Source of the DNA: Thermoplasmatales archaeon SW_10_69_26
GTDB lineage: Archaea > Thermoplasmatota > SW-10-69-26
Reading direction: 5' to 3'
Length of the DNA: 64,000 nt
Assembly (NCBI GenBank): GCA_003009755.1
Contig: PXUB01000036.1
Location: forward strand, 1-64,000
The notes below the pieces were generated by a model. That model made no database searches and had not been told where the DNA came from. It saw nothing but the letters and a program-made list of their open reading frames with translations. The position numbers were made by a program, and so were the translations under genes. This document shows positions 1 through 64,000 of the stretch, in pieces. How positions within the stretch are numbered: the stretch's first letter is position 1; each line of letters begins with the position of its first letter.

Positions 1-412
1 GACACAACTACAGACCCTCGCCCGAAGGGCATTTCGAGGTCGACGGCGACAACGCTTGCAACCCGCGGACGTGGGGAATCTCGCGTCGTCACCGGCCTGA
101 GGGCGGCCCCGCCGTGAGGGGGGGGTCACGGAGACCGCTCCCCCCCCCCGATTTGGTGAACATTTCCTGGCCAACCGCTCGTAGGGGGAGACCGTGGGAC
201 CGGAAATGGTCTGGTGCGCCGGTCTGCGGCGGGCAATCTCGTTGTCGCCCCCTGAGATCTCGCCCGTCCGGGCGGTCTCAGGCACGCCCGACTCTCTGAT
301 CCGGGCAGTGTCCGTCGACAACCCTCGAGGGTTGGTTTCCGCGGGCTCGGCGACCGTGCCACGCTCCCGAGACCGGCGCGAGAGCCTAAGCAAAACAAGA
401 CCGGCAGTCTAG
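1..412 (-). mobile_element. TIR-bounded non-coding element, copy 1 (L end at 412; R end outside the window)
   Basis: 378-412 reverse-complements to CTAGACTGCCGGTCTTGTTTTGCTTAGGCTCTCGC. 328-412 matches 10813-10894, 44-325 matches 11717-12057 in inverted orientation, and about 20-58 matches 48152-48190. Confidence 0.8.
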
Positions 413-616
413 CCGGCGTCGATCCCCGTTTCGCCTGGTGGGTCGCCGTCGGCGATCTCGGACACCCCTTCGACACGCGCGGCCGGCAGCTGGTCGAAGC
501 GCTGGCCTGGCCCTCCGAGCCCTCGAGACATCGGACGTTTCGTTCGGGTCCTGAACGGGCACCCGACCCGCTCGACCGGCGTCAAGCCCAAGTAGTGCCA
601 ACCTCACACACCGTCG

Positions 617-2197
617 ATGCGACGCGCGCTGGCCCTTGCCCTGCTCATGGTCGCCGGAGCCTTCACCGGATGCGTGGGCACCGACGGTGACGTCCGGCGG
701 GCCTCGACCGACGAGGAGCCCGACGACATCCTGTGGTCGAGCCAAGCCCTCGAGGACGGCCACGACCACACCGACCGCGACGCTCACGCGAATCTGACGA
801 CCGAGAACTTCGAGACGATCGGGCACGACCCGCTCGTGACCGAGGCCGAGGGCACCTCGCCCGGCGGGTCCTCGTGCGCGGACGTGAACGAGCCCGACGA
901 GGGCGAGCGCATCGGCGCCCAGAAGGCCGCCGACAGCCGCGGCATCGTGATCACGGACCTCTCCGACCCGACCGATCCCAAGATGATCGGCGAGCTGTGG
1001 CTGACGTTCACGCTGATCTACGACGTCGCGGTGACGCCCGAGGGCAACGTCGGCCTGGTCACCTCCTACCCCCAGCAAAGCCCGGCGCCGGCGGCCGACG
1101 TCGCCGCCGATCAGCCGCTGGGCTACTTCCAGCCCTGCGGCGGCGAGCCGATCGAGATCACGCAGACCGACCACCAGGACCCGGTCCCCCGCCCGGTCAG
1201 CCTGCTCTTGGTCGACCTCTCCGACCCGTCCGAGCCGCAGATCGCCGACCAGCGACCGATGGCCGGCCTGGGCCACAGCGTCTTCTCGGAGGACGTCGGC
1301 GAGCGGGACTGGCTCGTCGGCGTCACCGAGTCGCTGGTACACGGCGGCCGCCAGTACTACTTCACCCAGATCGCCGAGGGGCCCCAGGGTCCGACGATCG
1401 AGCCGCTGTCGACCTACGTCGCCGAGCCCAACCCCGACCACGCCGACTACCTCGGCGGTCACACCGACGCCTGGATCCAAGAGCACCCGCAGACGGGTCA
1501 GCTCGTCGGCTACCTCTCGGCCGGCCCGCAGATCGAGCTCGTCGACCTCTCGAACCCGCGCGCCCCCCAACAGCTGTCGACCTGGACCGACATCGGGCCC
1601 GAGGACCCCGGCGTCCACAACCTGCACTCGCTGGAGCCCTACGAGCAGCTGGTCAACGGGACGCACTACACGACCGTGGGCCCCGAGCTGGGCAGCCCTG
1701 CCGACTACGCGCCGACCGGCGTCGTCTGGGTGCTCGACACGACCGACCCCGAGGACCCGAAGCCGGTGGCCGCGTGGACGCTACCGGACGAGGTGACCTG
1801 GGAGGGCCGCCTGCAGTTCTCGCCGCACTACATGGACAAGCACGACGACACGCTGTTCATCTCGATGTACCACGGCGGCGTGTGGGCCGTGGACCTCTCC
1901 GACGTGCCCGAGGGCAGCCCCGAGGACGTCCAGATGCTGGACTCGGCCGGCGTCTACGTGCCCGCGAAGGAAGCCCCGCTGCCGGACTCGTCGTACAGCT
2001 ACTCGTGGATCCCGAACCTCGAGGAGGTGTTCGTGGTCGACGAGGACGAGCCCACGCTCGTCACCTTCGACGCGAACACGGGCGTCTACTCGTTCACCTA
2101 CGACGACGAGGTCGAGGTCCCCACACCCGAGCCCTACGATCTCGACCCGGCCGAGCTGTTGCCCGGCGGCGGGTCCGCCCCGACCCAGGCCTCCTAG
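617..2197 (+). CDS. Secreted lipoprotein, LVIVD-repeat beta-propeller-like
   Basis: Lipobox (AFTGC) and recurrent xxxDLSDP/NP motifs; acidic, 526 aa. Confidence 0.75.
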   Translation: MRRALALALLMVAGAFTGCVGTDGDVRRASTDEEPDDILWSSQALEDGHDHTDRDAHANLTTENFETIGHDPLVTEAEGTSPGGSSCADVNEPDEGERIGAQKAADSRGIVITDLSDPTDPKMIGELWLTFTLIYDVAVTPEGNVGLVTSYPQQSPAPAADVAADQPLGYFQPCGGEPIEITQTDHQDPVPRPVSLLLVDLSDPSEPQIADQRPMAGLGHSVFSEDVGERDWLVGVTESLVHGGRQYYFTQIAEGPQGPTIEPLSTYVAEPNPDHADYLGGHTDAWIQEHPQTGQLVGYLSAGPQIELVDLSNPRAPQQLSTWTDIGPEDPGVHNLHSLEPYEQLVNGTHYTTVGPELGSPADYAPTGVVWVLDTTDPEDPKPVAAWTLPDEVTWEGRLQFSPHYMDKHDDTLFISMYHGGVWAVDLSDVPEGSPEDVQMLDSAGVYVPAKEAPLPDSSYSYSWIPNLEEVFVVDEDEPTLVTFDANTGVYSFTYDDEVEVPTPEPYDLDPAELLPGGGSAPTQAS

Positions 2198-2528
2198 TTC
2201 ACGCGTCCACGGACGCGCTGGGTCCCCAGCGGGCGTAGGCCAAGGCCCCGGCGAGCACCCGAGCAGGTTGTCGTACAGGTCCAGCGCGTGGTTCGAAGAC
2301 GACCAGAACCGGCGAGGGCTCGACCAGGCGCGGGGCCGGCAGCGGCGCGGCCACCGACGCGACCGCGGCCGGGTCTCGTCACCGGGGGCGTGCTCGCCTG
2401 GTCGATCGTGAGCGGGGGGTCACCGGGCGATCCCGGGATCGGCGACACGGTAACCGTCGAGCAGGTCTGAGCCTCGGGCCCCTGGCCCGGGCGAGCCTGC
2501 CGGCAGCCGAGTTGGCTCGCCGTGGGGG

Positions 2529-4331
2529 CTACTCGGCCGGCGAGGCGAAGGTGTCCTCCTCGCTGACGGTGAACGTCTGCATCGTCAGCGGGGAGACGTC
2601 GGCGCCGACGTGCAGCTGGACCGGCGCCGGCGCGCTCGTGCTGACGCGGTCGGCGTGGCCGCCCTCGGTGACGACGAGCACCAGCTGGGCGCCCTCGGGC
2701 ACGACGGCGTCCAGCGGCTCGAACTGCATCTTCGCCGTGACGCGTTCGCCGGGCACGACCGGCTGGGCTTGGTCGCCGCCGTCGTGGAAGCGCAGGTCCA
2801 TCGACGTCCAGCCCAGCCGCGTGTACTCGCCGCCCTCTTGAGCGTAGAGGAACGCGGAGAGGTAGCCGCCGGGACCGGTCGGGGTCACGTCGGCGTGGAA
2901 CGTGGGCGTGCCGGCGAAGCGCACCGGCTCGTCGAGCTCCCCTGTGCGGAACTCGGCGCAGCCCTCGCAGGGGATCTGGGAGGCCGCGTCGCCCTGGTAG
3001 GCGAGCGGCTGGTTGGAGGCCGGCGAGGCGCTGGGTCCCACGGTGACCGTGCCCTCGTCGGTGTCGTTGGCCTCGGCCAGCTCGCCCTCGGCCGTCGGGT
3101 GGAGGGTCCGCTCGGTGGCGTTCTGCGGCGGCCAGTGGTCGCCCGACCGCCACTGCCCGGTGCTGTCCTGCACCTGCACCTTGGGGCCGAGGTCCACGTC
3201 CTCGCCCTTGAGCTCGCTGTCGAACCAGTGCAACAGGACCTCGGCGAAGTCCACGCGCCGGGTCGGCTGGTCGAGGTAGTCGCCGTCGGGCCAGGCGTGG
3301 AACCACTGACCCAGCCAGTACTTCACCTTGAGATCCTGCTCGTGGTCGAGCCGATCGTGGACCCAGGGCATCGCGTGCCCGGGATCGACGTTCCAGTCCT
3401 GGAGCCCGTGGACGAGGAAGATGGAGCCGTTGTAGTTCTCCTCGACGAGGGGTCGCATGTTGCGTTCGGCCCAGTACCCCGTCGGGTCGCGCTCGCCGGT
3501 GGCCGTGCTGTGCAGCGAGGCGGCCAGGCCCCGTTTGGCCTCGGGGCAAAGCGCGCCGTCGATCGTGCGCTCCGCGCTGCGGCCCTCGGTGGGGTTGTCG
3601 ATCCCGAACCCGTAGGCGTAGTACGCGCCGTTGAGCACGGCGGCGCCGCGGGACTCGGCCGACCCGTTGGTGTACATCAGCTGGAAGGGGTCGTTGACGC
3701 CGCTGATCGGGACGATCGTCGCCAGGTGCTCGTTGCCCTCGGCGGCCACCTCCCAGGGCGTGGAGCCGTCGTAGCTGACGCCCAGCATGCCGACGTTGCC
3801 GTTCGACCAGTCCTGCTCGCCCAGCCACGTGACGGCCTGGGACACGTCCGAGCGCTCGACGGGACCCATGAGGTGGCTGCAGCCGCCCGAGTCGCCGGTG
3901 CCGCGCACCGCGACGAACGCGACGGCGTAGCCGTGGTGGACGAAGTTCTCGGTCAGCCGGGGGCGCAGCTCGAGCAGGTCTTGCCCGTGGATCGGGTTCA
4001 GGTAGGGGCTGGCGAACGCGACCACGGGCACCTGCTCGTCCTCGGCGACGTCCGGCTTGACGACGCCGATCTCGATCGCCTTGCCGTCCACCTGGGACTC
4101 GAGGTACATCGCGCCCGTCTCGCCGGCCTCGAAGGGTCCCTCCTCGAGCGTCAACGAGTACGGTTCGTCGGTGACGTACTCGCCCTCGAAGACGTGGGTG
4201 TCCGTGAACCCGGTCGTCGGTTCGTCCTCGACGGCGTCCGACGCGCTCGTCGGGGAGAGATCCTCCATCGCTCCGATGCAGCCCGTCAGTCCCGTCGTCA
4301 CCAACAGGACCGCCACGACAGCCTCGCGCAT
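2529..4331 (-). CDS. CocE/NonD (peptidase S15-like) alpha/beta hydrolase lipoprotein
   Basis: Lipobox LTGC, VRGTGDSGG, nucleophile motif GVSYDG, HGLQDWNV, C-terminal PepX-like domain. Confidence 0.85.
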   Translation of the reverse strand: MREAVVAVLLVTTGLTGCIGAMEDLSPTSASDAVEDEPTTGFTDTHVFEGEYVTDEPYSLTLEEGPFEAGETGAMYLESQVDGKAIEIGVVKPDVAEDEQVPVVAFASPYLNPIHGQDLLELRPRLTENFVHHGYAVAFVAVRGTGDSGGCSHLMGPVERSDVSQAVTWLGEQDWSNGNVGMLGVSYDGSTPWEVAAEGNEHLATIVPISGVNDPFQLMYTNGSAESRGAAVLNGAYYAYGFGIDNPTEGRSAERTIDGALCPEAKRGLAASLHSTATGERDPTGYWAERNMRPLVEENYNGSIFLVHGLQDWNVDPGHAMPWVHDRLDHEQDLKVKYWLGQWFHAWPDGDYLDQPTRRVDFAEVLLHWFDSELKGEDVDLGPKVQVQDSTGQWRSGDHWPPQNATERTLHPTAEGELAEANDTDEGTVTVGPSASPASNQPLAYQGDAASQIPCEGCAEFRTGELDEPVRFAGTPTFHADVTPTGPGGYLSAFLYAQEGGEYTRLGWTSMDLRFHDGGDQAQPVVPGERVTAKMQFEPLDAVVPEGAQLVLVVTEGGHADRVSTSAPAPVQLHVGADVSPLTMQTFTVSEEDTFASPAE

Positions 4332-4402
4332 CGGGCCGATAGGGAACGTGGAGCCCTATCAAGGTGAGGGTGGACCGGCGACGGTGTCGGTGAGCTGCTG
4401 GC

Positions 4403-4543
4403 TCAGTCGTGGCAGCTGTGCCGCCAACCGCAGTTGGGGCACCGCTTCTCGCAGCGGGTGATCGTCGTGGTGAAGTCCAGCCCGCACGACCAGCAGTGGG
4501 CGGTCAGCGTGCGCACGCGCAGGCCAGGCCCGCCGACCGGCAT
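4403..4543 (-). CDS. Small CPxCG-type zinc-finger protein (46 aa)
   Basis: CWSCG...CEKRCPNCGWRHSCHD, typical of archaeal one-domain zinc-finger microproteins. Confidence 0.65.
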   Translation of the reverse strand: MPVGGPGLRVRTLTAHCWSCGLDFTTTITRCEKRCPNCGWRHSCHD

Positions 4544-4682
4544 GAAGCTGGCGCCTCGCGGCCGCGCGTGACGGCCTGGCAGGAAGTTCGACGGGCGCCC
4601 CAATCGAGCCTCGCGGAGCATCGACGGCCCGCGAAACGCCGAACACCAACGTTTTCACATCTCGAGGGCTCGCCCCAGCGCG

Positions 4683-5471
4683 ATGGAGACCGCCGACGTC
4701 GACGCGAGGCTGCGCTCCCGCATCCTCGCCCACCTCGAGGAGGCCGCGTGGATCGAGAAGAGCCTGTACGTGATCGGCTGGGCGCTGCTCACCGCCGCGC
4801 TCGCCCAGATCCGCTTCTACGCGCCGTGGAACCCCTTCGTCCCCTACTCCGGCCAAGTGCTGGGCGTCGTCGGGGCGGGCCTGGTGCTCGGTCCCTGGAT
4901 GGGGTACGCCTCGATGTACGTCTACCTCCTGCTCGGCGCCCTCGGCGCCCCCGTGTTCGCGGACTTCGGCGCCGGCGTCGACGTGTTGCTCGGGGCCACG
5001 GCCGGCTACCTCTACGCGTTCCCCCTCGCCGCCGGACTCGCCGGCTCCCTGTCCCGCCGCTACCTCGACCGGCCCGGCGAGGAGACGATGGCCCGCCTGG
5101 GCGTGCTCGCCCTGGCCGGCTACCTCGTCCTGTTCGGGTTCGGCGTCGGCCTGCTCGGCGTGAGCGGCCTCTTGGCCACCGAGGGCCTGGGCCGCACCGT
5201 GCTCGTCTCCAGCGCGCTCGTGTGCGGCGTCGCGGGCCTCCTTTGGTACTGGTCCCGCGAGGAGTCGACCGCGTTCCTGGCCCGCATGGCGACCGGGCTC
5301 GTCGGCGTGCTCGCGATCTACGGGCTCGGCTGGGTCGGCCTGGCCACCGTCACCGGCATGGGCTGGGGCCCGGCCCTGGCCCAAGGCGTGGTCCAGTTCG
5401 TGCCCGTCGACCTCGCCAAGGTGTTCGTGGCCGCCGGCGCCAGCAGCCTCCTGTTGCCGCCGCGCTCCTGA
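4683..5471 (+). CDS. bioY: Biotin transporter BioY
   Basis: PFVPYSGQ, YLLLGALGAPVFA, GATAGYL, FVPVDLAK motifs; extra transmembrane insertion. Confidence 0.85.
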   Translation: METADVDARLRSRILAHLEEAAWIEKSLYVIGWALLTAALAQIRFYAPWNPFVPYSGQVLGVVGAGLVLGPWMGYASMYVYLLLGALGAPVFADFGAGVDVLLGATAGYLYAFPLAAGLAGSLSRRYLDRPGEETMARLGVLALAGYLVLFGFGVGLLGVSGLLATEGLGRTVLVSSALVCGVAGLLWYWSREESTAFLARMATGLVGVLAIYGLGWVGLATVTGMGWGPALAQGVVQFVPVDLAKVFVAAGASSLLLPPRS

Positions 5472-5546
5472 CGAGCTCGCGAGGTGCATGTTCGCCCGCG
5501 CCAACACCCATCACGCGGGGCCGAGCAAGCCTCGCCGGTGACCACC

Positions 5547-5935
5547 ATGCCCGCGGAACCCGAACAGATCGCCGTCGTCGGCGAGGCCCGCGGGGAGATC
5601 CTCGAGCCGGGCGAGCAGACGCGATCCCGCCGGAGGAGACCGAGGAGCTGCTCGTGGAGCTCGGGTGCGACAACTGCGGCGAGACCGGCACCTAGGCAGG
5701 CAAGCTCGTGTCGGAGAGCAACCAGCGGATGCACAGCAACGTCACGGCCGATTGCCACCACTGCGGCCACCACCTGGCGGCGACGGTGAACCTGCAGAAG
5801 GACCCCGTCCAGGGCGGCCTCAACGTGGTCGACGTACAGCCGCCTCAGGGTGGCTCCTACATCCACGGCCCGTACTTCGCGAACAAGGTCGAGGGCGTGG
5901 ACGAGGGGGGAACGCCGACCGGTCGCCCGACGTGA
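5547..5935 (+). pseudogene. Disrupted Zn-ribbon protein (CDNC...CHHC)
   Basis: ATG at 5547, frameshift near 5620, in-frame TAG at 5693-5695 between the two CxxC pairs, then the same frame continues to 5935. Confidence 0.5.
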
Positions 5936-5939
5936 GCTT

Positions 5940-6530
5940 TCAGGCCGAGCCGATCGGCCGCCGGCGCAGGTACACCCGAGCCCCCAGCCCGACGAGGGCG
6001 AGGCCGACGAGCCCCGCGTAGGCGATCGCCGTCCACTCCGAGCCGGCCCAGGCTCCGGTCGGGCCGCCAAGCGTACCCGACGTCGAGGGGCCAGGGTCGA
6101 CCAGGAACAGCTCGTAGATGGCGAGCGCAGCCGAGGCCAGGAACGCGGTCAACGTCCCGAGGTCGACGACGAGCTCGAGCTTGTCGCGGTCGACGAGCGC
6201 CTGGCCGGGCCCGGTGAGGCTGTAGTACACCCACAACCGGTCCTCGTCCTCGTGGCGTTCGACGAAGCCGTCGGTGACGAGATCCTGCAGGTAGCCGTGC
6301 ACGGTGCTCTTGTTGAGCTCGAGCTCGCGGGCGAGCTCGCTGGCGGTCCGTCGGGTGCCGTGCAGGGCTTTGAGGACGCGCAGCCGGCTTTCGGAGACGT
6401 CGACGAGCGACGTGTCGGCCACCGCCGTCGACCGCTCGCGATCGGCGTCGACGGGCGTCGAGCTGGAGCCGTTGTCCGGGCCGTCGGTCTCCGCGGCGGT
6501 CCCCTGGTCCGAGCGCGCCCCTTGGTCCAT
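5940..6530 (-). CDS. Membrane-anchored ArsR/winged-HTH transcriptional regulator
   Basis: SESRLRVLKAL...TASELARELELNKSTVHGYLQDL...WVYYSLT followed by two transmembrane helices. Start uncertain (6530 or 6554). Confidence 0.8.
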   Translation of the reverse strand: MDQGARSDQGTAAETDGPDNGSSSTPVDADRERSTAVADTSLVDVSESRLRVLKALHGTRRTASELARELELNKSTVHGYLQDLVTDGFVERHEDEDRLWVYYSLTGPGQALVDRDKLELVVDLGTLTAFLASAALAIYELFLVDPGPSTSGTLGGPTGAWAGSEWTAIAYAGLVGLALVGLGARVYLRRRPIGSA

Positions 6531-6692
6531 CCGAGCCCCTGTGAATCGTGCCATGGCTTCAATGTCGGGGTTCCGTTCGGTCCGAGCCAACCGCCGATCG
6601 GACCCACCGCTGGGCCATGGAAGAGAACAAGAAAGACACGGGGAGGCCGACTGGCCCCCTCACCGCCGGACGTGATGGGGGAACCTCTCGTT

Positions 6693-6925
6693 GGTTGATG
6701 ACGGTGTGTCAGCTTGCGGCCCACGGCACCCTCGCTGACGAATCTCAGCCCGAGGGATCGGGCCCGTTGACGCGAGGCGATCGACACCGTTCTCGAACCC
6801 ATCCGCGAGGAAGGCGCGGTGGTTGCACCGGTGGCCGACCACGTCTAGGTAGGCCTGCAAGGCCCCATCGCTCGCGTTCGCATGCGTGCCGTCGATCACA
6901 CGCTTGAGGTTGCCGAACAGGCTTC
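6693..6925 (-). mobile_element. IS1595-family transposase 3' remnant
   Basis: FGNLKRVIDGTHANASDGALQAYLDVVGHRCNHR resembles the IS1595 C-terminal NLKR..GT.H..S..HLQ.YLDE..YR.N.R motif; possible terminal IR GGTTGATG at 6693. Confidence 0.65.
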
Positions 6926-7734
6926 GTCGCCCTCGACCAGGCCGACGCGACACCGCTGGAGGAGAAATAGGCCTGTCCCGCCGGCTGGAACTCGGTGTTC
7001 CGCCCTTCCAGGCGGTCCCCAAGCGCGTCAACGAGGCTTCGCTGTTCGGTGGTCAGCTCCGCGGGTCTTCCCTCCCAGGTCTTCCTCCCTTCGCGCAGGA
7101 TGCCGATGCGGTCGCACAGGGTGGCGATCTCCTGGACGTCGTGGCTGGAGAGGAACACCGTCACGTGGCTGTTGCCTGTCAGGTTCTGGATGAGGTTCCA
7201 GGTCTCCCGCTTGGAGGGGATGTCGAGCTCGCGGGTGGGCTCGTCGAGGAACAACACGCGGGGGCCGTGGAGCAGGGCCCGTGCGATCTCGACCTTGCGC
7301 TTGTTGCCGCCGGACAGCTCCTGGATCGGCTGCTCGGCGTAGGGGTGGAGTTCGAGCACGTCGAACAGCTCGCGGGCCCGATCGTCCACCTCGTCCCGGT
7401 CGATCCCGTAGAGGCCCCCGAAGTGGCGCAGGTAGCGGATCAGCGAGAAGCCGGGTTCGGGAGTGATGTTCTCACCGAAGACGACGCCGACCTCGTGGGC
7501 GATCGCCGCGTGGTCGCTTCGCACGTCGTGGCCGAGCACGTAGGCTTGGCCCTCGGTCGGGGGCAGCGCGCCGGCGAGCATGCGCACGGTCGTCGTCTTG
7601 CCGGCGCCGTTGAGGCCCAGGCAGCCGTAGACCTCGCCTTGCGGGATCGCGAGGTCGAGCTGGCTGACGGCTTCGAGGTCGCCGAAGCGGCGCGTGAGCT
7701 GGACTGTTTGGATCGCGGGCGTGGCGTCTACCAT
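6745..7734 (-). CDS. ABC transporter ATP-binding protein (drug/peptide exporter type)
   Basis: GLNGAGKTT, LSGGNKRK, LFLDEP, SSH. The C-terminus runs on into the IS1595 remnant. Confidence 0.9.
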   Translation of the reverse strand: MVDATPAIQTVQLTRRFGDLEAVSQLDLAIPQGEVYGCLGLNGAGKTTTVRMLAGALPPTEGQAYVLGHDVRSDHAAIAHEVGVVFGENITPEPGFSLIRYLRHFGGLYGIDRDEVDDRARELFDVLELHPYAEQPIQELSGGNKRKVEIARALLHGPRVLFLDEPTRELDIPSKRETWNLIQNLTGNSHVTVFLSSHDVQEIATLCDRIGILREGRKTWEGRPAELTTEQRSLVDALGDRLEGRNTEFQPAGQAYFSSSGVASAWSRATKPVRQPQACDRRHACERERWGLAGLPRRGRPPVQPPRLPRGWVRERCRSPRVNGPDPSG

Positions 7735-9050
7735 CGGTTCCACCTCCGGGGGCCGAAAACGAACAGGCAGGCGGTGAGCAGGACTGGGAGGAGGGTCGCG
7801 GGGAGGACGCCGGCGGCGGGCGTGGCCCAGTCGGTGGCGTCGGCCTCCGTCCGCGCGTGCACGGTTTCGCGTTCGAACGATGCTGTGGCCACGATCGGGA
7901 CCCCGCTGGCGACACGCGTGGGGTGACCCGTGGCCGTCGTCTCCACCTGGGCGAAACCCGTCTCGGCCTCGGGGTCGGCGGGTTCGTCGAGACGGATCTC
8001 GGCCGGGGTCGCCAGGTCGTGGTCGAGGGCCAGGTGCGGACTGGCGAGCTCGAGCTCCTCGAGCGTGAGGGAACGGTTGATCGGCCCGGTGATGCGGAGC
8101 TCGATCTCCAATGGCGTCGAGCGGTCCCATCGGTCCCTAGCAGCGGCGTCGAGTTGCAGGCGCAGCTCCCCGCCGGGATCACTTCGAGGACCGGGTTCGA
8201 GGAGCGGGGCGGGAAGGGACACGGTGGCAAGGGTGAGCAACAGGCCCGCGAGGCCGACACCCAGCCAGGCGCTGGCGGCCCAGGGCAGGCCGAGGAGGCG
8301 ATCATGGCCGCCCTGACGCGTCCCGAGGACGAGGGCGGCCGTGGTCACCAGCAGGAAGCCGACGAGCGCGAGCAGCGAGGCGAGGGCGGTAACGTGGTTG
8401 CCTTGGGGGCCGAGGGCGGTGGCGTGCTGGGTTTGGAAGGCCCAGGCGATCGGGTCGGCTTTCACGATGATCTCGGTGACGAAGGCTTGCGGGCCCTCGT
8501 CGGCGAGGCCGAGCAGGCGGTGGCGCTGGTCGGCGACCAACAGCCAGGCCAGCACGATCGCGCTTCCCACCGAGAGGGCGCCGGTCGAGGAGCCCCCGTG
8601 GAGGTGGCCTACCAGCACGCCCACGAGCAAGCTCGCGATTCCCACGACCAGGGCCCAGGCGGCCAGGCCCAGGCTGGCCGCGAAGGCTCCCTCGGCGACG
8701 GGCTCGGTCAACGCGTACAGGGCCGGCAGGGCGAGCAAGACGGCGGCCGAGAGGAGGATCAGGAACGCGGCCAGGCGGCCGGCGAGGGCTTCGGCGGGGG
8801 AAAGCGGGGAGCTGGCCTCGACCCGGTTCATGCCTTGCTCGCGGTCGCTGGTCACGCGGGCGGCGGCTAGCGGGCACGTCAGGGCGGGAAGGACGAGGAA
8901 CACAGGGTAGGTGAAGACGCGGGCGCCGGCCTCGGCCAGGGCGAAGAGCCCCGCCGCGGCGGCGATCGCCGCGAAGGCGGCCAGGCTGGCGAGGTTCGTT
9001 CGGTGCGTCAGCTCGCGTCGGAGCGCCGCGAGGAGCCGGCGGTGGTTCAC
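7728..9050 (-). CDS. ABC-2 type permease-like membrane protein with extracellular domain
   Basis: Multiple transmembrane helices, VTSDREQG..SSPLS motif; overlaps both neighbours; ends RWNRW. Confidence 0.7.
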   Translation of the reverse strand: MNHRRLLAALRRELTHRTNLASLAAFAAIAAAAGLFALAEAGARVFTYPVFLVLPALTCPLAAARVTSDREQGMNRVEASSPLSPAEALAGRLAAFLILLSAAVLLALPALYALTEPVAEGAFAASLGLAAWALVVGIASLLVGVLVGHLHGGSSTGALSVGSAIVLAWLLVADQRHRLLGLADEGPQAFVTEIIVKADPIAWAFQTQHATALGPQGNHVTALASLLALVGFLLVTTAALVLGTRQGGHDRLLGLPWAASAWLGVGLAGLLLTLATVSLPAPLLEPGPRSDPGGELRLQLDAAARDRWDRSTPLEIELRITGPINRSLTLEELELASPHLALDHDLATPAEIRLDEPADPEAETGFAQVETTATGHPTRVASGVPIVATASFERETVHARTEADATDWATPAAGVLPATLLPVLLTACLFVFGPRRWNRW

Positions 9051-10396
9051 CACCGGTTCCACCTCGCGGGAAGCCGATGGGTTGCGAGGACGAGGGCTGA
9101 CACGGTGACCAGGGAGGTGAGCGTGGTGCGAGCGGTGTCGGTCTCCCATTCGAGCGCGGAGAAGGAGAGATCGAAGGAGGCGGGGTTTCCGTCGGCTTGG
9201 AGGCTGAGTTCGGCGGGGGTGAGCGCGAAGAGTTCCTGCGGGTGGGCGGTGTAGCTGAGGGTGAGGGAGGCTCGACCGGCGGGACCGCCGCTCTCGTTCC
9301 ACTTCTTGTTCCGGTCCGGCCCGACCTCGTTCAGATGGATGGCACGGTCTGTGGGCCCTTGAGGTTCGAGATGGAGGGTTTCAGCTTCGAGCTGGATGTT
9401 GGTGAGCTCGACGGTCGCATTTGGGGGGCCCACCACCGTGATGTGGGCCTCGACGGGCTGGCCGTCGCTCCAGGCCGGAGGTGGGAAGCCGACCTCGTGT
9501 GCGGAGACGCTCCAGTACAGACCGGCCTGCGTGGTTTCCACCGGCTGGGGTGGGCTCTCATCGGTGGTGGTGTCCTCGGGGATCGGCCAGAGGCCGAGGC
9601 CAAGCGCCCCGGCGGCCAGGATGCCGACCGTCAAGCCCACGGCGCCCGGTCGACGGGACAGGGGCTGGATCCATCCTCCCTCGTCCTGCAACCAGAGCGA
9701 GATCGGAATCATCAGCGACAGTGACAAGGCCGCGATGCCCAACGGCCCCAAGAGCAGGGCCGGGGGGCCGGTGGGGACGGGCACCGAGACCCACATGTAG
9801 TCGACGTAGGTGAACGGGCTGAACTTGCCGAGGAACGCGACGATGGGTCCGGGGGCGCCGGCGCTGTTGTAGATGGCGCCCAAGAGGAACCAAAGCGGCG
9901 GAACGCCGAAGGCGAGCGCGAGACCCAGGAGCGGCCGTTGGGGGGTTAGGTGGGCCAGCAGGAGGCCGGTGGCTGCGGCGGCGGCTGCGATGGCGAGGGC
10001 CCAGGAGAGGTGGGGGAGGAGGGCGGTGAAGGCGCCGGGGGCGGACGGCGGGGCCAGTCCGTAGAGGACCGGCGTCGTGGCCACGATGGCCAGCGCCGGG
10101 GCGGCCATGGTGGCGGTTGCCTGGGCCAGGAGCCGTTCGGATCGGAGGTGGGGGCTGGTTTCGAGGACTTGCGTGGTGGCTTGCCGTCGATCCTGTGTGA
10201 TGCGGTAGGCCGCGTACGGGCTGGCAAGCATCGGGAGAAGGTAGTAGGTGAAGAAAACAGGAGCTTCCAGTCCTCCGCCTTGCAGCCAGGCAAGCACGGT
10301 GGCGACGACGGCGGTGGCCGTGGCGAGCTTCAGGGTGGCGGACCGGGCCAGGTGCCGTCGCGTCTCGCATGCGACCCTACGGAGTGAGCTCCTCAT
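9047..10396 (-). CDS. ABC-2 type permease-like membrane protein (paralog of 7728-9050)
   Basis: ITQDRRQ..TSP motif, same architecture and RWNRW C-terminus. Confidence 0.7.
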   Translation of the reverse strand: MRSSLRRVACETRRHLARSATLKLATATAVVATVLAWLQGGGLEAPVFFTYYLLPMLASPYAAYRITQDRRQATTQVLETSPHLRSERLLAQATATMAAPALAIVATTPVLYGLAPPSAPGAFTALLPHLSWALAIAAAAAATGLLLAHLTPQRPLLGLALAFGVPPLWFLLGAIYNSAGAPGPIVAFLGKFSPFTYVDYMWVSVPVPTGPPALLLGPLGIAALSLSLMIPISLWLQDEGGWIQPLSRRPGAVGLTVGILAAGALGLGLWPIPEDTTTDESPPQPVETTQAGLYWSVSAHEVGFPPPAWSDGQPVEAHITVVGPPNATVELTNIQLEAETLHLEPQGPTDRAIHLNEVGPDRNKKWNESGGPAGRASLTLSYTAHPQELFALTPAELSLQADGNPASFDLSFSALEWETDTARTTLTSLVTVSALVLATHRLPARWNRW

Positions 10397-10961
10397 TGTG
10401 CTCCCTCGGCGTGGGAACTGTTCGGAGGTGGTCGGTCGTCGATGATGGAAGGTAAGCCGCGAGGGGCGAGATAAAGAAAGTGGATAGATACTCGAATTTT
10501 GACTGCAGTCCCCGGGGTCTTGGTGCTTGTTGACCGCATTCCGAGCATAGTTGGCAGTTCTCGAGCTTCGCAACGGCGCCAGGTGAACCGGCAGTGATCA
10601 GATGAAGAACGGAAAGATGGCGATGTTCTTGGTGACGGTGATGATTGTGGGAGCCCTTGCCCACCGACGGGGACGGCGGACCACGATTTGACCGACCCCG
10701 ATTGCTCGGATTCGGGCTTCGGCGACGGGGACTGTAGCACGACGGAGGCCTGTTCGAGGGACGCCTACCTCTACGTTCGCGCGCGGGTCTCAGACGGTGA
10801 GACGAACGAGATCTGGACTGCCGGACGTGTTTTGCTTACGCTCTCGCGCCGGTCTGAGCGAGGCAAGGTCGCGGAGCCCGAGGAAGGAAACCCCGAAAAT
10901 TTCCGACCCTCCGGTCCACCCGAACACGAACCGGAACAACTAGAAAGAACGCCGAGCAGGG

Positions 10962-11691
10962 GCCGCTGTGTTCCACGACAACAACGCCCTGCTCGGCACC
11001 CTCACCCACCGCCTCGTTCAGGAAGACGTTTTCGACCGCGACCGCAAACAACCCCAAACCCGCGCCCTGGCTCTGTTGTTGCACCACGCCGGACTGAGCT
11101 GCCGGCGAACCAGCCAACTGATCTCGCTGTTGGCTGAACCCGTCTCCCATGCTCCCATCAGCGCCTGGTACCGCCGCGCCAGCCACCTGTTCCGCGAGCA
11201 ACCCGTGCAACGCCACGAACGGTTAGTCATCGACGAAACCAGCCTGCACATCGAGAAACCGCGCGAGGCGTGGCCCGAGGACTGCGACAAGGATGCTGGC
11301 GACCATCTGGACGAGTTGTTCCTGTGGGCCGCCGTCGACCCGGACACCGAGCAACTCGTCCACGTGGCCGTCAGCCAGGGCCGAAGCGGCGTTGAAGCGC
11401 TCGCGTTCATCAAGGGCGCGTTGGCCCGTTGCGACAATCAGCCGTTCATCCACGTCGATCGGGGCGTCTGGTACCCCTGGCCGCTCACCTTGCTCGGTCT
11501 GGAGTGGCAGGTCACGTCCGGTGGGGTGCGCAATACCGTGGAGACATGGTTTGGGCTACTCAAGGAGCGTATCGGTCAGTTCCGCAGACGCTGGCCGACG
11601 AACGGGTGTCCGGGGGAGGTTGAGGCCTGGGTCGAGGGGTTCGCATGGCTGTTCAATCGAGACCCGTCCGCCCGCTTAACCTGACAGCGGC
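10962..11691 (+). mobile_element. IS6-family insertion sequence (left boundary uncertain)
   Basis: Right end AACCTGACAGCGGC overlaps the transposase stop, as in archaeal IS6 elements. Only an 8-bp match (GCCGCTGT) at the left; no target duplication seen. Confidence 0.6.
10968..11684 (+). CDS. IS6-family DDE transposase
   Basis: GLSCRRTS, VIDET, LWAAVD, VDRGVWY, RNTVETWFGLLKER. Confidence 0.85.
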   Translation: MFHDNNALLGTLTHRLVQEDVFDRDRKQPQTRALALLLHHAGLSCRRTSQLISLLAEPVSHAPISAWYRRASHLFREQPVQRHERLVIDETSLHIEKPREAWPEDCDKDAGDHLDELFLWAAVDPDTEQLVHVAVSQGRSGVEALAFIKGALARCDNQPFIHVDRGVWYPWPLTLLGLEWQVTSGGVRNTVETWFGLLKERIGQFRRRWPTNGCPGEVEAWVEGFAWLFNRDPSARLT

Positions 11692-11716
11692 GGCGGTGGC
11701 TGCGACCCCCCTCAGT

Positions 11717-12057
11717 CGGGTTGTCGACGGATGCTGTCCGAACCCGCCGGGTTCGGGCGTGCCTGAGATCGCCCGGGCGGGCGAGATCTCAGGGGGCGAC
11801 AACGGCCGAGCATCGGTCCGCCGTCTGGACCAGTCTCGGCTGCGTACGAATCTTCGATTCGTACAGCAAGATGGCCCGCCTCAGACCGGCGCACCAGAGC
11901 ATTTCCGGTCCCACGGTCTCCCCCTACGAGCGGTTGGCCAGGAGATGTTCACCAAATCGAGGGGGAGCGGTGTCCGCGACCCCCCTCACGGCGGGGCCGC
12001 CCGCAGGCGGCGATGATACGATCTTTGCAAGTTGTGAGGTTTCCAGGCGTTGTCGCC
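11717..12057 (+). ncRNA. Putative structured non-coding RNA (or ssDNA structure) inside the element
   Basis: Nested stems 11795-11804/12048-12057, 11897-11906/11941-11950, 11736-11745/11749-11758 and 11762-11770/11785-11793. The 77-nt core is 75/77 identical to copy 1; G-U pairs mostly favour this strand. Confidence 0.45.
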
Positions 12058-12559
12058 TTCGCCATCGACGTAGCCTGTGGCTACTCCTTCGTCTCGGCTC
12101 CGCGCTTTCACCGCCTGAGGCCGAGCGAGAGCTTAACCCAAGCACAGCCGGCAGTCTAGGGGGAGTTCTCGTGTGGCGGAGAAAGCGTATCCTGCTACGA
12201 TGACAACGACCTGGCAGGATGTACCGGCGGGCCTTCAAACCTAACCGGCTCCTCGAGTTCGGGATCCTGCAACGGATGGACCGAGGAGGACGGCGGCGAC
12301 GACCAGACCTTCTATCTCGCCTGCGAGGACCACGATAGCTCCACGATCCAAACCTCCAAGATGGGGAGTTCACCCAGGGATGGGCTCTACCTCACCGTCG
12401 AGGATGGCGTCCCTCAAGGGGAGGCATGCGAGGATGGCGTCTGCCACGCCGCACCGGCCGACCGCTCGACCGTCGGGGAGAAGCGCCACTGCTCCGTGAC
12501 GGGTGGCCACCTCCCATGGACTCGAGACTCGACCCGACCCCGGGTGTTACGCAGAGTCC

Positions 12560-12997
12560 CGAGGCCAAACTGAAGCTGTCCGGGTGTTCTGACGCTCTCT
12601 TCCCGGAGATTTCTGTTCACTACCTGTTCCCCAAGCCCGACGGGACGGCCTGGCGGAGCAAGGAGAACCTCGCCGATGGGCTGCGCAACCGGGTGGTCCA
12701 CAAGTTCCCGTGGTGGTCGCCCAACCTGCCCCGCTACTGGAGCATCAACGCCTGCCTCATCGGCACCGGTTCGACGCCTACGGGGTCGCCGAGTGGACCG
12801 AGCACTCAAGCGTCAACCGGATCAAGATTCACTACGCGTCGAGGACGCGGGCGTTGGAGAAGGCCTACGGGGATCGGTGGGTGCTCAGGTCGTTTCAGAT
12901 CGATCGTGTGGAAGTTCGTGTCAATGAGGCCCCCGTGGTCCCGGTTGGAAACGCGGGAGCAGCCCGTCGACGCTCGCACTCCCGAGATCCAAGCTGA
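12560..12997 (+). pseudogene. Probable tyrosine recombinase/integrase C-terminal remnant
   Basis: YLFPKPDG...WSPNLPRYWSINACLI / FDAYGVAEWTEHSSVNRIKIHY (frameshift near 12767) resembles the HxLRH...LGH...Y catalytic region. Confidence 0.5.
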
Positions 12998-13035
12998 CCA
13001 AGTCGTCGATCGTCTCGATGCCAGCGGCGTTCACG

Positions 13036-13084
13036 ACACGCTCAGACCCGCGAGCGGTTCGACGAACCCAGTCCGGCAGGCTAG
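13036..13084 (-). mobile_element. Orphan L-type end of the TIR element family
   Basis: Reverse complement CTAGCCTGCCGGACTGGGTTCGTCGAACCGCTCGCGGGTCTGAGCG aligns with 10813-10860; its CTAG contains the TAG stop of 13081-14778. Confidence 0.7.
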
Positions 13085-14778
13085 GGTGCCGATTGGCAGC
13101 CGGCTTCGGCGAGCCCGTCCAGGCAGACGCTGGCCGCGCCGCCGCTGGTGACGGCCCCGACCTCCTGGCCGCCGGCGGGCGTCTGCAGGGACGCCAGCAC
13201 GCGGAGCAGGGTCGGGCACGGCGAGAAGAAGCCCCCGCACGTGGCCGAGGCGTCAGCGCCGACGTCGGCGACGTTGGCGGTGCCGCTGGCGCGGGCTCTC
13301 CCGCAAAGCGAGCCCTCGTTCACGGACAACCAGTTGCACTCGGCGTCGACGCGCAGCGGCGGCGCCGTGCCGGGCTCCTCGCGGTAGAGCACCTGGGCGT
13401 CGGCCTCGTTGCAGGGCGGGCCGTCGGTGGGCGGGCCCTGGCAGAGGAACGAGGCCTCGAGGTCGTTCTCGCCGCCGGGCAGGTCGTCGTCGGGGGCCAC
13501 CTGGACGTGGGCGACGTGGAACATCCAGCCGGTGTACTCCTGGCCGAAGTAGCTGACCTCGGCGGACCCGACGCCCTCGATCTCGCCCGTGGTTTCGACG
13601 TACTCGGGCTGGGGGTCGTCGTCGTAGTTGCAGGCCTCGACGCCGTCGGCGGGCGACGTGCAGGGGCTGGTGGTCTGACTGTCCTCGGAGCCGTCGTCGG
13701 AGGTGGGGTCGCCGAAGAGGTAGACGGCGCCGGCGTTGTGGGCGTTCGTGTCGGCGCCGGGCGCCGTGGCGAGGAGCTGGCCATCGTGGGCCACGACCGT
13801 CGCCGTCTCGGCCGGCGAGGCGACGTAGGCGGTGCCGTCGTCGAGCGCCACGCTGAAGCCGACGCTGCCGTGCGCGGAGACGGCCGGCTCGAGGTCGGCC
13901 TGGTGCTGCCAGCCGCCGGCCTGCAGCGCGTACGCGAACGCGTCGCCGTCCTGGCTGGAGGGCAGCGGGCTGCAGCACACGGAGGCCTGGGGACCCGGCG
14001 CGCCGACGATCATCTGGTCGCCGTCGACGGCGAGCGCGCGGCCGAACTGCTCGGCGTCGCTGTCCTCGGGCGCCGTGATCGTCTGCTGGTTGGCCCAGCC
14101 CGTCTTGCCGTCCTCGTACACGTAGATCGCGCCGGCGTAGGTCCGTTCGGTGCCGGCGTTGGTCTCGTCTTCGGGGGCGCCGGCGTACAGGAACCCGTCC
14201 TCGAGCGTGATCTCGTAGCCCAGACGCTCCTTGTCGGGATCGTTGGGCGGCGTGAGCTTGGTCTGGTGGGCCCAGCCGTCGCTGGCGGCCTCGTAGACGT
14301 GGACGGCGCCGTTGGAGTCGTACCCGTCGGGCGCGTCCTCGGGCTCTGCGACGGCCAGCGTGCCGTCCTCGAGGGCGAGCGCCGAGCCGAAGCGTTCGAT
14401 CGATCCGGGGTCCGTCGAGGACAGCGTGGCGTGGTGCGTCCAGCCGTCTGCGGTGTGCTGGTACACGAGCGCCTCGCCGACGTTGGCGAACCCGTCGGGC
14501 GCGGTGATCGTGTCCACGAGCCGGGGCTGGTCGCCGCTGCGGTCGTAGACGTAGACCTCGCCGTCGCCGGCGTTGGTGTTGCCCAACGCCAGCCGGTCGC
14601 CGTCGACGGCGATGTCCTGCGCGAAGCGATCGTCTTCCCCGATCGCGTCGGGGGTGAGCTTGGCCTGTTGGTCGGTCACATACGGCGACGCGGACGCGGC
14701 TCCCGCCAGCGGGGTGGCCAGCAGGGCGAGAGCGCACGCGAGCGTCACCGCAACGTGCCATGTCGTCTCTTGGTTCAT
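13081..14778 (-). CDS. Secreted FG-GAP/integrin-alpha-like repeat protein
   Basis: Signal peptide; repeated FG.ALA.DGD...VGAP...GA.Y.Y motifs; Cys-rich C-terminal domain. Confidence 0.8.
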   Translation of the reverse strand: MNQETTWHVAVTLACALALLATPLAGAASASPYVTDQQAKLTPDAIGEDDRFAQDIAVDGDRLALGNTNAGDGEVYVYDRSGDQPRLVDTITAPDGFANVGEALVYQHTADGWTHHATLSSTDPGSIERFGSALALEDGTLAVAEPEDAPDGYDSNGAVHVYEAASDGWAHQTKLTPPNDPDKERLGYEITLEDGFLYAGAPEDETNAGTERTYAGAIYVYEDGKTGWANQQTITAPEDSDAEQFGRALAVDGDQMIVGAPGPQASVCCSPLPSSQDGDAFAYALQAGGWQHQADLEPAVSAHGSVGFSVALDDGTAYVASPAETATVVAHDGQLLATAPGADTNAHNAGAVYLFGDPTSDDGSEDSQTTSPCTSPADGVEACNYDDDPQPEYVETTGEIEGVGSAEVSYFGQEYTGWMFHVAHVQVAPDDDLPGGENDLEASFLCQGPPTDGPPCNEADAQVLYREEPGTAPPLRVDAECNWLSVNEGSLCGRARASGTANVADVGADASATCGGFFSPCPTLLRVLASLQTPAGGQEVGAVTSGGAASVCLDGLAEAGCQSAP

Positions 14779-14909
14779 GCGGACGCCTCCCAGCGTCAGC
14801 TGGCGCTCGCAGCCGCCGTGAGGGGCATCAGGGGCCGGGTTCCGTTCGGCGGTCGCGAACGCTCGGGTCGGCGGGCAACCCCCTCAGGCCCAAATAGGGT
14901 CTGGGTGTA

Positions 14910-16862
14910 GTGGAGGGTGTGCGCGTCGAGTACCGGCTCGAGGACGGCAAGCTCCTCCTCGACCTGATGGACCCGCGGGCTCCCCGGCGGGAGACGTTCA
15001 CGCGTCTGTCCGAGCTGGGGGCCCCGATCGAGCTCGAACCGACGGCGGCCACCGTGAAAGCACGGGCGCCGCCGGAGGGGTTGGGCGAGATCGAGGACGC
15101 GCTCGCGCTGCTCGACGGGGAGCTGGTGCCGGCCGAGGGCCAGCCGCCCCTGGACCAGATCGAGGACGAGCAGCCCAACTACGAGGACGTGCGGCCCCTC
15201 GCCCCGGAGGACGTCGTCGACGAGGCGCGGGGCAGCGGGGAGCCCCGCCGCCTCGTCAAGCAGGCGATCCGTCGGTTGGGCGAGTGCGCGCTCGAGCACC
15301 CCAGTTTCGAGCACCGCGTCGAGCGCGACCAGGACTACCTCCGGCGGGCGCTCGACCAGCTGTTCCCAGAGGGGGACGAGCCCGCGGAGGACGAGACCGA
15401 CCCGGTCAAGCGCGAGGTCTCGCAGACGCTGCGCGAGGTGCCCGACGAGCACACCTGGCGAGCGCGCGAGCTGTTGCTGGATCTGCACGAGGTCCGCGAG
15501 GACGAGGCCGGCGAGCGGCCGATCGCCAGCTTCGAGCAACCGATCGAGGGCTTCCAGGGCCAGCTGCGGGACTACCAGGAGACCGGCGTGGGGTTCCTGC
15601 TCGGCACCGAGTTCAACGCGATCCTCGCCGACGAGATGGGGCTGGGCAAGACCGTGACCACGATCGCGGCGGTGCTGGCCGCCGACCAGCGCGCCCTCGT
15701 GGTGTGCCCGGCGAACGTGTTGCACAACTGGGCGGCCGAGGTGCGACGGTTCACCGGCGAGGAGGTCGCCATGTGGCACGGCCGCGACGTCGACGGTCCC
15801 GACGAGGCTCGGTTCCGCATCACGACGTACACGAGCCTGTCCTACCGCGACTGGCGGGACACCGACGCCGACGAGCGCCCGCTGCTCGTGCTCGACGAGG
15901 CGCACAAGATCCGCAACCCCGAGACCCAGCGGGCCCGCCTGGTGGACGACCTGCCCCAACAGCACCGCGTCCTGTTGACGGGGACGCCGATCGTGAACGG
16001 GCTGGCCGACTACAACGAGCTGCTGGGCCAGGTCGGCGGCGAGGCCTGGGACGAGCAGGAGTTCGCGGAGACCTGGCTGTCGGACCCGCAGCTGTTGCGT
16101 CAGGAGCCCAAGGTGCGCGCCAAGGTCGCCGACCTGCTGCAGGAGGCCACCGAGCACGTGGTGCTGCGCCGCCGCAAGGCCGACGTGCTCGACGATCTGC
16201 CTCCGCGCACGGTGTCGGTCACGCCGCACCCGATCGAGGGCGAGGCGCGCAAGCGCTACGACGAGCTGCACGAGGAGGCCGAGACGGTGCTGGCCGAGGA
16301 GGCCTCGGCGCCCGAGGTGTTCGCGCGCCTGCACGCCGTCCGCCAGCACGTGCTCGAGACCCGGCTGCCGGTGCTCGCCGAGCGCATCCAGGCTTTGCGG
16401 GCCGAGGGCGAGACCGTCGTCGTCTACAGCCACTACCGCGACCCGCTGGACGAGCTCGAAGACGCGCTCGGCGACGAGGCTCGCCAGCTCACCGGCGACA
16501 CGCCACCCAAGAAGCGGGAAGCCTACTCGCAGGAGCTGGGCGACCCCGAGGGGTTCGACGTCCTGTTGGCCCAGATGGAGGCCGGCGGCGTCGGGTTGAA
16601 CTTCACCGGTGCCCAGCACGTGCTCTTCGCCCACCTGGGGTGGACGGCGGCCACGCATCGGCAGGCGATCGACCGCGTGCACCGGATCGGGCAGGACGAG
16701 CCCGTGCAGGTCGAGTTCTTCGTGTCGCCGGACACGATCGACGAGCGGTTGGCTCAAATCATCCTCCGCAAGGAGCAGGACGCCAACCTGGCGCTCGCCG
16801 ACGACGCCCGGACGCTGGACAAGGCTCAGCTGGCCGAGGCGTTGTTGGGCGAGGCTCCCTGA
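14910..16862 (+). CDS. SNF2-family helicase/ATPase
   Basis: LRDYQETG, LADEMGLGKT, DEAH, LTGTP, GGVGLN, QAIDRVHRIGQ. Confidence 0.92.
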   Translation: MEGVRVEYRLEDGKLLLDLMDPRAPRRETFTRLSELGAPIELEPTAATVKARAPPEGLGEIEDALALLDGELVPAEGQPPLDQIEDEQPNYEDVRPLAPEDVVDEARGSGEPRRLVKQAIRRLGECALEHPSFEHRVERDQDYLRRALDQLFPEGDEPAEDETDPVKREVSQTLREVPDEHTWRARELLLDLHEVREDEAGERPIASFEQPIEGFQGQLRDYQETGVGFLLGTEFNAILADEMGLGKTVTTIAAVLAADQRALVVCPANVLHNWAAEVRRFTGEEVAMWHGRDVDGPDEARFRITTYTSLSYRDWRDTDADERPLLVLDEAHKIRNPETQRARLVDDLPQQHRVLLTGTPIVNGLADYNELLGQVGGEAWDEQEFAETWLSDPQLLRQEPKVRAKVADLLQEATEHVVLRRRKADVLDDLPPRTVSVTPHPIEGEARKRYDELHEEAETVLAEEASAPEVFARLHAVRQHVLETRLPVLAERIQALRAEGETVVVYSHYRDPLDELEDALGDEARQLTGDTPPKKREAYSQELGDPEGFDVLLAQMEAGGVGLNFTGAQHVLFAHLGWTAATHRQAIDRVHRIGQDEPVQVEFFVSPDTIDERLAQIILRKEQDANLALADDARTLDKAQLAEALLGEAP

Positions 16863-17091
16863 CGTTCACGGCCCGAAACCGCCGTCTCCGGGTGGGAGCA
16901 TGCTCTCGGCGTTCGCGGCGATCTCCCCGATCTGGATCACCGTCGCCGCCAACAGGGAGCCCTGTTCGACGAGTATGCTTAGCCAGGCGGAGAACTGGTC
17001 GCCGACAACGTGATCTCGTCCCCTCCACGAGGCATCCGGTGATCAGGAGGAAGAGGAGCGCTGCGAGCCCGAGCGAGAGCCACCGGCGCAT
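16860..17091 (-). pseudogene. Possible lipoprotein gene remnant
   Basis: MRRWLSLGLAALLFLLITGC lipobox, after which the frame breaks down. Confidence 0.3.
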
Positions 17092-17191
17092 CGTCCCCCG
17101 GCTCGCCGCACTTCCCACCTGAACCATCGGTCAGGGCACCGCGTCCAGGCCGCGGCCAAGTTCTTGAACCGGTCCCGCGTTGGCCAGCCGG

Positions 17192-17863
17192 ATGCCCGCC
17201 AAGCTCGAAGCCCGCGGCCTCACCCGCCACGTTGACGGGCGCGCGCTCGTCGAGGACGTCGCCTTCACCGTCGAGGAGGGGCGGATCCTGGCCGTCGTGG
17301 GGCCCTCGGGCGCGGGCAAGACGACGCTTTTGCGCCTTCTCAACCGGCTGGACGAGCCCACGGAGGGGCAGGCGTTGCTCGACGGCGACCCGATCACCGA
17401 GCTCGATCCGCTCAAGCTGCGCCGCCGGATCGGTCTCGTCCCCCAACGGCCAGCCATGCTCGAGGGCACGGTGTTCGAGAACGTGACCGCCGGTCCCCGC
17501 ATCCGGGGCCAACAAGCTGGCGGGGAACGGTTGCTGGCCATCCTGGACCGCTTCGACATCCGCGAGCTGCGCGATCGATCGGCGCGGAACCTCTCCGGCG
17601 GCGAGCAGCGCCGGGTCGCCCTGGCGCGGGCGCTGGCGAACGATCCCGAGGTCCTGCTCCTCGACGAGCCGACCGCCGACCTCGACGGGGCCAACGAGGC
17701 CCGCGTGGAGGAGCTGGTCGCCGAGCTCGTGGCCGACACGGGCCTGGCGTGCGTGGTCGTCACCCACGACCCGGTCCAGGCTCGCCGGCTGGGCGACGAC
17801 GCCCTGCGCCTGGTGGATGGTCGCGTGCAGGCTCGGGGCAGCCCCGCGGAGGTGGCGCGCTGA
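17192..17863 (+). CDS. ABC transporter ATP-binding protein (FetA-like)
   Basis: GPSGAGKTT, LSGGEQRR, LLLDEP; coupled (TGATG) to the next gene. Confidence 0.88.
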   Translation: MPAKLEARGLTRHVDGRALVEDVAFTVEEGRILAVVGPSGAGKTTLLRLLNRLDEPTEGQALLDGDPITELDPLKLRRRIGLVPQRPAMLEGTVFENVTAGPRIRGQQAGGERLLAILDRFDIRELRDRSARNLSGGEQRRVALARALANDPEVLLLDEPTADLDGANEARVEELVAELVADTGLACVVVTHDPVQARRLGDDALRLVDGRVQARGSPAEVAR

Positions 17864-18651
17864 TGCTGCACGGCTGGGTCGAGGACCCGGTCGTCGTCAA
17901 GGGCGCCCTGCAGGTCGCCGCCGCGCTCGTGCCGGCCGTGGCCGTGATCGGGCTCTCCCGGCTGCGCGAGCTCGATCTCGAGGCCGAGATCGGTGTCTCG
18001 CTCGTCCGTGGCCTGGTGCAGATCCTCGCGATCGGGTCCGTGCTGGGCCTGCTGTTGTCCGTCCAGCTGGCCTGGAGCGGCCTGATCCTGGCCGCGATGA
18101 TGGTCGCCGCGGCCGTCATCTCCCATCGTCGGGCCGAGGGACTGCCGCAAGCCTTCTGGGTCTCCCTCGCAGCGATCACGTCGGGCACCGGGATCGTGAT
18201 CGTGACGATGACGTGGGCCGGCGCGATCGAGACCACCGTCCGCAACCTGGTCCCGGTCGGCTCGATGGTCATCTACGCCGGCCTGAAGACGAACTCGCTC
18301 GCCCTGGACCGCTTGCGGGGCGAGCTCGACAGCCAGCGGGATCGGATCGAGACCCGCCTGGCGCTTGGCGCGTCCGGCACCGACGCCTTGAGGCCGGAGG
18401 TGCGCACGAGCGTGAAGGCCTCGTTGATCCCGGTCGTCGACTCGCTGCGCAGCCTCGGCCTGGTGTGGATCCCCGGGATGATGGCCGGCATGGTGCTGTC
18501 GGGGGCGAACCCGGTCTACGCCGCCGAGTACCAGTTCGTCATCATGGGTATGGTGTTCGGCGCCAGCGGGCTGACCGCCGTCGCCACGACCGCGCTGATG
18601 AGCCACCGCGTGTTCACCGAGGCCCACCAGCTGCGGGTCGAGGCGACGTAG
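17863..18651 (+). CDS. fetB: UPF0014/FetB-family ABC permease
   Basis: RGLVQIL.IG, ETRLALGA, GLVWIPGMMAGMVLSGANP..AAEYQ. Confidence 0.85.
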   Translation: MLHGWVEDPVVVKGALQVAAALVPAVAVIGLSRLRELDLEAEIGVSLVRGLVQILAIGSVLGLLLSVQLAWSGLILAAMMVAAAVISHRRAEGLPQAFWVSLAAITSGTGIVIVTMTWAGAIETTVRNLVPVGSMVIYAGLKTNSLALDRLRGELDSQRDRIETRLALGASGTDALRPEVRTSVKASLIPVVDSLRSLGLVWIPGMMAGMVLSGANPVYAAEYQFVIMGMVFGASGLTAVATTALMSHRVFTEAHQLRVEAT

Positions 18652-18695
18652 GCGATCGGTCCCTGCAGGGCTCGGGTTCTCCGCTCTTCCCTAGG

Positions 18696-19580
18696 TCACC
18701 CGTTCAGCGACGCGTCGAGGCCGAACGCGTAGGGCGGGTCGCCGGGGAATGGGCTGCCGGCGGGGAACCCGAGCACGGTGTTGGGTCCTTGGTGCTGCTC
18801 GGGCGGGAACACCGCTGTCCAGGGGCCCTGCTCGCTGCCGCGGACGAAGGACTCGAGCGGGTCGCGGACCTCGCCGTCGGGCTCCTGCCACGCGGCCGGG
18901 CTGTCCAGCGGGCCGCCCATGTAGCCATAGAAGGTCCCGTCGACGGCGAACGGGACGTCGGCGCCGGAGTGCGCCCACGAGTTGGCCTGAGTGCTGTACG
19001 GCCCGAAGGCCTTGAGCTCGTAGGCGACGGGCGCGTGCTCGAGGCTCTGCTCGTAGAACGTGGAGCCGATCTCAGAATCCAACACGACTGCGTGAGGGGG
19101 CAGGGACAGCTCGGCCTCGGCCGGGCCCTGGCCGGGCGCGGTCGCAACGATCACGTCGTAGGTGCCGGCTTCGACGGTCGTGCTGACCGATACGCTGGAT
19201 CCATCGGTCGAGGAGTCGTAGGTCTGCTCCTCCTGCTGGGCGACAGGGGTCTTGACCATCACCTTGCCGCCCTCGTCGTCCTCTACCCGATCGTAGACGA
19301 ACCCGGCCCACATCCGGGCGTCGGTGTCCTCGTCGACGCGGTCGACGATCCCCAGGACGGGGCTGACGGGGTACTCGGCGTCGACGTCGTCGTAGACGCC
19401 GCCGAAGACGACGCGGTCGTCCTCGCTCGCTTCGACGCGGACGGCGTAGTACTGGCCCGCCTCGATCGTTCTCGAGTAGTCGACGTTCTCGTCCGGGCCG
19501 TGGGAGCTCGCTTGGCCGGCCGGCACGGCCAGCAGGGCGGCGAGCGTGAGTGCGATGACGATGCAATGCGTGCGGTTCAT
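18696..19580 (-). CDS. Secreted hypothetical protein
   Basis: Signal peptide MNRTHCIVIALTLAALLAVPAGQA; acidic, genome-typical codon use. Confidence 0.7.
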   Translation of the reverse strand: MNRTHCIVIALTLAALLAVPAGQASSHGPDENVDYSRTIEAGQYYAVRVEASEDDRVVFGGVYDDVDAEYPVSPVLGIVDRVDEDTDARMWAGFVYDRVEDDEGGKVMVKTPVAQQEEQTYDSSTDGSSVSVSTTVEAGTYDVIVATAPGQGPAEAELSLPPHAVVLDSEIGSTFYEQSLEHAPVAYELKAFGPYSTQANSWAHSGADVPFAVDGTFYGYMGGPLDSPAAWQEPDGEVRDPLESFVRGSEQGPWTAVFPPEQHQGPNTVLGFPAGSPFPGDPPYAFGLDASLNG

Positions 19581-19645
19581 GGCGATCAGCTCCTGAGATC
19601 GATGGAAAGGAGACGGGGGCGTGGCCCCCGTGCGCGCTGCAGGTA

Positions 19646-20335
19646 TCACTCGTCGGTGGGCAGGGACTCCTCGAAGAGGTCGTCCTGGACGACGTCGCCC
19701 CAGCCGGGGTTCGGCGGCGCGGGCGGAGCCACGGCGCCGGTGGTGACGTCGCCGGCGACGAACTGGTCGCTGTACTCGGAGTTCACGAAGCCGCTGTATT
19801 CCACGCTAGGTCCGCTGTAGCCTTCGTCCCATTCGGCATCGCCGCCGACGTTGCCCTCGTCGGTCTCGACGAAGAAGTCGGCGCTGATCGCGTTGTAGGT
19901 CCCGAATCGGGATTCGGATTGCGTCCAGCCTCCGTCGGCCTGGGCGGTGCCGACCGCGGCGTTCTCGGCCTTGGCGTCGAAGACGATGCCCTCGTCGCGG
20001 TACTCGCTGAAGAAGAAGCTATCGCAGGTCTCTTCGCCGCCGGCGAGCGCGGACGCGTCGGTACCCGAGCTGTCCTCGCTGGCCTCACCCGAGGCGTCCT
20101 CGCTGGCCTCAGCGGTGACGCCGGTGAAGGCCCGGTAGTCCTCGCAGGCCGAGCTCCCCTCGCCCGGGTCGCCCTCGCGAGTGTCCTCGGCGCAGACGCC
20201 GACGGAGAGAGTAACGGTCTCGTTCCCGGGAAGATCTCCAACGCACACCTCGCCTCCCTCGGCGCCGACGTTGGCGCCGATCATCATCATGCTAGCTAAC
20301 AGCGCGATACTCAGTAGTGTGGCAGCCTTCCTCAT
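19646..20335 (-). CDS. Secreted hypothetical protein
   Basis: Signal peptide MRKAATLLSIALLASMMMIGA; acidic; Pro-rich C-terminus. Confidence 0.7.
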   Translation of the reverse strand: MRKAATLLSIALLASMMMIGANVGAEGGEVCVGDLPGNETVTLSVGVCAEDTREGDPGEGSSACEDYRAFTGVTAEASEDASGEASEDSSGTDASALAGGEETCDSFFFSEYRDEGIVFDAKAENAAVGTAQADGGWTQSESRFGTYNAISADFFVETDEGNVGGDAEWDEGYSGPSVEYSGFVNSEYSDQFVAGDVTTGAVAPPAPPNPGWGDVVQDDLFEESLPTDE

Positions 20336-20472
20336 GGCTTCTCCCACTGTACGATTGTGTAGAATGAGTATAGGTTTTGGGGTGAGAGCTCGCCGATCGG
20401 CGGCGACCTGAAGCGTCGGGTGCGCCACCAGACAGGCAACCTTATGCCAGCCCCGGCGGGTTCGGGAGCCCC

Positions 20473-21159
20473 ATGGAGTTGGCGCCCGGTTTGCACGTGC
20501 TCGAGCTGGCCTATGAACGGGCAGGCGAGGACGTGCTCATCCACCCGACCTGCGTCGAGACGCGGCGAGGGCTCATGCTGTTCGACTGCGGTCTCCCGGA
20601 GAGCCTCGGCCAGATCGAGACCCAGCTGGCCGCCATCGACAAGAGCGTCGACCAGGTCGTCCGCGTCCTCGTCACCCACCAGGACGCCGACCACGCCGGC
20701 GCGCTGAACGAGCTGTTGACCCGGACGGGTGCCGAGACGCTGGCCCACGTGGACGATGCGCCCTACATCGACGGGCGCAAGCGGCCGCTCGGGACCGACG
20801 ACGAACACCGGTACCCGCCGGCACCGATCGACATGGGCGTCGTCGGCGGCGAACGGCTGCGCACGAAGGCCGGTCCGGCCCACCTCGTCCACACGCCCGG
20901 TCACACGCCCGGGCACCTGTCGATCTACTTCCCGCGGGACAAGCTGTTGATCGCCGGGGACGCGCTCGTGGCCGAAGCCGGCTGTTTGACCGGGCCGCGC
21001 CCCGCCTACACCCCAGACCTGGGCGCCGCCTACGAGAGCCTCGCCGTGCTGGCCGCTCTCGACATCGAGCGCGTGCACTGCTTCCACGGCGGCACCGTCG
21101 ACGCCGACGACGGCCGGATCGAAGCCATCGCCGACAAGGGCCCCTCGGGCCAGGCTTAA
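20473..21159 (+). CDS. MBL-fold metallo-hydrolase
   Basis: THQDADHAG, TPGHTPGH, IAGD, FHG. Confidence 0.9.
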   Translation: MELAPGLHVLELAYERAGEDVLIHPTCVETRRGLMLFDCGLPESLGQIETQLAAIDKSVDQVVRVLVTHQDADHAGALNELLTRTGAETLAHVDDAPYIDGRKRPLGTDDEHRYPPAPIDMGVVGGERLRTKAGPAHLVHTPGHTPGHLSIYFPRDKLLIAGDALVAEAGCLTGPRPAYTPDLGAAYESLAVLAALDIERVHCFHGGTVDADDGRIEAIADKGPSGQA

Positions 21160-21183
21160 GCCCTCGCGGCCTCTTCCATCGGT

Positions 21184-21696
21184 ATGACCCTGCTGGGCCT
21201 CCTGCAGACGAGCTCCAAGGCACCGACGGGGTTGCTCGTCGTCGTGGGCGTCTTCGCGCTCGCCCTCGCCCTGCTGGTCTTGCGCGGCCTCGTCGACTGG
21301 CTGTTCGGCACCGAGGCAGCGACCGCCAGCTACCGCCTGGTGGAAGCCGGCGAGGGCCTGGCCTTGACCGACGCCGACGAGGCCCGAGGCGGGCGGCTCG
21401 CCGGCCTGGACGAGGCCGCGATGGGGCGGCTGATCGATCGCGCGGAGAAGCGCAACGAGATGCGGCTGCACCGCGTGCTCGACCGCCAAGGCGGGCGCCA
21501 CGATTGGGAGGCCTGGCGGGCCGACCCGGACAGCCACGGTCCGGCGGCCGTGACGTTGGAGGACAGCAAGGGCATGGTCGAGATCCACGAAAGCGGCCGC
21601 GTGGAAGCCACGCCGCCGCTCGACGACGCGGTGCGCGGGGACCTGCTGGACGTGCTGCGCGGAGTGTTGGGTGAAGAGTTCCGCGGGCGTGATTGA
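21184..21696 (+). CDS. Hypothetical membrane protein
   Basis: N-terminal transmembrane helix; 170-aa ORF with typical codon bias. Confidence 0.65.
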   Translation: MTLLGLLQTSSKAPTGLLVVVGVFALALALLVLRGLVDWLFGTEAATASYRLVEAGEGLALTDADEARGGRLAGLDEAAMGRLIDRAEKRNEMRLHRVLDRQGGRHDWEAWRADPDSHGPAAVTLEDSKGMVEIHESGRVEATPPLDDAVRGDLLDVLRGVLGEEFRGRD

Positions 21697-22267
21697 CGCG
21701 GACCACACAGAGCCACAGAGGGTCAGAGCCACAGAGGCGGAGAAGGGACAGACCCCGATCAACAGACGACCCGTTCGAGGCCGTCGACGATCTTGGGGAC
21801 GTTGAAGTTGATGAGAAGCCCCAGGGGAGCCTCGGCCATCTCGAGGTAGGTTAGCAACTGGCTCTTGTGGACAGCGTGGAGCTCCTCGACGGCCTTGATC
21901 TCCAAGACCAAGCGCTCGTCGACCGTCAGATCGAGGCGGTAGTAGGCATCCAATTCCCTTCCTCGGAACCGAGCAGGGATGCAGACCTCCCGCGAGACCT
22001 CGTGGCCTTCGTCCCGGAGCACCTCCGTGAGGCACGATGCGTAGGCGCTCTCGACGAGCCCCGGACCCAACTCCTCGTGGACCTCGATGGCGGCTCCGAT
22101 CACGTCCCGGCTCAGGGCGTTGAGCGACCGCGAAGGCTCCTCCTCCATCGACCACGGTGCCGAGCAGGCGGGCCTTCACCCTTCCCCGGAAGCCGTGCAT
22201 ACCTTCCTGGTGCCCGGGCTTCTCCGTGTCTCCGGGCCTCCGTGCCTCTGTGTGGCCCGCGTCGATC
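21691..22267. repeat. Inverted arrays of 8-bp CACAGAGN units flanking the GxxExxY gene
   Basis: Left arm 21691-21745 GATTGACGCGGACCACACAGAGCCACAGAGG...; right arm 22219-22267 reverse-complements to GATCGACGCGGGCCACACAGAGGCACGGAGG... Confidence 0.85.
21759..22148 (-). CDS. GxxExxY protein (PD-(D/E)XK nuclease-like)
   Basis: IGAAIEVHEELGPGLVESAY, RLDLTVD..VLEIKAV, QLLTYL, GLLINFN; 129 aa. Confidence 0.93.
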   Translation of the reverse strand: MEEEPSRSLNALSRDVIGAAIEVHEELGPGLVESAYASCLTEVLRDEGHEVSREVCIPARFRGRELDAYYRLDLTVDERLVLEIKAVEELHAVHKSQLLTYLEMAEAPLGLLINFNVPKIVDGLERVVC

Positions 22268-22334
22268 GAGATCGAGCCAGGAACCGGTCCCCGAGGCCAA
22301 CGCTCTTAACGGGGCACCCTCTCCCTACGGCTTG

Positions 22335-24152
22335 ATGCTCGATGTCGTGGCGCGCGAGGGCCTGGCCCGCGCCGGCCGTTGGGACGCGGACGGCGAGGAC
22401 GTCCGCCTCCCCGCCGTGCTGCATCCCGACACCCAGCGCAGCCCGGCGCCGGACTTCGCCCAGCTGACGATCTCGACCGACCCGCTGGGCTCGGCCGCCA
22501 CGATCCGCTACGAGGGCACGCGCCTGACGCCCGAGGCCGACGAGACCGGCGAGGGCCTCTCGCTGCCGCGGGCCCTGATCTACCCGGGCGGCGTCGACGA
22601 ATCCCTGCAGAAGGCCGCCGACGAGCTGAACCGCGAGGAGGCCCCGATCCAGATCGTGCACGACCCGGCCGAGGTCGGACCCGTCACCGGCCTGCTCGTG
22701 CTGCCTCGCGCCCGCGAGGTCGCCGACGACGCCTGGCGGCTGGCCGGCTTCCTGACGACGGCCCGCCGACGCGCCGGCCCCAACGCCGTCATCTATGCCC
22801 CGGGCATCGGCCGCCCCGACCAGATCGCCCTGGCCGCTTACGCCGGCGTGGACGTCTTCGACGGGCTCGAGGCCTCGCTGGCCGCCCTCTCGGACACCTA
22901 TTCGCGCGTCGAGCGCCCCGAGGGCAGCGCGCCGCCAGAGCACCCGGCCTGCGCGTGTCCGGCCTGCCGGGACGCCGATCGGGAGGGCTGGACGCTGGAC
23001 CGACTGCGCGAGCACAACCGCCGCGAGCAACGCGCCGAAGTCCGCCGCGTGCGGCAAGCGATCGCCGACGGACGGCTGCGCGAGCTCGTCGAGCAGCGCG
23101 TCCGCGCCTCGCCGGCCCACCTGGCGACGCTGCGCCGCCTCGACGAGGATCACGGCGACCTGTACGAGCGGTACGCGCCGACCGTGCGCGAGGACGAGCT
23201 GCCCGTCGTGGGCCGCCGCTCGCTGTCCCGGCCCGAGGTCACCCGCTGGCTCGACCGCCTGGAGACCCGCTACCAGGCGCCCGAGAGCGCCCGCACGCTC
23301 GTCGCGTTGCCCTGCTCGGCGACCAAGCCCTACGGCAACTCGCCCACGCACCAGCGGATCCGGCCCGCGATCAAGCACAACGCCCGCGGCCGTGCTCACG
23401 TGGTCACTTTCACCTCGCCGTTGGGCGCGGTGCCCGAGGAGCTGGAGCTGATGTACCCGGCCCATCGCTACGAGGTGCCGGTGACCGGCGACTGGAACGA
23501 GCGGGAGGAGCAGGTCATCCGGCGCGCCTTCGAGGCGATCTGGAAGAACGGCGGCTACGACCAGGCGATCTTGCACGTCCCACCCGACGAGGCTGACATC
23601 GTCGAAGAGGCGCTGCCACGCGCCGAGCGCACCGTCGAACCCGGCGAGCGGCCGACCGACGACGAGGCGACCGACCGCCTGGGCGAGGCCGTGCGCGCCA
23701 GCGTCGGCGACGACCAGGCGATCGCCCGCGACGACATGTTCGCCGAGCACATGGACAACCGGATCGACTGGCAGTTCGGGCCCGGCGTGGCCGACGTGCT
23801 CGCCGAGGACACCTGGATCCGCGGCAAGTACCCCTGGCTGCGCCTGATGCACGGGGAGGACCAGCTGGCGATGATCAAGCCCGAGCGCGGCGCGCTCACC
23901 CTCACCGAGCCCGGCGGTCGCCGCCTGCACGAGGCGACGGACGCCTACACGATCGAGATCGACGACTTCCGACCGAAAGGCACCGTGTTCGCCGCCGGCG
24001 TCACGGGGGCCAGCGAGGCGATCCGCCCCGAGGACGAGGTCGTCTGCGTCCACGAGGGCGAGCTGCGCGCCGTCGGCCGCGCCACGGCGCCGGGCGAGAT
24101 CATGGCCGACATGGACGCCGGCGGTTGCGCCGAGGTGAGGCACCGTGGTTGA
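22335..24152 (+). CDS. arcS: Archaeosine synthase subunit alpha (ArcS/TgtA2)
   Basis: TGT-like N-terminus with CACPAC and HN, LRELVEQR, PCSATKPYGNSPTH, TSPLGAVPEELE, C-terminal PUA domain. Confidence 0.9.
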   Translation: MLDVVAREGLARAGRWDADGEDVRLPAVLHPDTQRSPAPDFAQLTISTDPLGSAATIRYEGTRLTPEADETGEGLSLPRALIYPGGVDESLQKAADELNREEAPIQIVHDPAEVGPVTGLLVLPRAREVADDAWRLAGFLTTARRRAGPNAVIYAPGIGRPDQIALAAYAGVDVFDGLEASLAALSDTYSRVERPEGSAPPEHPACACPACRDADREGWTLDRLREHNRREQRAEVRRVRQAIADGRLRELVEQRVRASPAHLATLRRLDEDHGDLYERYAPTVREDELPVVGRRSLSRPEVTRWLDRLETRYQAPESARTLVALPCSATKPYGNSPTHQRIRPAIKHNARGRAHVVTFTSPLGAVPEELELMYPAHRYEVPVTGDWNEREEQVIRRAFEAIWKNGGYDQAILHVPPDEADIVEEALPRAERTVEPGERPTDDEATDRLGEAVRASVGDDQAIARDDMFAEHMDNRIDWQFGPGVADVLAEDTWIRGKYPWLRLMHGEDQLAMIKPERGALTLTEPGGRRLHEATDAYTIEIDDFRPKGTVFAAGVTGASEAIRPEDEVVCVHEGELRAVGRATAPGEIMADMDAGGCAEVRHRG

Positions 24153-24424
24153 GCAACTGAACACCGCCGTTCGCCACCCCCGAATCGCAAGCTTGCGGGT
24201 GGGGTCGGCAGATCGGGTTCCCCGCAAGGGGCCCGAGCGACGGAAGGGTTGCCAGTCCCTTTCGAGCGACGGGCGAGGCAGCGCGGAGCCCGAGATGGCG
24301 AGCCAGCGGACGGCGGCCACAAGCGGCCGCTCGACCCTTCGAGTTCTCACCCCTTCCGGTCGCCGACCCATGCTTGCGACCCCGGAGGTCCGCCATGCTT
24401 GAACAGTTGAACACCGCCGTCCGC
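24132..24424 (+). other. Structured insert flanked by a recoded duplication of the arcS-raSEA junction
   Basis: 24132-24174 and 24385-24424 both encode EVRH..stop overlapping M(V/L)EQLNTAVR; nested stems and a GCAA tetraloop lie between them. Confidence 0.75.
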
Positions 24425-25501
24425 GACTCCCGCAAGCTCGATCAACGAGACGAGGACCCCTCCGAGCCGAGCCGGGTGTGGAGCGAGGAGGAGGTCATCG
24501 ACGGCGAGACGCACCAGGCCTTGACCGTGATCTTGCGGACCCGCGGCTGCACGTGGGCGATCAAGGGCGGGTGCTCGATGTGCGGGTACATCAACGACTC
24601 GTTCGTCAAGAACATCACCGCCGACCACCTCGTCGAGCAGTTCGAGACCGCGCTCGAGCGCTTCGACGATCACACCGTCATCAAGCTCTACACGAGCGGC
24701 TCCTTCCTCGACGACACCGAGGTCCACGCCGAAGCCCAGCGTCGGATCCTCGACCAGGTGCCCGACCCGGTCGTCCGCTTCCAGTCGGAGGCCCAGGCCC
24801 ACCACGTGACCGAGGACAAGCTCGAGGACCTGCGCCACCGGCTGCCCGACGGGTGCGAGTTCGCGCTCGGCATCGGGATGGAGGCCTCCTCCGACGACGT
24901 GCTGGAGTACAGCGTCAACAACGAGTTCGACGTCGCCGACTACGAGAACGCGGCTCGCGTGGCTGAGGACTACGACACGCTGCTGAAGTGCTACGTCCTC
25001 GTCAAGCCGCCGTTCCTGACCGAGCGGGAGGCGATCGAGGAGGCCGTCGTGACCGCCGAGCGCATCACCGGCACGCCCGCGCTGGAGGCGTTGTCCTTCA
25101 ACCCGATCAGCGTGCACAAGAACACGCTCGTCGAGCGCATGTGGGAGGACGGCGACTACTCGCCTCCCTGGCTTTGGAGCGTGGCCGAGGTCCTCACCCG
25201 CGTCGACGACATCGCCGACACGCAGGTCCACAGCGACGTCGTCGCCGGTGGCAAGCCGCGGGGCGCCCACAACTGCGGGGAGTGCGACGACGACGTGCTC
25301 CGCGCCATCGACGCCTACAAGAAGACCGGCGACCCGGCCGTCTTCGACCGCGTCGACTGCGAGTGCAAGGAGATCTGGCGCGAGCAGCTGGAGCTCGAGG
25401 GCCTGGGCCTGGCCGGCGGCTCGTTGGCCGAGCGCTTCCGGCAGGCCGCGGGCGACGTGGATGGCTCCCGTCGGGCCGCCGAGCAGTGGTACGAGGGCTA
25501 G
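24395..25501 (+). CDS. raSEA: Archaeosine biosynthesis radical SAM protein RaSEA
   Basis: LTVILRTRGCTWAIKGGCSMCGY, YTSGSFLD, KPPFLTE, YSPPWLWS, RGAHNCGECD; adjacent to arcS. Confidence 0.9.
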   Translation: MLEQLNTAVRDSRKLDQRDEDPSEPSRVWSEEEVIDGETHQALTVILRTRGCTWAIKGGCSMCGYINDSFVKNITADHLVEQFETALERFDDHTVIKLYTSGSFLDDTEVHAEAQRRILDQVPDPVVRFQSEAQAHHVTEDKLEDLRHRLPDGCEFALGIGMEASSDDVLEYSVNNEFDVADYENAARVAEDYDTLLKCYVLVKPPFLTEREAIEEAVVTAERITGTPALEALSFNPISVHKNTLVERMWEDGDYSPPWLWSVAEVLTRVDDIADTQVHSDVVAGGKPRGAHNCGECDDDVLRAIDAYKKTGDPAVFDRVDCECKEIWREQLELEGLGLAGGSLAERFRQAAGDVDGSRRAAEQWYEG

Positions 25502-25502
25502 G

Positions 25503-26711
25503 TCAGCAGACGGCCCGCAGCGTGTCGTCGGCGTCGACGAGCCCGTGACCGTGGGCCGCGTCGGGGCCGGCGTCACCGAGATCGGTGGCTTGCGTCGTGA
25601 TCGCCGAAGCGATCGCGTCGCTCGTCGCGGCCGGGCAGTGGCTGGCCGCTAACGCGGCCACGCCGGCGACGTGGGCGGCGGCGAGGCTCGTGCCGGACGA
25701 GGTGCACAGTCCGTCGAGCGTGGTCCCGCAAAGCGTGCTGGTGCGGGGGGCGGTCGTGACGACGTCCTCGCCGGGAGCCACGACGTCGACCGCCGGTCCG
25801 CCATTCGAGAACGGCGAGCGTTCGGTGGTGGGCCCCACGGATCCGACCGCGAGCACGTCGTCGGAGCTCGCGGGTTCCTGGACGCCGTGGTCGTGGCCGT
25901 CGTTGCCGGTCCCGGCGACGAGGAGGGTCCCGCTCGCGGCGGCCGTGGAGACGGCGGCATCCAGCTCGGGGCACAGGTTGCTCCCCCCGGCATCGCACTC
26001 GCCAGCGAGGCCCAGGGAGACGATGTCGGCGCCGTCTTCGGTCGCGTCGAGCAGGTGGGAGGCGACGGCGCTGGCCGGCGCCGAGCCGCTGGCGCCGAGC
26101 GTGGGCTGGCTGGCGAGATCGACCTCGGCCATCCCGGCGACGCCGATCCCGTTGTCTCGTTCGGCGGTCGCGACGCCGGCGACGGCGGTGCCGTGGCCGT
26201 TCGCGTCCGCGATGCAAGCGTCCTCGCAGGCGCGGCGGAGGTCGGGATGGCTCGCGTCGACGCCGGTGTCGAGCACGGTCAGCTGCACGTCCGTCGACCC
26301 GGGCTCGGTCGTCCAGGCCTTGGGGGCGTCGATAAGCTGGGGGCCGTACTGGTCCGACCAGGCGGGGTCGTCGGGTGCCGAGGCGGACCTCAGCCGGACG
26401 TCGTAGTCGGCGAAGGAGACGTCCGATCGCTGCCGGAGGTCCTCGACGAAAGCGCTGGCGTTGCTGCGGCTGCTGACGTCGAAGGCGACGAGGCTGAGGC
26501 GTGGGTCCTCGAGCACGACGAGTGCGCCGTGCTGGGCCGCCCAGACGCGGATGTCGTCCGGGATGGACCCCTCGAAGATCGCCTTGACGCGGTCGTAGTC
26601 GATCTCGGCGCTCGCGGAGTCGTCCTCGGCCGCGGCGAGCGGACCCGAGGCGGGACCCACCGCCAGCGCGACCGCGAACAGGATCGCTGTGCCTCGCCTG
26701 CCTCCAAGCAC
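25503..26711 (-). CDS. Secreted subtilisin-like serine protease (S8)
   Basis: Catalytic motifs LDTG, HGT and SGTS; signal peptide and propeptide. Start approximate. Confidence 0.88.
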   Translation of the reverse strand: MLGGRRGTAILFAVALAVGPASGPLAAAEDDSASAEIDYDRVKAIFEGSIPDDIRVWAAQHGALVVLEDPRLSLVAFDVSSRSNASAFVEDLRQRSDVSFADYDVRLRSASAPDDPAWSDQYGPQLIDAPKAWTTEPGSTDVQLTVLDTGVDASHPDLRRACEDACIADANGHGTAVAGVATAERDNGIGVAGMAEVDLASQPTLGASGSAPASAVASHLLDATEDGADIVSLGLAGECDAGGSNLCPELDAAVSTAAASGTLLVAGTGNDGHDHGVQEPASSDDVLAVGSVGPTTERSPFSNGGPAVDVVAPGEDVVTTAPRTSTLCGTTLDGLCTSSGTSLAAAHVAGVAALAASHCPAATSDAIASAITTQATDLGDAGPDAAHGHGLVDADDTLRAVC

Positions 26712-26748
26712 GCGCGAGCGAACCGTTCGAGCGTACAAAAACCTGGTG

Positions 26749-28428
26749 TCACCGCGTCCCGGGCTCGGCTTCGCCCCGCCGTTCGGGCTCGGCCAGCACC
26801 GAGCGCCCGGGGACGGTGACCGTGAACCGCGCCCCTGCTCCTGGCTCGGAGTCCACGCCGATCTCGCCGCCCAGGCGCTCGACCAACCGACGGACGCGGG
26901 CCAGCCCCATGCGCGCCTGCTGGCCCTCGGGCGCCGGGCTCCGCGGGCGGAACGGTTCGAAGATCTGCTCGTGCAAGCGAGGGTCGATGCCCTGGCCGTC
27001 GTCCTCGACAACGACGCGCCACCCGTCGTCGGTCGGTTCGCTGTCCACCCAGACGTTCACCGGGTCCCGGCCGGCGTGCTGGTGGGCGTTGACGAGCAGG
27101 TGCTCCAGGATGGCGCGGATCGCGAGGGGATCGGCCGTGATCTCGTCCAGCTCGCCGGTATGCACGCGCAGCTCGGGCGGGTCGTCGACGTCGATGGCCT
27201 CGAGCGCATCCGACAGCGCCTCCGCGAGGTCCACGGGCCGGGTCCTCAGCCGACGCTCGTCGACCTCGGCGAACCGGTGGAGGGCCCGCACGAGCGCATC
27301 CAACCGACGGGCGCGCTGGACGACGAACGCCAGATCCTCCCGGCTGTCCTCGGAGAGCTCGTGCTCGCGACGTTCGAGGCGCTGCAGGTAGCGGACGATG
27401 TCACGCAGCGGCTCGCGCAGGTCGTGGGCTGTGACGGAGGCGTAGCGAGCCAGCGCCTCGTTCGACTGCTCGAGGGCGCGGGCGTGGTCGCGCAGCCGCC
27501 GCTCGGCGAGCTTGCGCTCGGTCACGTCGGTCGCCACGACGACGGCGGTCTCCACCCCGTCGCCCAGCGGACCGGCCACGCACCGGTACGTGGCCCTCTC
27601 GTCCGGGCGGCGCCCGGCGGTGACCTCGTATTCGACGGTGGCGCCCTCGTCGAACACGCTGTCCAGCGCTCGCCGGGATCGAGCCAGGGCGGCCTCGTCC
27701 ATCCAGCCGGGCAACGACGCGGCCAGTCCCGCCCCGCGATCCGTGGGCTCCCTGCCGAGGTCCTCGACGTGGACGACGGCCACGTCGCCGGGGACGGTGC
27801 CGAGGACGTCCTCGAAGGCTCGCTCGGTCCGCGATCGTCGGATCTCGGCCTCGAGGTAGCTGGCCGAGGACAGAGCCGACAGCATCCCGGTGAGAACGAG
27901 CAGGCCCACGCGGAGCACGATGTCCACCCTCGCGATCGGGTCACCGACGAGGGTCAGCGTCACCAGGTAGCCGACACCGTAGGCGGTCCCGAAGGCCAGG
28001 CTGTCGCGCAGCCCGTACCGGTAGGCGACGGCCGCCATCGAGACGTACAACAGGGGCGTCAGGGGGGAGCCCGCGCCGCCGGTGACGGCGAGGAACGCCA
28101 GGATCGCGACGGCGTCGCCGACGGAGGTGGCCAGCGCCCGACGGGGGAGGCTGCCCCAGTCGCGAACGTGGGCGAGGTGGGCGAGCGCGGTGTGCGCGGT
28201 CGCCACGGCGAGCACGGTGCCGAACGGCCACGGGGGGAACCGTCCCCAGAGGAACGGGACCGTCAGCCAGACGAACGCGGCGACGAGGTCCCGGACGAGC
28301 GCGACGTGGGACTCGGCCCGCTGGAGCTTCCGTCGGCGAGCCCGGTCGAACCGCTCCCCTGGTGTGGGCTCGGCGGGGACCAGATCGGGCCCTCGCCGAC
28401 CGACGGGGCCCTCGTCACCGGGGGACAC
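26749..28428 (-). CDS. Membrane sensor histidine kinase
   Basis: Transmembrane region, PAS/PAC-like segment, H-box THDLREPL, N-box LLVNA, DDGQGID, GLARV, GEIGVDSEPGAG. Start approximate. Confidence 0.88.
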   Translation of the reverse strand: MSPGDEGPVGRRGPDLVPAEPTPGERFDRARRRKLQRAESHVALVRDLVAAFVWLTVPFLWGRFPPWPFGTVLAVATAHTALAHLAHVRDWGSLPRRALATSVGDAVAILAFLAVTGGAGSPLTPLLYVSMAAVAYRYGLRDSLAFGTAYGVGYLVTLTLVGDPIARVDIVLRVGLLVLTGMLSALSSASYLEAEIRRSRTERAFEDVLGTVPGDVAVVHVEDLGREPTDRGAGLAASLPGWMDEAALARSRRALDSVFDEGATVEYEVTAGRRPDERATYRCVAGPLGDGVETAVVVATDVTERKLAERRLRDHARALEQSNEALARYASVTAHDLREPLRDIVRYLQRLERREHELSEDSREDLAFVVQRARRLDALVRALHRFAEVDERRLRTRPVDLAEALSDALEAIDVDDPPELRVHTGELDEITADPLAIRAILEHLLVNAHQHAGRDPVNVWVDSEPTDDGWRVVVEDDGQGIDPRLHEQIFEPFRPRSPAPEGQQARMGLARVRRLVERLGGEIGVDSEPGAGARFTVTVPGRSVLAEPERRGEAEPGTR

Positions 28429-28480
28429 GATGGAGGGTTCGGCTGGCCGGGCTGGTGAACGTTCCTCGGGCCTGACATGT

Positions 28481-29473
28481 TCAGCCCGAGGGTTCCCACA
28501 GGTCTCGGGTCCTCGCCTGGGCGTCGGGGTCTTGGTCGACCCAGGCCGGCGTCCGGCGGGCGGTGACGACCGCGCCCACGGGCTCGCCGGCGTCGAGGAT
28601 CGGGGCCGCACGGCACCAGAAGCTCGCGGTCGCCTGGCTGGCCTCGGCGGAGGTGCGGTACTCGACGGTCTCCCGCTCGTCGATCGCGGAGCCGATGGCG
28701 GCCGCGTGCAATCCCCGCGCCTGAGGGTCGGTCGGGGAGGCGAGCCCGATCCGGGCCACGGACGCGTTCGCGTACTCGACGCGGCCGTCCTCGTCGGTGA
28801 GCACGATCACGTCGGGGACGTCCTCGAGCACGGCGGCGAATCGGCGATCCATCGTCTCGATGGCGTCGACCAGGCGGCGGGTCCGATCGCGGTGGTCGTG
28901 GTGCATGTCGACGTAGCCTTCGGCGGCCAAGCCGACGATGGCGCCGATCAAGGGGACGTAGAGGGCGCGCAGGCCGAACCCGATCCACGATCCGACGCCG
29001 CCGGCGACCAGGCACACGGCGGCGTAGGCGCCGACGTAGGCGCTGCCGATGGCCGTGGTGATCGGGAGGTTGAACCGGTACCCGACGGCCGCGATCGAGG
29101 CGTACATCACGGGGTAGTAGGGCGAGGCCCAGCCCCCGGTGGCGGCCAGCCAGGCCGCGATCGCGACGGCGTCGACGCCGACGGTGAAGAGGCTCCAGGC
29201 CATCTCCCCGAAGGACGGCCGGGACGGGAAGACCACGGTCGCGGTCGCGTACACGAACGCCAGCCCCAGGACGGCCAGCGCGATCCGGGACATCCCGGTC
29301 CCGTCGACCCCGAAGGCCAGGAACGCGAGGCCGTTGAGGACGACGACGGCCAGCCGCATCATCGCGACGTCCTCCTCGGCGCGCTCCAGCTTGGCGAGGA
29401 ACGGGAACCGCTCTGGGGTCAGCTCGTCGAACCCGATCCACGAGCGCAAGCGGTCGGTCACCGAGTCTCTCAC
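28481..29473 (-). CDS. Membrane protein with PAS-like domain, paralog of the kinase sensor region
   Basis: ATGGWASPYYPVMYASIAAVGYRF matches VTGGAGSPLTPLLYVSMAAVAYRY of the kinase; no kinase core. Confidence 0.75.
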   Translation of the reverse strand: MRDSVTDRLRSWIGFDELTPERFPFLAKLERAEEDVAMMRLAVVVLNGLAFLAFGVDGTGMSRIALAVLGLAFVYATATVVFPSRPSFGEMAWSLFTVGVDAVAIAAWLAATGGWASPYYPVMYASIAAVGYRFNLPITTAIGSAYVGAYAAVCLVAGGVGSWIGFGLRALYVPLIGAIVGLAAEGYVDMHHDHRDRTRRLVDAIETMDRRFAAVLEDVPDVIVLTDEDGRVEYANASVARIGLASPTDPQARGLHAAAIGSAIDERETVEYRTSAEASQATASFWCRAAPILDAGEPVGAVVTARRTPAWVDQDPDAQARTRDLWEPSG

Positions 29474-29638
29474 GAGCGGATCGTTCGCCTCGTCCGGCGT
29501 CCCCCTGGAGACGACCCTTGAATGCTGGGCCCTTGCACCTCACGGCCTTCGCCCATCCTGCTCCGGGCGTTGGCGCGGGCGGGGAGGGGACAGCAAGCAC
29601 GCAGGGGAGACGCAGGAGGGCAGACGGACGCAGGCCCC

Positions 29639-30076
29639 TTATTCGGCCTCGTCGAGGGCCTCGTTGGCGAGGCCGTCGACGTGCTCGATGCGCTCGTCCT
29701 CGCGTCCCACGTGGGTGTGCTGGAGGCCCTGGAACCGTCGGGCGGCCTCCTCGACGAGCTGGACGAGCGGTTCGAGGTTGGCGGCGTTGATGCTGTACAG
29801 GCCCTCGAGCTGCTTGACGAGCAGCTCGCTGTCGGAGACGTGGTGCACGATGCCGCCGGTGTGCAGCGCGGCGGCCTCGAGCCCGGCGATGAGGGCCCGG
29901 TACTCGGCCTCGTTGTTCGTGGCCTTGCCGATCGTCTCGGCGTGCTCCTCCACGATGCCCTCGCCGTTCCGGTAGATCGCGTACGCGACGCTGGCCGGGC
30001 CCGGGTTGCCGCGGGAGGCTCCGTCCGTGGCGAGGGTGACGTCGGGACTCACGATGACCGCCTGCCCCTGCACCAT
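29639..30076 (-). CDS. rnhA: Ribonuclease HI family protein
   Basis: TDGASRGNPGP, TNNEAEYRALIAGL, SDSELLVKQ, DGLANEALD. Confidence 0.9.
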   Translation of the reverse strand: MVQGQAVIVSPDVTLATDGASRGNPGPASVAYAIYRNGEGIVEEHAETIGKATNNEAEYRALIAGLEAAALHTGGIVHHVSDSELLVKQLEGLYSINAANLEPLVQLVEEAARRFQGLQHTHVGREDERIEHVDGLANEALDEAE

Positions 30077-30175
30077 GCACCCCTCGAAAGAGCGTTTCGC
30101 ATCCCCGCCGGTCGCGGGCGGCGACCACGCCGGTTCCGGACAACCCTCATGAGATCGCCGGCCGACGCCTTCCCG

Positions 30176-31192
30176 ATGACCGACCTGGGCGAGGTCTCCG
30201 AGGGCGACATCGTCGACGCTCCCCTGGCCGTGCGCCGTGTGGACGCCCCCACGGCTTACGATGGCGGGCACCTGGTGCGCCTGGAGCTGGGCAACGCCAC
30301 CGGCGTCCTGCCGGCCAAGCTGTGGCTGGGCCCCGACGAGGACCGGGCTCGCGAGGTCGCCGCCTCGATCGAGCCGGGCGACGTGCTCGCGGTCGCGGCC
30401 CCGGTGCGCACCTACCGCGACCGGTTGGAGCTGAACCTCGAGGCCGTGCCGGCGGAGGCCGAGGACTGGGAGCCGGGCGAGCTTTTGCCCTCGACCGACG
30501 CCCACGTCGGCCGGCGGCTGCACCGCTGCTTGCGCGCGGCGCGATCGATCGCCGACGAGCAGGTTCGCCGCGTCGTGTTGCACGTCTGGACCGACGAAGC
30601 CACCCGGGCCGCGATCGCCCGGGCGCCGGCGACCAAGCGCCGCCACCGGGCCCACCTGGGCGGATGGATCGAGCACGTGCACGCCGAGCTGGCGCTGGCC
30701 GAGACGCTGGCCGATCTGCATCCCGAGCTCGACCGCGATCTGCTCGTGGCGGGCGTCCTGTTGCACGATCTCGGCCGCCTGGACGCCTACGAGGCCGAGA
30801 CGACGATCGATCTCACCCGCGAGGGGCGGCTGCTGGGCACGGCCGCCTTGGCCGACGAGCGCCTGCAACGCGCGCTGACGGTGTGCGCCATCGACCGCGA
30901 CCGGGCGCTGCACCTCCGACACGTGGCGCTGGCGCACGCCGGGCGCGCCGACTGGGGCGCCGCCGTCGAACCCGCCACCCCGGAGGCGATCGCCGTCCAC
31001 GCCATCGAGCGGCTGGACACGCGGCTGGCGCGGGCGGTCGAGGTGGTCCAGCGACGCCGCGAGCGAGGGAAGACCAGCGGGTACAGCTCGGAGCTGGGAC
31101 GGTTCCTCGAGCTGGCGGACCCGCTCGATGACGGGGCCACGGAGCGCTCGGCCGCGGCGGACGTCGAGGCTTCATCCTCGGCACCCGCCTGA
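30176..31192 (+). CDS. YhaM/Cbf1-like OB-fold plus HD-domain 3'-5' exoribonuclease
   Basis: TG..PAKLW OB fold; APA...HRAHLGGWIEH, LLHDLGR, PATPEA. Confidence 0.8.
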   Translation: MTDLGEVSEGDIVDAPLAVRRVDAPTAYDGGHLVRLELGNATGVLPAKLWLGPDEDRAREVAASIEPGDVLAVAAPVRTYRDRLELNLEAVPAEAEDWEPGELLPSTDAHVGRRLHRCLRAARSIADEQVRRVVLHVWTDEATRAAIARAPATKRRHRAHLGGWIEHVHAELALAETLADLHPELDRDLLVAGVLLHDLGRLDAYEAETTIDLTREGRLLGTAALADERLQRALTVCAIDRDRALHLRHVALAHAGRADWGAAVEPATPEAIAVHAIERLDTRLARAVEVVQRRRERGKTSGYSSELGRFLELADPLDDGATERSAAADVEASSSAPA

Positions 31193-31209
31193 GATGGGCC
31201 CGGCCGTAC

Positions 31210-32112
31210 TTGAACCTGGAGCTGTTTCCCGGGCTCGTGGCATCCAGTCCCCCGGAGAAGCTGCCCGCGGCCATGTGGCCCAAGCCGCGGGACGCCAGCA
31301 TCACCGTGGACCTGACCGTCGATGCCGAACCGCTGGCGGCCGTCGTCGAGGCGGTCCGCGAGGCCGGGTACCGCGTGACGCCGACGGCGATCGTGGTGCG
31401 CGCCATCGGGGACGTGCTCGACGAGTTCCCGGACCTCAACGTGGACCTGCGCGGCGGCAAGCTTCGGCAGCGGAACGCGATCGACACCTGGGTGACGATG
31501 ACCGACGCCGAGGGCCGGTTGACCGGTCGCCGGGTCGACGAGCTGCACGAGCGCGATCTGTTGGACGTCCAGGAGGAGATCACCCAGCACGGGGAGGCCC
31601 ACCGCTCGGGGGACAAGACCTCCTCGAAGGCGATCCACACCATCGTCCAGTACACGCCGTTGGTGGTCTTGCGAGCCGCCGTCCGGGTGCTGGAGTTCCT
31701 CATCCACACGCTGCGGCTGCCGCTGGGCGCCTTCGGGGTCGACCGGGAGGGCACCGGCGCCGTGCACGTGACCAACGTCGGCCCGTTCGGGTTCCGCCAC
31801 GCGGCGGCGCCGATCCCGCCGATCACAGCCAACGCCTACCTCGTGACCGTGGGCGAGATCCACGAAGCCCCGGTCGTCCACGAGGGCGAGATCGAGGCTC
31901 GACGCGTGCTACCGATCACGGGCACGATCGACCATCGCGCCGTCGTCGGTCTCAACGCCGGTCCGTGGGCCGCCTACTTCGAGCAGCAGCTCACCGACCC
32001 CGAGGCCTTGGTCGGGTACCTGCCAGGCGAGGTGGCCGCCGAGATCGATCTCGGGGACCTGCCGGAGGCGGGGGAGGCCAAGGCCAACCTCTCGCCGCAG
32101 TTCTCGCTGTAA
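31210..32112 (+). CDS. 2-oxoacid dehydrogenase E2 catalytic-domain-like acyltransferase
   Basis: FPDLN, VTNVGPFG, TIDHRAVVG; no lipoyl domain. Confidence 0.75.
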   Translation: MNLELFPGLVASSPPEKLPAAMWPKPRDASITVDLTVDAEPLAAVVEAVREAGYRVTPTAIVVRAIGDVLDEFPDLNVDLRGGKLRQRNAIDTWVTMTDAEGRLTGRRVDELHERDLLDVQEEITQHGEAHRSGDKTSSKAIHTIVQYTPLVVLRAAVRVLEFLIHTLRLPLGAFGVDREGTGAVHVTNVGPFGFRHAAAPIPPITANAYLVTVGEIHEAPVVHEGEIEARRVLPITGTIDHRAVVGLNAGPWAAYFEQQLTDPEALVGYLPGEVAAEIDLGDLPEAGEAKANLSPQFSL

Positions 32113-32348
32113 CGGGCAGGCAGAGGAGTGCTTGCCCTCGAACCAACCGGCTACCCGCTAGCGCCCGTCCTGCGTTGGGGGATGTTCATGCGATCGGTCC
32201 GCCTTCCCCCGGTAGTGACGGGGCCACCCGATGGGCTTCGGATGACCGTGACATCGTCTACAACAACGTATGGGAGTGCAGGGGAGGAGGACCCCACTAG
32301 GGGGCCTCGCTCCCTTGTGTCTTGCCTTCTCTTCGATCGAGGGGTCGC

Positions 32349-32726
32349 ATGAACCGACTTCTCGTCGCGGTGATCCTCGCGGCTTCGCTCGCGGGTTGCC
32401 TGTTCCACGATCGCTCTGGGTTGGCTGTCGAACTCGTCAACGACACGCCGGACCCCCATCAACTCAGGGTCGTCGTCGAGAGGGGCGAGGAGGGAACGGA
32501 GACGTACAACGAGACGCACGATCTGGCGGCGGCCCCAGCCGACGGATCGGAGGGGGTCAAGCTGGGTGAACTGGTGGACGCGGACGGCGAGTACCGATTC
32601 AGGGGTGAGCTGGCGAACGGCTCCCGGGTCTCGGAGACGTTGGCCTACTCGGACGATCGGGGACCCGACATCGTCCAGTTCGTCGTCCGCCAGGACGGGC
32701 TGGCGATCGACATCTTGATCGTGTGA
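32349..32726 (+). CDS. Hypothetical lipoprotein
   Basis: MNRLLVAVILAASLAGC lipobox. Confidence 0.7.
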   Translation: MNRLLVAVILAASLAGCLFHDRSGLAVELVNDTPDPHQLRVVVERGEEGTETYNETHDLAAAPADGSEGVKLGELVDADGEYRFRGELANGSRVSETLAYSDDRGPDIVQFVVRQDGLAIDILIV

Positions 32727-32746
32727 TGGCAGTGCCGCCCTCGGGG

Positions 32747-34171
32747 TCACTTCGGCAGGAACCCGAGCACGTTCGCCTCGGGATCGGGCGAGCGGAAGCG
32801 CTTGGGCACGTAGCAGGGCAGCTCGGTGCCGAAGCGGCGGGCGCAGCCGATCGCCTCGCCCTCGCAGGTGACGATGCTCCACTCGCGGCCCGCCCCGGAG
32901 CCCAGCTCGATCGTCTCGCCGGCCAGCCACCGGCGGCCCTCCGTGGGGGTGAGCTCGATGCGACGGTCGGCGGCTTCGCCGACGAGCGTGGCGGCGGCGA
33001 AGCTCAGCCGGTGCCCGCGCGTCTCCGGGCGGCCGAGGTAGGTGCCCACGCGGTCGGTGCCCAGCTCGAGCAGCTCGGGCAGGGCGGGCGCCGTCGAGGC
33101 GTAGACCTTGCTGGCGGTGGACAGAGCCTGGGCTTCGTCGAGCACGGTGCCCTGCAGCCCGAAGGCGGCGGTGGTCTCCTCGATCGGGCCTTGGCCGTCG
33201 AGCTCGATGTCGAGCCCGCCGCTTTGCGGGGGGCGGGCCTCCTCGAAGGGGGCCGGGCCTTGCTTGGTGAAGGCGGCGACGAAGAAGCTCTCGGTGCTCT
33301 CCTCGCCGGCCCACAACCGCCGGGCCGCCTGCACGTCGCCGTCGTAGGTGTCGGAGCCGGCCTCGGTCATGGCGGGTTCGCCGACGTCGACGTCGAGGGC
33401 CTCGATCTCGACGGGATACTCGCGGAGGAACCACTCGACGATCTCCTCGTTCTCGCGGGGCTCGATCGTGCACGTGGAGTACACGATGCGGCCCCCTTCC
33501 CGGGTGGCGTGGAAGGCCGAGGCCATCATGGCGCGCTGGGCGCCGGCCAGGCGCTTGATGCTCTCGGGATCGTAGCTTTCGACCGGTTCCCAGTCGGCGT
33601 GTATGCCGCCGAGGTTCGAGCAGGGCGCGTCGACGAGCACGCGGTCGAACGTCGTCGGCCACTGCAGGCGGCAGGCGTCGAACTGGGTGGCGACGGCCGT
33701 CAGGGCGCCGGTCTGGTCGAGGTTGGAGATGAGGTTGTTGACCCGGCCGGGCGCGCGGTCGTTGGCGACGACGAGGCCCTCTTGGTCGAGGCGTTCGGCG
33801 ATGTGCGTCGTCTTCGAGCCGGGAGCCGCGCACAGGTCCAGGACGCGGTCGCCGGATTGGGGGTCCAGCGCTTGGACGGGCAGCGTGGAGGCGGGGCCCT
33901 GGATGAAGAACTGGCCCGAGCGGTGCTCCCAAAGGCTGCCGATCGGTCGCTGGTCGGGGTCGCGGGTGAAATGCGAGGACTCGGCCCAGTCGATGGGCTC
34001 GGTCTCGATGCCGAGGGCGTGCAGGCGGTCGAGCACCTCGTCCTCGGTCGTCTTCAGCGGGTTGACGCGGATCGCCCGGCGCGCGTCCGCCCCCAGCAGC
34101 TCGTCGAGGCGCTCGCGGGAGCCGAGGACGTCGACCATGCGCTTCTCGAAGTCGGCCGGCAGGCTGTCCAC
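32747..34171 (-). CDS. RsmB/NOP2 (RsmF-like) m5C RNA methyltransferase
   Basis: RVNPLK, DLCAAPGSKT, LVDAPCS, YSTCT...ENE, C-terminal PUA-like domain. Confidence 0.92.
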   Translation of the reverse strand: MDSLPADFEKRMVDVLGSRERLDELLGADARRAIRVNPLKTTEDEVLDRLHALGIETEPIDWAESSHFTRDPDQRPIGSLWEHRSGQFFIQGPASTLPVQALDPQSGDRVLDLCAAPGSKTTHIAERLDQEGLVVANDRAPGRVNNLISNLDQTGALTAVATQFDACRLQWPTTFDRVLVDAPCSNLGGIHADWEPVESYDPESIKRLAGAQRAMMASAFHATREGGRIVYSTCTIEPRENEEIVEWFLREYPVEIEALDVDVGEPAMTEAGSDTYDGDVQAARRLWAGEESTESFFVAAFTKQGPAPFEEARPPQSGGLDIELDGQGPIEETTAAFGLQGTVLDEAQALSTASKVYASTAPALPELLELGTDRVGTYLGRPETRGHRLSFAAATLVGEAADRRIELTPTEGRRWLAGETIELGSGAGREWSIVTCEGEAIGCARRFGTELPCYVPKRFRSPDPEANVLGFLPK

Positions 34172-34273
34172 GCGCAGTCAACGGCGGGGAGGCTAAAAGG
34201 CTGACCTGGGCAGGCAGATAAGAAGGAGGAGGAGAAGGGGCCCCGCGGCCGGGGGCCTGGGTGGGTGTGCCGG

Positions 34274-35644
34274 TCAGGGCCCAGCAGGCGGCACCGCGAC
34301 GGGCGGCACGGCGGCGTGCGGGGCCGGCGATTCGTGCACCGGCTCGTTGGCCGTGCAGTCGCTGTCGAGGCAGAAGGGCGCGAAGGCGACCGGGCCCTCG
34401 ATGGCGTCGCCGGTCACGTCGCTGGTCGCCTCGAGCAGGGTCGGGCCGGCGGGGGAGCCCCACCAGTTGTGGGCCGCATCGATCGCGTCGTCGTCCGTGT
34501 TGAGGACGCCGAGCTCGTTGCCGTCGAACTCGTTGAAGTGCGCGTCGACGTTGGGCGCGCTCTGGCGGACCCACAGCGCGGGCGCGTCGTTGTCGGCGAA
34601 CAGGTTGTCCGTCACGCGGACGTCCTCGGAGTCGGGCGCGTCGACGTAGCTCGTATCCGGGCCGACGAAGACGCCGAGGCTGTCCTGGCCCGTGACGATG
34701 TTGTCCTCGATCGTGAGCCCGTAGGCGGTGCCGGCCAGGTAGACGCCGCCGTCGCCGTCGGCGCCGGCGTCGATCGTGTTCTCGGCAATCTTGACGTTCA
34801 TCAGGGCCGCGTCCAGGTTGAACCCGAGGATGGCGGTCTGGGCGCCTTCGAACTTGTTGTCCACGATCGTCGTGTCGTGCACTCCGTTGGAGAGGTGCAC
34901 GCCGACGCCGCGCGCAGCGTCATCGATCGTCTGGAAGCAATCGGTGACGGTGTTGGAGACGATGTCGGCGCTGGCGGCCTGCCAGACTCGGATGGCGTCC
35001 TGGGCGATCGTGTCGGTCGCGTCGTCGCCGCTGCAGGCGATGTCGTTGCCGGTGATCGTGGCCTGGCTTCCATCGAGGCCCACGGTGACGGCGGACTTCT
35101 GGAAGTCTTGGATCACGTTGTCGGTCACGACGGCCTCGCCGGGCGTGCCCGCGTCGGTCCACATCGGTCCGACGGTCACGCCGACGCCGTGCTGGGCGCC
35201 GCTGATCGGGTCGTCGCGGATGGCGAGGATCGCGTTGTCCTCGACGAGGGCGAAGGCGCCATCCTTGATCTGGATGCCGCTGTCGAGGCCGTCGACGGGA
35301 CCGGTGATGGTGAACCCGGCGATCTTGGCCTCCGTGTCCCCACCCACGACGGTGACGAGGTTCGAGCGGCCGTCCTCGTCGCCTTCGAGGGCTTCGGGTG
35401 CCTCGATCGTGGCGTTGCCGACGAGCGCGATGCTCTTGTCGATCGTGATCTGCTCGGTGTAGGTGCCATCCGAGACGACCACCCGATCGCCGGGATCGGC
35501 GTTGTTGATCCCGGCCTGGATGGTGCCTCGGTCGCAAGAGCCATCCTGGCAGACGGTCACGGTATCGTCGTCGGCCAGGACGGGCCCGGCCAGCATCATG
35601 CTGGTCACAAGGAAGAGTGCGGTGAGTGTTGCTGTGGAACGCAT
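34274..35644 (-). CDS. Secreted right-handed parallel beta-helix protein
   Basis: Signal peptide, TIQAGINNA..GD...V..GTY.E, repeated I..N.I motifs, DAAHNWWG. Confidence 0.82.
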   Translation of the reverse strand: MRSTATLTALFLVTSMMLAGPVLADDDTVTVCQDGSCDRGTIQAGINNADPGDRVVVSDGTYTEQITIDKSIALVGNATIEAPEALEGDEDGRSNLVTVVGGDTEAKIAGFTITGPVDGLDSGIQIKDGAFALVEDNAILAIRDDPISGAQHGVGVTVGPMWTDAGTPGEAVVTDNVIQDFQKSAVTVGLDGSQATITGNDIACSGDDATDTIAQDAIRVWQAASADIVSNTVTDCFQTIDDAARGVGVHLSNGVHDTTIVDNKFEGAQTAILGFNLDAALMNVKIAENTIDAGADGDGGVYLAGTAYGLTIEDNIVTGQDSLGVFVGPDTSYVDAPDSEDVRVTDNLFADNDAPALWVRQSAPNVDAHFNEFDGNELGVLNTDDDAIDAAHNWWGSPAGPTLLEATSDVTGDAIEGPVAFAPFCLDSDCTANEPVHESPAPHAAVPPVAVPPAGP

Positions 35645-35733
35645 GGAGTCAACAGCCTCCATCGGAAATCAACTCGAACGGTCACTTGAACCCACCCTCC
35701 GTGACATCGGTAGGTTTCACCGGGTCGCGGAGG

Positions 35734-36852
35734 CTAAGGTCCGCGGCCGCGCTGTTGGACGCCGCCGACGATCTCCTCGACCGTCTCCGGGGCGAGATCG
35801 AGGCCGGCCAGGGCTTCGACGTTCTCGTCGACGTGGGCGGGCGTGCCCATGCCGACGAGCGCGGTCGTGGCGCCGGGGGCCGAGCGGGCGAACTGCAAGG
35901 CGGCGGCGAGGTCGGTGTCGACGCCGAGCAGCTCGCGGGCTTGCTCGGTGACGCGGCCCAGCAGGCCGCCCTGCATGAGGGAGGCGCTGGTGAGCGCGAT
36001 CAGGTCGTGGGCTTCGATCGCCGCGAAGGCGGGCACGGGTTCGCCCTGGTGGGGCTGGGTCGGGACGGCGGCGGCCTCGAGCAGGTGCATGTTGAACGGC
36101 AGCTGGACGCCGGCCAGCCCGGGTTCCCCGTACCCGGTGTCGGCTTGCGCGTGGGCAGCCTCGGCGGCCTCGACGACGCGGCTCAGCGACAGGTGGCCGT
36201 CCTCGGTGGGCGGCACGCGCAGGCCGTCCCACGTCGCGATGCCGTAGCCCTCGATGGCGCCGTCGGCGCGTTGGCGTTCCAGCTCGGTGAAGGCCGCCTC
36301 GAGCCGGTCGTAGACGACCTCCTCGGCCACGCCCTGGTCGAGCTGGGTCTCGGGGTTGTGCACCATGTACAGGTCCACGGTATCGAGGCCGAGGTTGTCG
36401 AGGCTCGTCTCGAGCTCGTGGCGCAGGTAGGCGGGGCTCACGCAGTGCATGTCGCGCACGACCTCGTCCTCGTCGACGAGGCCCTCGTCCAGGCGGGCCT
36501 GGAGGTACTCCCGGGTGTTCTGGTCGGCGTCGATGTCGCCGTGGATGAAGCCGCCCTTGGTGACGACGAACACGCCCTCGCGGTCGACCTCGGCCAGCGC
36601 CTGGCCCAGGTCGCGCTCGCTGGCTTGGTGGCGGTAGTTGATGGCGGTATCGAGCAGCGTGACGCCGTGGTCGAGCGCCCGGCGAGCCGAGGTCACGTAG
36701 TCCTCGCGGGCCTGGTCGTCGGTGTCGCCCAGGTAGCTGCCCATCCCGATCGTGGACAGGGTGAGCCCGTCGACCTCGCGGTAGAAGCCCTCGCCGAGCG
36801 TGTCCGGCTGGGCGCGCGAGCGCGTCCCCTCCGGCGTGGCGTGCCCGTCCAT
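35734..36852 (-). CDS. Aldo/keto reductase
   Basis: IGMGSYLG, LDTAINYR, TKGG, DLYMVHNPE, QLPFN. Confidence 0.9.
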   Translation of the reverse strand: MDGHATPEGTRSRAQPDTLGEGFYREVDGLTLSTIGMGSYLGDTDDQAREDYVTSARRALDHGVTLLDTAINYRHQASERDLGQALAEVDREGVFVVTKGGFIHGDIDADQNTREYLQARLDEGLVDEDEVVRDMHCVSPAYLRHELETSLDNLGLDTVDLYMVHNPETQLDQGVAEEVVYDRLEAAFTELERQRADGAIEGYGIATWDGLRVPPTEDGHLSLSRVVEAAEAAHAQADTGYGEPGLAGVQLPFNMHLLEAAAVPTQPHQGEPVPAFAAIEAHDLIALTSASLMQGGLLGRVTEQARELLGVDTDLAAALQFARSAPGATTALVGMGTPAHVDENVEALAGLDLAPETVEEIVGGVQQRGRGP

Positions 36853-36923
36853 CGACGACGTCAGCGGCGCCTGGAACAAAGGCGTTTGGCGCGGACGGCG
36901 GCACGGTCGTGGTCGGCACACCT

Positions 36924-37205
36924 CACACAGAGGCACGGAGGCACAGAGCCACATAGGGAAGGACGGCTTCCCTGAACCGGGGAGAGCGGTACCGGATAGG
37001 GTGGGTCTTGGGATCAGCGGGAAGACACCAGCCGGTGCGGACGGACAGCGAGACCTCTCTTCCCTAGAGCCGGAGCGCTCGACCCCCGAACCGCAAGGGC
37101 CGCCCCTTCGAACCCCTCGAGAGGTTTCTCTGCCTTGACGATCCACCCTCCGCCGGTCTTCCTTGGATCTCTGTGTCTCCGTGCCTCTGTGTCTCTGTGT
37201 GGTCC
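36924..37205. repeat. Gene-less pair of inverted CACAGAGN arrays
   Basis: Left arm CACACAGAGGCACGGAGGCACAGAGCCACATAG (36924-36956); right arm TCTCTGTGTCTCCGTGCCTCTGTGTCTCTGTGTGGTCC (37168-37205). Confidence 0.85.
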
Positions 37206-37287
37206 GTACCCACCGCACCCGAGCCAACCCCGAGGATGGACCTCAACGCTGAAACGCTGCAGGCGGCTTTCGCGGGCGGGATCGGGC

Positions 37288-38121
37288 ATGTCCTACGTCG
37301 ACGTCGGCACCCACCGCTTGTGGGTCACGGAGAAGGGACGCGGGTCGCCGGTCGTGCTCCTCCACCCGCTGTTCCTCGATTCGCGGGTGTTCGAGCGGGT
37401 GGCCGGCGACCTGGTCGAGGAGCACCGGGTGCTGGCCGTGGACGTGCGCGACCACGGGCGCTCGCAGGGGCCTCCGCGGTCGTGGACGCTGAGGGAGGCC
37501 GCCGGCGAGGTCGAGCAGGCGGTCCGCGAGCTCGAGGGCCGACCGGCGCACGTCGTGGGCCTCTCGATGGGCGGCATGATCGGGCTGCGGTGGGCGCTGG
37601 CGCACCCGGACAGCGTGCGCTCGCTGGCGTTGCTGTCGACGAGCGCCGACGAGGAGCCCCACGCCTGGCTGCACCAGGCGATGGCGGAGATGGTGCGCGT
37701 CGGCGGGTGGCCGGCGACCCAGCTCTTGTTGCCCTACGCGACCCGGCGCATGTTCTCCGAGGCGACCCAAGACAGCGCCGAGGCCGACGTCTGGCGCCAG
37801 CGCATCGCCGCGATGGACCCGGGCGCGCTGCATCGAGCGGGCCAGGCGGTGTTCGGTCGCGACGCGATCGTGGACCGGGTCGGGTCGATCCAGGCGCCGG
37901 CGTTGGTCGGGGTCGCCGAGCAGGACGAGGCCGTGCCGCCCGATCACGGGCGCCGGCTGGCCGAGGCGTTGCCGGAGGCCGAGCTCGCCGAGCTGCCGGC
38001 CCGGGGCCACCTGTTACCCGTGGAGGCCCCGCAGGCGCTGTCCGAGGCGCTGGTGCACTTCCTGCGTCGGGCCGAGGCGCGGACGACGGCGGGCGGGGCA
38101 GCCGGCGAAGGGTCAGGTTGA
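37288..38121 (+). CDS. Alpha/beta fold hydrolase (PcaD-like)
   Basis: DVRDHGRS, GLSMGG, QDEAVP, GHLLPVE. Confidence 0.9.
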   Translation: MSYVDVGTHRLWVTEKGRGSPVVLLHPLFLDSRVFERVAGDLVEEHRVLAVDVRDHGRSQGPPRSWTLREAAGEVEQAVRELEGRPAHVVGLSMGGMIGLRWALAHPDSVRSLALLSTSADEEPHAWLHQAMAEMVRVGGWPATQLLLPYATRRMFSEATQDSAEADVWRQRIAAMDPGALHRAGQAVFGRDAIVDRVGSIQAPALVGVAEQDEAVPPDHGRRLAEALPEAELAELPARGHLLPVEAPQALSEALVHFLRRAEARTTAGGAAGEGSG

Positions 38122-38148
38122 CAACCTCGGTCCCGGTTGGTCGCTCAC

Positions 38149-39369
38149 ATGGTCGACTTCCAGCTCGACGCGGAGACCCGCGAGATCCTGGAGGCCTACC
38201 GCGGGTTCGTCGAGGAGGTCGTCCTCCCCCGCGAGGAGGAGGCCAACTTCGAGGACTCGGACGCGGTGCCGGAGGACCTGTTGGCCGAGGTGCGCCAACA
38301 GGCCCGCAAGCGGGGGCTTTGGGCGCCACACATGCCCCAGGCGTGGGGTGGTCGAGGCCTCGACGCCCTCGCCCTCGCCCACGTGCACGAGGAGCTGGCG
38401 CGGTCGCCGATCGGCCCCCTGGCCGTGAACGCGATGGCACCCGACGAAGGCAACATGCACGCCCTGCTGCACTTCGGCACCGACGAGCAGCAGGACCGCT
38501 ACCTGCAGCCGCTCGTCGACGCCGAGATCCGCTCCTGCTTCGCGATGACCGAGCCCGAGGCCGGGGCCGACCCCTACCAGATGCAGACCCGCGCCGAGAG
38601 GGACGGCGACGAGTGGGTGATCAACGGCGACAAGTGGTTCGTGACCGGCGCGGACGGTGCCGACGTCGCCGTCGTCGTCGCCGTGACCGATCCGGACGTC
38701 CACCCGAAGGAGGGGACGACGCTGTTCCTCGCCGACACCGACCGGCCGGGCTTCCAGGTCGACCGCGACGTGCCCGCGATGGGGGCCTGGTCGCCCGGCG
38801 GGCACTGCGAGCTCACGCTCGACGACTTGCGGGTCCCCGCGGACGCCGTGCTGGGTCCCGTGGGCCGAGGTTACAGGGTCGCCCAGGACCGGCTGGCGCT
38901 GGGCCGGACCACGCACGCGATGCGATGGATCGGGATGGCCCAACGCGCCCTCGACCAGATGGCCAGCCGCGCGCTCGAGCGGGAGAGCTTCGGCAAGCAG
39001 CTGGCCGAGCACCAGTCGATCCAGTGGATGATCGCCGACAGCGTCAAGGAGCTTTACATGTCCCGCAACATGGTGCTGCGGACCGCCGCCGAGATCGAAG
39101 CCGGCGACGATCCCTCGCACGAGGTGTCCGTCTTGAAGGTGTTCGCCGCCAACGCCGCCCAGGAGATCATCGATCGCGCGATCCAGGTGCACGGAGCGCT
39201 CGGGTACAGCAAGGACCTGATGCTCGAGCGGTTCTTCCGAGATGCTCGTGCCGGCCGCATCTACGACGGCCCGGACGAGGTGCACCAGTGGTCGATCGCC
39301 AAGAACGCGCTCGACGCCGTCGAAGACGAGGGCACCACGCGCTCGGTGACCGGGGGGTGGACGCGGTGA
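38149..39369 (+). CDS. Acyl-CoA dehydrogenase
   Basis: APDEGNM, SCFAMTEP, INGDKWF.TGA, QDRL..GR, AIQVHG, RIYDGPDEVH. Confidence 0.93.
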   Translation: MVDFQLDAETREILEAYRGFVEEVVLPREEEANFEDSDAVPEDLLAEVRQQARKRGLWAPHMPQAWGGRGLDALALAHVHEELARSPIGPLAVNAMAPDEGNMHALLHFGTDEQQDRYLQPLVDAEIRSCFAMTEPEAGADPYQMQTRAERDGDEWVINGDKWFVTGADGADVAVVVAVTDPDVHPKEGTTLFLADTDRPGFQVDRDVPAMGAWSPGGHCELTLDDLRVPADAVLGPVGRGYRVAQDRLALGRTTHAMRWIGMAQRALDQMASRALERESFGKQLAEHQSIQWMIADSVKELYMSRNMVLRTAAEIEAGDDPSHEVSVLKVFAANAAQEIIDRAIQVHGALGYSKDLMLERFFRDARAGRIYDGPDEVHQWSIAKNALDAVEDEGTTRSVTGGWTR

Positions 39370-40427
39370 CGTCCGAGGAACCCCTGGTCGACAGGCAGGC
39401 GCTGCGCGGCTTCCTCGAGAGCGAGGTCCCCGTCGGCGACAAGGAGCCCGACTACGAGGTCGTCCGCGTCGGCGAGGGCAAGAGCAACGAGACGTTCTTC
39501 GTCACGTGGGGCGCCAAGACCTACGTCCTGCGCCGGCCGCCGCGAGGCGCGTTCCTGCCGACCGCGCACGACGTCTTGCGCGAGTACCGCGTCCTCTCGG
39601 CCCTGCAGGACGAGGGCGTGCGCATCCCGCGCCCGGTCGCCGCGTGCGAGGACGAGGACGTGATCGGGGCCGAGTTCTACCTGATGGAGAAGGTCGAGGG
39701 CCACGTCATCCGCCAGGAGCTGCCCGCAGCCTACCAGGACCCCGACCACCACGAGGCGATCGGGACCGAGCTCGTCGACACCCTCGCCGAGCTGCACAAC
39801 GTCGAGTGGGAGGGCACCGATCTCGCGGACATCGGCTACGCCTCCGGGTACCTCGAGCGGCAGGTCGAGCGCTGGCAGGACCAGTGGGCGCGGACCCGCG
39901 ACCGCACCGAGGACGTGCGCGAGGTCCCCGAGCTCGACGAGGTCGGCGACTGGCTGGAGGACAACCTGCCGGAGACCGACCAGACGACCGTCGTCCACGG
40001 CGACTACAAGCTCGACAACGTCGTGTTCGCCGACACGCCGCCGCGCCTGGTCGGGATCCTCGACTGGGAGATGGCGACGCTGGGCGACCCGATCGCCGAC
40101 CTGGGCTACATGCTCGCGTTCTGGCGCGAGGCGGGCGACCCGGCCGAGGATCTGCTCGGCATCGAACCCCGGTTGACGGAGAGGCCGAGCTTCCCCTCGC
40201 GCGAGGAGCTGGTGGGCCGTTACGAGCGCGCCACCGGGCTCGACACCTCGCGCCTGGACTGGTACAAGACGCTGGCCATCTGGAAGCTGGCGATCCTGCT
40301 CGAGGGATCGTATGCCCGGTTCCTCGCCGACAGGGAGACCGATCCCTTCTTCGAGCTGATGGAGGAGGGCGTCCCCCGGCTGGCCGAACGCGCCAAGGCG
40401 GTCGCGCTGGGCGAGCGGGACATCTAG
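39366..40427 (+). CDS. APH-like phosphotransferase (ACAD10/11 N-terminal type)
   Basis: G.SNET, LRRPP, AHDVLREY, HGDYKLDN, LDWEMATLGDP; GTGA overlap with the upstream gene. Confidence 0.9.
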   Translation: MTSEEPLVDRQALRGFLESEVPVGDKEPDYEVVRVGEGKSNETFFVTWGAKTYVLRRPPRGAFLPTAHDVLREYRVLSALQDEGVRIPRPVAACEDEDVIGAEFYLMEKVEGHVIRQELPAAYQDPDHHEAIGTELVDTLAELHNVEWEGTDLADIGYASGYLERQVERWQDQWARTRDRTEDVREVPELDEVGDWLEDNLPETDQTTVVHGDYKLDNVVFADTPPRLVGILDWEMATLGDPIADLGYMLAFWREAGDPAEDLLGIEPRLTERPSFPSREELVGRYERATGLDTSRLDWYKTLAIWKLAILLEGSYARFLADRETDPFFELMEEGVPRLAERAKAVALGERDI

Positions 40428-40429
40428 CG

Positions 40430-41077
40430 ATGCAGCGCCTGGTCCTGATGCGGCACGCCCAGGCCCGCCCGGGCCCCGACCAGGAGGAGGGCCAGCTGTT
40501 CTCCACCGCCGACGAGCCCCTCTCCGAGGCGGGGCGCGCCCAGGCTCGCCGGGCGGGCGAGCTCGTGGCAGCCGCCCCGTTCGACGTGGACGGCGTGCAC
40601 GCCAGCCCGGCGATCCGCTGCCGGCAGACGGCCCAGCTCGTCGTCGAGGCGCTGCCCGGCGAGCACGAGATCGTCGAGCACCCCGACCTGCTCGAGGTCC
40701 CCTACCGCGAGCCGGGGACCAGCTACCGCGAGGTGCTGGAGACGATCGTGGCCACCGCCAAGCGCCTGCGCGAGGATCCCGATCCCGAGCTGCCGACGGG
40801 CCCGAGCTGGCAGCAGGCCACCGGCCGTTTCGCGGACGCGATCGGGGCGATCCGCGAGCGGTCCGGCAACCGCTTGGTCGTCGCCCACGGCGCCCAGAAC
40901 CGCGCCTGGCTGGTCGACCTGCTCGGCATGCCCGCCCACCGCCTGTTCTTCCTGGAGCAGGACCATGCCTGTCTGAACGTGGTCGCCGACGGGGACCGCC
41001 ACCCGGTCGTCCAGAAGCTCAACCTCACGCCCGAACCCCTGGAAAGCGACGAGGGGAGCCTGACCGAAGACGGCTGA
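40430..41077 (+). CDS. Histidine phosphatase family protein
   Basis: LMRHAQ, PLSEAGRAQA, ASP..RCRQTA, VAHG. Confidence 0.88.
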   Translation: MQRLVLMRHAQARPGPDQEEGQLFSTADEPLSEAGRAQARRAGELVAAAPFDVDGVHASPAIRCRQTAQLVVEALPGEHEIVEHPDLLEVPYREPGTSYREVLETIVATAKRLREDPDPELPTGPSWQQATGRFADAIGAIRERSGNRLVVAHGAQNRAWLVDLLGMPAHRLFFLEQDHACLNVVADGDRHPVVQKLNLTPEPLESDEGSLTEDG

Positions 41078-41193
41078 AACCGGCACATCGCCGATTTTAA
41101 CGGTGTGTCTGGACAGGCCGTCCAACGATTCAACGATCTGGCCAATCGCCTTATCCCCCAGCGCCACGCATCGTGGGATGAGGTGACAGGAAC

Positions 41194-41409
41194 GTGGCAC
41201 GGCTCCGATGCGAGACCTGCGACGACGTCCTCGCCGAGGGCGTCCCCGCCGCGCAGGCTCGCCACGTCGCTCGCTTGCTCTGCTGGCAGTGCCAGCCGGG
41301 CGCGCGGGCCGGCCCCCGAGCGAGCTCGGAGGTGACGGGCATGGACGCAACACATCGACACCGATCGTCGCTCGCCGGAGCCGGAGCCACGCCGCCTCGC
41401 CCGGGTTGA
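41194..41409 (+). CDS. Possible small zinc-finger protein
   Basis: CETC...CWQC; GAGGTGA ribosome-binding-site-like motif just upstream. Start approximate. Confidence 0.35.
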   Translation: MARLRCETCDDVLAEGVPAAQARHVARLLCWQCQPGARAGPRASSEVTGMDATHRHRSSLAGAGATPPRPG

Positions 41410-41506
41410 CCCCCGCCCGGTTCGCACGACCGCTACATCTTTGCCTCACTGGTCCTCCGTCCGGGCGGGGCCAACCTTCTTCTCTGGGGCAGCGTTCACG
41501 TCCCCC

Positions 41507-42196
41507 GTGCCTGACGACGGCGTCGACGTGCGCGCCCACCATCGGGCCCAGCGTCGTCGCCGACGGGACACCCAGGCCTCGGCCAGCCCGACCGAGCGCC
41601 TGGAGCAGGCCTACCGCGCCTTCTGCCTGTGGCGGGGCACCCCCGAGGGCATCGAGGAGACCGATCCCGTGCACGAGCTCGACGACGTCGTCAACCAGCT
41701 CGCCGACCGCCTCGAACGCTCCGGCGTCCCCTTCGTGATCGGGGGCGCGTTCGCGTTGGCGATCCACGGCAACCCGCGGTTCACGTACAACCTCGACGTG
41801 ATGGTGCTCACCGACGTCCACCGCGCCCAGAGCGCGCTGGCCGACCCCCGCTACGAGGAGCTGTCCCCCGTCAGCTACCGGGAGACGACGACCGACCTCC
41901 TGATCGATCTGCATCCGGTGCGCGACCAGGCCCAACGTTGGGCCGCCGAAGAGGCCCAGCCCGTCGAGATCGCCGACCGCGAGATCAACGTACTCACGGC
42001 GGAAGGGCTGGCCGTGATGCTGTTGCGCGAAGCCTCGCAGGCGGAGGACGAGGTGCGCCCGCTGCGGCTGCGCGACGTGGAGCTGCTCGCCCAGCAGCCC
42101 GGCCTGGACTGGGGCGAGGTTCGCCGCCAGGTCGACCGCTTCGGGTACGAGGACGCCTACGGCGCGATCGAGGCCGAGGGCAAGCCCGAGCGCTGA
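41507..42196 (+). CDS. Nucleotidyltransferase-fold protein
   Basis: VPFVIGGAFALAIHGNPRFTYNLDVMV and C-terminal LRDVELL; basic N-terminal extension. Confidence 0.7.
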   Translation: MPDDGVDVRAHHRAQRRRRRDTQASASPTERLEQAYRAFCLWRGTPEGIEETDPVHELDDVVNQLADRLERSGVPFVIGGAFALAIHGNPRFTYNLDVMVLTDVHRAQSALADPRYEELSPVSYRETTTDLLIDLHPVRDQAQRWAAEEAQPVEIADREINVLTAEGLAVMLLREASQAEDEVRPLRLRDVELLAQQPGLDWGEVRRQVDRFGYEDAYGAIEAEGKPER

Positions 42197-45100
42197 GCCA
42201 GCGGGCTCGTCACGGACAGCGGGATCTGCCCCCACGTCACCGTGTAATCCCCACCGCCGGTGTTGGAGCCGTCCTCGCGAGGCACCGGCTCGACGACGAG
42301 GACGTGGTCGCCGGTCAGCCGCGTCTCGAAGGACCACACGAAGGTCCCGTTCGCCAGGCTAGCGGTGGTGTCCCGCGTGGTCCCGTCGGGTTCGATCAGC
42401 GTCGCTTGGACCTGGGAGCCGGTGCTCATCTCGAGCGCGACCGTGCTCGTCGTGCCGGCGGTCAGATCCAGCGCGTAGGCGTCGCCGTCGTCGCCGTCCT
42501 CGAGCGTGCCTTGGAACGCGAGCGGGGGCGCCTGGGTGGCGTTGTCTGGGTCGTCGTCGGCGTCCTGGCCGGTGCGGGCGTCGTTCGTGACCAGGCCCGG
42601 CATCGGGTCGCGCACGGACAGCGTGACGTGGTGGTTGCCGACGCCGTTGACGCGCTCGATCGCGAGGTAGTAGGTGCCCGTGTAGTGGCTGGGCAGCTGG
42701 CGCACGGCCTCCGGGCGGCCCTTGAGGGTGTAGGGACCGCCGAGGTTGCTGCGGTCGAGCTCGCGGCAGTCCTCGTCGTAGAGGGTGAAGGCCATGGCGA
42801 CGCCGTCGGTGGTCTCGCCGGGCTTGAGCGTGGCCGTGACGAGGTCGCCGATGTCGGCCTCGAAGCGGTAGACGTCGGCCTGGTCGTCCTCGCGGATCAC
42901 GCCGGCCCACTGGCCGTCGGTGATCTCGGGGATGTCCTCGGCCGGCGCCTGGCAGGTGGCGGGCGCATCGGCGCCGCTGAGCGCGTCGCTTTGCGGGAGC
43001 AGCGGGACCGGCGTGATCGTCGCCTCGAAGCTGTAGAACGTGTAGGGGGCGTGGAAGGCGAACGGGCCCTCGCGGAAGGCGTCGAGCTGGTCGACGACGA
43101 CGGTCCAGGTCCCGTCGATGTCGGCGTTCATCTCGACGCGCTGGGCGGTGTGGGTGCCATCCAGCAGGGCTTGGGCGCGCAGTTGGCCCTCGGGGTCGTA
43201 CAGCTCGACCGTCATCGTCGGCAGGCCCACGTCGGGCTCGGGGGAGCTGGCCGTTGGAGTGCCGTCGTAGCCGGCGCTGGCGCCGGCCAGGCGGGCGCGC
43301 GTGGCGGGCTCGAGCTCGACCGTGATCTTGTCGCCGTGCTCGGCCTCGAGCGCGAACGTGTCCTCGCGGTCGCCGGGGGCGAACCCGGCGTCGTAGAGGC
43401 CCGGCGTGATCGCGACCGGGTCCTCGTCGGTGGCGTCGCGGCCGCTGTCGGCGTCGTCCTGGTCGGCCAGCTCGCGGTCCTGGTCGGTGAAGGTCGGGCC
43501 GGGGGCGGCTAGGTGGACGTCGCCGACGATGATCTCCTCGCGGCCGTAGCCGTCGGGCGCGACGACGTGGATCAGGTTCGAGCGGTAGCGGATCTCGCCC
43601 TCGCCGGTCTCGACCTCGCGCTCGAACAGGCGCACGTAGCCCTCTCCCGGGAGGTCGACCTCGATCGGGCCCTGGCGGTCGTCGACGTCGATCTCGGTCC
43701 CGTCGACGACGAGGCGTTCGATGCGGCGCTGCTCGTCGACGAGCTGGGCGGTCCCGTTCACGACGTCCGCCCCCACGCTGGCCTCGTGGACGAGGCTCTC
43801 GGCGCGCACGAGGCCGTCGAGGAGCTCGATCTCGGCGATCTCGCTGTAGCCGTGAGCCTGCAGGTCCGGGGCCTGATAGGTGAGCCTGCCCCGCTCGTCG
43901 ACGCCCTCGGCGTGCACCGTGGACGCGCCGTCGTCGAGGGTGGCCTGGCGGTGGCTCTCGGCGAGGTCGGAGCCCACCAGGTGGACGCCCTCGGAGCGGT
44001 ACTCGACGTGCTCGGGCGCCGCGAACCCGGTCCACAGCCCGACGGTGCGCGCCTCGGCGGGGACGTCCTCGACGACGAGGTCGACGATGCAGGTCGCCGA
44101 CTGGCCGAGCTCGTCGGTGGCCTCGATCGCGACCTGGTAGGTGCCCTTGACGGGGTCCGTCCAGGTCACGTTGGCTCGGGCCGGGTCGGCGGGTAGATCG
44201 CCCTCGAGGGTGAGACCGGCGGGCGCGCTGGCGAGGGCAAGGTCCACCTCAATGACGTCCTCGGGCGAGTCCGCCTCGACGGGGAAGGCCAACGGCAGGC
44301 CGGCTAAGCCCTCCACCGTCTCGCCGGTGACGCAGGGGCCCTCGGTGAACGCCGGCGGGGGGACGTCGGGCACGTGGAGGTCGGCACTCGCGTTCGTGGT
44401 GAGGCCGACCCAGTCGATCGCTTGCCCGTCGAGCGTGTAGTTGCCCGCCCCGACGCTCGTGGCCGGGAACGTCGAGGTCGTGATGTTGGTCGCGTTTTCG
44501 GCGTAGCTCCAGCTCGTGCCGGGGACGTCGAGGGCGACGTCGTGGAGGTAGCAGTTGTCGTCGGCGGCGGCCTCGAAGCGGAGGTCGCCGACGAGCGTGG
44601 CACGGTCGGCGTAGGCCCCGGTCCCGGGGCCCTGGTCGACGCCGTTCACGTACTTGTGGCCCTCCTCGGGCGTCGTGTAGGACAGCGTCGGCTCCTGGGT
44701 GTCGTTGCGGTCGGTGACGTTGCCGGCCAGTTGGAGGAACACCTGCTCGATGTCCTCGGTCGAGGCGTCGTAGAAGTGCTCGTCGGTCGGCTGGCTGGCG
44801 ATCTGCTTGAGCTCGTCCTCGTCGGCGCCGTCGCCGAAGGCGATCGTGAAGATCTCGATGCCGTCGGCCTTGGCCTCCTCGGCCTCTACGACGGGATCGG
44901 AGCCGGCGTTCGTGTTGCCGTCGGCGAGCACGATCATGACGTCGCGGCCTTGGTCGAGACCGCTGGCGTTGAGGTCCTCGTGGGAGAGGTTGATCCCGTC
45001 GCCGGTGGCGGTCCCGCCGCCGGCGGTGAGGTTCTCGATCGCGGACGCTGTGGCGTTGTGGTCGGGACTGACGGATTGACGCAGGTAGGCGCTGTAGTCG

Positions 45101-45363
45101 AAGGAGACCAGCCCGGAGTACTGCTCGTCGGTGAGGCTGTCGGTGAGATCGAGGGCGCCGTTCTTGGCGGCCTCGATCTTCTCGCCGTCCATGCTGCCGG
45201 ACTCGTCGAGCACGAACCCGACGTCGACGTGGGGCTCCTCCACGAAGCAGTCGTCCCGGGCTGCGGCTCGGGCCTCGTCGAACATCAGCGAGCCGCCGGC
45301 GAGGGCCAAGATGATGGCCAGGCTCGCTTTGGCTAGCGTTCCGGTTCGGGCTCCTCCCGTCAT
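42157..45363 (-). CDS. Large secreted vWA-domain protein with PPC-like beta-sandwich repeats
   Basis: MIDAS motif DESGS, GGTATGDG, LADG; repeated DA.SG.DA...D..D.Y modules. Confidence 0.85.
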   Translation of the reverse strand: MTGGARTGTLAKASLAIILALAGGSLMFDEARAAARDDCFVEEPHVDVGFVLDESGSMDGEKIEAAKNGALDLTDSLTDEQYSGLVSFDYSAYLRQSVSPDHNATASAIENLTAGGGTATGDGINLSHEDLNASGLDQGRDVMIVLADGNTNAGSDPVVEAEEAKADGIEIFTIAFGDGADEDELKQIASQPTDEHFYDASTEDIEQVFLQLAGNVTDRNDTQEPTLSYTTPEEGHKYVNGVDQGPGTGAYADRATLVGDLRFEAAADDNCYLHDVALDVPGTSWSYAENATNITTSTFPATSVGAGNYTLDGQAIDWVGLTTNASADLHVPDVPPPAFTEGPCVTGETVEGLAGLPLAFPVEADSPEDVIEVDLALASAPAGLTLEGDLPADPARANVTWTDPVKGTYQVAIEATDELGQSATCIVDLVVEDVPAEARTVGLWTGFAAPEHVEYRSEGVHLVGSDLAESHRQATLDDGASTVHAEGVDERGRLTYQAPDLQAHGYSEIAEIELLDGLVRAESLVHEASVGADVVNGTAQLVDEQRRIERLVVDGTEIDVDDRQGPIEVDLPGEGYVRLFEREVETGEGEIRYRSNLIHVVAPDGYGREEIIVGDVHLAAPGPTFTDQDRELADQDDADSGRDATDEDPVAITPGLYDAGFAPGDREDTFALEAEHGDKITVELEPATRARLAGASAGYDGTPTASSPEPDVGLPTMTVELYDPEGQLRAQALLDGTHTAQRVEMNADIDGTWTVVVDQLDAFREGPFAFHAPYTFYSFEATITPVPLLPQSDALSGADAPATCQAPAEDIPEITDGQWAGVIREDDQADVYRFEADIGDLVTATLKPGETTDGVAMAFTLYDEDCRELDRSNLGGPYTLKGRPEAVRQLPSHYTGTYYLAIERVNGVGNHHVTLSVRDPMPGLVTNDARTGQDADDDPDNATQAPPLAFQGTLEDGDDGDAYALDLTAGTTSTVALEMSTGSQVQATLIEPDGTTRDTTASLANGTFVWSFETRLTGDHVLVVEPVPREDGSNTGGGDYTVTWGQIPLSVTSPLAQRSGLPSASIAP

Positions 45364-45441
45364 CCTCCGCCTCGAACGTCGGATAGGCTGGGCCGAGTGT
45401 AAGCGTTGGGGCGGCCCCCAGGTCAGTGGCAAGCCGGCGGC

Positions 45442-46746
45442 TTAGCCCTCGAGCCGGAGGACGCGCCCGTCGGTGATCCGGCCCGCGCGATCAGTGGTCA
45501 ACCAGCCGTCCTCGTCGGTGTCGGGGGCGTCTTCGGGCACGCTGGCGCCGCGGACCTGGATCCGGCTCGGCGCGGCCTCGTCCCGCGAGCGGACGTCGGT
45601 GCGGGGCGCCGGCGGTCCGCCCTGGTCGGGGGCTGGGCTGGCCTCGGGCACGGTGACCAGGCCCGCCGCGGGGTGGGCGTAGGGTTCGGCCACGGGGACG
45701 CCCAGCGCACGGAACCACTCGGCGTGCTCGTCGGCCAGGGGCGCGGGCGTGACGATGCGGGTCTTCCCGAGGCCCATCTCGGCGCGCATCTGCGCGAGCA
45801 CGAGACCCTCGGCCAGCCAGCGCTTGGCGCGCAGGCCGAGCCCGGGGCCACCATCGGCGCGGGCTCGGCTGGCCCGGTGCCCGATGTCGTGGGCCCAGGT
45901 GAACAGCTGGCGCTGCATCGGCTCGCTGGCGGCCAGCCGCTCCTCGACGTCCGCCCGCAGCCGGGCCAGCGGGGCCTGGGAGGTCACCAGCAGATCGGGC
46001 TGGCAGGTGCGCACGTGCTCTGGGAGCGCCGACGACGGGTACCAGACCTCGGCTCCCTGGGCCAGCAGGGCCAGGGGGCCGACCTCGCGCCCGAACCGGG
46101 TCGTGGGGGCGGCCAGCGAGGCGGCGCGGTCGCCGGGGTCGATCGGCCAGGTGGCCGCTGCGGCGGCGACGTTGGCGGCGACGTTGGCGTGCGTGAGCGT
46201 GAGCGGCTCGTCCTGGGGGAGGACGGCGGCGGGATCGTCGGCCTCGATCGCTCGCCAGCGCTCCGCGAAGGGGGCCGGTTGCTGGCCGAGCACCTGCTGG
46301 CCGCGCCGGTACAGCTCCGACATCGCGATCGGGTCATCGTCGTCGGGGGTCTCCTCGTCGGTGAGCAGGACGATCGTGTCGGTCGGGACAGCCGCCTCCG
46401 CCGCCGCGGCCGGGTCGACGAACGCGACGTCGACGTCCGGCTGGGCCAGCCGCTTGCCCTCGGCCGAGGCGTCGTCGGGGTCGAGGGGGACGAGCGTGGC
46501 GCCGGCGTGGGTGATGGCGAGGTCGGCGATGGTGGCCAGGGGCCGGTTGCCGGTGAGGAGGCCGACCGGGTCGCCGGGGTCGACGCCGAGCTGGGCGAGG
46601 CCGACGGTGGCCTCCTCGACCAGGCGGCCGAGCTGGGCGTACGTGACGGGGTGCCAGTCGCCCTCGCGAGGGTAGCGCATGGCGGTCCGGGGGCCGTGGT
46701 CGTCGACGGCGGCCTGGAAGAGATCGGCGATCGTCTGGGCCCGCAT
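45442..46746 (-). CDS. Degenerate long-chain acyl-CoA synthetase-like (AMP-binding) protein
   Basis: FACL-like N-terminus, LTHANV, DEDGWLTTD.G.I.DG; P-loop missing and C-terminal domain absent. Confidence 0.7.
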   Translation of the reverse strand: MRAQTIADLFQAAVDDHGPRTAMRYPREGDWHPVTYAQLGRLVEEATVGLAQLGVDPGDPVGLLTGNRPLATIADLAITHAGATLVPLDPDDASAEGKRLAQPDVDVAFVDPAAAAEAAVPTDTIVLLTDEETPDDDDPIAMSELYRRGQQVLGQQPAPFAERWRAIEADDPAAVLPQDEPLTLTHANVAANVAAAAATWPIDPGDRAASLAAPTTRFGREVGPLALLAQGAEVWYPSSALPEHVRTCQPDLLVTSQAPLARLRADVEERLAASEPMQRQLFTWAHDIGHRASRARADGGPGLGLRAKRWLAEGLVLAQMRAEMGLGKTRIVTPAPLADEHAEWFRALGVPVAEPYAHPAAGLVTVPEASPAPDQGGPPAPRTDVRSRDEAAPSRIQVRGASVPEDAPDTDEDGWLTTDRAGRITDGRVLRLEG

Positions 46747-46921
46747 CCGCAGGGGCCAAGGTCCCCGAGGTGGAAAGGCCTCCGGTGCGGACCGCACGTG
46801 GTCACCTCGGGGGGAGGCCCCACGCCACGGAGGCGCTGGCCGTCGGTGGACCGGTTCGTTTCACGCGCGCCGCCAACCCGCCTTTATGGGGGTCCGGCCA
46901 GAGCCAGGGAGCGGTGTCGAC

Positions 46922-47080
46922 GTGAACGTCCAGGAGCATCCCAACATGGCGGAGTACCTGACCCGGTTCCTGCTGAACGTGCAAAAGCACGCGATCATCG
47001 AGGAGACCCAGGAGTTCCGGGTCGAGATCCGGGAGGGCGAGGACGAGATTCGCGAGGACTTGCGCGAGATGCTTCGGTGA
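46922..47080 (+). CDS. Small hypothetical protein (52 aa)
   Basis: VNVQEHPNMAEYLTRFLLNVQKHAIIEETQEFRVEIREG...; typical codon bias. Confidence 0.55.
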   Translation: MNVQEHPNMAEYLTRFLLNVQKHAIIEETQEFRVEIREGEDEIREDLREMLR

Positions 47081-47126
47081 GGGACGACCCGAAGATCCGG
47101 AGCACAACGGAGAGGTCCGGCGGCCC

Positions 47127-47981
47127 TCACGTGTCGGAGGCCAAGCCCTCGGCGAGGCTCTCGGCGGCGCCGCGCAGCGCCCTCGCGCTGGCGGCCTCGG
47201 GGTCGGCCAGGACGATCGGCTTGCCGTCGTCGGCTCCCTCGCGCAGCCCGGGATCGATGGGGATCTCGGCGAGCAGGGGGACCTCGAGCTCCTCGGCGAG
47301 CCGGCGGCCGCCGCCTTCACCGAAGATGGCGTGCTCTCGGCCGCACTCGCACTCGAAGGGGCTCATGTTCTCGACGATGCCGACGACGGGGATCTCGACG
47401 GTGACGGCGAACCGGAAGTTCAGCGCGACGTCCTCGGTGGAGACGAGCTGGGGTGTGGTCACGAGGACGGCGCGCGTCTTCTCGGTGGGGACGAGCTCGG
47501 AGACGCTGAGCGGTTCGTCGCTGGTGCCGGGCGGCAGGTCGAGCACGAGCACGTCGAGATCGGGCCAGTCGATGCGGCCCAGCAGGCTGGAGATCATCTT
47601 CTGCTTGAGCGGGCCGCGCCAAGCCAGCGACTTCTCGGCGGGCTTGAAGAAGGCGGCCGAGGCGACGGGGATCGAGCCCAGCCGCGGCGGCTCGAAGGGA
47701 CCCTGACCCTCGAACTGGAACCCGTCGAGCCCGGTCATGCGGGGCGTGTTCGGGTTCGTGATGTCGAAGTCGGTGAGGCCCACGTCGAGGCCGGCCTCGT
47801 CGAGCGCGCAGGCGAGGTTCACGGCGACGGTGGACTTGCCGACGCCGCCCTTGCCGCTCATGACGACGAGCACGCGGTCGATGCCCTCCAGCGCCTCCTC
47901 GGCCTGTCGAGCCATGCCGTGCTGGGGACTGGGCGTGAACTCGGGTTCGAGCTCCCCGCCGTCGTCGGCCGCCTCGGGCAT
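47127..47981 (-). CDS. Mrp/NBP35 (ApbC) Fe-S cluster carrier ATPase
   Basis: SGKGGVGKST, WRGP, DLPPGTSD, TTPQ, ENMS..CECG. Confidence 0.92.
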   Translation of the reverse strand: MPEAADDGGELEPEFTPSPQHGMARQAEEALEGIDRVLVVMSGKGGVGKSTVAVNLACALDEAGLDVGLTDFDITNPNTPRMTGLDGFQFEGQGPFEPPRLGSIPVASAAFFKPAEKSLAWRGPLKQKMISSLLGRIDWPDLDVLVLDLPPGTSDEPLSVSELVPTEKTRAVLVTTPQLVSTEDVALNFRFAVTVEIPVVGIVENMSPFECECGREHAIFGEGGGRRLAEELEVPLLAEIPIDPGLREGADDGKPIVLADPEAASARALRGAAESLAEGLASDT

Positions 47982-48075
47982 ACCTCGCGGACGCCGCAAG
48001 GGGGGTAAGTACGTTGGGTGGAGGGAGGACAGGGAGGCGGGAGAGGTTGCAGAGCCCTCCACCCCGCCCGTCCCC

Positions 48076-48225
48076 ATAGACTGCCGGGCGTTATCTGCGT
48101 ACCTCTCGCCGCCCTCAGGAGGTCGAAAGCTAGGAGCCAAGACGACGGAAGGCCCGCAGGGCCTTTCGAGGTCGACGGCGACGACGCTTGGCGAGATGGT
48201 AGGCACATCGAGTCCGGCAGGCTAG
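48076..48225 (-). mobile_element. TIR-bounded element, copy 3 (150-bp internally deleted form)
   Basis: ATAGACTGCCGG... at 48076 and ...CCGGCAGGCTAG at 48225. 48076-48190 aligns with the reverse complement of 12045-12159; the CTAG contains the trm11 stop. Confidence 0.85.
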
Positions 48226-49115
48226 TGCCCGGCGCGGCGCTCGAACACGAAGATGTGCCGCGTCAAGGAGCCGTGCACGTACCACTCGAAGGTCTCGACG
48301 ACCTCGAGCGTGAGCGGGGCCAGGTCGGCCAGCTCGGGATCGGGCAGCACGACGACGAGGCGATCGCTGGCGTCGAGGCTGCCGGCGGCGACGGCGAGGA
48401 ACCGCTCGAACAGGTCCTGGCGCTCCTCGTCGTGGGTCTTGGAGGCTCGACCGTAGGGGGGATCGGTGGCGATGCCGTCGACGAACCCGACGGCGTCGGC
48501 CACGTCCTGGAAGTCTCCTTGCACGACGGCGCCGGTGGCCTCGAAGTGCTCGAGCGTGGACTGGGTGGCCTCGACCATGTCCTCGTCGAGGTCGCTGGCG
48601 AGCGTGTCGGCCCCGATGAGCGCGGCCTCGACCGCCAGGCCGCCGGTGCCGGCGAAGGGATCCCACAAGCGGCCGCCCTCGGGGACCTCGGTCAGGTTCA
48701 CCAGGGCTCTGGCCAACCGAGGGTGGAGCGTGACGGGCGAGTGGTCGGGTCGCTCCTCGACGTGGCGCTCCTCGTGGCTGGCGCGGTCGATCGTCGCGGC
48801 TTCGACGCCGACGACGGCCTCGTTGTCGAGCAGGACGCGCACGACGGCCTCGGGCTCGTCCAGGTCGACGTCGGCCTGGTCGCTGAGCGCTTGGCCGACC
48901 TCGCGTTCGATCGTCTCGGCCAGCTCGGCGCCGTGGGCTTCGGTGAGGCGCGAGCAGCGGACGGCGAACGTGTCGGCCTCGAGCTCGATCGCCTCCAGCT
49001 GCACCCGCTCGAGGTCGGCGTTGACCGGCGCGCCTCCGAGGGCGCGAGCGGCGGCGGCCGCCTCGGCGCGGGCCAGCTTCGGGTGCTCGCCGGACAGCTC
49101 GACGGCGTAGGCCAC
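48222..49115 (-). CDS. trm11: tRNA m2G10 methyltransferase (Trm11/TrmG10)
   Basis: ELSGEHP, THUMP-like region, LHPRLARALVNL, DPFAGTGG, TDPPYG, YVHGSLTR. Confidence 0.88.
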   Translation of the reverse strand: MAYAVELSGEHPKLARAEAAAAARALGGAPVNADLERVQLEAIELEADTFAVRCSRLTEAHGAELAETIEREVGQALSDQADVDLDEPEAVVRVLLDNEAVVGVEAATIDRASHEERHVEERPDHSPVTLHPRLARALVNLTEVPEGGRLWDPFAGTGGLAVEAALIGADTLASDLDEDMVEATQSTLEHFEATGAVVQGDFQDVADAVGFVDGIATDPPYGRASKTHDEERQDLFERFLAVAAGSLDASDRLVVVLPDPELADLAPLTLEVVETFEWYVHGSLTRHIFVFERRAGH

Positions 49116-49139
49116 GGGCCGGGAAGGGGGAGGGTCACG

Positions 49140-49575
49140 AAAGGCCTGCGGTCGGGTGGGGAGGGCGGAGAGGGGAGAGGATGCAGAGTGGCGAACCCGA
49201 CCACAGAGGCACAGAGACACAGAGTAACCCACAGAGGACGGGCAGGAAGGGCTGGCGAGGAGAGGGCCCGTGGAGGCGGAGGAGAGACGGCGGGAGAGCA
49301 CGGCCGAGGCAGCCGAGGGCGGGACCGTGCCCCGTGGACGCTGTGCCGCCGTTCACTATCGGCGAGCGTGGCTTCGCCCCTCAGGTCGCGGGGCTGGCGC
49401 CTCGCTGACCCTCAGCCGCCTCCTTCACCTCTCGCACTGCCGAACCTCTCTCCCCTCTGTTGTTCGCCGCCCTCTGCGATCCTCTCTCTTGCCTTACCAC
49501 GTTCGGTTCTCTGCTTTCCTCTGCTTCCCGGCTCCTCTGCGTGTTCTTTCCCCCACCGGGCAGCCTTTTCTACCC
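49140..49575. repeat. Intergenic purine-rich/pyrimidine-rich tract containing a CACAGAGN array
   Basis: ACCACAGAGGCACAGAGACACAGAGTAACCCACAGAGG at 49200-49237; degenerate CTCTG-rich opposite half at 49455-49545. Confidence 0.65.
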
Positions 49576-49595
49576 TGCCCGCCTAACGAGAATGC

Positions 49596-50894
49596 GTGGA
49601 CCCCTGCAGCCTGTGCGGCCGGACCCCCAAGCGGGTCGTCCAGGAGATGGGCGTGGAAGCCCGCCGGGGCCAGGAGCAGTTCTGCGAGGTCCGCGGCTGC
49701 CCGTTGATGGAACGGTTCAAGGGCTTCACCGGCGAGGACGAGATCTCCGGCGACAGCGCCTACGGGCCGAGCCCGCCGAGCCTGTTCGTCGGCCGGCACG
49801 GCTACCCGGACGTACACCTCGGCCCGTTGATGACGCCGGGCGAGGTGGATGAGCCCGGCCTGATGGACGAGCCGCCCTCGTGGACCGACATGGGGCTGGG
49901 CGACGTGCTCGCGATGCGCAGCGGTCTGATCCGCGGCAACGCGAGGGTCGAGGTCGACCAGGCCCGGCGCATCAGCGACCCGACGCGCACGATGGAGGTC
50001 ACCCAGGAGCTGGCGATGGCCGCCAAGCCGGCCTACACCGAGCTGTCCTTCTCCCGCGAGGTCGACGTGGATCTGACCCCCACGCTGGGCGGCTTCTCGG
50101 CGCCGACCGGGCCCTCGATCACGCTCGAGAAGGCCCAGTTGGCCGAGAACCCGCGCGTGCCTCGCCAGGTCGACCAGATCGTCTACGACACTGACGCGAA
50201 AGCGACGACGGGGGCCTGGGAGCTGTACGACAAGGGCATCGCCGACTACCACGTGCAGCGGCTGCTGGCGGCCGGCTTGCTGGGCCGGGCCAACGACCGC
50301 CGCTTCGTGCCCACGCGCTGGAGCATCACGGCCACCGACGACATGCTCGGCAAGCGGTTGATCCCCCAGGTGCGCGACCGTCAGCACCTGGGCCAGCCCC
50401 AGCTGTTCTTCCACGAACTGTACGGCAACCGCTTCCACGTCCTGTTGATCCCGGGACCGTGGGAGTTCGAGATGCTGGAGGCCTGGCTGGTGCCCAAAAA
50501 GACCCCCGAGGGCCAGCCGCCGGGCCGGGAGATCAAGATGTTGCAGGACGACGAGGGCCACGAGCCGCGCACCAGCTATGCCGACGACATCACCGGCGCC
50601 TACTACGCGGCGCGGCTAGCTGTGCTCGAGCACCTGACGAGCATCGGTCGGCAGGCGCGGGCGCTCGTCTTGCGGGAGATCACCGACGACTACTACGCGC
50701 CGGCGGGCGTCTGGGTGATCCGCGAGGCCGTCCGCCACGCCATGGGGGAGGGCCCGCGGACGCCGGACACGGTCGAGCACGCGCTGTCGATCGTCGAGGC
50801 GGAGAACGAGATCGGGCCGGACTGGGCGGCGAACTCGCGGTTGATCGACGAGCACCGCCACCAGGTCCAGCTGTCGGCGTTCCTGGACGACTAG
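49596..50894 (+). CDS. nreA: Nre-family DNA repair protein NreA
   Basis: N-terminal Cys motifs, SPPSLFVGRHGYP, FVPTRWSITATD, GAYYAARL, GVWVIRE, C-terminal PIP box QVQLSAF. Confidence 0.92.
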   Translation: MDPCSLCGRTPKRVVQEMGVEARRGQEQFCEVRGCPLMERFKGFTGEDEISGDSAYGPSPPSLFVGRHGYPDVHLGPLMTPGEVDEPGLMDEPPSWTDMGLGDVLAMRSGLIRGNARVEVDQARRISDPTRTMEVTQELAMAAKPAYTELSFSREVDVDLTPTLGGFSAPTGPSITLEKAQLAENPRVPRQVDQIVYDTDAKATTGAWELYDKGIADYHVQRLLAAGLLGRANDRRFVPTRWSITATDDMLGKRLIPQVRDRQHLGQPQLFFHELYGNRFHVLLIPGPWEFEMLEAWLVPKKTPEGQPPGREIKMLQDDEGHEPRTSYADDITGAYYAARLAVLEHLTSIGRQARALVLREITDDYYAPAGVWVIREAVRHAMGEGPRTPDTVEHALSIVEAENEIGPDWAANSRLIDEHRHQVQLSAFLDD

Positions 50895-50895
50895 G

Positions 50896-52287
50896 CTACC
50901 ACTCGCGGCGTCCGAGTCGGATCGCGGCGGTGTAGGCGGTGTCGTTGACGCCCTCGGCCATCGTCGGGTGGATGTGGATGGCGTCGGACAGCTCCTCGAC
51001 GGTGCCGCGGTCGTTCATCACGACGATCGCCTCGTGCACGAGCTCGGCGCCCTCGTGGGCCAGGCAGTGGAAGCCCAGCAGTTGACCGGTCTCCCGATCG
51101 GCGACGGCCTTCATCATGCCGTCCGTCTCGCCCAGGCACAGGGCCTTGCCGAGGTGCTCGAAGGTCCACTCGGCCTCCATCGCGTCGTAGCCGGCGTCCT
51201 CAGCCTCCTCCAGCGTCATCCCGACGCGGCCCAGCTGGGGGTCGGTGAACACGGCGTAGGGCGCGGCGAAGTAGTCGACCGCCTCCTCGCCGTCCTCGAG
51301 CGCGTTGCGGATGGCGACCTCCACCTCGTAGCGGGCGACGTGGGTGAACATCTGTTCGCCGATGCAGTCGCCGACGGCCCAGATGTTCTCCTGCGTGGTC
51401 CCCAGCTGGTCGTCTGTCTCGATCCATCCAGGGCCCCACGTCTCGACGCCGGCCTGATCGAGGTTCAGGTCGCCGTCGACGGGTTCGCGTCCGACGGCGA
51501 CGAGCAGCTCGTCGCCGGTGATCGTGACCGGCTCGTTGTCCTCGTCGGCGCCGTGGACGAGCACGCGGTCGCCCTTGGCCTCCAGGCGCTCGACGCCGGT
51601 GCCCTCCCGCAGCTCGATGCCCTCGGCCTCGAGCCTCTCGCGCAGCAGGTCGATCAGCTGCTGGTCCTCCTGCTTGAGGATCACGGAGCGCTGGACGACG
51701 GTCACGTCGGACCCGAGCCGGCCGAGGATCTGGGCGCACTCGAGCCCGATGTATCCGCCCCCGACGACGATCAGCTCGTCCGGGACCTCGTCGAGGTCCA
51801 GCAGCTCGCGGCTCGTCAGCGGGTCGACCTCGTCGACGCCGGGCCAGTCGGGCACGAACGGGCGCGCGCCGGTGGCCAGGATGATCTGGTCGGCGCCGAT
51901 CGCGTCCCCGTCGACGCGCAGCGTGTGCGGGTCCTCGAACGTGGCCGTGCCCTCGTAGAGGTCGACGGCGTCGGTCTCGGCGACCTCGTGGCGGTTGACG
52001 TCGACGACGTCCTCGACGATGCGGTCCTTGCGGTCGACGACGCGGTTCATGTCGGCCTCGATCTCGCCCTCGATGTCGATGCCGAACTCCTCGGCGCGGC
52101 GGGCGAGGTGGGCGACCTCGGCCGATCGCACCATCGCCTTCGTCGGGATGCATCCGCGCGTCAGACACGTGCCGCCGAGCACCTCCTTCTCGACGAGCGC
52201 GACGGTCCGATCGCGGGCGACGGCTCGGAAGGCAGCCTGGAGGCCGGCCACGCCTCCGCCGATCACGGCCACGTCGTAGGTCTCCAT
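50896..52287 (-). CDS. Pyridine nucleotide-disulfide oxidoreductase (dihydrolipoamide dehydrogenase/MerA family)
   Basis: GGGVAG, GGTCLTRGCIPTK, GGGYIGLE, HIHPTMAE. Confidence 0.92.
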   Translation of the reverse strand: METYDVAVIGGGVAGLQAAFRAVARDRTVALVEKEVLGGTCLTRGCIPTKAMVRSAEVAHLARRAEEFGIDIEGEIEADMNRVVDRKDRIVEDVVDVNRHEVAETDAVDLYEGTATFEDPHTLRVDGDAIGADQIILATGARPFVPDWPGVDEVDPLTSRELLDLDEVPDELIVVGGGYIGLECAQILGRLGSDVTVVQRSVILKQEDQQLIDLLRERLEAEGIELREGTGVERLEAKGDRVLVHGADEDNEPVTITGDELLVAVGREPVDGDLNLDQAGVETWGPGWIETDDQLGTTQENIWAVGDCIGEQMFTHVARYEVEVAIRNALEDGEEAVDYFAAPYAVFTDPQLGRVGMTLEEAEDAGYDAMEAEWTFEHLGKALCLGETDGMMKAVADRETGQLLGFHCLAHEGAELVHEAIVVMNDRGTVEELSDAIHIHPTMAEGVNDTAYTAAIRLGRREW

Positions 52288-52588
52288 CAGCCGGGACCGA
52301 CAGCCTCGCCCAGCATCAAGCTAGGGTCGAGACGTGGTGCGCCGGTGGTCGATTTCATAGCGTATCGGGAATCCTTTAGGGGGACCGCGTCCACCACCCA
52401 CGTGGCCCGGAACCCTTCCCCGCGAAGGTTCCCCCTCCGCGACTCTCCCTGTCTCCCCGCCACCGACCGCGGGTTCCGGGCCCCTTGCCTCCTTCCTCCT
52501 TCGGTTCACGGCGGCCCCGTCGGCTGCCTCGATGCTTCGTGCGAGGGTCTATCCCTCGCGCAGCCGAAGCCGTCCCCAGGTGAACCGG

Positions 52589-52849
52589 ATGGCTCAACAG
52601 ACCGAGACCCGCACCAACGATCAACAGCACACGCACCGCACGGCGAAGGTCATCGAGATCGTCGGCAGCTCGACCCACGGGTTCGAGGACGCGATCGACA
52701 ACGCGCTCGCGGATGCCCGGTCGACGACGCGGGGGATCACCGGCGCTCAGGTGAAGAACATGAGCATCGAGTGCGACAACGGTGAGGTCACCGAGTACAA
52801 GGCCGATCTGAAGGTCGCCTTCGGCATCGAGCGCACCCAGGAGCCCTGA
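52589..52849 (+). CDS. Dodecin (flavin-binding)
   Basis: KVIEIVGSS..GFEDAIDNA...EYKADLKVAF. Confidence 0.88.
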   Translation: MAQQTETRTNDQQHTHRTAKVIEIVGSSTHGFEDAIDNALADARSTTRGITGAQVKNMSIECDNGEVTEYKADLKVAFGIERTQEP

Positions 52850-52911
52850 GCACCGCCTCACATGTTCGGCGGGGTCGACGTGTGAAGGAGGCCGGCCACC
52901 AAGATGGGGTT

Positions 52912-53283
52912 GTGCCCTGGAGCGAGCAGGACTACCCCTCGAGCATGGCGAACATGGACCCCGACCTCCGCCGCGAGGCGATCTCGATCGCCAACCGGCT
53001 CGTCGAGGAGGAGGACTGCGACGAGGCGCGCGCCATCTCGATCGCTCGCACGCAGGCCAAGCGCGCCCACTGGGGGACCCGGGTGCCTGAGCGGCCGGTC
53101 CACCACGGGCAGCCGCGGGCCGAAGGCTGGGCCCTGCGCGAGGGGGACGCCGAGCAGGCCCGCCAGCTGTTCCGCACGCGGGAGCAGGCCCAGCGCCGGG
53201 CCCTCGAGCTGGCTGAGGCCGACCGTGGGGAGGTCGTGCTGCACGACCGGGACGGGAACGTCAGACAGCGCCGGCGAGCCTGA
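52912..53283 (+). CDS. DUF2188-domain protein
   Basis: PWSEQDYPSSMANM..R.EAISIAN; F.T..QA..RA...VVLHDRDG. Confidence 0.75.
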   Translation: MPWSEQDYPSSMANMDPDLRREAISIANRLVEEEDCDEARAISIARTQAKRAHWGTRVPERPVHHGQPRAEGWALREGDAEQARQLFRTREQAQRRALELAEADRGEVVLHDRDGNVRQRRRA

Positions 53284-53286
53284 GGC

Positions 53287-54165
53287 TCACCCGGCGCGCG
53301 TGCCGCCGGCCAAGATCGTCACGACCTCGCCGGTGATCGCCGAGCTGTCGGCGTTGGACGCCAGGAACACGTAGGCGGGCGCCACCTCCTCGGGTTCGGC
53401 GGGCCGGCCGAGCCCGGTCCCGGAGCCGAAGTTCTCGATCTCGTCGCGCTCGGCGGGGTTCAGCGGGGTCCAGACCGGGCCCGGCGCCACGCAGTTCACG
53501 CGGATGCCGTCCTCGACGAGGTTCTGAGCCAGCGACTTCGTGAACGCGTGGATGGCGCCCTTCGTCGAGGCGTAGTCCAGCAGGCCGGGCGAGCCCTCGA
53601 GACCGACGATCGAGCCGGTGTTGACGATCGCCGACCCCGGTTCGAGGTGGTCGAGGGCGGCCTTCGTGACGCGGAAGTAGCCGTGGATGTTGGCGTCGAA
53701 GGTCCGCTTCCAGGCCTCGAAGGTGAGCTCGTCGAGATTCATCTTGTGATCCTGGACGGAGGCGTTGTTGACGAGCAGATCGAGCCCGCCGAGCCCCCTC
53801 ACGGTCTCCTCCACGATCCGCTCGGGGGCCTCGTCCTCGGTCACGTCGGCCTCGATCGCGACGGCCTGGCTGCCGGCGTCCTCGATGACGGCGAGGGTCC
53901 GATCGGCGTCGGCGCGTTCGACGTCGAGGTGGGTGAAGGCGACGTCGGCGCCCTCGCGGGCGTACAGGTTGGCAACGGCGCGGCCGATGCCCGAATCGCC
54001 GCCGGTGATCAGGGCTCGGCGACCCTCGAGCTTGCCCGAGGGCTCGTAGGCCGGCGCCTGGAAGTTCGGCCGCGGGTCCATGCGGGCCTCGATCCCAGGC
54101 GGCTGGATGTCCTGCTGTGGGAACGGGGGCTCGGGTTGTTCGCGAGGCGAGGGGTCTGGGCTCAT
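53287..54165 (-). CDS. SDR oxidoreductase (general-stress YhdF/YghA type)
   Basis: TGGDSGIGRA, LVNNA, YASTK, VAPGPVWTPL. Confidence 0.92.
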   Translation of the reverse strand: MSPDPSPREQPEPPFPQQDIQPPGIEARMDPRPNFQAPAYEPSGKLEGRRALITGGDSGIGRAVANLYAREGADVAFTHLDVERADADRTLAVIEDAGSQAVAIEADVTEDEAPERIVEETVRGLGGLDLLVNNASVQDHKMNLDELTFEAWKRTFDANIHGYFRVTKAALDHLEPGSAIVNTGSIVGLEGSPGLLDYASTKGAIHAFTKSLAQNLVEDGIRVNCVAPGPVWTPLNPAERDEIENFGSGTGLGRPAEPEEVAPAYVFLASNADSSAITGEVVTILAGGTRAG

Positions 54166-54706
54166 GGCTGGAGCTTGTCCAGCGGCCGGGATAAGCTCCC
54201 AGGGACGAACCTCGGGGCTGGGCGGACAACACGGAGCGCTTCTACGAGCTGGAGCACGTGAAGGCCTTGCCGGCCCGACGACGAGCCCGTCGTCGGGGAG
54301 TCAGCCGGTTCGAGGCGTTCGTCGGCGACGATGCGTTCCCCCGCTCGATGATCCCCCACCACGCCCGAGGACGCCGAGGTAGGTGGCGACGCTGGACCGG
54401 CCCTTGGCGACCTCGAGCGGCTGGGGGCGACGTCGTCGCGCACGCCGTGGGCGAGCAGGGTCAGCGCCTCGTCGAGGGCGGCGATGCTCACGGCCGGAGC
54501 TCGAGGACGAGGCTCCGGTGGTTCATCGCTCGTGCCCGCGGCGCGCCTGGGTCTCTCGCTGCTCGTCCGGTCACGTCCGGGCGTGGGCCTCGACGAGTGC
54601 CACCCACTGCCCCCACGCGGGAACTGCGGGGAGGACCCGGACCCCCACTGCGAGACGATGACGTGGGGACGAGGCTCCGCTGGCGGGGCCCTTGACCCCC
54701 GCGACC

Positions 54707-55480
54707 TTACGCTGCTCCCTTGGCTTGAGCGACGTGCGAGACGGTGACCAGGCCGAGGCCGCCGACGACGTTCCCGACGGTGGCGACACCGACCACCGCG
54801 ACCCACCGACCGATCGTGATCGCGGCACCGTGGCCCATCCCGAGCAGCACGTGCAGCCCGGTCACGACGACGTGATCGAAGGGCCCCAAGGCGAGGAGGA
54901 AGCCGACGAGGTAGGTCACGGTGATCCGGCTGCCGCTCGCCTCCACGGTCGCCAGCAGGTGGGACAGCAGCGCGACCAGGGCCCCGCCGGCGATCGCGCT
55001 GGCCAACCGCGCGGGCAGGTCCAGGTGAGCGATCTCTTCGCTGGTTGTCACCAGCGACTCGCCGGCGCCCGGGGGAAGGGCTCCCTCGATCGAGAACAAG
55101 CCGACGAGAAGCGTCCCGCCGACGAGGTTCACGAGGAGCGTGACCGTCCAAAGGCGGAGCTGCGGCCCGACGAGCCAGCCCTCGTCGGAGCGGACGGCCG
55201 CGGCCGCCGGGTCGAAGAAGTTCTCGTTGAACAGCTCGACCCGACCGATCACCGGCAACACCAGGCCGACGCCGAAGGCGACAGCGCCGGCCAGGCTGGC
55301 GACCTGCCCGAAGGCGTCGTCGACCGCGGAGTGCGCGATGCCGAGGGCCGCGATCCCGAACACGATCGTGAACCCGGCGATGAAGCTGGTCGCCACGAGC
55401 TCCAGCATCGGCTGGTCCAGGCGTCGTTCGCCTTCGTCGGCGGCTCGCTCGAAGATGCGCGTCGGGGACGGCGCGGTCAC
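54707..55480 (-). CDS. Formate/nitrite transporter family protein
   Basis: EGERRL, ELFNENF, NLVGG, FDHVVV, GNVVGG. Confidence 0.85.
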   Translation of the reverse strand: MTAPSPTRIFERAADEGERRLDQPMLELVATSFIAGFTIVFGIAALGIAHSAVDDAFGQVASLAGAVAFGVGLVLPVIGRVELFNENFFDPAAAAVRSDEGWLVGPQLRLWTVTLLVNLVGGTLLVGLFSIEGALPPGAGESLVTTSEEIAHLDLPARLASAIAGGALVALLSHLLATVEASGSRITVTYLVGFLLALGPFDHVVVTGLHVLLGMGHGAAITIGRWVAVVGVATVGNVVGGLGLVTVSHVAQAKGAA

Positions 55481-55833
55481 GAGAACCCTCCGTCGGACGA
55501 TCCACGCCTCTTGCCGACCGAGGCCCCGGCCGCCTCCCGCACGCGGTTGACGAGATCCAGCGTCCAGTGGGCTTGATCGAGCCCGACCGACGGCTGGCCC
55601 TCCTCCGCGAGCGCCTTGGCGACTACGTTGATGAGGTGGTCGTGGCCGTCGGCTCTGTCCTCGCGGTGGCGGTCCAAGCGATCCTCGAAGACGTGGAAGG
55701 GCCTCTCCTCGGCGCCGTGGCGGACCAACCGACGCATCGGCAGGTCGGCCTGGGCTTCGGGGACGTTCATCGCGACGGCCTCGCCGCCGCCCTTCGAGAT
55801 CATGTCCACGTGGATGAGGGCGATCTCGCCCAC
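55477..55833 (-). pseudogene. Glycosyltransferase N-terminal remnant
   Basis: IALIH.DM..KGGGEAVAMNV resembles GT4/ALG11-type N-termini; far too short to be intact. Confidence 0.4.
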
Positions 55834-55957
55834 CGTTGGTCTCCCCTTCCCGAGACCGGCGGCCAGCGATAACCCCTCGGCCGGCCGAACACGTCGGGTA
55901 GCGGGGGGACGAAGCTAGGAGGGAGAGTCGAGGAGGGCAGCAGAGAGGACGAGAGCC

Positions 55958-55997
55958 AACCACAGAGGCACAGAGGGCACAGCGAACGCACAGAGGC
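55958..55997 (+). repeat. Solo CACAGAG array
   Basis: AACCACAGAGGCACAGAGGGCACAGCGAACGCACAGAGG in a purine-rich tract; similar to 49200-49237. Confidence 0.7.
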
Positions 55998-56165
55998 AGG
56001 GGAAAGGCCAGAAGGCGGGAGCCCCTACGAAGGGATATCGACCGGCTCACCACGCAGGGGGCCGCCAGGGTTCGACGGGGACGGACATGCCCGATGTTCA
56101 GCCCGCCCGGCAGACATGCGCGCTCGGGCGAAGGCCAACGGGTCAAGCCGGGGCTGGCCGGCCCG

Positions 56166-57530
56166 GTGCCGCAGAGCTACGACGTGCTCGTGGTCGGGAC
56201 CGGCGCGGGAGCGCAGAGCGCGGCCTACCCGCTGCGCGCGGCGGGCCTGCGGGTCGCCGTCGTCGACTCGCGACCGATGGGCGGGACCTGCGCGCTGCGC
56301 GGCTGCGACCCCAAGAAGGTGCTCGTCGACGCCGCCCGCCTGGCCGACGGCGTGCAGCGGATGCGGGGCGAGGGCGTGCGCTGCCATTGAGTCGAGATCG
56401 ACTGGCCCCAGCTGACGGGGTTCAAGCGCACCTTCACCCAGCCGGTGCCCAAGGAGCACGAGCAGGCTTTCCACGAGGTCGGGGTCGAGACCCTGCACGG
56501 GCGGGCTCGGTTCGTCGACCGCCAGCGGCTCGACGTGGACGGGCAACGCATCGAGGCCGACGATATCGTGATCGCCACCGGCGCCAAGCCGCGCCCGCTG
56601 GCCATCCCGGGCAGCGAGCACGTGGCGGCGAGCGCTGAGTTCCTCGACCTCGACGAGCTGCCCGAGCGGATCTGCTTCGTCGGCGGCGGCTACGTCAGCC
56701 TCGAGTTCGCCCACCTGGCCGCCCACGCGGGCGCCGAAGCCCACATCCTCACCCGCGGCGACCGCGTGCTCGAGCACTTCGATCGCGGCCTCGTCGCCGA
56801 GCTCGTGGAGGCCGCCCGCGGCGAACCGATCGAGGTCTACGACAACTCGCCCGTCCGGGAGATCGAGGTCACCGAGGACGGCTACCGGGTCTACAGCGAC
56901 GGCGAGCATCCCGCCCTCGAGCACGATCTCGTCGTCCACGGCGCCGGCCGCGTGCCCGAGATCGACGACCTCGACCTCGCCGAAGCCGACGTCGACCACG
57001 ACGAGGAGGGCCTGACGGTCGACGAGCACCTGCAGAGCCCGACCAACGAGCACGTGTACGCCGCCGGCGACGCCGCCGCCACCGACGGCTGGCCGCTGAC
57101 CCCGATCGCGGCCCGAGAGGGCAGCCTCGCCGCGCGCAACGTGCTCACCCACCGCGGCCAGACGGATCAGCCGCCGGCAACGATGGACTATGCAGGCACG
57201 GCCAGCGTCGCGTTCACGATCCCGCCGATCGCCCGCGTCGGCCTGACCGAGGACGAAGCCGAGGAGGCCCAGCCGGAGATCGCGGTGCAAGCCGGCGACA
57301 TGAGCGAGTGGTTCTCCTACGCCCACGAGCGCGCCTCGCCGGCCCGCTACAAGGTGCTCACGGAGGCGGACAGCGGCCGCATCGTGGGCGCGCACCTGCT
57401 GGGCGCCAACGCCGAGGAGACGATCAACCTCTTCGCGCTCGCCATCCGGCAAGGCCTGAGGGCCGAGGAGCTGACGGCCGTGCCGTGGGCCTACCCCAGC
57501 CACGGGAACGAGGTTACCTACATGGTGTAG
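56166..57530 (+). pseudogene. Glutathione-reductase-like disulfide oxidoreductase with an in-frame TGA
   Basis: GTGAGA, GGTCALRGCDPKK, TGA at 56388-56390, same frame continuing IDW...GGGYVSLE...AYPS. Confidence 0.8.
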
Positions 57531-57733
57531 GGGCGGGCGTCGGGAGGCAGGAGAGAGGTGAGGGCAGAGAATCGGTCGGCCGGGGGGATCGGGGGCAGAA
57601 GCGGGTCGGCCGAGGGAGAGGGGAAGGTCGGAGGGGGAAATGCGGTCGGCAGGGTGAGAGCGGAGCGGTCGTGACGGTCGGCCTCGAAAGGTACATCAAA
57701 GGGGTCTACGGTGGCCATCGCGCAGGCCGTCCT

Positions 57734-57806
57734 GGGCGAGTAGATCAGTTGGTAGATCGCGGCCTTCGCAAGGCCGAGGCCCTGGGTTCAAATCCCAGCT
57801 CGTCCA
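57734..57806 (+). tRNA. tRNA-Ala (anticodon CGC)
   Basis: Acceptor stem GGGCGAG/CTCGTCC with G3-U70, anticodon arm CGGCC-TTCGCAA-GGCCG, T arm CTGGG-TTCAAAT-CCCAG; CCA not encoded. Confidence 0.96.
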
Positions 57807-57861
57807 TACCTCGCCTCCCTTGGATCGAGAGGTGTGGAATCCGGCGTATGAGACTTTTTCC

Positions 57862-58090
57862 TCATTCCGCCCCCCGACCCCGGGACCGGGGCATTTCGTA
57901 TCGGGGGTCGACCGCAGCTGTTAGCCCTGCTTCGTCCAGGCAGTACTTCTCGACGACGGCGGTCGTGTCGCCCAGCCTCTCGGCGGTGGCCTCGAGGGTG
58001 AACTCGTTCTCGATCAGGACGGGCGTGGCGAACCTGCCGGGCTCGAAGTCTGGCTTCGCGAACCGGGAGCATCCGGACCAGGACCGCTGC
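57862..58090 (-). pseudogene. Probable tyrosine integrase C-terminal remnant next to tRNA-Ala
   Basis: RFATPVLIENEFTLEATAERLGDTTAVVEKY resembles R..FAT..L....L..LG....T..Y; ends about 55 bp from the tRNA 3' end. Confidence 0.5.
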
Positions 58091-58230
58091 AGGTTGTCGC
58101 TGGGCATTCCATCCCCGCCCGATGAGCCTCGAGCGGGCTTCTCAGGTGTGCCCCGCGTCGTCAACGCCAGTGGGTTGTATCTCGTGAGCGGTGCTCGTTG
58201 ACCACGTGATGCGCAAGCCTTCTCCTTCGT

Positions 58231-59316
58231 TCATCGATTCTCCAGACCAGCTTTCACGCCCTTCACCGCCTCCAACCCCTCCGCCAGCTTCCCCGCCACC
58301 TTGCTTCCGGTGTGCTCGATCCTGACGACGTCGTCCATCCAGTCCTGCGGCGTCTTGCCGGACCAGTCGCCCCAGACGGTGATGCCGGTACGAGGGAACC
58401 GCAGGAACTGGAAGCGAACGGCGAGGTCGTGGACGAGGTTGCACAGCGCGCGTTCGTCGAGCTCGCCGCTGGGCGGCTGATCCATGCTCGGCGTCTCGAG
58501 GAAGATCGTCTCCAACCCCTTGGTCGAGGCGTTCGTCTGCATGCCGCTGTCGGCGGTGATGAGCACGATGCGGCCGTAGTGCTCTTGCCCGTAGTCCCGG
58601 TAGCTTTGCGCGATGACGCGGTCGTTCTCCTCGCCGCCCGGTAGCTTGGCCGCGGTGGTCTCGGCGGCTCGCAGGCGGTGGGTGAGGTAGTTGACCTCGC
58701 CGAGGGCGTCGGTGGCGATCCGAGCTTGCTTGTCGCGGCGGTTGGTGAGGGCGCCGACGAGGTCCTCGACGTCGAGCGTGCGACGCAGCTGGTCGACCTC
58801 GTCGGACGAGTACTTCTCGTTGGCTTGCCGGTCGAGCTCCTCGCGCACGGCCTCGCTGACGATGAACGGGACCCGGTGGGCGTTCTCCCCGAGGAAGTCT
58901 CCCTCGATCCTTCGGGTCGCGACCCGGTTGTAGAAGACGTTGGTGTCGAACGCGATGTAGGTCGGCATGCCATGCGGTCGGCGGGCCGCCTCCCAGGCCT
59001 CCTCGAAAGCTTGGCGGGCTTCCTCGTGGTTGTCGTAGTCGACGATGCCCGAGCACAGGCAGGCGTTTTGGACGTCCTGCCAGGAGGGCAGCTCGTCGGC
59101 CAGATCGGGGTCGCTGGGGCGGTGCTCGTTGCGGGCGTCGGCGAGCGCGTCGGGGGTGACGAAGCTACGCAGGCGGCCGCGGCGCGGGTCGTAGCTGAGC
59201 AGCTCGAGGTCGTAGAACGGATACTCGACCCGGAGGCGGCGGGCGTCCTCGTGGAGGAGGTTGAGCAGGATCTGCAGGTTCTCGGCCTCGGTGTCGATCG
59301 TGCCCTCAGATGCCAT
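58231..59316 (-). CDS. PIN-domain ribonuclease-like protein (361 aa)
   Basis: IAFDTNVF, SEAVREEL, ENDRVIA, LITAD acidic quartet. Confidence 0.8.
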   Translation of the reverse strand: MASEGTIDTEAENLQILLNLLHEDARRLRVEYPFYDLELLSYDPRRGRLRSFVTPDALADARNEHRPSDPDLADELPSWQDVQNACLCSGIVDYDNHEEARQAFEEAWEAARRPHGMPTYIAFDTNVFYNRVATRRIEGDFLGENAHRVPFIVSEAVREELDRQANEKYSSDEVDQLRRTLDVEDLVGALTNRRDKQARIATDALGEVNYLTHRLRAAETTAAKLPGGEENDRVIAQSYRDYGQEHYGRIVLITADSGMQTNASTKGLETIFLETPSMDQPPSGELDERALCNLVHDLAVRFQFLRFPRTGITVWGDWSGKTPQDWMDDVVRIEHTGSKVAGKLAEGLEAVKGVKAGLENR

Positions 59317-59830
59317 CGCGGTCCACCTCCTCGGTGAGGTCGATGAGCTTCTGCAGGCGGAAGGGGATCTTGAGGTAGGGCTTGGGCCGGTAGTCGTAGC
59401 CGGGCACGCTGAGGTAGAAGATGTGCTCGGGGTCCAGACGCAGGCAGGCGTCGAAGAGGGCGATCTTGGGGATCGTGCGCCCGGGCGTGATGTCCACGGC
59501 GACCTTCGCGCCGGCGGCGTGGCGGTCCTCGATCAGGCCCTGGATCGTGGCGGCGGTGTCCTCAAAGGACTCGGGGTCGTCGCTGTAGAGCTGGACGTCC
59601 GGCTCGCGGTCGAAGGCCTCCTGCAGTGCCTCGAGCCCGTCGACGAGGGCCCCGACGTCGTCGGCCTCCTCGTCGGGCGTGATGAGGTGGACCGTGTCGG
59701 GGCGGTAGCCGCGGTCGCGGGCCGCGGCCCACAGCGGGTTGATCGTGCCCCAGGGCGTCCGATAGGATTGGGTGATGTACTCCTTCGGCGGTGCTCGCCC
59801 CTCCTCCTCGGTCCCATCCACGCGGAGCAC
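59306..59830 (-). CDS. Stand-alone CARF-like (ring-nuclease-type) protein
   Basis: YIT...TPWGTIN.LWA, PDTVHLI, VAVDITPGR, HIFYL; overlaps the PIN gene by 11 bp. Confidence 0.65.
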   Translation of the reverse strand: MLRVDGTEEEGRAPPKEYITQSYRTPWGTINPLWAAARDRGYRPDTVHLITPDEEADDVGALVDGLEALQEAFDREPDVQLYSDDPESFEDTAATIQGLIEDRHAAGAKVAVDITPGRTIPKIALFDACLRLDPEHIFYLSVPGYDYRPKPYLKIPFRLQKLIDLTEEVDRDGI

Positions 59831-60268
59831 GAGGACCCTCGCCTCCTTTCAAGACGCTGGTTTCGCGGTGAGGGGCCGCTCAGGGTCCTCGGCTCTCTCT
59901 AAGCTCCCGGCTGTCGGAGCGCCGATGATGGGGCGGCTGTGGGCATGGCGGAACGTGGATCGCCGTGCGATCAGGAACCGCCCCCCGGGATCGCGGCGTT
60001 CGCGGGCCTCCCGTCGGAGGATCTGGCGCTCGTACTTGTTCAGCTGCAGCGGTTGGCTCCTCCTCGGCGGCCGGGGGATCGTCCGGTGATGTCCGCCCCG
60101 CCCAGGGCTGGCAGATGAGCGGGATCCCGGTGGATGGGAGATCGTCGGAGATCGCTTTGTTCTCGTTCCCACGACGCCCTCGAGATCCCCGGGTGGTCAT
60201 CCTCTCCATCGAACCGTTCGCCGAATCCGCCTTGCCCCTCCAGGCCTTCGGCTTCGTCGAGGGATGGG

Positions 60269-61054
60269 ATGCCGGCCACCGCGAGGACCACCACGCAGTC
60301 CGCTAAGCTGAACCAGCCGTCCACGCTCGACGACGTCGAGGTCATAGCGTTCGACGTCGACAACACGCTCGTCGACATCCTGCAAACCAAGCGCGACACC
60401 TTCGCGGCGACGCTCGAGACCCTGGCCGACCGCGGCTTGGCGATCGACCCCGAGGCCCAGGCGCGTGAGCTGTACGCGTTCGCGCTCGAGGAGGGCATCG
60501 ACGACCCCGACGTCGTGCCTCGGTTCCTCGTGGAGGAGCTGGGCGTCGACGACGAGCGCATGCTGGCGGACGGGCGACGCACGATGGAGCGGTTGGAGCC
60601 CGGCATGGTCCAGCTCTACGAGGGCGTCATCTCCACGCTCGACCAACTTCGTTCGCGTGGCTACCAGCTGTGCGCGGTGACCGACGCGCCCCGCGAGGCG
60701 GTGCGCCGCCGGTTGCCGCCCAACGGCCTGACGGGCCGCTTCGACCGCGTGATCGTCCGCGAGGACACGCCCCGCGGCAAGGCCGATACCCGCCCGTTCG
60801 AGATGCTGCTCGAGGCCGTGGACGCTCGCCCGGAGCAGCTGGTTGCGATCGGCGACCATCCGGTCCGCGATGTGAGCAACGTGGTCGCGATGGGCGGCCA
60901 CGGCGTGCTGGCCGAGCATGGGACGCGATCGAGCTACAACGACGTGGCGGCCGAGCACGAGCCGACCGCCGCGATCGACGGCGTCGAGGAGCTGTTGGCG
61001 CTGTTGCCCGGCTGCGATCAGCGATCCTCGGCGCTGGCCTCGCTGACTCGTTGA
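60269..61054 (+). CDS. HAD-superfamily hydrolase
   Basis: IAFDVDNTL, AVTDA, K, IGDHPVRD. Start approximate. Confidence 0.88.
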   Translation: MPATARTTTQSAKLNQPSTLDDVEVIAFDVDNTLVDILQTKRDTFAATLETLADRGLAIDPEAQARELYAFALEEGIDDPDVVPRFLVEELGVDDERMLADGRRTMERLEPGMVQLYEGVISTLDQLRSRGYQLCAVTDAPREAVRRRLPPNGLTGRFDRVIVREDTPRGKADTRPFEMLLEAVDARPEQLVAIGDHPVRDVSNVVAMGGHGVLAEHGTRSSYNDVAAEHEPTAAIDGVEELLALLPGCDQRSSALASLTR

Positions 61055-61292
61055 GCGGCACCCTTGTGCCCGTCCGAGAGCACTCCGGACCACGTGCCGA
61101 CGAGATCGCGATCTATGGCGGCCAGATCGGCGGCAACGAGCTCCTCGTCGACGGGCCTCGGGAGCGGTGACGGTCGAGGGATAAGCCCTGGCCCGCGCCG
61201 AACATGTTCGCCCGGCGCGAACTACTCAGCGTTGGCCCGCCAAGCCGAGACAGCGGCGGGCCGCCTCGGTGGCCCGTCGGAGGTGATCGAAC

Positions 61293-61655
61293 ATGGCTCG
61301 ACCGACGACCGCCATGAAAAGCGCCTCCTGGACGAACCTCGTGCTCGGGGCCATCGTCTTCGCGACGCCGTTCTTCACAGGCGCGACGGGCGCCGCCTTG
61401 TGGAGCGCGGTGATCGCGGGTGGCCTCATCGCGCTGCTCGCCGCGTTCGACGTCTACGAAGAGAGCGCGGACGCGGCCGAGCGCGTCCGGGGCCCCTCGA
61501 TGGTGAACGTGGTCGCGGGCGCCTGGCTCCTGGTCGGGGCTTTCGTCTTGGGTGCCAGCATGGCGTACGCGTGGGTGACAGGGCTGGCGGGTGCGATCGT
61601 CGTTGCGACCTCCTGGTACAACGCCTCGAAGGCCGGCGACCTCCGCACCGTCTAG
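61293..61655 (+). CDS. SPW-repeat membrane protein
   Basis: WTNLVLG...TPF and VNVVAGAWL..GAFVLG four-helix pattern. Confidence 0.7.
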   Translation: MARPTTAMKSASWTNLVLGAIVFATPFFTGATGAALWSAVIAGGLIALLAAFDVYEESADAAERVRGPSMVNVVAGAWLLVGAFVLGASMAYAWVTGLAGAIVVATSWYNASKAGDLRTV

Positions 61656-61745
61656 CCCAGGTCCCTCTTAGGGGATCGGTCCCCCTCCCCGGCTCTTTTT
61701 CCTCTTTGCCTCGACCAGGAGCTGATCTCGGGGACGGTAGGCGAG

Positions 61746-63161
61746 TCAGTCGACCTCGTCGACGGGGACGTCGACGGGCACCGTCGGGCCGCCGTCTTGG
61801 ACGAGGACCTCGAGCGGGTTGGCGCGGTCGGCCGCGCTGTAGCCGCCGTAGTACATGACCATGTGCGCGCTGCCGTCGGGGCCGAGCGCGGCGCCTTGCA
61901 CGTGGGCGCTGGGTGGGGGTCCCTCGTCGAGTGCGAGGCTGACGTTCTCGACGACGGGGTTGCCCTCGTCGTCGATCGAGAGGTGGGCGGCGTACCAGTC
62001 GGTGCCGTCGTCGCCCTCTTGAGCCCAGGTGAGCAGGGCGCCGGAACCGTGCATGTTGCCGTCCATGTAGATCGACGTCGTCGGGGCGCCGGGCTGGAGG
62101 ATCAGCGTCTCGAAGGTGTCGCCCTCGTCGGTGCTGGCGGCGAGCTTCAGCTGCCCGGTGCGCTCGCCGTCGGCGTTCTCCTCCGTGTTGTTGCGGATGC
62201 CGACGAACATCGTGCCCTCGTCGTCGAAGACGACCTGGCCGTAGTTGCTCGTGCCGCCGCCCGTGTTCGTGAAGTTGAACGCGGTCTTCGTGTCGATGCT
62301 GTTGACGTTGTTCGCGTTCCCGGTCGCCAGCTTGAGCTGCTCGCCGGCCTGGTAGGGGACGGCGAAGAAGTGGTCCTCGCGCATGTCGGGGATGCCGGGG
62401 ATGTAGGTCGTCTCACCGGCGCACATGTTCCACTGCGGGCCGGTGGCGGGGTTGCCGGGCTCGTCGACCTGGTCGTCGGGCGCGACGTCCATGGCGCCGA
62501 TCTGGACGGCGCCGGTGCCGGGGTTGGAGACCATCAAGAGCTTGCCGTTTTGAGCCTCGCCCCAGGGTCGGTCGTTGAGGCTGACGGCACCGCACTCACC
62601 GCTCGTCGTCGCGTCGGCGCGGTCGTAGGCGTTGGGGTTGTGGTAGGCGTGGCGCTCGCCGTCGTTCTCCCAGGCGTTGACCGGGAACGTAGCGGCGGTG
62701 ATGTCGACGCCGTAGAGCCAGCCGTCCTCGCCGGCGGTGAGGAAGATCTCGTCGCTGGGCGGCGGCGTGGCGCCGTGGATGCCGGCGGGCATCTGGGCGC
62801 TCTCGAAGAAGGGCAGCTGCTCCCAGCTGTCACCGTCGTCGTGGCTCATGAACACGGGCGCGCCGGTCGTGTCGACGAGGATCGTGTGACCGGTGACGTA
62901 GATGACGCCGTTGTCGGAGACCTCCATCGTGGGTTCGTAGAGGTCGCTCGTGTAGCCGACGGCGGCGTCGACGACCTGCGTCGTGAAGTCCAGCTCGGGC
63001 TGCTCGACCTCGGGGTCGAGCCTCACGACGTCTTGGCCGGCGACGTCCTCGGGGGCGTCAGGGGCGTTCTCGTCCAGCTCCTCGCTGTCTGTGGGAGCCG
63101 TTCCGATGCATCCCGCGGTGATGAGTGCCAGTCCGACGAGGACGGCGGTGACCCGCTGCAT
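61746..63161 (-). CDS. Secreted lipoprotein with BNR/Asp-box (sialidase-like) repeats
   Basis: Lipobox TAGC; SHDDGDSW and STDEGDTF Asp boxes; DRPW. Confidence 0.75.
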   Translation of the reverse strand: MQRVTAVLVGLALITAGCIGTAPTDSEELDENAPDAPEDVAGQDVVRLDPEVEQPELDFTTQVVDAAVGYTSDLYEPTMEVSDNGVIYVTGHTILVDTTGAPVFMSHDDGDSWEQLPFFESAQMPAGIHGATPPPSDEIFLTAGEDGWLYGVDITAATFPVNAWENDGERHAYHNPNAYDRADATTSGECGAVSLNDRPWGEAQNGKLLMVSNPGTGAVQIGAMDVAPDDQVDEPGNPATGPQWNMCAGETTYIPGIPDMREDHFFAVPYQAGEQLKLATGNANNVNSIDTKTAFNFTNTGGGTSNYGQVVFDDEGTMFVGIRNNTEENADGERTGQLKLAASTDEGDTFETLILQPGAPTTSIYMDGNMHGSGALLTWAQEGDDGTDWYAAHLSIDDEGNPVVENVSLALDEGPPPSAHVQGAALGPDGSAHMVMYYGGYSAADRANPLEVLVQDGGPTVPVDVPVDEVD

Positions 63162-63240
63162 GGAGAACCATCCCCTCGGGCCCGTTTAACCGTTCTTGTG
63201 GCCCCGTGGGTCGGTGGCGGCGCCCAGGCGCTGCGTCGAA

Positions 63241-63621
63241 CTACTCCTCGGTCGCGACGGCCTCAGCCTCGGCGTCCAGGTCGTAGCGGTCGGCCCAGTC
63301 GTGGATCTCGTCGAAGATCGTGCCCAGCTCTCGGGCCTTGGACGTGACCTCGTACTCGACCCGCGGGGGGACCTCGTCGTAGGATCGACGCTCGACGAGA
63401 CCGGCCTTCGTCAGGGACTTCAGGCGCTCGGAGAGCGTGCGCGGGGAGAGGTCGAGCACGTCCTGGATCTCGTTGAACCGCATCGGTTCCTCGGCCTCGG
63501 TGGCCAGGAGGTGGAACAGGTCGAGCATGTGGGCGCGGCTCAGCAGGTCGAAGACCTCGCTGACCTGGCAGCCCTCGGACTCGTAGCGCATCCAGTCGCT
63601 GGCAGGGCCGTCGTCGCTCAC
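63241..63621 (-). CDS. HxlR-family transcriptional regulator
   Basis: N-terminal Cys (CQV), RFNEI, SPRTLSERLKSL, EVPPRVEY. Confidence 0.9.
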   Translation of the reverse strand: MSDDGPASDWMRYESEGCQVSEVFDLLSRAHMLDLFHLLATEAEEPMRFNEIQDVLDLSPRTLSERLKSLTKAGLVERRSYDEVPPRVEYEVTSKARELGTIFDEIHDWADRYDLDAEAEAVATEE

Positions 63622-63722
63622 ACGTCTAAGTACCTTTCTGGAACCATAAGGCTTCCGCCCCGGAAGGATAGCCTTACTACCAGCTCCACAACCCACTTTC
63701 ACACTTCTAACTGAATAGTTTA

Positions 63723-63748
63723 ACACTATAGAGAATGTACTGTAGTGT
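63723..63748. promoter_or_regulatory. Palindromic operator candidate in the AT-rich HxlR/DoxX spacer
   Basis: ACACTATAG-N8-CTGTAGTGT (one mismatch) immediately before the ATG at 63750. Confidence 0.5.
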
Positions 63749-63749
63749 G

Positions 63750-64000
63750 ATGACGGAACACAACCATCCCCGTCGGACGAGGATCGAGCAAGGCGCGAGG
63801 ACCGTGGTGGCCGGGCTGCTGGCCCTGGCCTTCGCGTTCTTCGGGCTGAGCAAGGTGACCGCCGACCCGACCCAGGTCGCGATGTTCCAGGGCTGGGGTT
63901 ACCCCCTGTGGTTCATGTACCTGGTCGGCGCCGCCGAGATCGGGGCCGCCGCCCTGCTCGCGGTGCCGAGCTCTCGGTTCTACGGCGCAGCGGCTGTCGT
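63750..64000 (+). CDS. DoxX-family membrane protein (partial; runs off the window)
   Basis: MTEH...LALAFAFFGLSKV...MFQGWGYPLWFMYLVGAAE. Confidence 0.85.
   Translation, partial: MTEHNHPRRTRIEQGARTVVAGLLALAFAFFGLSKVTADPTQVAMFQGWGYPLWFMYLVGAAEIGAAALLAVPSSRFYGAAAV

Follow-up and report, generated by a model that had tools for sequence, protein, structure and literature searches.

The window analysed here, which is the whole 64 kb stretch of contig PXUB01000036.1 (positions 1 to 64,000) from Thermoplasmatales archaeon SW_10_69_26, an uncultured archaeon with a GC content of 70%, carries four copies of an outer element at four loci: one has both ends, one is truncated where the window begins, one is an internally deleted form of 142 bp, and one is a solo end of 75 nt. 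We consider it probable that these belong to a non-autonomous, MITE-like, CTAG-targeting family of DNA transposons, whose transposase, of the common cut-and-paste DDE class, would be encoded elsewhere in the genome. In keeping with the features by which MITEs (miniature inverted-repeat transposable elements) are recognised, the outer element has terminal inverted repeats (TIRs), is small, has no transposase of its own, is dispersed and is present or absent between relatives. The family is new and of an ordinary kind, as judged by comparison with IS630, IS5 and MITEPsy1 through their published descriptions, and there is no indication that a new class of mobile element is involved. An earlier note on this DNA had described a dispersed non-autonomous TIR-bounded family, with a two-ended copy holding a nested IS6, a partial copy, a deleted copy and an orphan end. 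The four copies match these types, and the four loci, the shared boxes and the lack of a transposase agree with the description as a whole.

Ends and copies of the outer element

Six ends were located in the window (378-412, 10813-10847, 12125-12159, 13050-13084, 48076-48109 and 48191-48225), all of them at the coordinates given in the earlier note and all recovered by pattern as well as by profile. Each end consists of a terminal box (A/C)CTGCCGG, a spacer of 17-18 nt and a box CTCGC, with weaker similarity up to about 75 nt. When the window was searched with the 35-nt pattern, allowing up to 2 mismatches, 5 matches were obtained against 0.10 expected, and 0 of 100 shuffles reached 5. The end at 48076-48109, which has a 17-nt spacer, was recovered with CTGCCGG-N17/18-CTCGC; this pattern gave 7 matches in the window against 0.17 expected by chance, six of which are the element ends. 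The seventh (11099-11127) lies within the transposase gene and is probably an unrelated chance match. The profile built from the six ends recovered each of them at E values from 1e-11 to 9e-17, and neither the window nor locus L001, a related locus described below, contained any further match below E 0.075. An end-like site at 6661-6703, weak at E 0.075, is without CTAG and was left out of the count. The terminal boxes showed 0 changes in 72 box bases across the six ends, where the boxes were defined post hoc as the invariant columns and the ends themselves had been located through the boxes. The TIR arms of copy 2 are 35 nt long and 80% complementary, and similarity between the arms reaches about 76 nt at 74%.

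Table 1. Coordinates of the outer element copies, the nested element and the interrupted host gene in the window
Feature	Position	Strand	Basis or remark
Copy 1, partial, cut by the window edge, reversed	1..412	-	blastn against copy 2
Copy 1, L end (end A)	378-412		CTAG flank at 409-412
Host gene, upstream part (Cys-rich secreted-type protein)	10602..10816	+	tblastn of P0028
Copy 2, L end	10813..10847	+	flank CTGG 10813-10816, box ACTGCCGG, 18-nt spacer, box CTCGC
Copy 2, left arm, up to the nested insertion	10817..10912	+	sequence, alignment
Left copy of 8-bp repeat	10905-10912		GACCCTCC
Nested archaeal IS6-like insertion sequence, about 791 bp	10913..11703	+	right boundary uncertain by about 10 nt
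Nested-unit transposase, 238 aa	10968..11684	+	DDE triad D89, D164, E192
Right copy of 8-bp repeat	11704..11711	+	GACCCCCC, read from sequence
Copy 2, right arm	11712..12159	+	R end 12125-12159, CTAG flank 12156-12159
Host gene, downstream part	12160..12516	+	resumes exactly at P0028 residue 73
Solo L end (end D), 75-nt remnant	13006..13084	-	remnant 13006-13080 or equivalently 13005-13079
Copy 3, internally deleted, 142 bp and 4-bp flanks	48076..48225	-	pattern and profile

Copy 1, read from 412 to 1, matched copy-2 positions 1-95, 906-992 and 1051-1256 at 80-85% by blastn. It is without 10908-11717 of copy 2. Aligned to copy 2 minus the nested unit, it is colinear and 86% identical across 381 bases, which would place the remaining 78 nt of the outer element, as counted on copy 2, beyond window position 1. 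Minus the nested unit, the outer element of copy 2 measures 540 bp. The solo end adjoins CTAG at 13081-13084, the TAG of which is the stop of an FG-GAP gene (13081-14778, minus strand); there is no second CTAG, and the inner boundary is host sequence exactly. At the L end of copy 3 (end F, 48191-48225), the CTAG supplies the stop codon of a methyltransferase gene (48222-49301, minus strand), while the flank of its R end (48076-48109) reads ATAG on the plus strand, that is CTAT in element orientation. Copy 3 folds as a terminal hairpin (z -3.81). Pairwise alignments showed that the outer-element copies are 80-86% identical to each other. The copies are old, as seen from this identity, from the invasion of one of them by a second insertion sequence and from the frameshift in its host gene.

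The outer element is without a transposase of its own. A Pfam scan of 57 window ORFs besides the nested transposase revealed no transposase and no recombinase. The frame open in copies 1 and 2 (11721-12200) had no protein relative (0 among 479 candidates), and this shared frame is broken by 2- and 3-nt indels between the copies.

A later IS6-like insertion within copy 2

The transposase gene of copy 2 belongs to a separate IS6-like element, which landed later in the outer element. Genome contigs were scanned with the alignment of the nested transposase, rather than with the outer ends, and a single related genomic locus was obtained, namely L001 from a Thermoplasmatales MAG, with 78% amino-acid identity to the nested transposase. 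The nested IS6 reported in the earlier note is borne out by the limits of the DNA homology to L001 (about 10911-11695), by the absence of the unit from copy 1, by the bracketing 8-bp repeat, GACCCTCC/GACCCCCC, which matches at 7 of 8 positions, and by the transposase motifs. Moreover, P0001, P0019 and P0007 run into different flanking sequence at the boundaries of the nested unit. The left end of the unit begins with GG and its TIRs are weak (left GGTCCACC, right GGTGGCTGC), the common part being only a CCACC core; these ends are unlike the 35-nt outer ends. An alternative right end at 11748-11767 (20-nt arm, 75% complementary) was rejected, because that stretch is common to copy 1 and the homology to L001 stops earlier.

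The nested transposase scored 84.2 bits with the NCBIfam IS6 model (NF033587), under the cut-off of 125, and gave a weak match to Pfam DDE_Tnp_IS240 (16.2 against a cut-off of 27). It has 25 homologues; among the 21 aligned, the DDE triad is invariant, and the F195-equivalent, K199 and R201 are invariant or nearly so. Among the haloarchaeal plasmid matches listed, which are mostly annotated as IS6 or DDE transposases, identity was 23-37%. The protein also bears E--F---K-R and W---F, the motifs of archaeal IS6-like transposases (PMC6807381).

Host genes and unoccupied relatives

Mobility of the outer element is shown, because metagenomic protein P0028 is continuous over the site of copy 2 and P0030 lacks the solo end, both being evidence from outside the window; the earlier claim that the outer element is an insertion is thereby upheld. 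Residues 17-72 of P0028 correspond to 10649-10816 and residues 73-191 to 12160-12516, with no residue lost or gained, so that the junction is exact and the insert is 1343 bp. P0028, being continuous across the junction, likewise backs the earlier observation that excision of copy 2 restores the ORF in frame. On tblastn, the alignment of P0028 changed frame (frame 3 for residues 1-24, frame 2 for 17-72); the copy-2 host gene is a pseudogene with a frameshift near 10650-10670. The P0028 residue at the copy-2 junction is Tyr (TAY). P0030, which is 95% identical, lacks exactly the 75 nt of the solo end (25 codons), with one Ala-Arg left at the empty site; the window codons there are GCT AGG, containing CTAG. 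The empty site would thus hold a single CTAG if the relative shares the window codons. When P0028 was used as query, the relatives returned were P0028, P0029 and P0030 only.

Searches beyond the window gave no additional copies of the outer element in L001, in the plasmid and phage collections or in the protein search with frame 11721-12200. The profile of the six ends found no 35-nt ends in L001, though the IS6-like unit is present there, and blastn of copy 2 against the plasmid and phage collections gave no match. A search with the 70-nt L end that admitted E values up to 10 produced 12 chance-level matches, all in bacterial plasmids and none at a transposase. A text search of the literature for the end motifs returned, among the matches listed, unrelated primer or oligonucleotide matches only. 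Rfam, searched at a permissive threshold over 10780-13120, gave a single match (E 0.58, 19.9 bits against a gathering score of 100).

CTAG target and unequal flanks

The flank is CTAG at four of the six ends, ends A and D among them, and is one base off at the other two. Since all six flanks are CTAG or one base away, the target is sequence-specific. CTAG is strongly depleted: the 64 kb hold 27 sites, where base composition predicts 173 and a Markov model 74.6, and this rarity therefore identifies CTAG as the target. In haloarchaea, CTAG is avoided and methylated (PMC7002104). That insertions are found at gene ends is explained by the stop codons, since 6 of the 27 CTAG sites coincide with a TAG stop; the host stop codon likewise lies in the CTAG at ends D (13081-13083) and F (48222-48224). 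At the position where an IS630-type TA target would require it, TA is present in 5 of 6 ends, the remaining one having TG.

The two flanks differ in each of the complete copies (2 of 2), by one mismatch per pair. On re-reading, they agreed with the earlier note: in element orientation, copy 2 has CTGG/CTAG and copy 3 CTAG/CTAT. The flank changes amount to 2 in 24 bases (8%), which is of the order of the divergence per copy, the copies differing from each other by about 14-20%. Mismatches of this kind, seen in two old copies, do not speak for an unusual mechanism. A comparison of flanks with boxes (2 of 24 against 0 of 72 changed bases) hints that the flanks vary more, the boxes having been defined post hoc. 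According to the earlier note, the L side preserves the host version of the tetranucleotide. This holds for the two stop codons at 13081-13083 and 48222-48224 but not for copy 2, where the R-side TAG is nearer than the L-side TGG, because the P0028 residue is Tyr (TAY), one base away from the former and two from the latter.

Proposed mechanism and rival explanations

In the mechanism we favour, a DDE transposase encoded elsewhere in the genome would bind the two boxes and integrate the element at CTAG, duplicating either TA or CTAG. The two duplications are indistinguishable by sequence, because, if TA is duplicated, G would be the first base of the element and C the last. Each non-identical flank pair would represent a CTAG duplication followed by one post-insertion substitution, and the 75-nt solo end and the 142-bp copy may be deletion products, for example of incomplete repair after excision. 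As no autonomous partner was found, the class of transposase is deduced only from the TIR architecture and the target. Against this explanation, unequal flanks occur in 2 of 2 complete copies. The exact host boundary and single CTAG of the solo end are likewise not predicted by simple random deletion.

The unequal flanks invite readings without a target duplication. One of these takes the R-end CTAG as part of the element (ACTGCCGG...CCGGCAGT-CTAG), inserted directly 3' of a host CTAG-like tetranucleotide, so that the L flank would always be host and the R flank always carried by the element. This accommodates the L flanks at ends D and F, which are host stop codons, the L flank TGG of copy 2, which leaves the host frame open, the single host CTAG of solo end D, and R flanks (CTAG, CTAT) that are free to differ from L flanks. 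We regard it as unlikely, since the sequence alone gives the same picture under a 4-bp duplication, the R flank CTAT of copy 3 must itself be a mutated terminus, and the TAY of the copy-2 relative lies closer to TAG (R side) than to TGG (L side). Nor does the outer element resemble IS200/IS605-type elements, which have subterminal hairpins and no long TIRs, and in which the end tetranucleotide differs from the target. The earlier note had suggested movement through a circle with a palindromic CCGGCAGT-CTAG-ACTGCCGG junction, with tyrosine-recombinase transposons such as Tn916 as its comparison. In this model a tyrosine or other site-specific recombinase would act, and the differing flanks would be coupling sequences or heteroduplex products. 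The ends, if abutted, would indeed give a 20-bp palindrome, as read from the sequence, and both complete copies have non-identical 4-mers, yet this model is very improbable: the scan of 57 window ORFs yielded no recombinase, the six flanks are CTAG or one base off and not arbitrary as in Tn916, the sample is two old copies, and bipartite inverted repeats that extend over 35-75 nt are what DDE transposons typically have. The step from unequal flanks to a tyrosine-recombinase or coupling-sequence mechanism is not supported, given only two complete, old copies, flanks that are all CTAG-like and published DDE elements that use CTAG; a tyrosine-recombinase circle is not needed. We also give little credence to the unequal flanks as a signature of mechanism in the wider sense, in which CTAG-like integration would proceed through a palindromic end-to-end junction, leaving the host tetranucleotide at L and that of the previous site at R. 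Were it true, a TIR-bounded archaeal MITE would move by site-specific (tyrosine or serine recombinase) or other non-duplicating transposition, and the solo end, with its single CTAG and exact boundary to the host, would be a product of one-sided resolution.

Other readings concern the unit itself. The whole 1343-bp unit could be one autonomous insertion sequence with an IS6-like transposase, of which copies 1 and 3 would be deletion derivatives; one 0.8-kb deletion would convert a copy-2-like element to copy 1, and copy 1 is also without 22 bp around the insertion point, so that it offers no clean empty site. This is very unlikely in view of the L001 homology, which ends at about 10911 and about 11695 in a locus without outer ends, the different flanks that P0001, P0019 and P0007 enter at the nested boundaries, and the 7/8 match of the 8-bp repeat bracketing a 791-bp unit whose ends are unlike the 35-nt ends. 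The copies might also be non-mobile, namely structured repeats in dispersed positions, such as regulatory or terminator palindromes maintained by selection beside genes, as the good folding of copy 3 (z -3.81) and the two ends adjoining stop codons could suggest; this is hardly credible when one copy exactly splits a coding sequence, another is absent from a 95%-identical relative and no Rfam family was matched (best E 0.58).

Significance

To our knowledge, MITEs of uncultured archaea are poorly catalogued. The CTAG-targeting family makes the window a clean archaeal example, with evidence of mobility from outside and a strict CTAG preference. As TAG stops account for many of the CTAG sites that remain, insertion tends to occur at the 3' ends of genes, which may affect transcription termination and stop-codon context and could add to selection against CTAG. 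A practical caution also follows: flank mismatches seen in two old copies should not be read as a sign of an unusual mechanism.

Comparison with known systems

Tn916-type elements, the coupling sequences of which are arbitrary, share with the outer element the non-identical sequences at the two ends of a copy. They differ in that the outer element is small and non-coding, with long inverted repeats, has no integrase or excisionase gene, and is flanked by one specific tetranucleotide. Archaeal IS6-like elements (the archaeal clades of the ISfinder IS6 family, Harmer and Hall 2019) are comparable with the nested unit only, which agrees with them in its size of about 0.8 kb, its single transposase of about 238 aa, the DDE triad, the motifs and the 8-bp repeat (7/8), and departs from them in scoring below the NCBIfam cut-off, in its 23-37% identity to the listed haloarchaeal matches and in its weak TIRs.

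Short non-autonomous derivatives are common in the IS630/Tc1-mariner group. Members of this group are TIR-bounded, moved by a DDE transposase and inserted at TA, and the outer element is likewise TIR-bounded and sits at CTAG; as points of difference, no IS630-type transposase was present among the 57 window ORFs scanned, and one outer L flank has TG, not TA. IS630 inserts at TA within 5'-CTAG-3' (by the title of Tenzen and Ohtsubo 1991, cited in PMC2170065), and the latter paper gives atypical duplications in 5 of 39 in vitro insertions of ISY100. The outer flank pattern is also compatible with the IS5 family, which makes a 4-bp YTAR duplication, although a DDE_Tnp_1-type transposase was not found among the 57 window ORFs scanned; IS5 copies flanked by CTAA or CTAG are described in an excerpt of PMC11677980. 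MITEPsy1 of Pseudomonas syringae, according to an excerpt of PMC3189936, is a non-coding element of 100 nt with 18-nt inverted repeats, which inserts after CTAG or YTAA with duplication of 4 nt. It is bacterial and its end, GGAAGGTCTGAAAAAGCC, is unrelated, whereas the outer element has longer bipartite ends and a full form of 540 bp; both, however, are small, TIR-bounded and associated with CTAG.

Ends and copies of the outer element

All six related ends claimed in the earlier note were found, each at exactly the coordinates proposed, and far above chance expectation. In the window, the 35-nt consensus with up to 2 mismatches gave 5 matches against 0.10 expected (0 of 100 shuffles reached 5), and the flank-free pattern CTGCCGG-N17/18-CTCGC gave 7 exact matches against 0.17 expected, 6 of the 7 being the ends. 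A profile of the six ends recovered each end (E 1e-11 to 9e-17); beyond these, the profile search of the window and of L001, a locus of a Thermoplasmatales MAG found through the nested transposase, gave no match below E 0.075. In alignment the ends have in common (A/C)CTGCCGG and CTCGC, separated by a variable spacer of 17-18 nt, with a looser likeness out to about position 75; they are told apart by the sequence after the second box, GGTCTGAG-like in L-type and CCTCAGG-like in R-type ends.

Ends and copies of the outer element in the window
Feature	Position	Strand	Description
End A	378-412	-	L-type
End B	10813-10847	+	L-type
End C	12125-12159	-	R-type
End D	13050-13084	-	L-type; solo end
End E	48076-48109	+	R-type; spacer one base shorter
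End F	48191-48225	-	L-type
Copy 1	412 to window edge	-	by alignment to copy 2
Copy 2	10817-12155		between flanks CTGG and CTAG; arms 80% complementary over 35 nt
Copy 3	48076-48225		reversed in the window (element's own orientation)

The seventh exact match, CTGCCGG-N17-CTCGC at 11099-11127 (+), falls within the gene of the IS6-like transposase, in a stretch coding LSCRRTSQLISL, has no CTAG-like flank, and its second box is missing at the same place in L001; it is probably a chance match. A weak end-like site at 6661-6703 (+; CCGCCGG-ACGTG...CTCGT, profile E 0.075, no CTAG) adjoins the start of gene 5943-6659 (-); it could represent either a heavily decayed end or a chance match.

Copy 1 aligned with positions 1-95, 906-992 and 1051-1256 of copy 2 at 80-85% identity, and stretch 10908-11717 of copy 2 is missing from it. 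In copy 3 the L end is joined directly to the last ~110 nt of the R side, and it is predicted to fold into an extended terminal hairpin (z -3.81). The middle of copy 3 (48148-48167), between co-directional genes for a methyltransferase and an Mrp/NBP35-type ATPase, is occupied by a perfect stem-loop, GAAGGCCC-GCA-GGGCCTTTC. In copy 2, the sequence immediately internal to the L end (10846-10858, GCGCCGGTCTGAG) forms a perfect 13-nt inverted repeat with an interior stretch (11880-11892, CTCAGACCGGCGC), and copy 1 has an equivalent pair. Searches beyond the window, with the ends profile on L001 and in plasmid, phage and protein collections, gave no further copies. The window, with 70.4% GC and Pfam domains of archaeosine tRNA-guanine transglycosylase, archaeal Nre and an HVO_A0261-type regulator, is archaeal DNA.

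Insertion into a host gene and an empty site

The downstream half of the ORF split by copy 2 was searched against 1.8 billion representative proteins, which returned three proteins. P0028, a metagenomic protein of 203 aa, is an uninterrupted homologue of the split gene: its residues 1-24 align to 10602-10673, residues 17-72 to 10649-10816 in a different frame, and residues 73-191 to 12160-12516. The junction is exact, with 1343 bp inserted and zero codons lost, which bears out the claim that excision restores an ORF. Against P0028 the gene has at least one frameshift near 10650-10670, which marks it as a pseudogene and, on its sequence, a decaying one (10602-12990). This region (+) begins with a signal-peptide-like N terminus (MKNGKMAMFLVTVM...), is Cys- and Asp-rich, has 64.3% GC against 70.4% for the window, and shows at least one more frameshift, near 12555, against a second metagenomic relative, P0030.

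P0030 (238 aa) represents the translated sequence across site D in a close relative and shares 95% identity over 150 residues. Exactly 25 residues are missing from it, corresponding to 13005-13079 or equivalently 13006-13080, the 75-nt solo end; the element is thus present in one and absent from another of two close relatives. Ala-Arg is kept in P0030 where the window codons are GCT AGG, and the empty site, in a relative known from its protein alone, most probably holds a single CTAG. It is slightly odd that solo end D meets the host sequence at an exact boundary with no second CTAG, a structure that incomplete repair following excision explains better than random deletion does. The mobile-element reading of the outer family is thus supported.

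The nested IS6-like unit

The nested ORF (10968-11684, 238 aa) scored 84 bits on the NCBIfam IS6 model, under the cut-off of 125, and matched Pfam DDE_Tnp_IS240 weakly. The protein collection held 25 relatives, with D89, D164 and E192 invariant among the 21 aligned, and the transposase carries the motifs E--F---K-R and W---F, described for archaeal 'IS6' transposases by Harmer and Hall (PMC6807381). There were 52 plasmid matches, and the 30 listed are all haloarchaeal (23-37% identity). L001, the only genomic relative recovered by the transposase scan (78% amino-acid identity), has DNA homology with copy 2 between about 10911 and about 11695 only, and no 35-nt ends were found in it. The predicted proteins P0001, P0019 and P0007, homologues of the transposase, continue past the unit's boundaries into differing sequence. 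The bracketing repeats GACCCTCC (10905-10912) and GACCCCCC (11704-11711) match at 7/8 positions and have the 8-bp length expected for the IS6-like family; the unit's right boundary is uncertain by ~10 nt. Once the unit and one repeat are taken out, copy 2 measures 540 bp, flanks excluded, and aligns colinearly with copy 1 (86% over 381 bases). Together, these four comparisons show that the unit and the outer element are separate, and the claim of an IS6 nested in copy 2 is supported, the element being IS6-like. A further 22 bp around the point of insertion are missing from copy 1, which is therefore an imperfect empty site.

In L001, the unit is intergenic, its two neighbouring genes lying 0.9 kb apart; two CTAG sites fall within 20 nt just upstream of it (9917-9934), and no 8-bp duplication is recognisable around it. 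The N-terminal read-through extensions of P0001 and P0019 are alike upstream of the left end (CLVKQW/CLVTR), either because both represent one insertion locus shared by related genomes or because the left end extends further in those copies.

CTAG as target and the unequal flanks

CTAG flanks 4 of the 6 ends, and the other two flanks (CTGG; CTAT in the element's orientation) are one base from it. The window holds 27 CTAG sites, where base composition predicts 173 and a Markov model 74.6; GATC and TCGA show roughly 3- to 5-fold over-representation. Stop codons of the 44 called ORFs account for 6 of the 27, so a CTAG-specific element would often be located at gene ends. The CTAG at end D includes the TAG stop of a converging FG-GAP protein gene (13081-14778), and that at end F the stop of a converging UPF0020 methyltransferase gene (48222-49301). 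Just outside the R flank, both complete copies have GGGGA (CTAG-GGGGAG at copy 2, 12160-12165, host coding, Gly-Glu; CTAT-GGGGAC at copy 3, 48070-48075, element's orientation); this may be coincidental or may reflect a target preference that extends beyond the tetranucleotide.

The unequal flanks, CTGG/CTAG in copy 2 and CTAG/CTAT in copy 3, had been taken as a sign of an unusual mechanism, yet they amount to two pairs, with 2 of 24 flank bases changed. The age of the copies shows in their mutual divergence of 14-20%, in the invasion of one by another insertion sequence, in the reduction of others to 142 bp and 75 nt, and in the decay of the split host gene; at such ages one substitution per flank pair is expected. 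Slightly odd is that the boxes show 0 changes in 72 bases against 2 in 24 for the flanks, though the boxes were defined as invariant columns and the ends were found through them. That the L side preserves the host version held at the two stop codons; at copy 2 the junction codon in P0028 is Tyr (TAY), one base from the R-side TAG and two from the L-side TGG. In one economical history, TAY would first change to TAG, creating CTAG; the element would next insert, and the left-hand TAG would finally become TGG. Alternatives need as many or more changes.

Mechanism and known systems

Long bipartite inverted repeats with a short palindromic target are, by analogy, the architecture of DDE transposons and their MITEs. 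The outer element is probably such a MITE, which a DDE transposase would mobilise in trans with duplication of CTAG or TA; as read from the sequence, a TA duplication (the element starting with G and ending with C) and a CTAG duplication yield identical sequence and are inseparable here. Insertion adjoining CTAG with no duplication seems unlikely. The 57 window ORFs scanned against Pfam included neither an outer-element transposase nor a recombinase. The recombinase circle proposed earlier is left unsupported by this lack of a recombinase and by mismatches confined to two old flank pairs, and we consider it very improbable; a single autonomous IS is just as hard to credit.

CTAG likewise accompanies known elements. 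IS630 targets TA within CTAG, as a reference title in PMC2170065 states; MITEPsy1 duplicates 4 nt, either CTAG or YTAA (PMC3189936), IS5 has CTAA or CTAG at its flanks (PMC11677980), and ISY100 in vitro gave atypical duplications in 5/39 insertions. DDE elements using CTAG are already in print, and the outer element is, by this analogy, probably an ordinary kind of mobile element.

Follow-up and report, generated by a model that had tools for sequence, protein, structure and literature searches.

A probable small insertion element built around a multi-copy hairpin unit at the duplicated arcS-raSEA junction of a Thermoplasmatales archaeon

Introduction

Several types of small mobile elements are relevant to the locus described here. 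MITEs are small, non-coding, multi-copy repeats closed by inverted repeats and flanked by direct repeats of their targets, with target duplications that are short and fixed in length. Integrase-less att-flanked (cis-mobilisable) elements and tRNA-targeting elements are bordered by direct repeats that contain a tRNA 3' end or a gene end. They accrete in tandem at one site, and the replacement gene end that they provide keeps the target gene intact. The known integrase-less att-flanked elements are kilobases long, with one att site per family, and tRNA 3' ends are classic integrase targets. Casposons are transposons driven by Cas1, and the Aciduliprofundum boonei example also belongs to the Thermoplasmatota. 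Their target duplication is reported to be 15 bp, with off-target cases of 16 and 22 bp; they integrate at the 3' end of a tRNA gene, and mini-casposons made of the ends only can be integrated (PMC5137440). Structure-conserved hairpins are the hallmark of the IS200/IS605 and REP/BIME sequences that go with Y1 (HUH) transposases. In IS608, a short 'guide' at the hairpin foot is reported to pair with the target and to select the insertion site (PMC5934647, PMC3201880).

Here, we analysed the first 64,000 nucleotides of a contig of Thermoplasmatales archaeon SW_10_69_26 (PXUB01000036.1, forward strand; hereafter the window), in which the adjacent genes arcS and raSEA are separated by a structured segment. 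Overlapping stop/start junctions are thought to be almost untouchable. In Haloferax and Escherichia coli, ~20 nt between genes is reported to nearly abolish translational coupling (PMC10666635), and the activity of ArcS is reported to require its complex with RaSEA (PMC11298593).

Results and discussion

The arcS-raSEA junction is present twice

The arcS gene, coding for the archaeosine synthase alpha subunit, spans 22335..24152 on the + strand, with a likely ATG start at 22335 and a TGA stop at 24150-24152. Its product matches NCBIfam NF040592 over residues 4-604 (417.7 bits, E 7.7e-125, slightly below the cut-off of 440) and harbours the Pfam domains DUF5591, TGT, TGT_C2 and PUA. The raSEA gene, coding for the radical SAM enzyme for archaeosine formation, is found at 24395..25501 on the same strand, and its product was identified by TIGR01210 (309.9 bits vs a cut-off of 212). 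GC at codon position 3 is 0.94 in arcS and 0.96 in raSEA. The stop of the former and the start of the latter are separated by ~242 non-coding bases (24153-24394). A promoter and terminator scan of 23900-24700, restricted to bacterial signals and not covering archaeal ones, returned none.

As noted in the original prediction, the arcS-stop/raSEA-start junction occurs twice. Positions 24143-24182 and 24393-24432 form a gapless repeat with 32 of 40 identical letters, and with small indels allowed the likeness covers ~24132-24197 and 24386-24438. The first junction copy (DR1, 24132..24197, + strand) contains the functional last codons of arcS and its stop, followed by an unused and decaying version of the first ~17 raSEA codons, in which there is a 5-nt indel. 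The second copy (DR2, 24386..24438, + strand) starts with an unused arcS-tail-like stretch that now provides a GGAGGT Shine-Dalgarno sequence for raSEA, and continues into the functional ATG and first codons of that gene; a weaker likeness to the arcS tail may extend back to ~24357. That the differences between the copies are almost all synonymous was an overstatement: the 13 aligned codons in the raSEA frame comprise 4 identical, 5 synonymous and 4 non-synonymous ones (GTG/ATG start, V/L, H/D, P/S), and hence only five of the nine differing codons are synonymous.

The two copies have diverged very unevenly. Left of the core, 8 of 21 aligned positions differ by hand count, plus a 3-nt indel, vs 0 of 20 in the 20-nt core in the strain represented by the X2 and X3 contigs described below. 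SNPs found in other strains at 24171 and 24175 are located in the unused half of DR1, and with them a 20-nt stretch of DR1 becomes the same as in DR2. In their left arms, copy 1 resembles the junction type of the related genome G004, with a GTG start, and copy 2 that of G003, G005 and G002, with an ATG start. This pattern is compatible both with a target duplicated on insertion and with a diverged copy borne by the element. We also considered that the insert might be a decayed tandem duplication of the arcS 3' and raSEA 5' ends. This was rejected, as its interior is unlike 400 nt of either gene (score of 11 against arcS vs a shuffle mean of 13.1; against raSEA, the junction repeat alone matches).

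The segment between arcS and raSEA is an insertion

Alignment of the junctions of relatives, as had been proposed, showed that the insert is missing from all five genomes of the same family (G001-G005). The two genes overlap in four of them, and they are joined by an in-frame 18-nt tail extension in G002. Because the genes are overlapping or joined in five cases out of five, the segment 24153-24394 is an insertion, and it is present in independent assemblies. The stretch is carried on one 16,974-nt contig in X1; a 1,201-nt contig of X2, which comes from a separate study, covers 23600-24647 with 18 differences and no gaps, and a 388-nt contig of X3 covers 24118-24505. In one X3 contig, 24312-24383 is swapped for 69 other letters. 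The insert is retained in at least two strain lineages.

The junction copies differ as alleles do, as might be expected if two strains had been joined in an assembly chimera, which had been put forward as a way to refute the insertion. However, the whole insert is spanned gaplessly by single contigs from three runs and two studies, which leaves a chimera with a negligible probability. No empty-site contig or circular form was present among the contigs of four runs, contigs being a material from which rare variants are dropped. A scan of metagenome contigs for RaSEA yielded 10 loci, all with at most 41% identity, and thus no close relatives with which to date the insertion.

The core of the insert belongs to a family of hairpin repeats

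The core of the insert, 24198..24305 on the + strand, is a member of a structured multi-copy repeat family with a ~110-nt unit and a conserved, covarying structure. It is a single copy of the unit (covariance model R1, 70.3 bits, E 3e-12), sense to arcS and raSEA. Over 67 nt it is 77% identical to a copy found on contig C31, the inner hairpins of the two differing by compensatory changes. The suggestion to search for the insert genome-wide proved fruitful for this core, with ~60 matches in the genome and additional copies in a few relatives. Using the reverse-complement module, nhmmer gave 62 matches in this genome at E < 0.02, on both strands, none of which overlaps any of the 57 tRNA genes predicted by ARAGORN. 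Across 21 genomes of the class, R1 matched 25 times in this genome (G000), 10 times in G002, three times in G020 and twice in G003. A pattern scan of genome contigs yielded two G002 copies and no others. The simple motif GAGCGACG..GAGCGACG was discarded as a family marker, since its matches in GC-rich relatives are mostly due to chance.

In 22 distinct copies, 94% of cells are paired, as opposed to 34-43% with slid partners, and double-sided changes are seen at 25 of 30 pairs, these covariation counts being biased towards structure by the model-fitted alignment from which they come. One G.U pair is retained in 18 of the 22 copies, and we therefore argue that one strand is the folded strand. 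The gene upstream of the unit is co-oriented with it in 34 cases and opposed in 20, with crude gene calls and copies that are not independent. The proposed Rfam comparison returned nothing within the insert at E <= 10, and a single tRNA in the whole window; the unit copies on C31, C43 and contig C21 of G002 (G002:C21) had no Rfam match either. Beyond its hairpin unit, the arcS-raSEA insert has no second copy in the genome according to nhmmer, and hence no known source copy. The ORFs that flank a 470-bp composite repeat belong to no informative Pfam family.

A repeat search showed that the insert is closed by an inverted repeat, with a left arm at 24185..24209 that includes a palindrome (24186-24197) and a right arm at 24362..24379 (both given on the + strand). 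At the foot of the unit hairpin is an 11-nt internal inverted copy of the target (24306..24316, + strand), which is fully complementary to the core of the duplicated target (24414-24424). It is followed by a spacer (24317..24361, + strand) that occurs only once in the genome according to nhmmer and that differs between strains. The three nested stems of the original prediction (24185-24192/24372-24379, 24202-24209/24362-24369 and 24241-24248/24351-24358) are indeed complementary. Its GCAA-capped hairpin (24213-24236) can be drawn but differs from the conserved pairing of the family. In the covariation-supported family structure, CGGAAGGG pairs locally with 24256-24263 instead of with 24351-24358. 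At 24277, a strain SNP (G>C) turns a G.G mismatch of the window copy into the G-C pair of the family structure. Taken alone, the fold of the whole insert is unexceptional (z = -1.82 for the + strand and -0.25 for the - strand).

The same architecture recurs at four independent targets

Five elements of 250-340 nt in this genome have a common architecture. They are found on contigs C36 (that of the arcS-raSEA insert), C31, C42 (two elements) and C30. In each, a direct repeat of the target is followed by the hairpin unit or units, an internal inverted target copy of 9-14 nt placed at or near the hairpin foot, a spacer and the second direct repeat. Their target sites are the arcS-raSEA junction, an rpa gene junction (C31), a tRNA-Gln gene (two elements in tandem, C42) and a tRNA-Gly gene (C30), and the flanking repeats measure at least 40 nt, 16 nt, ~18 nt and ~23 nt, respectively. 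Local alignment of the flanks of the units tested in this genome gave scores of 16-68.5 for these five elements vs a background of at most 15. None of 16 further units tested for flanking repeats scored above 13, and flanking repeats were undetectable around most of the ~60 unit copies. The inverted target copies are 11, 12, 10, 9 and 14 nt long in the five elements, and such lengths were reached in 6, 1, 5, 22 and 0 of 1000 dinucleotide shuffles, respectively. As the two C42 elements are related to each other, the five represent four independent cases. Thus, the combination of direct repeats and an inverted target copy recurs at four independent targets.

The C31 insert (271 nt, C31 29624-29894) is located between two rpa-like genes and contains a pair of units in inverted orientation. 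On either side of the insert is a perfect 16-nt copy of the stop/start junction, with no homology beyond and with the two copies 287 nt apart; the site is empty in G005 and G002. The repeats at C31 are sharp and armless, and those at C36 have a core with diverged arms. Downstream of the corresponding tRNA-Gln gene in G005 there is likewise a unit-containing element. There is no clean empty tRNA-Gln site among the relatives, in which the tRNA and the downstream gene are on different contigs or, in G005, the related element follows. C36, C31 and G002:C21 each have closing inverted repeats of a different sequence; hence, there is no conserved transposase-binding end.

Comparison with known mobile elements

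Like MITEs, these elements are small (~250-340 nt) and non-coding, with closing inverted repeats, direct repeats of the target and a multi-copy repeat, and the orthologous sites are empty in relatives for C36 and C31. By contrast with MITEs, the sequence of the inverted-repeat ends changes from copy to copy, and the target duplications, short and fixed in MITEs, are long here and vary from 16 to at least 40 nt. Each element also bears, internally, an inverted copy of the target that it occupies, and no parent transposon was found. Such variable duplication lengths (16, ~18, ~23 and at least 40 nt) are unlike the output of any single classical transposase.

The elements share structure-conserved hairpins with IS200/IS605 and REP/BIME sequences, and the inverted unit pair of the C31 insert is reminiscent of BIMEs. 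The inverted target copy at the hairpin foot resembles the guide of IS608 as reported; however, that guide is 4 nt long, as opposed to 9-14 nt here. Moreover, IS200/IS605 elements insert beside a short, fixed target motif and generate no target duplication, in contrast with the long flanking repeats observed here at four unrelated targets. The genome has no match to TnpB or to the Y1 transposase that an IS200/IS605 or REP-RAYT system would require. At the 3' ends of the tRNA-Gln and tRNA-Gly genes and at the rpa junction, the repeats (16-23 nt) loosely fit the 14-16-bp duplication expected of a casposon-derived mini-element, whereas the repeat of at least 40 nt at arcS-raSEA does not, the elements have no conserved terminal repeats and the genome has no match to Cas1. 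As in att-flanked and tRNA-targeting elements, the direct repeats contain a tRNA 3' end or a gene end, tandem accretion at a single site is seen and a replacement end leaves the target gene whole, but the elements are only ~300 nt long and are found at several unrelated targets.

In this assembly, whose 95% completeness limits calls of absence, there were no matches to Cas1 (PF01867), RVT_1 or the TnpB zinc ribbon (PF07282), nor to the Y1 transposase (PF01797) at E <= 0.1. Cas1 (PF01867) was detected in 4 of the 21 genomes of the class at E <= 0.001, with G004, G012 and G008 above the curated cut-off and G001 below it, and none of these four genomes carries the hairpin unit. The genome codes for IS110, serine and tyrosine recombinases that are unlinked to the elements: the IS110 copies have no sequence in common with them, and none of the three tyrosine recombinase genes is next to one.

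Origin of the elements

The original prediction offered two readings, an inserted element or a cis-regulatory RNA for archaeosine synthesis. The former is supported by the five empty relatives, the multi-copy core and the four further elements of the same architecture. We consider it likely that the segment 24153-24394 arose by lineage-specific insertion of a non-autonomous, non-coding small element, organised around one hairpin unit and accompanied by duplication of the junction. Our findings suggest that halophilic Thermoplasmatota harbour small insertion elements of a hitherto undescribed family; searches of literature listings and abstracts yielded no earlier description of such elements. 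The landing site would have been the overlapping arcS-stop/raSEA-start junction, of which at least 40 (probably ~65) bases would have been duplicated. In the filled site, arcS would owe its 3' end and stop to the left copy, and raSEA its Shine-Dalgarno sequence, ATG and 5' end to the right copy, and the two unused junction halves would be decaying. The elements may represent present or past mobile DNA mobilised in trans by a putative enzyme. Insertions might be seen at constrained targets, i.e. coupled gene junctions and tRNA 3' ends, because the long duplication would restore both functional ends.

A possible, though not probable, alternative is that an att-site mini-element was picked up in a related strain, bringing its own diverged copy of the arcS/raSEA junction. 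Site-specific or Campbell-type recombination in a short identity core would then have left flanking copies that are part host and part element. This would fit the very uneven divergence of the copies, the likeness of their left arms to the junction types of different relatives, the tandem elements at the tRNA-Gln 3' end with another at the tRNA-Gly 3' end, and the presence of three tyrosine recombinase genes. However, the sharp, perfect 16-mer at the rpa site is more like a target duplication than an att arm, and no integrase adjoins any element. In addition, one unit is found at four different targets, each with matching repeats, and a single attP is therefore insufficient. Another reading of the rapid left-arm change of copy 2 is that a new ribosome-binding site was being adapted (GTG to ATG, GGAGGT, 3-nt shorter spacing). 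Alternatively, the locus could be a repair scar, with template switching during replication or break repair that copied a hairpin unit from another locus and resumed upstream of the departure point, leaving a local duplication and short inverted copies from fold-back synthesis at the hairpin. Quasi-palindrome template switching yields inverted copies of flanking sequence beside a hairpin, just as found here; the variable duplication lengths, the non-conserved ends and the lack of an identified transposase also agree with it. We nevertheless regard a scar as unlikely, given that the same ordered architecture is found at four independent targets, that elements are stacked in tandem at one tRNA end and that an element with the unit is found behind the same tRNA-Gln in G005, which together suggest a target preference; furthermore, the parts of the insert other than the unit have no source in the genome. 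A riboswitch or attenuator for raSEA or archaeosine synthesis would be consistent with the sense orientation of the unit within the arcS-raSEA transcript, its stable predicted fold and its retention in at least two strain lineages. It is nonetheless very unlikely, since the insert is missing from all five family relatives and the other spacers of the class that were examined are without the unit (best R1 score under 8 bits). Moreover, the ~60 units occur at unrelated loci in both orientations relative to neighbouring genes, there is no Rfam match, and part of the spacer differs between strains.

Within the insertion-element reading, a more specific and rather doubtful proposal is that of a new type of guide-bearing hairpin mobile element. 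A ~110-nt scaffold with a 9-14-nt target-complementary foot would direct integration through base pairing, as RNA or single-stranded DNA; the long duplication would rebuild both gene ends, and at coupled junctions survival would be limited to insertions with an open relay frame between the upstream stop and the downstream start. The recurring internal inverted target copy is unusual, and if it were a guide it would represent a new target-selection principle for small archaeal elements. If true, this proposal would amount to a programmable, gene-sparing insertion mechanism in archaea.

Open frames bridge both split junctions

The arcS-raSEA and rpa junctions are split by ~250-290 bases, and both genes remain unbroken because the junction itself is duplicated. 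Such gene-sparing insertion is one route for mobile DNA into essential, tightly packed operons. The insert would be co-transcribed with arcS and raSEA, and raSEA would rely on a Shine-Dalgarno sequence and an ATG of its own for translation, perhaps with the help of ribosomes relayed through a stop-free frame of 85 codons (24145..24402, + strand). This candidate relay frame, which had been predicted, bridges the arcS stop and the raSEA start: its GTG start overlaps the arcS stop, and its terminating TGA lies three bases beyond the raSEA ATG.

The frame has a non-coding composition and is not a normal gene. It does have a start codon and an upstream Shine-Dalgarno-like GAGGTG, as a real small protein gene would, but we consider such a gene extremely unlikely. 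The interior GC profile by codon position is flat (0.69/0.70/0.76 vs 0.94-0.96 at position 3 of the flanking genes), there is no Pfam or NCBIfam match, and dinucleotide shuffling of the insert leaves one given frame open 57% of the time, so that an open frame is unsurprising. In addition, four of the six strain SNPs in the frame are residue-changing at first codon positions, and none of the six creates a stop.

A genome-wide scan for bridging frames was set aside as evidence, as it was too noisy: it returned 30 candidates, many of them gene-like in composition, and missed the C31 case. Ribosome coupling had been claimed to be kept intact. What stands is the bridging frames here and at the rpa site, which hint faintly that the 85-codon frame could relay ribosomes from arcS to raSEA and that coupling may be intact. 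These frames bear on the question of whether a ribosome relay can replace gene overlap. The second bridging open frame spans the rpa insert on C31, and the joint chance of open frames at both sites is ~0.015, a post hoc product calculated by hand from the open-frame shuffle figures.

The arcS-raSEA junction occurs twice

The two genes flanking the insert were assigned by profile searches. The arcS gene (positions 22335-24152, forward strand; stop codon at 24150-24152) codes for a protein with the Pfam domains DUF5591, TGT, TGT_C2 and PUA that matches the NCBIfam model NF040592 with 417.7 bits (E 7.7e-125), just under the cut-off of 440. The product of raSEA (24395-25501, forward strand, ATG at 24395) matches TIGR01210 with 309.9 bits (cut-off 212). 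The genes are now separated by 242 nt, and the junction between them is present twice, as the original prediction held: 24143-24182 and 24393-24432 are identical at 32 of 40 positions without gaps. If indels of 3 and 5 nt are allowed, the likeness covers approximately 24132-24197 and 24386-24438, and the second copy may extend back to ~24357. Copy 1 corresponds to the end of arcS and copy 2 to the start of raSEA, with GGAGGT before its ATG. The three nested stems, the GCAA-capped hairpin and the 85-codon open frame (24145-24402) described between or across the copies were all found in the sequence. The differences between the copies were said to be almost all synonymous, which goes too far: among the 13 codons that align, the copies agree in 4, have synonymous differences in 5 and non-synonymous ones in 4.

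The insert is lineage-specific and not an assembly artefact

In all five genomes compared from the same family (G001-G005), arcS and raSEA are joined without an insert, and in four of them the raSEA start overlaps the arcS stop. One of the five, G002, has an 18-nt in-frame extension of the arcS tail (6 residues; locus L011) and retains the same overlap. In 11 of 12 more distant loci of the class (all but L027), the gaps between the two genes range from 16 to 316 nt.

A chimera of two strains was considered by aligning contigs from public halite metagenomes to positions 23600-25000. The run that is the likely source of the genome (X1) contains the whole stretch in one 16,974-nt contig. In X2, a run from another study, a 1,201-nt contig spans 23600-24647 with 18 differences and no gaps, and in a third run, X3, a 388-nt contig spans 24118-24505. 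Because contigs from all three runs span the insert, an assembly chimera is ruled out. A second X3 contig represents a diverged variant, in which 24213-24311 is retained with 12 differences and 3 gapped bases, and 24312-24383 is replaced by 69 other letters. Thus, the first of the two readings initially put forward, that of an inserted element, is borne out by the empty junctions of the five family genomes and by the independent assemblies. The insert is a real, lineage-specific insertion of a previously undescribed structured repeat element, and it was accompanied by a duplication of the coupled stop/start junction that spared both genes.

The second reading, a cis-regulatory RNA for archaeosine synthesis, did not hold up, with no counterpart of the insert in the five family genomes and no Rfam match inside it at E <= 10. 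The only Rfam match in the whole window is one tRNA, and related copies of the repeat unit also lack matches. The fold of the complete insert is no more stable than its composition would lead one to expect (z = -1.82 and -0.25 for the two strands). The 85-codon frame is not a normal protein gene: its GC contents at the three codon positions are flat (0.69/0.70/0.76), as against 0.94 and 0.96 at the third position in arcS and raSEA, and it has no family match in Pfam or NCBIfam. Six strain SNPs fall within it, of which four are first-position, residue-changing substitutions. A decayed copy of the neighbouring genes was also rejected, as the interior of the insert has no likeness to arcS or raSEA. 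The insert is no dedicated archaeosine regulator, no protein gene and no artefact.

The core of the insert is a structured repeat unit

A search of the 2.8-Mb genome with the insert yielded a sole other match, on contig C31 (77% identity over 67 nt), in which the inner hairpin is altered on both sides relative to the insert; G002 has two further copies. From these four copies we built a covariance model, R1, with 30 pairs, 10 of which show compensatory changes. Among 21 genomes of the class, R1 gave 25 matches in the source genome, 10 in G002, 3 in G020 and 2 in G003, and isolated weak matches in others. The copy in the arcS-raSEA insert lies at 24198-24305 on the forward strand (70.3 bits); the rest of the insert has no other copy anywhere in the genome. 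The unit is absent from the larger arcS-raSEA gaps of the class (L022, 241 nt; L019, 316 nt; L016, 148 nt; best R1 score below 8 bits). A profile of the module in reverse complement gave 62 nhmmer matches at E < 0.02, none of which overlaps any of the 57 tRNA genes predicted by ARAGORN. The two modules are a single unit of ~110 nt viewed in both orientations.

In 22 distinct copies, in an alignment fitted to the model, 94% of the alignment cells pair, compared with 34-43% when partners are slid. Of the 30 pairs, 25 change on both sides, and none of 500 shuffles reaches the observed values. One G.U pair is conserved in 18 of the 22 copies, which speaks for folding of one particular strand; in the arcS-raSEA insert this is the mRNA-sense strand. 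At 24277, where a G.G mismatch in the window copy interrupts the family structure, the strain SNP G>C re-establishes the G-C pair.

The window holds another copy of the unit at 48108-48208 (forward strand; R1 39 bits, E 1e-5), which coincides with a module match at 48125-48191 on the reverse strand. In addition, 11693-12165 is a composite non-coding repeat of ~470 bp made of several hairpin modules, and 12040-12112 within it is one unit. Most contigs of the genome carry copies of this repeat, full or partial (75-100% identity). Many of the copies are at contig ends, so this repeat probably breaks the assembly.

Five elements share a common architecture

We aligned the two flanks of every unit of the source genome to each other. 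Five elements scored 16-68.5 against a background of at most 15; sixteen further units from this genome and its relatives had flank scores of 13 or less. The arcS-raSEA element has a repeat period of 250-254. The second element is a 271-nt insert at C31 29624-29894 (locus L002, C31 28279-31344; period 287) with two units in inverted orientation. It splits two rpa-like genes, which in G005 and G002 overlap (TGATG/ATGA). Its perfect 16-nt flanking repeat includes the Shine-Dalgarno sequence and the stop of the upstream gene, and extends to the first base of the ATG downstream. The upstream rpa gene on C31 contains a run of N.

The other three elements adjoin tRNA genes. Two related ones stand in tandem after tRNA-Gln(TTG) (approximately C42 19563-20316; L131, C42 19300-20800), with periods of 341 and 339 and a repeat of ~18 nt; the last ~18 nt of the tRNA recur at the end of each, and each also contains that tRNA end in inverted form. 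In G005, too, the same tRNA-Gln is followed by a related element that includes the unit (L137, 1638-1701). The element after tRNA-Gly(GCC) (approximately C30 48964-49337; L132, C30 48700-49800; period 278) has a ~23-nt repeat made of the tRNA end and trailer; its inverted copy of the tRNA 3' end is perfect over 14 nt.

All five elements have the same order, namely a direct repeat, the unit hairpin or hairpins, an inverted copy of the element's own target, a spacer and the second direct repeat; as the two tRNA-Gln elements are related, they amount to four independent cases. In the arcS-raSEA element, the inverted target copy (24306-24316, 11 nt) directly follows the unit. The inverted copies of the five elements measure 11, 12, 10, 9 and 14 nt, and were matched in 6, 1, 5, 22 and 0 of 1000 dinucleotide shuffles, respectively. 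In the predicted folds, the target repeat pairs with its inverted counterpart as the basal stem that encloses the unit. This recurrent inverted target copy is the most unusual feature of the elements and, given that no enzyme was found, it fits no known mechanism.

Origin of the duplication and relationship to known elements

The two junctions may stem from duplication of the target upon insertion, for which the sharp, perfect 16-mer of the rpa site speaks. Alternatively, the element may have carried its own junction copy, joined to that of the host within a core of identity by att-type or Campbell-type integration or by later recombination between lineages. The divergence at arcS-raSEA is indeed uneven. 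By hand count around a 20-nt core, the copies differ at 8 of 21 positions and by a 3-nt indel on its left, at 0 of 20 positions within it in the X2/X3 strain, and at 2 of 13 positions and by a 5-nt indel on its right. Moreover, copy 1 is similar in its left arm to the junction type of G004, and copy 2 to that of G003, G005 and G002. However, the uneven divergence could also reflect adaptation of copy 2 as an independent ribosome-binding site: relative to copy 1, it has ATG in place of GTG, GGAGGT and a spacing shorter by 3 nt. Both SNPs special to the window genome (24171 and 24175) fall within the half of copy 1 that is no longer in use, where neutral decay would be expected. A scar of template-switch repair is also conceivable.

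The elements behave like a non-autonomous insertion element, but they lack the conserved ends and the short fixed duplication that define MITEs. Casposons are loosely comparable in their long duplications and tRNA 3' targets: a 15-bp duplication overlapping tRNA-Pro is reported for that of A. boonei, with off-target cases of 16 and 22 bp (PMC5137440). The 16-23-nt repeats at rpa and the tRNA genes come near these lengths, and the repeat of at least 40 nt at arcS-raSEA exceeds them. In contrast with casposons, no Cas1 was found in the source genome. IS608 and REP elements similarly have a hairpin that is defined by its structure and bears, at the foot, a segment complementary to the target; however, no Y1 enzyme was found in the source genome, and the target is duplicated here, unlike in IS608/REP. 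Att-flanked integrative elements are similar in part, in the replacement of gene ends and tandem accretion at a tRNA, but the elements described here are ten-fold smaller and have several different targets. Neither for Thermoplasmatota nor for any other archaea did a literature search at the level of listings and abstracts yield an account of comparable elements.

No Cas1, RVT_1, TnpB zinc ribbon or Y1 transposase was found in the 95%-complete source assembly, a type of assembly (MAG) that often misses mobile genes. Those genomes of the class that do have Cas1 all lack the unit. The source genome has three tyrosine recombinase matches and one serine resolvase, and two of its contig ends carry IS110-type transposases; these genes neither adjoin the elements nor share sequence with them. 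The IS110-family (DEDD) transposase genes (C3 88341-88769 and C2 62978-63406; L127 and L128), each at a contig end, are 85% identical over 1.4 kb.

A possible ribosome relay across the insert

The insert has no oligo-T tract and no terminator of bacterial type, so arcS and raSEA are likely co-transcribed across it. ArcS activity is reported to require RaSEA in complex (PMC11298593), and ~20 nt is reported to suffice to abolish termination-reinitiation coupling in H. volcanii and E. coli (PMC10666635). The raSEA gene retains its own Shine-Dalgarno sequence and ATG. The GTG with which the 85-codon frame starts overlaps the stop of arcS, and its TGA overlaps codons 2-3 of raSEA, so that the ancestral overlap is reproduced at either end. 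An analogous open frame of 96 codons (C31 29620-29910) bridges the upstream stop and the downstream start at the rpa insert, and the repeat periods of 254 and 287 are both 2 modulo 3. In shuffles, one given frame is open in 57% (arcS-raSEA) and 24% (rpa) of cases; the joint chance of two relays, calculated post hoc and by hand, is ~(1/3 x 0.57) x (1/3 x 0.24) = ~0.015. The length differences of the diverged X3 variant are apparently multiples of three (60, 1+2, and 72 versus 69), the letters within the 60-nt skip not being given. A genome-wide scan for bridging frames was too noisy to be informative. A ribosome relay would be a possible function of the 85-codon frame.

Other arcS-raSEA spacers

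Two spacers of other lineages have features of their own. That of G011 (L019, 316 nt) has an A/T-rich, TATA-like stretch ahead of raSEA. It also has an ORF of 12 codons, many of them for Met, Val and Trp (four Trp codons are consecutive), which is reminiscent of a leader peptide. In G020, which belongs to another family, the 241-nt spacer (L022) is GC-rich and hairpin-rich. A Shine-Dalgarno-like G-run motif stands in it twice, directly behind the arcS stop and directly ahead of the raSEA ATG, and the first of the two is followed by an inverted copy. R1 has no match there, and this spacer may be an independent, analogous insertion. Finally, the length of the ArcS C-terminal tail differs among lineages, with an Ala/Gly/Lys-rich extension of ~30 residues in G014 (L020); in G014 and G002, both with tail extensions, the arcS stop still overlaps or nearly overlaps the raSEA start.
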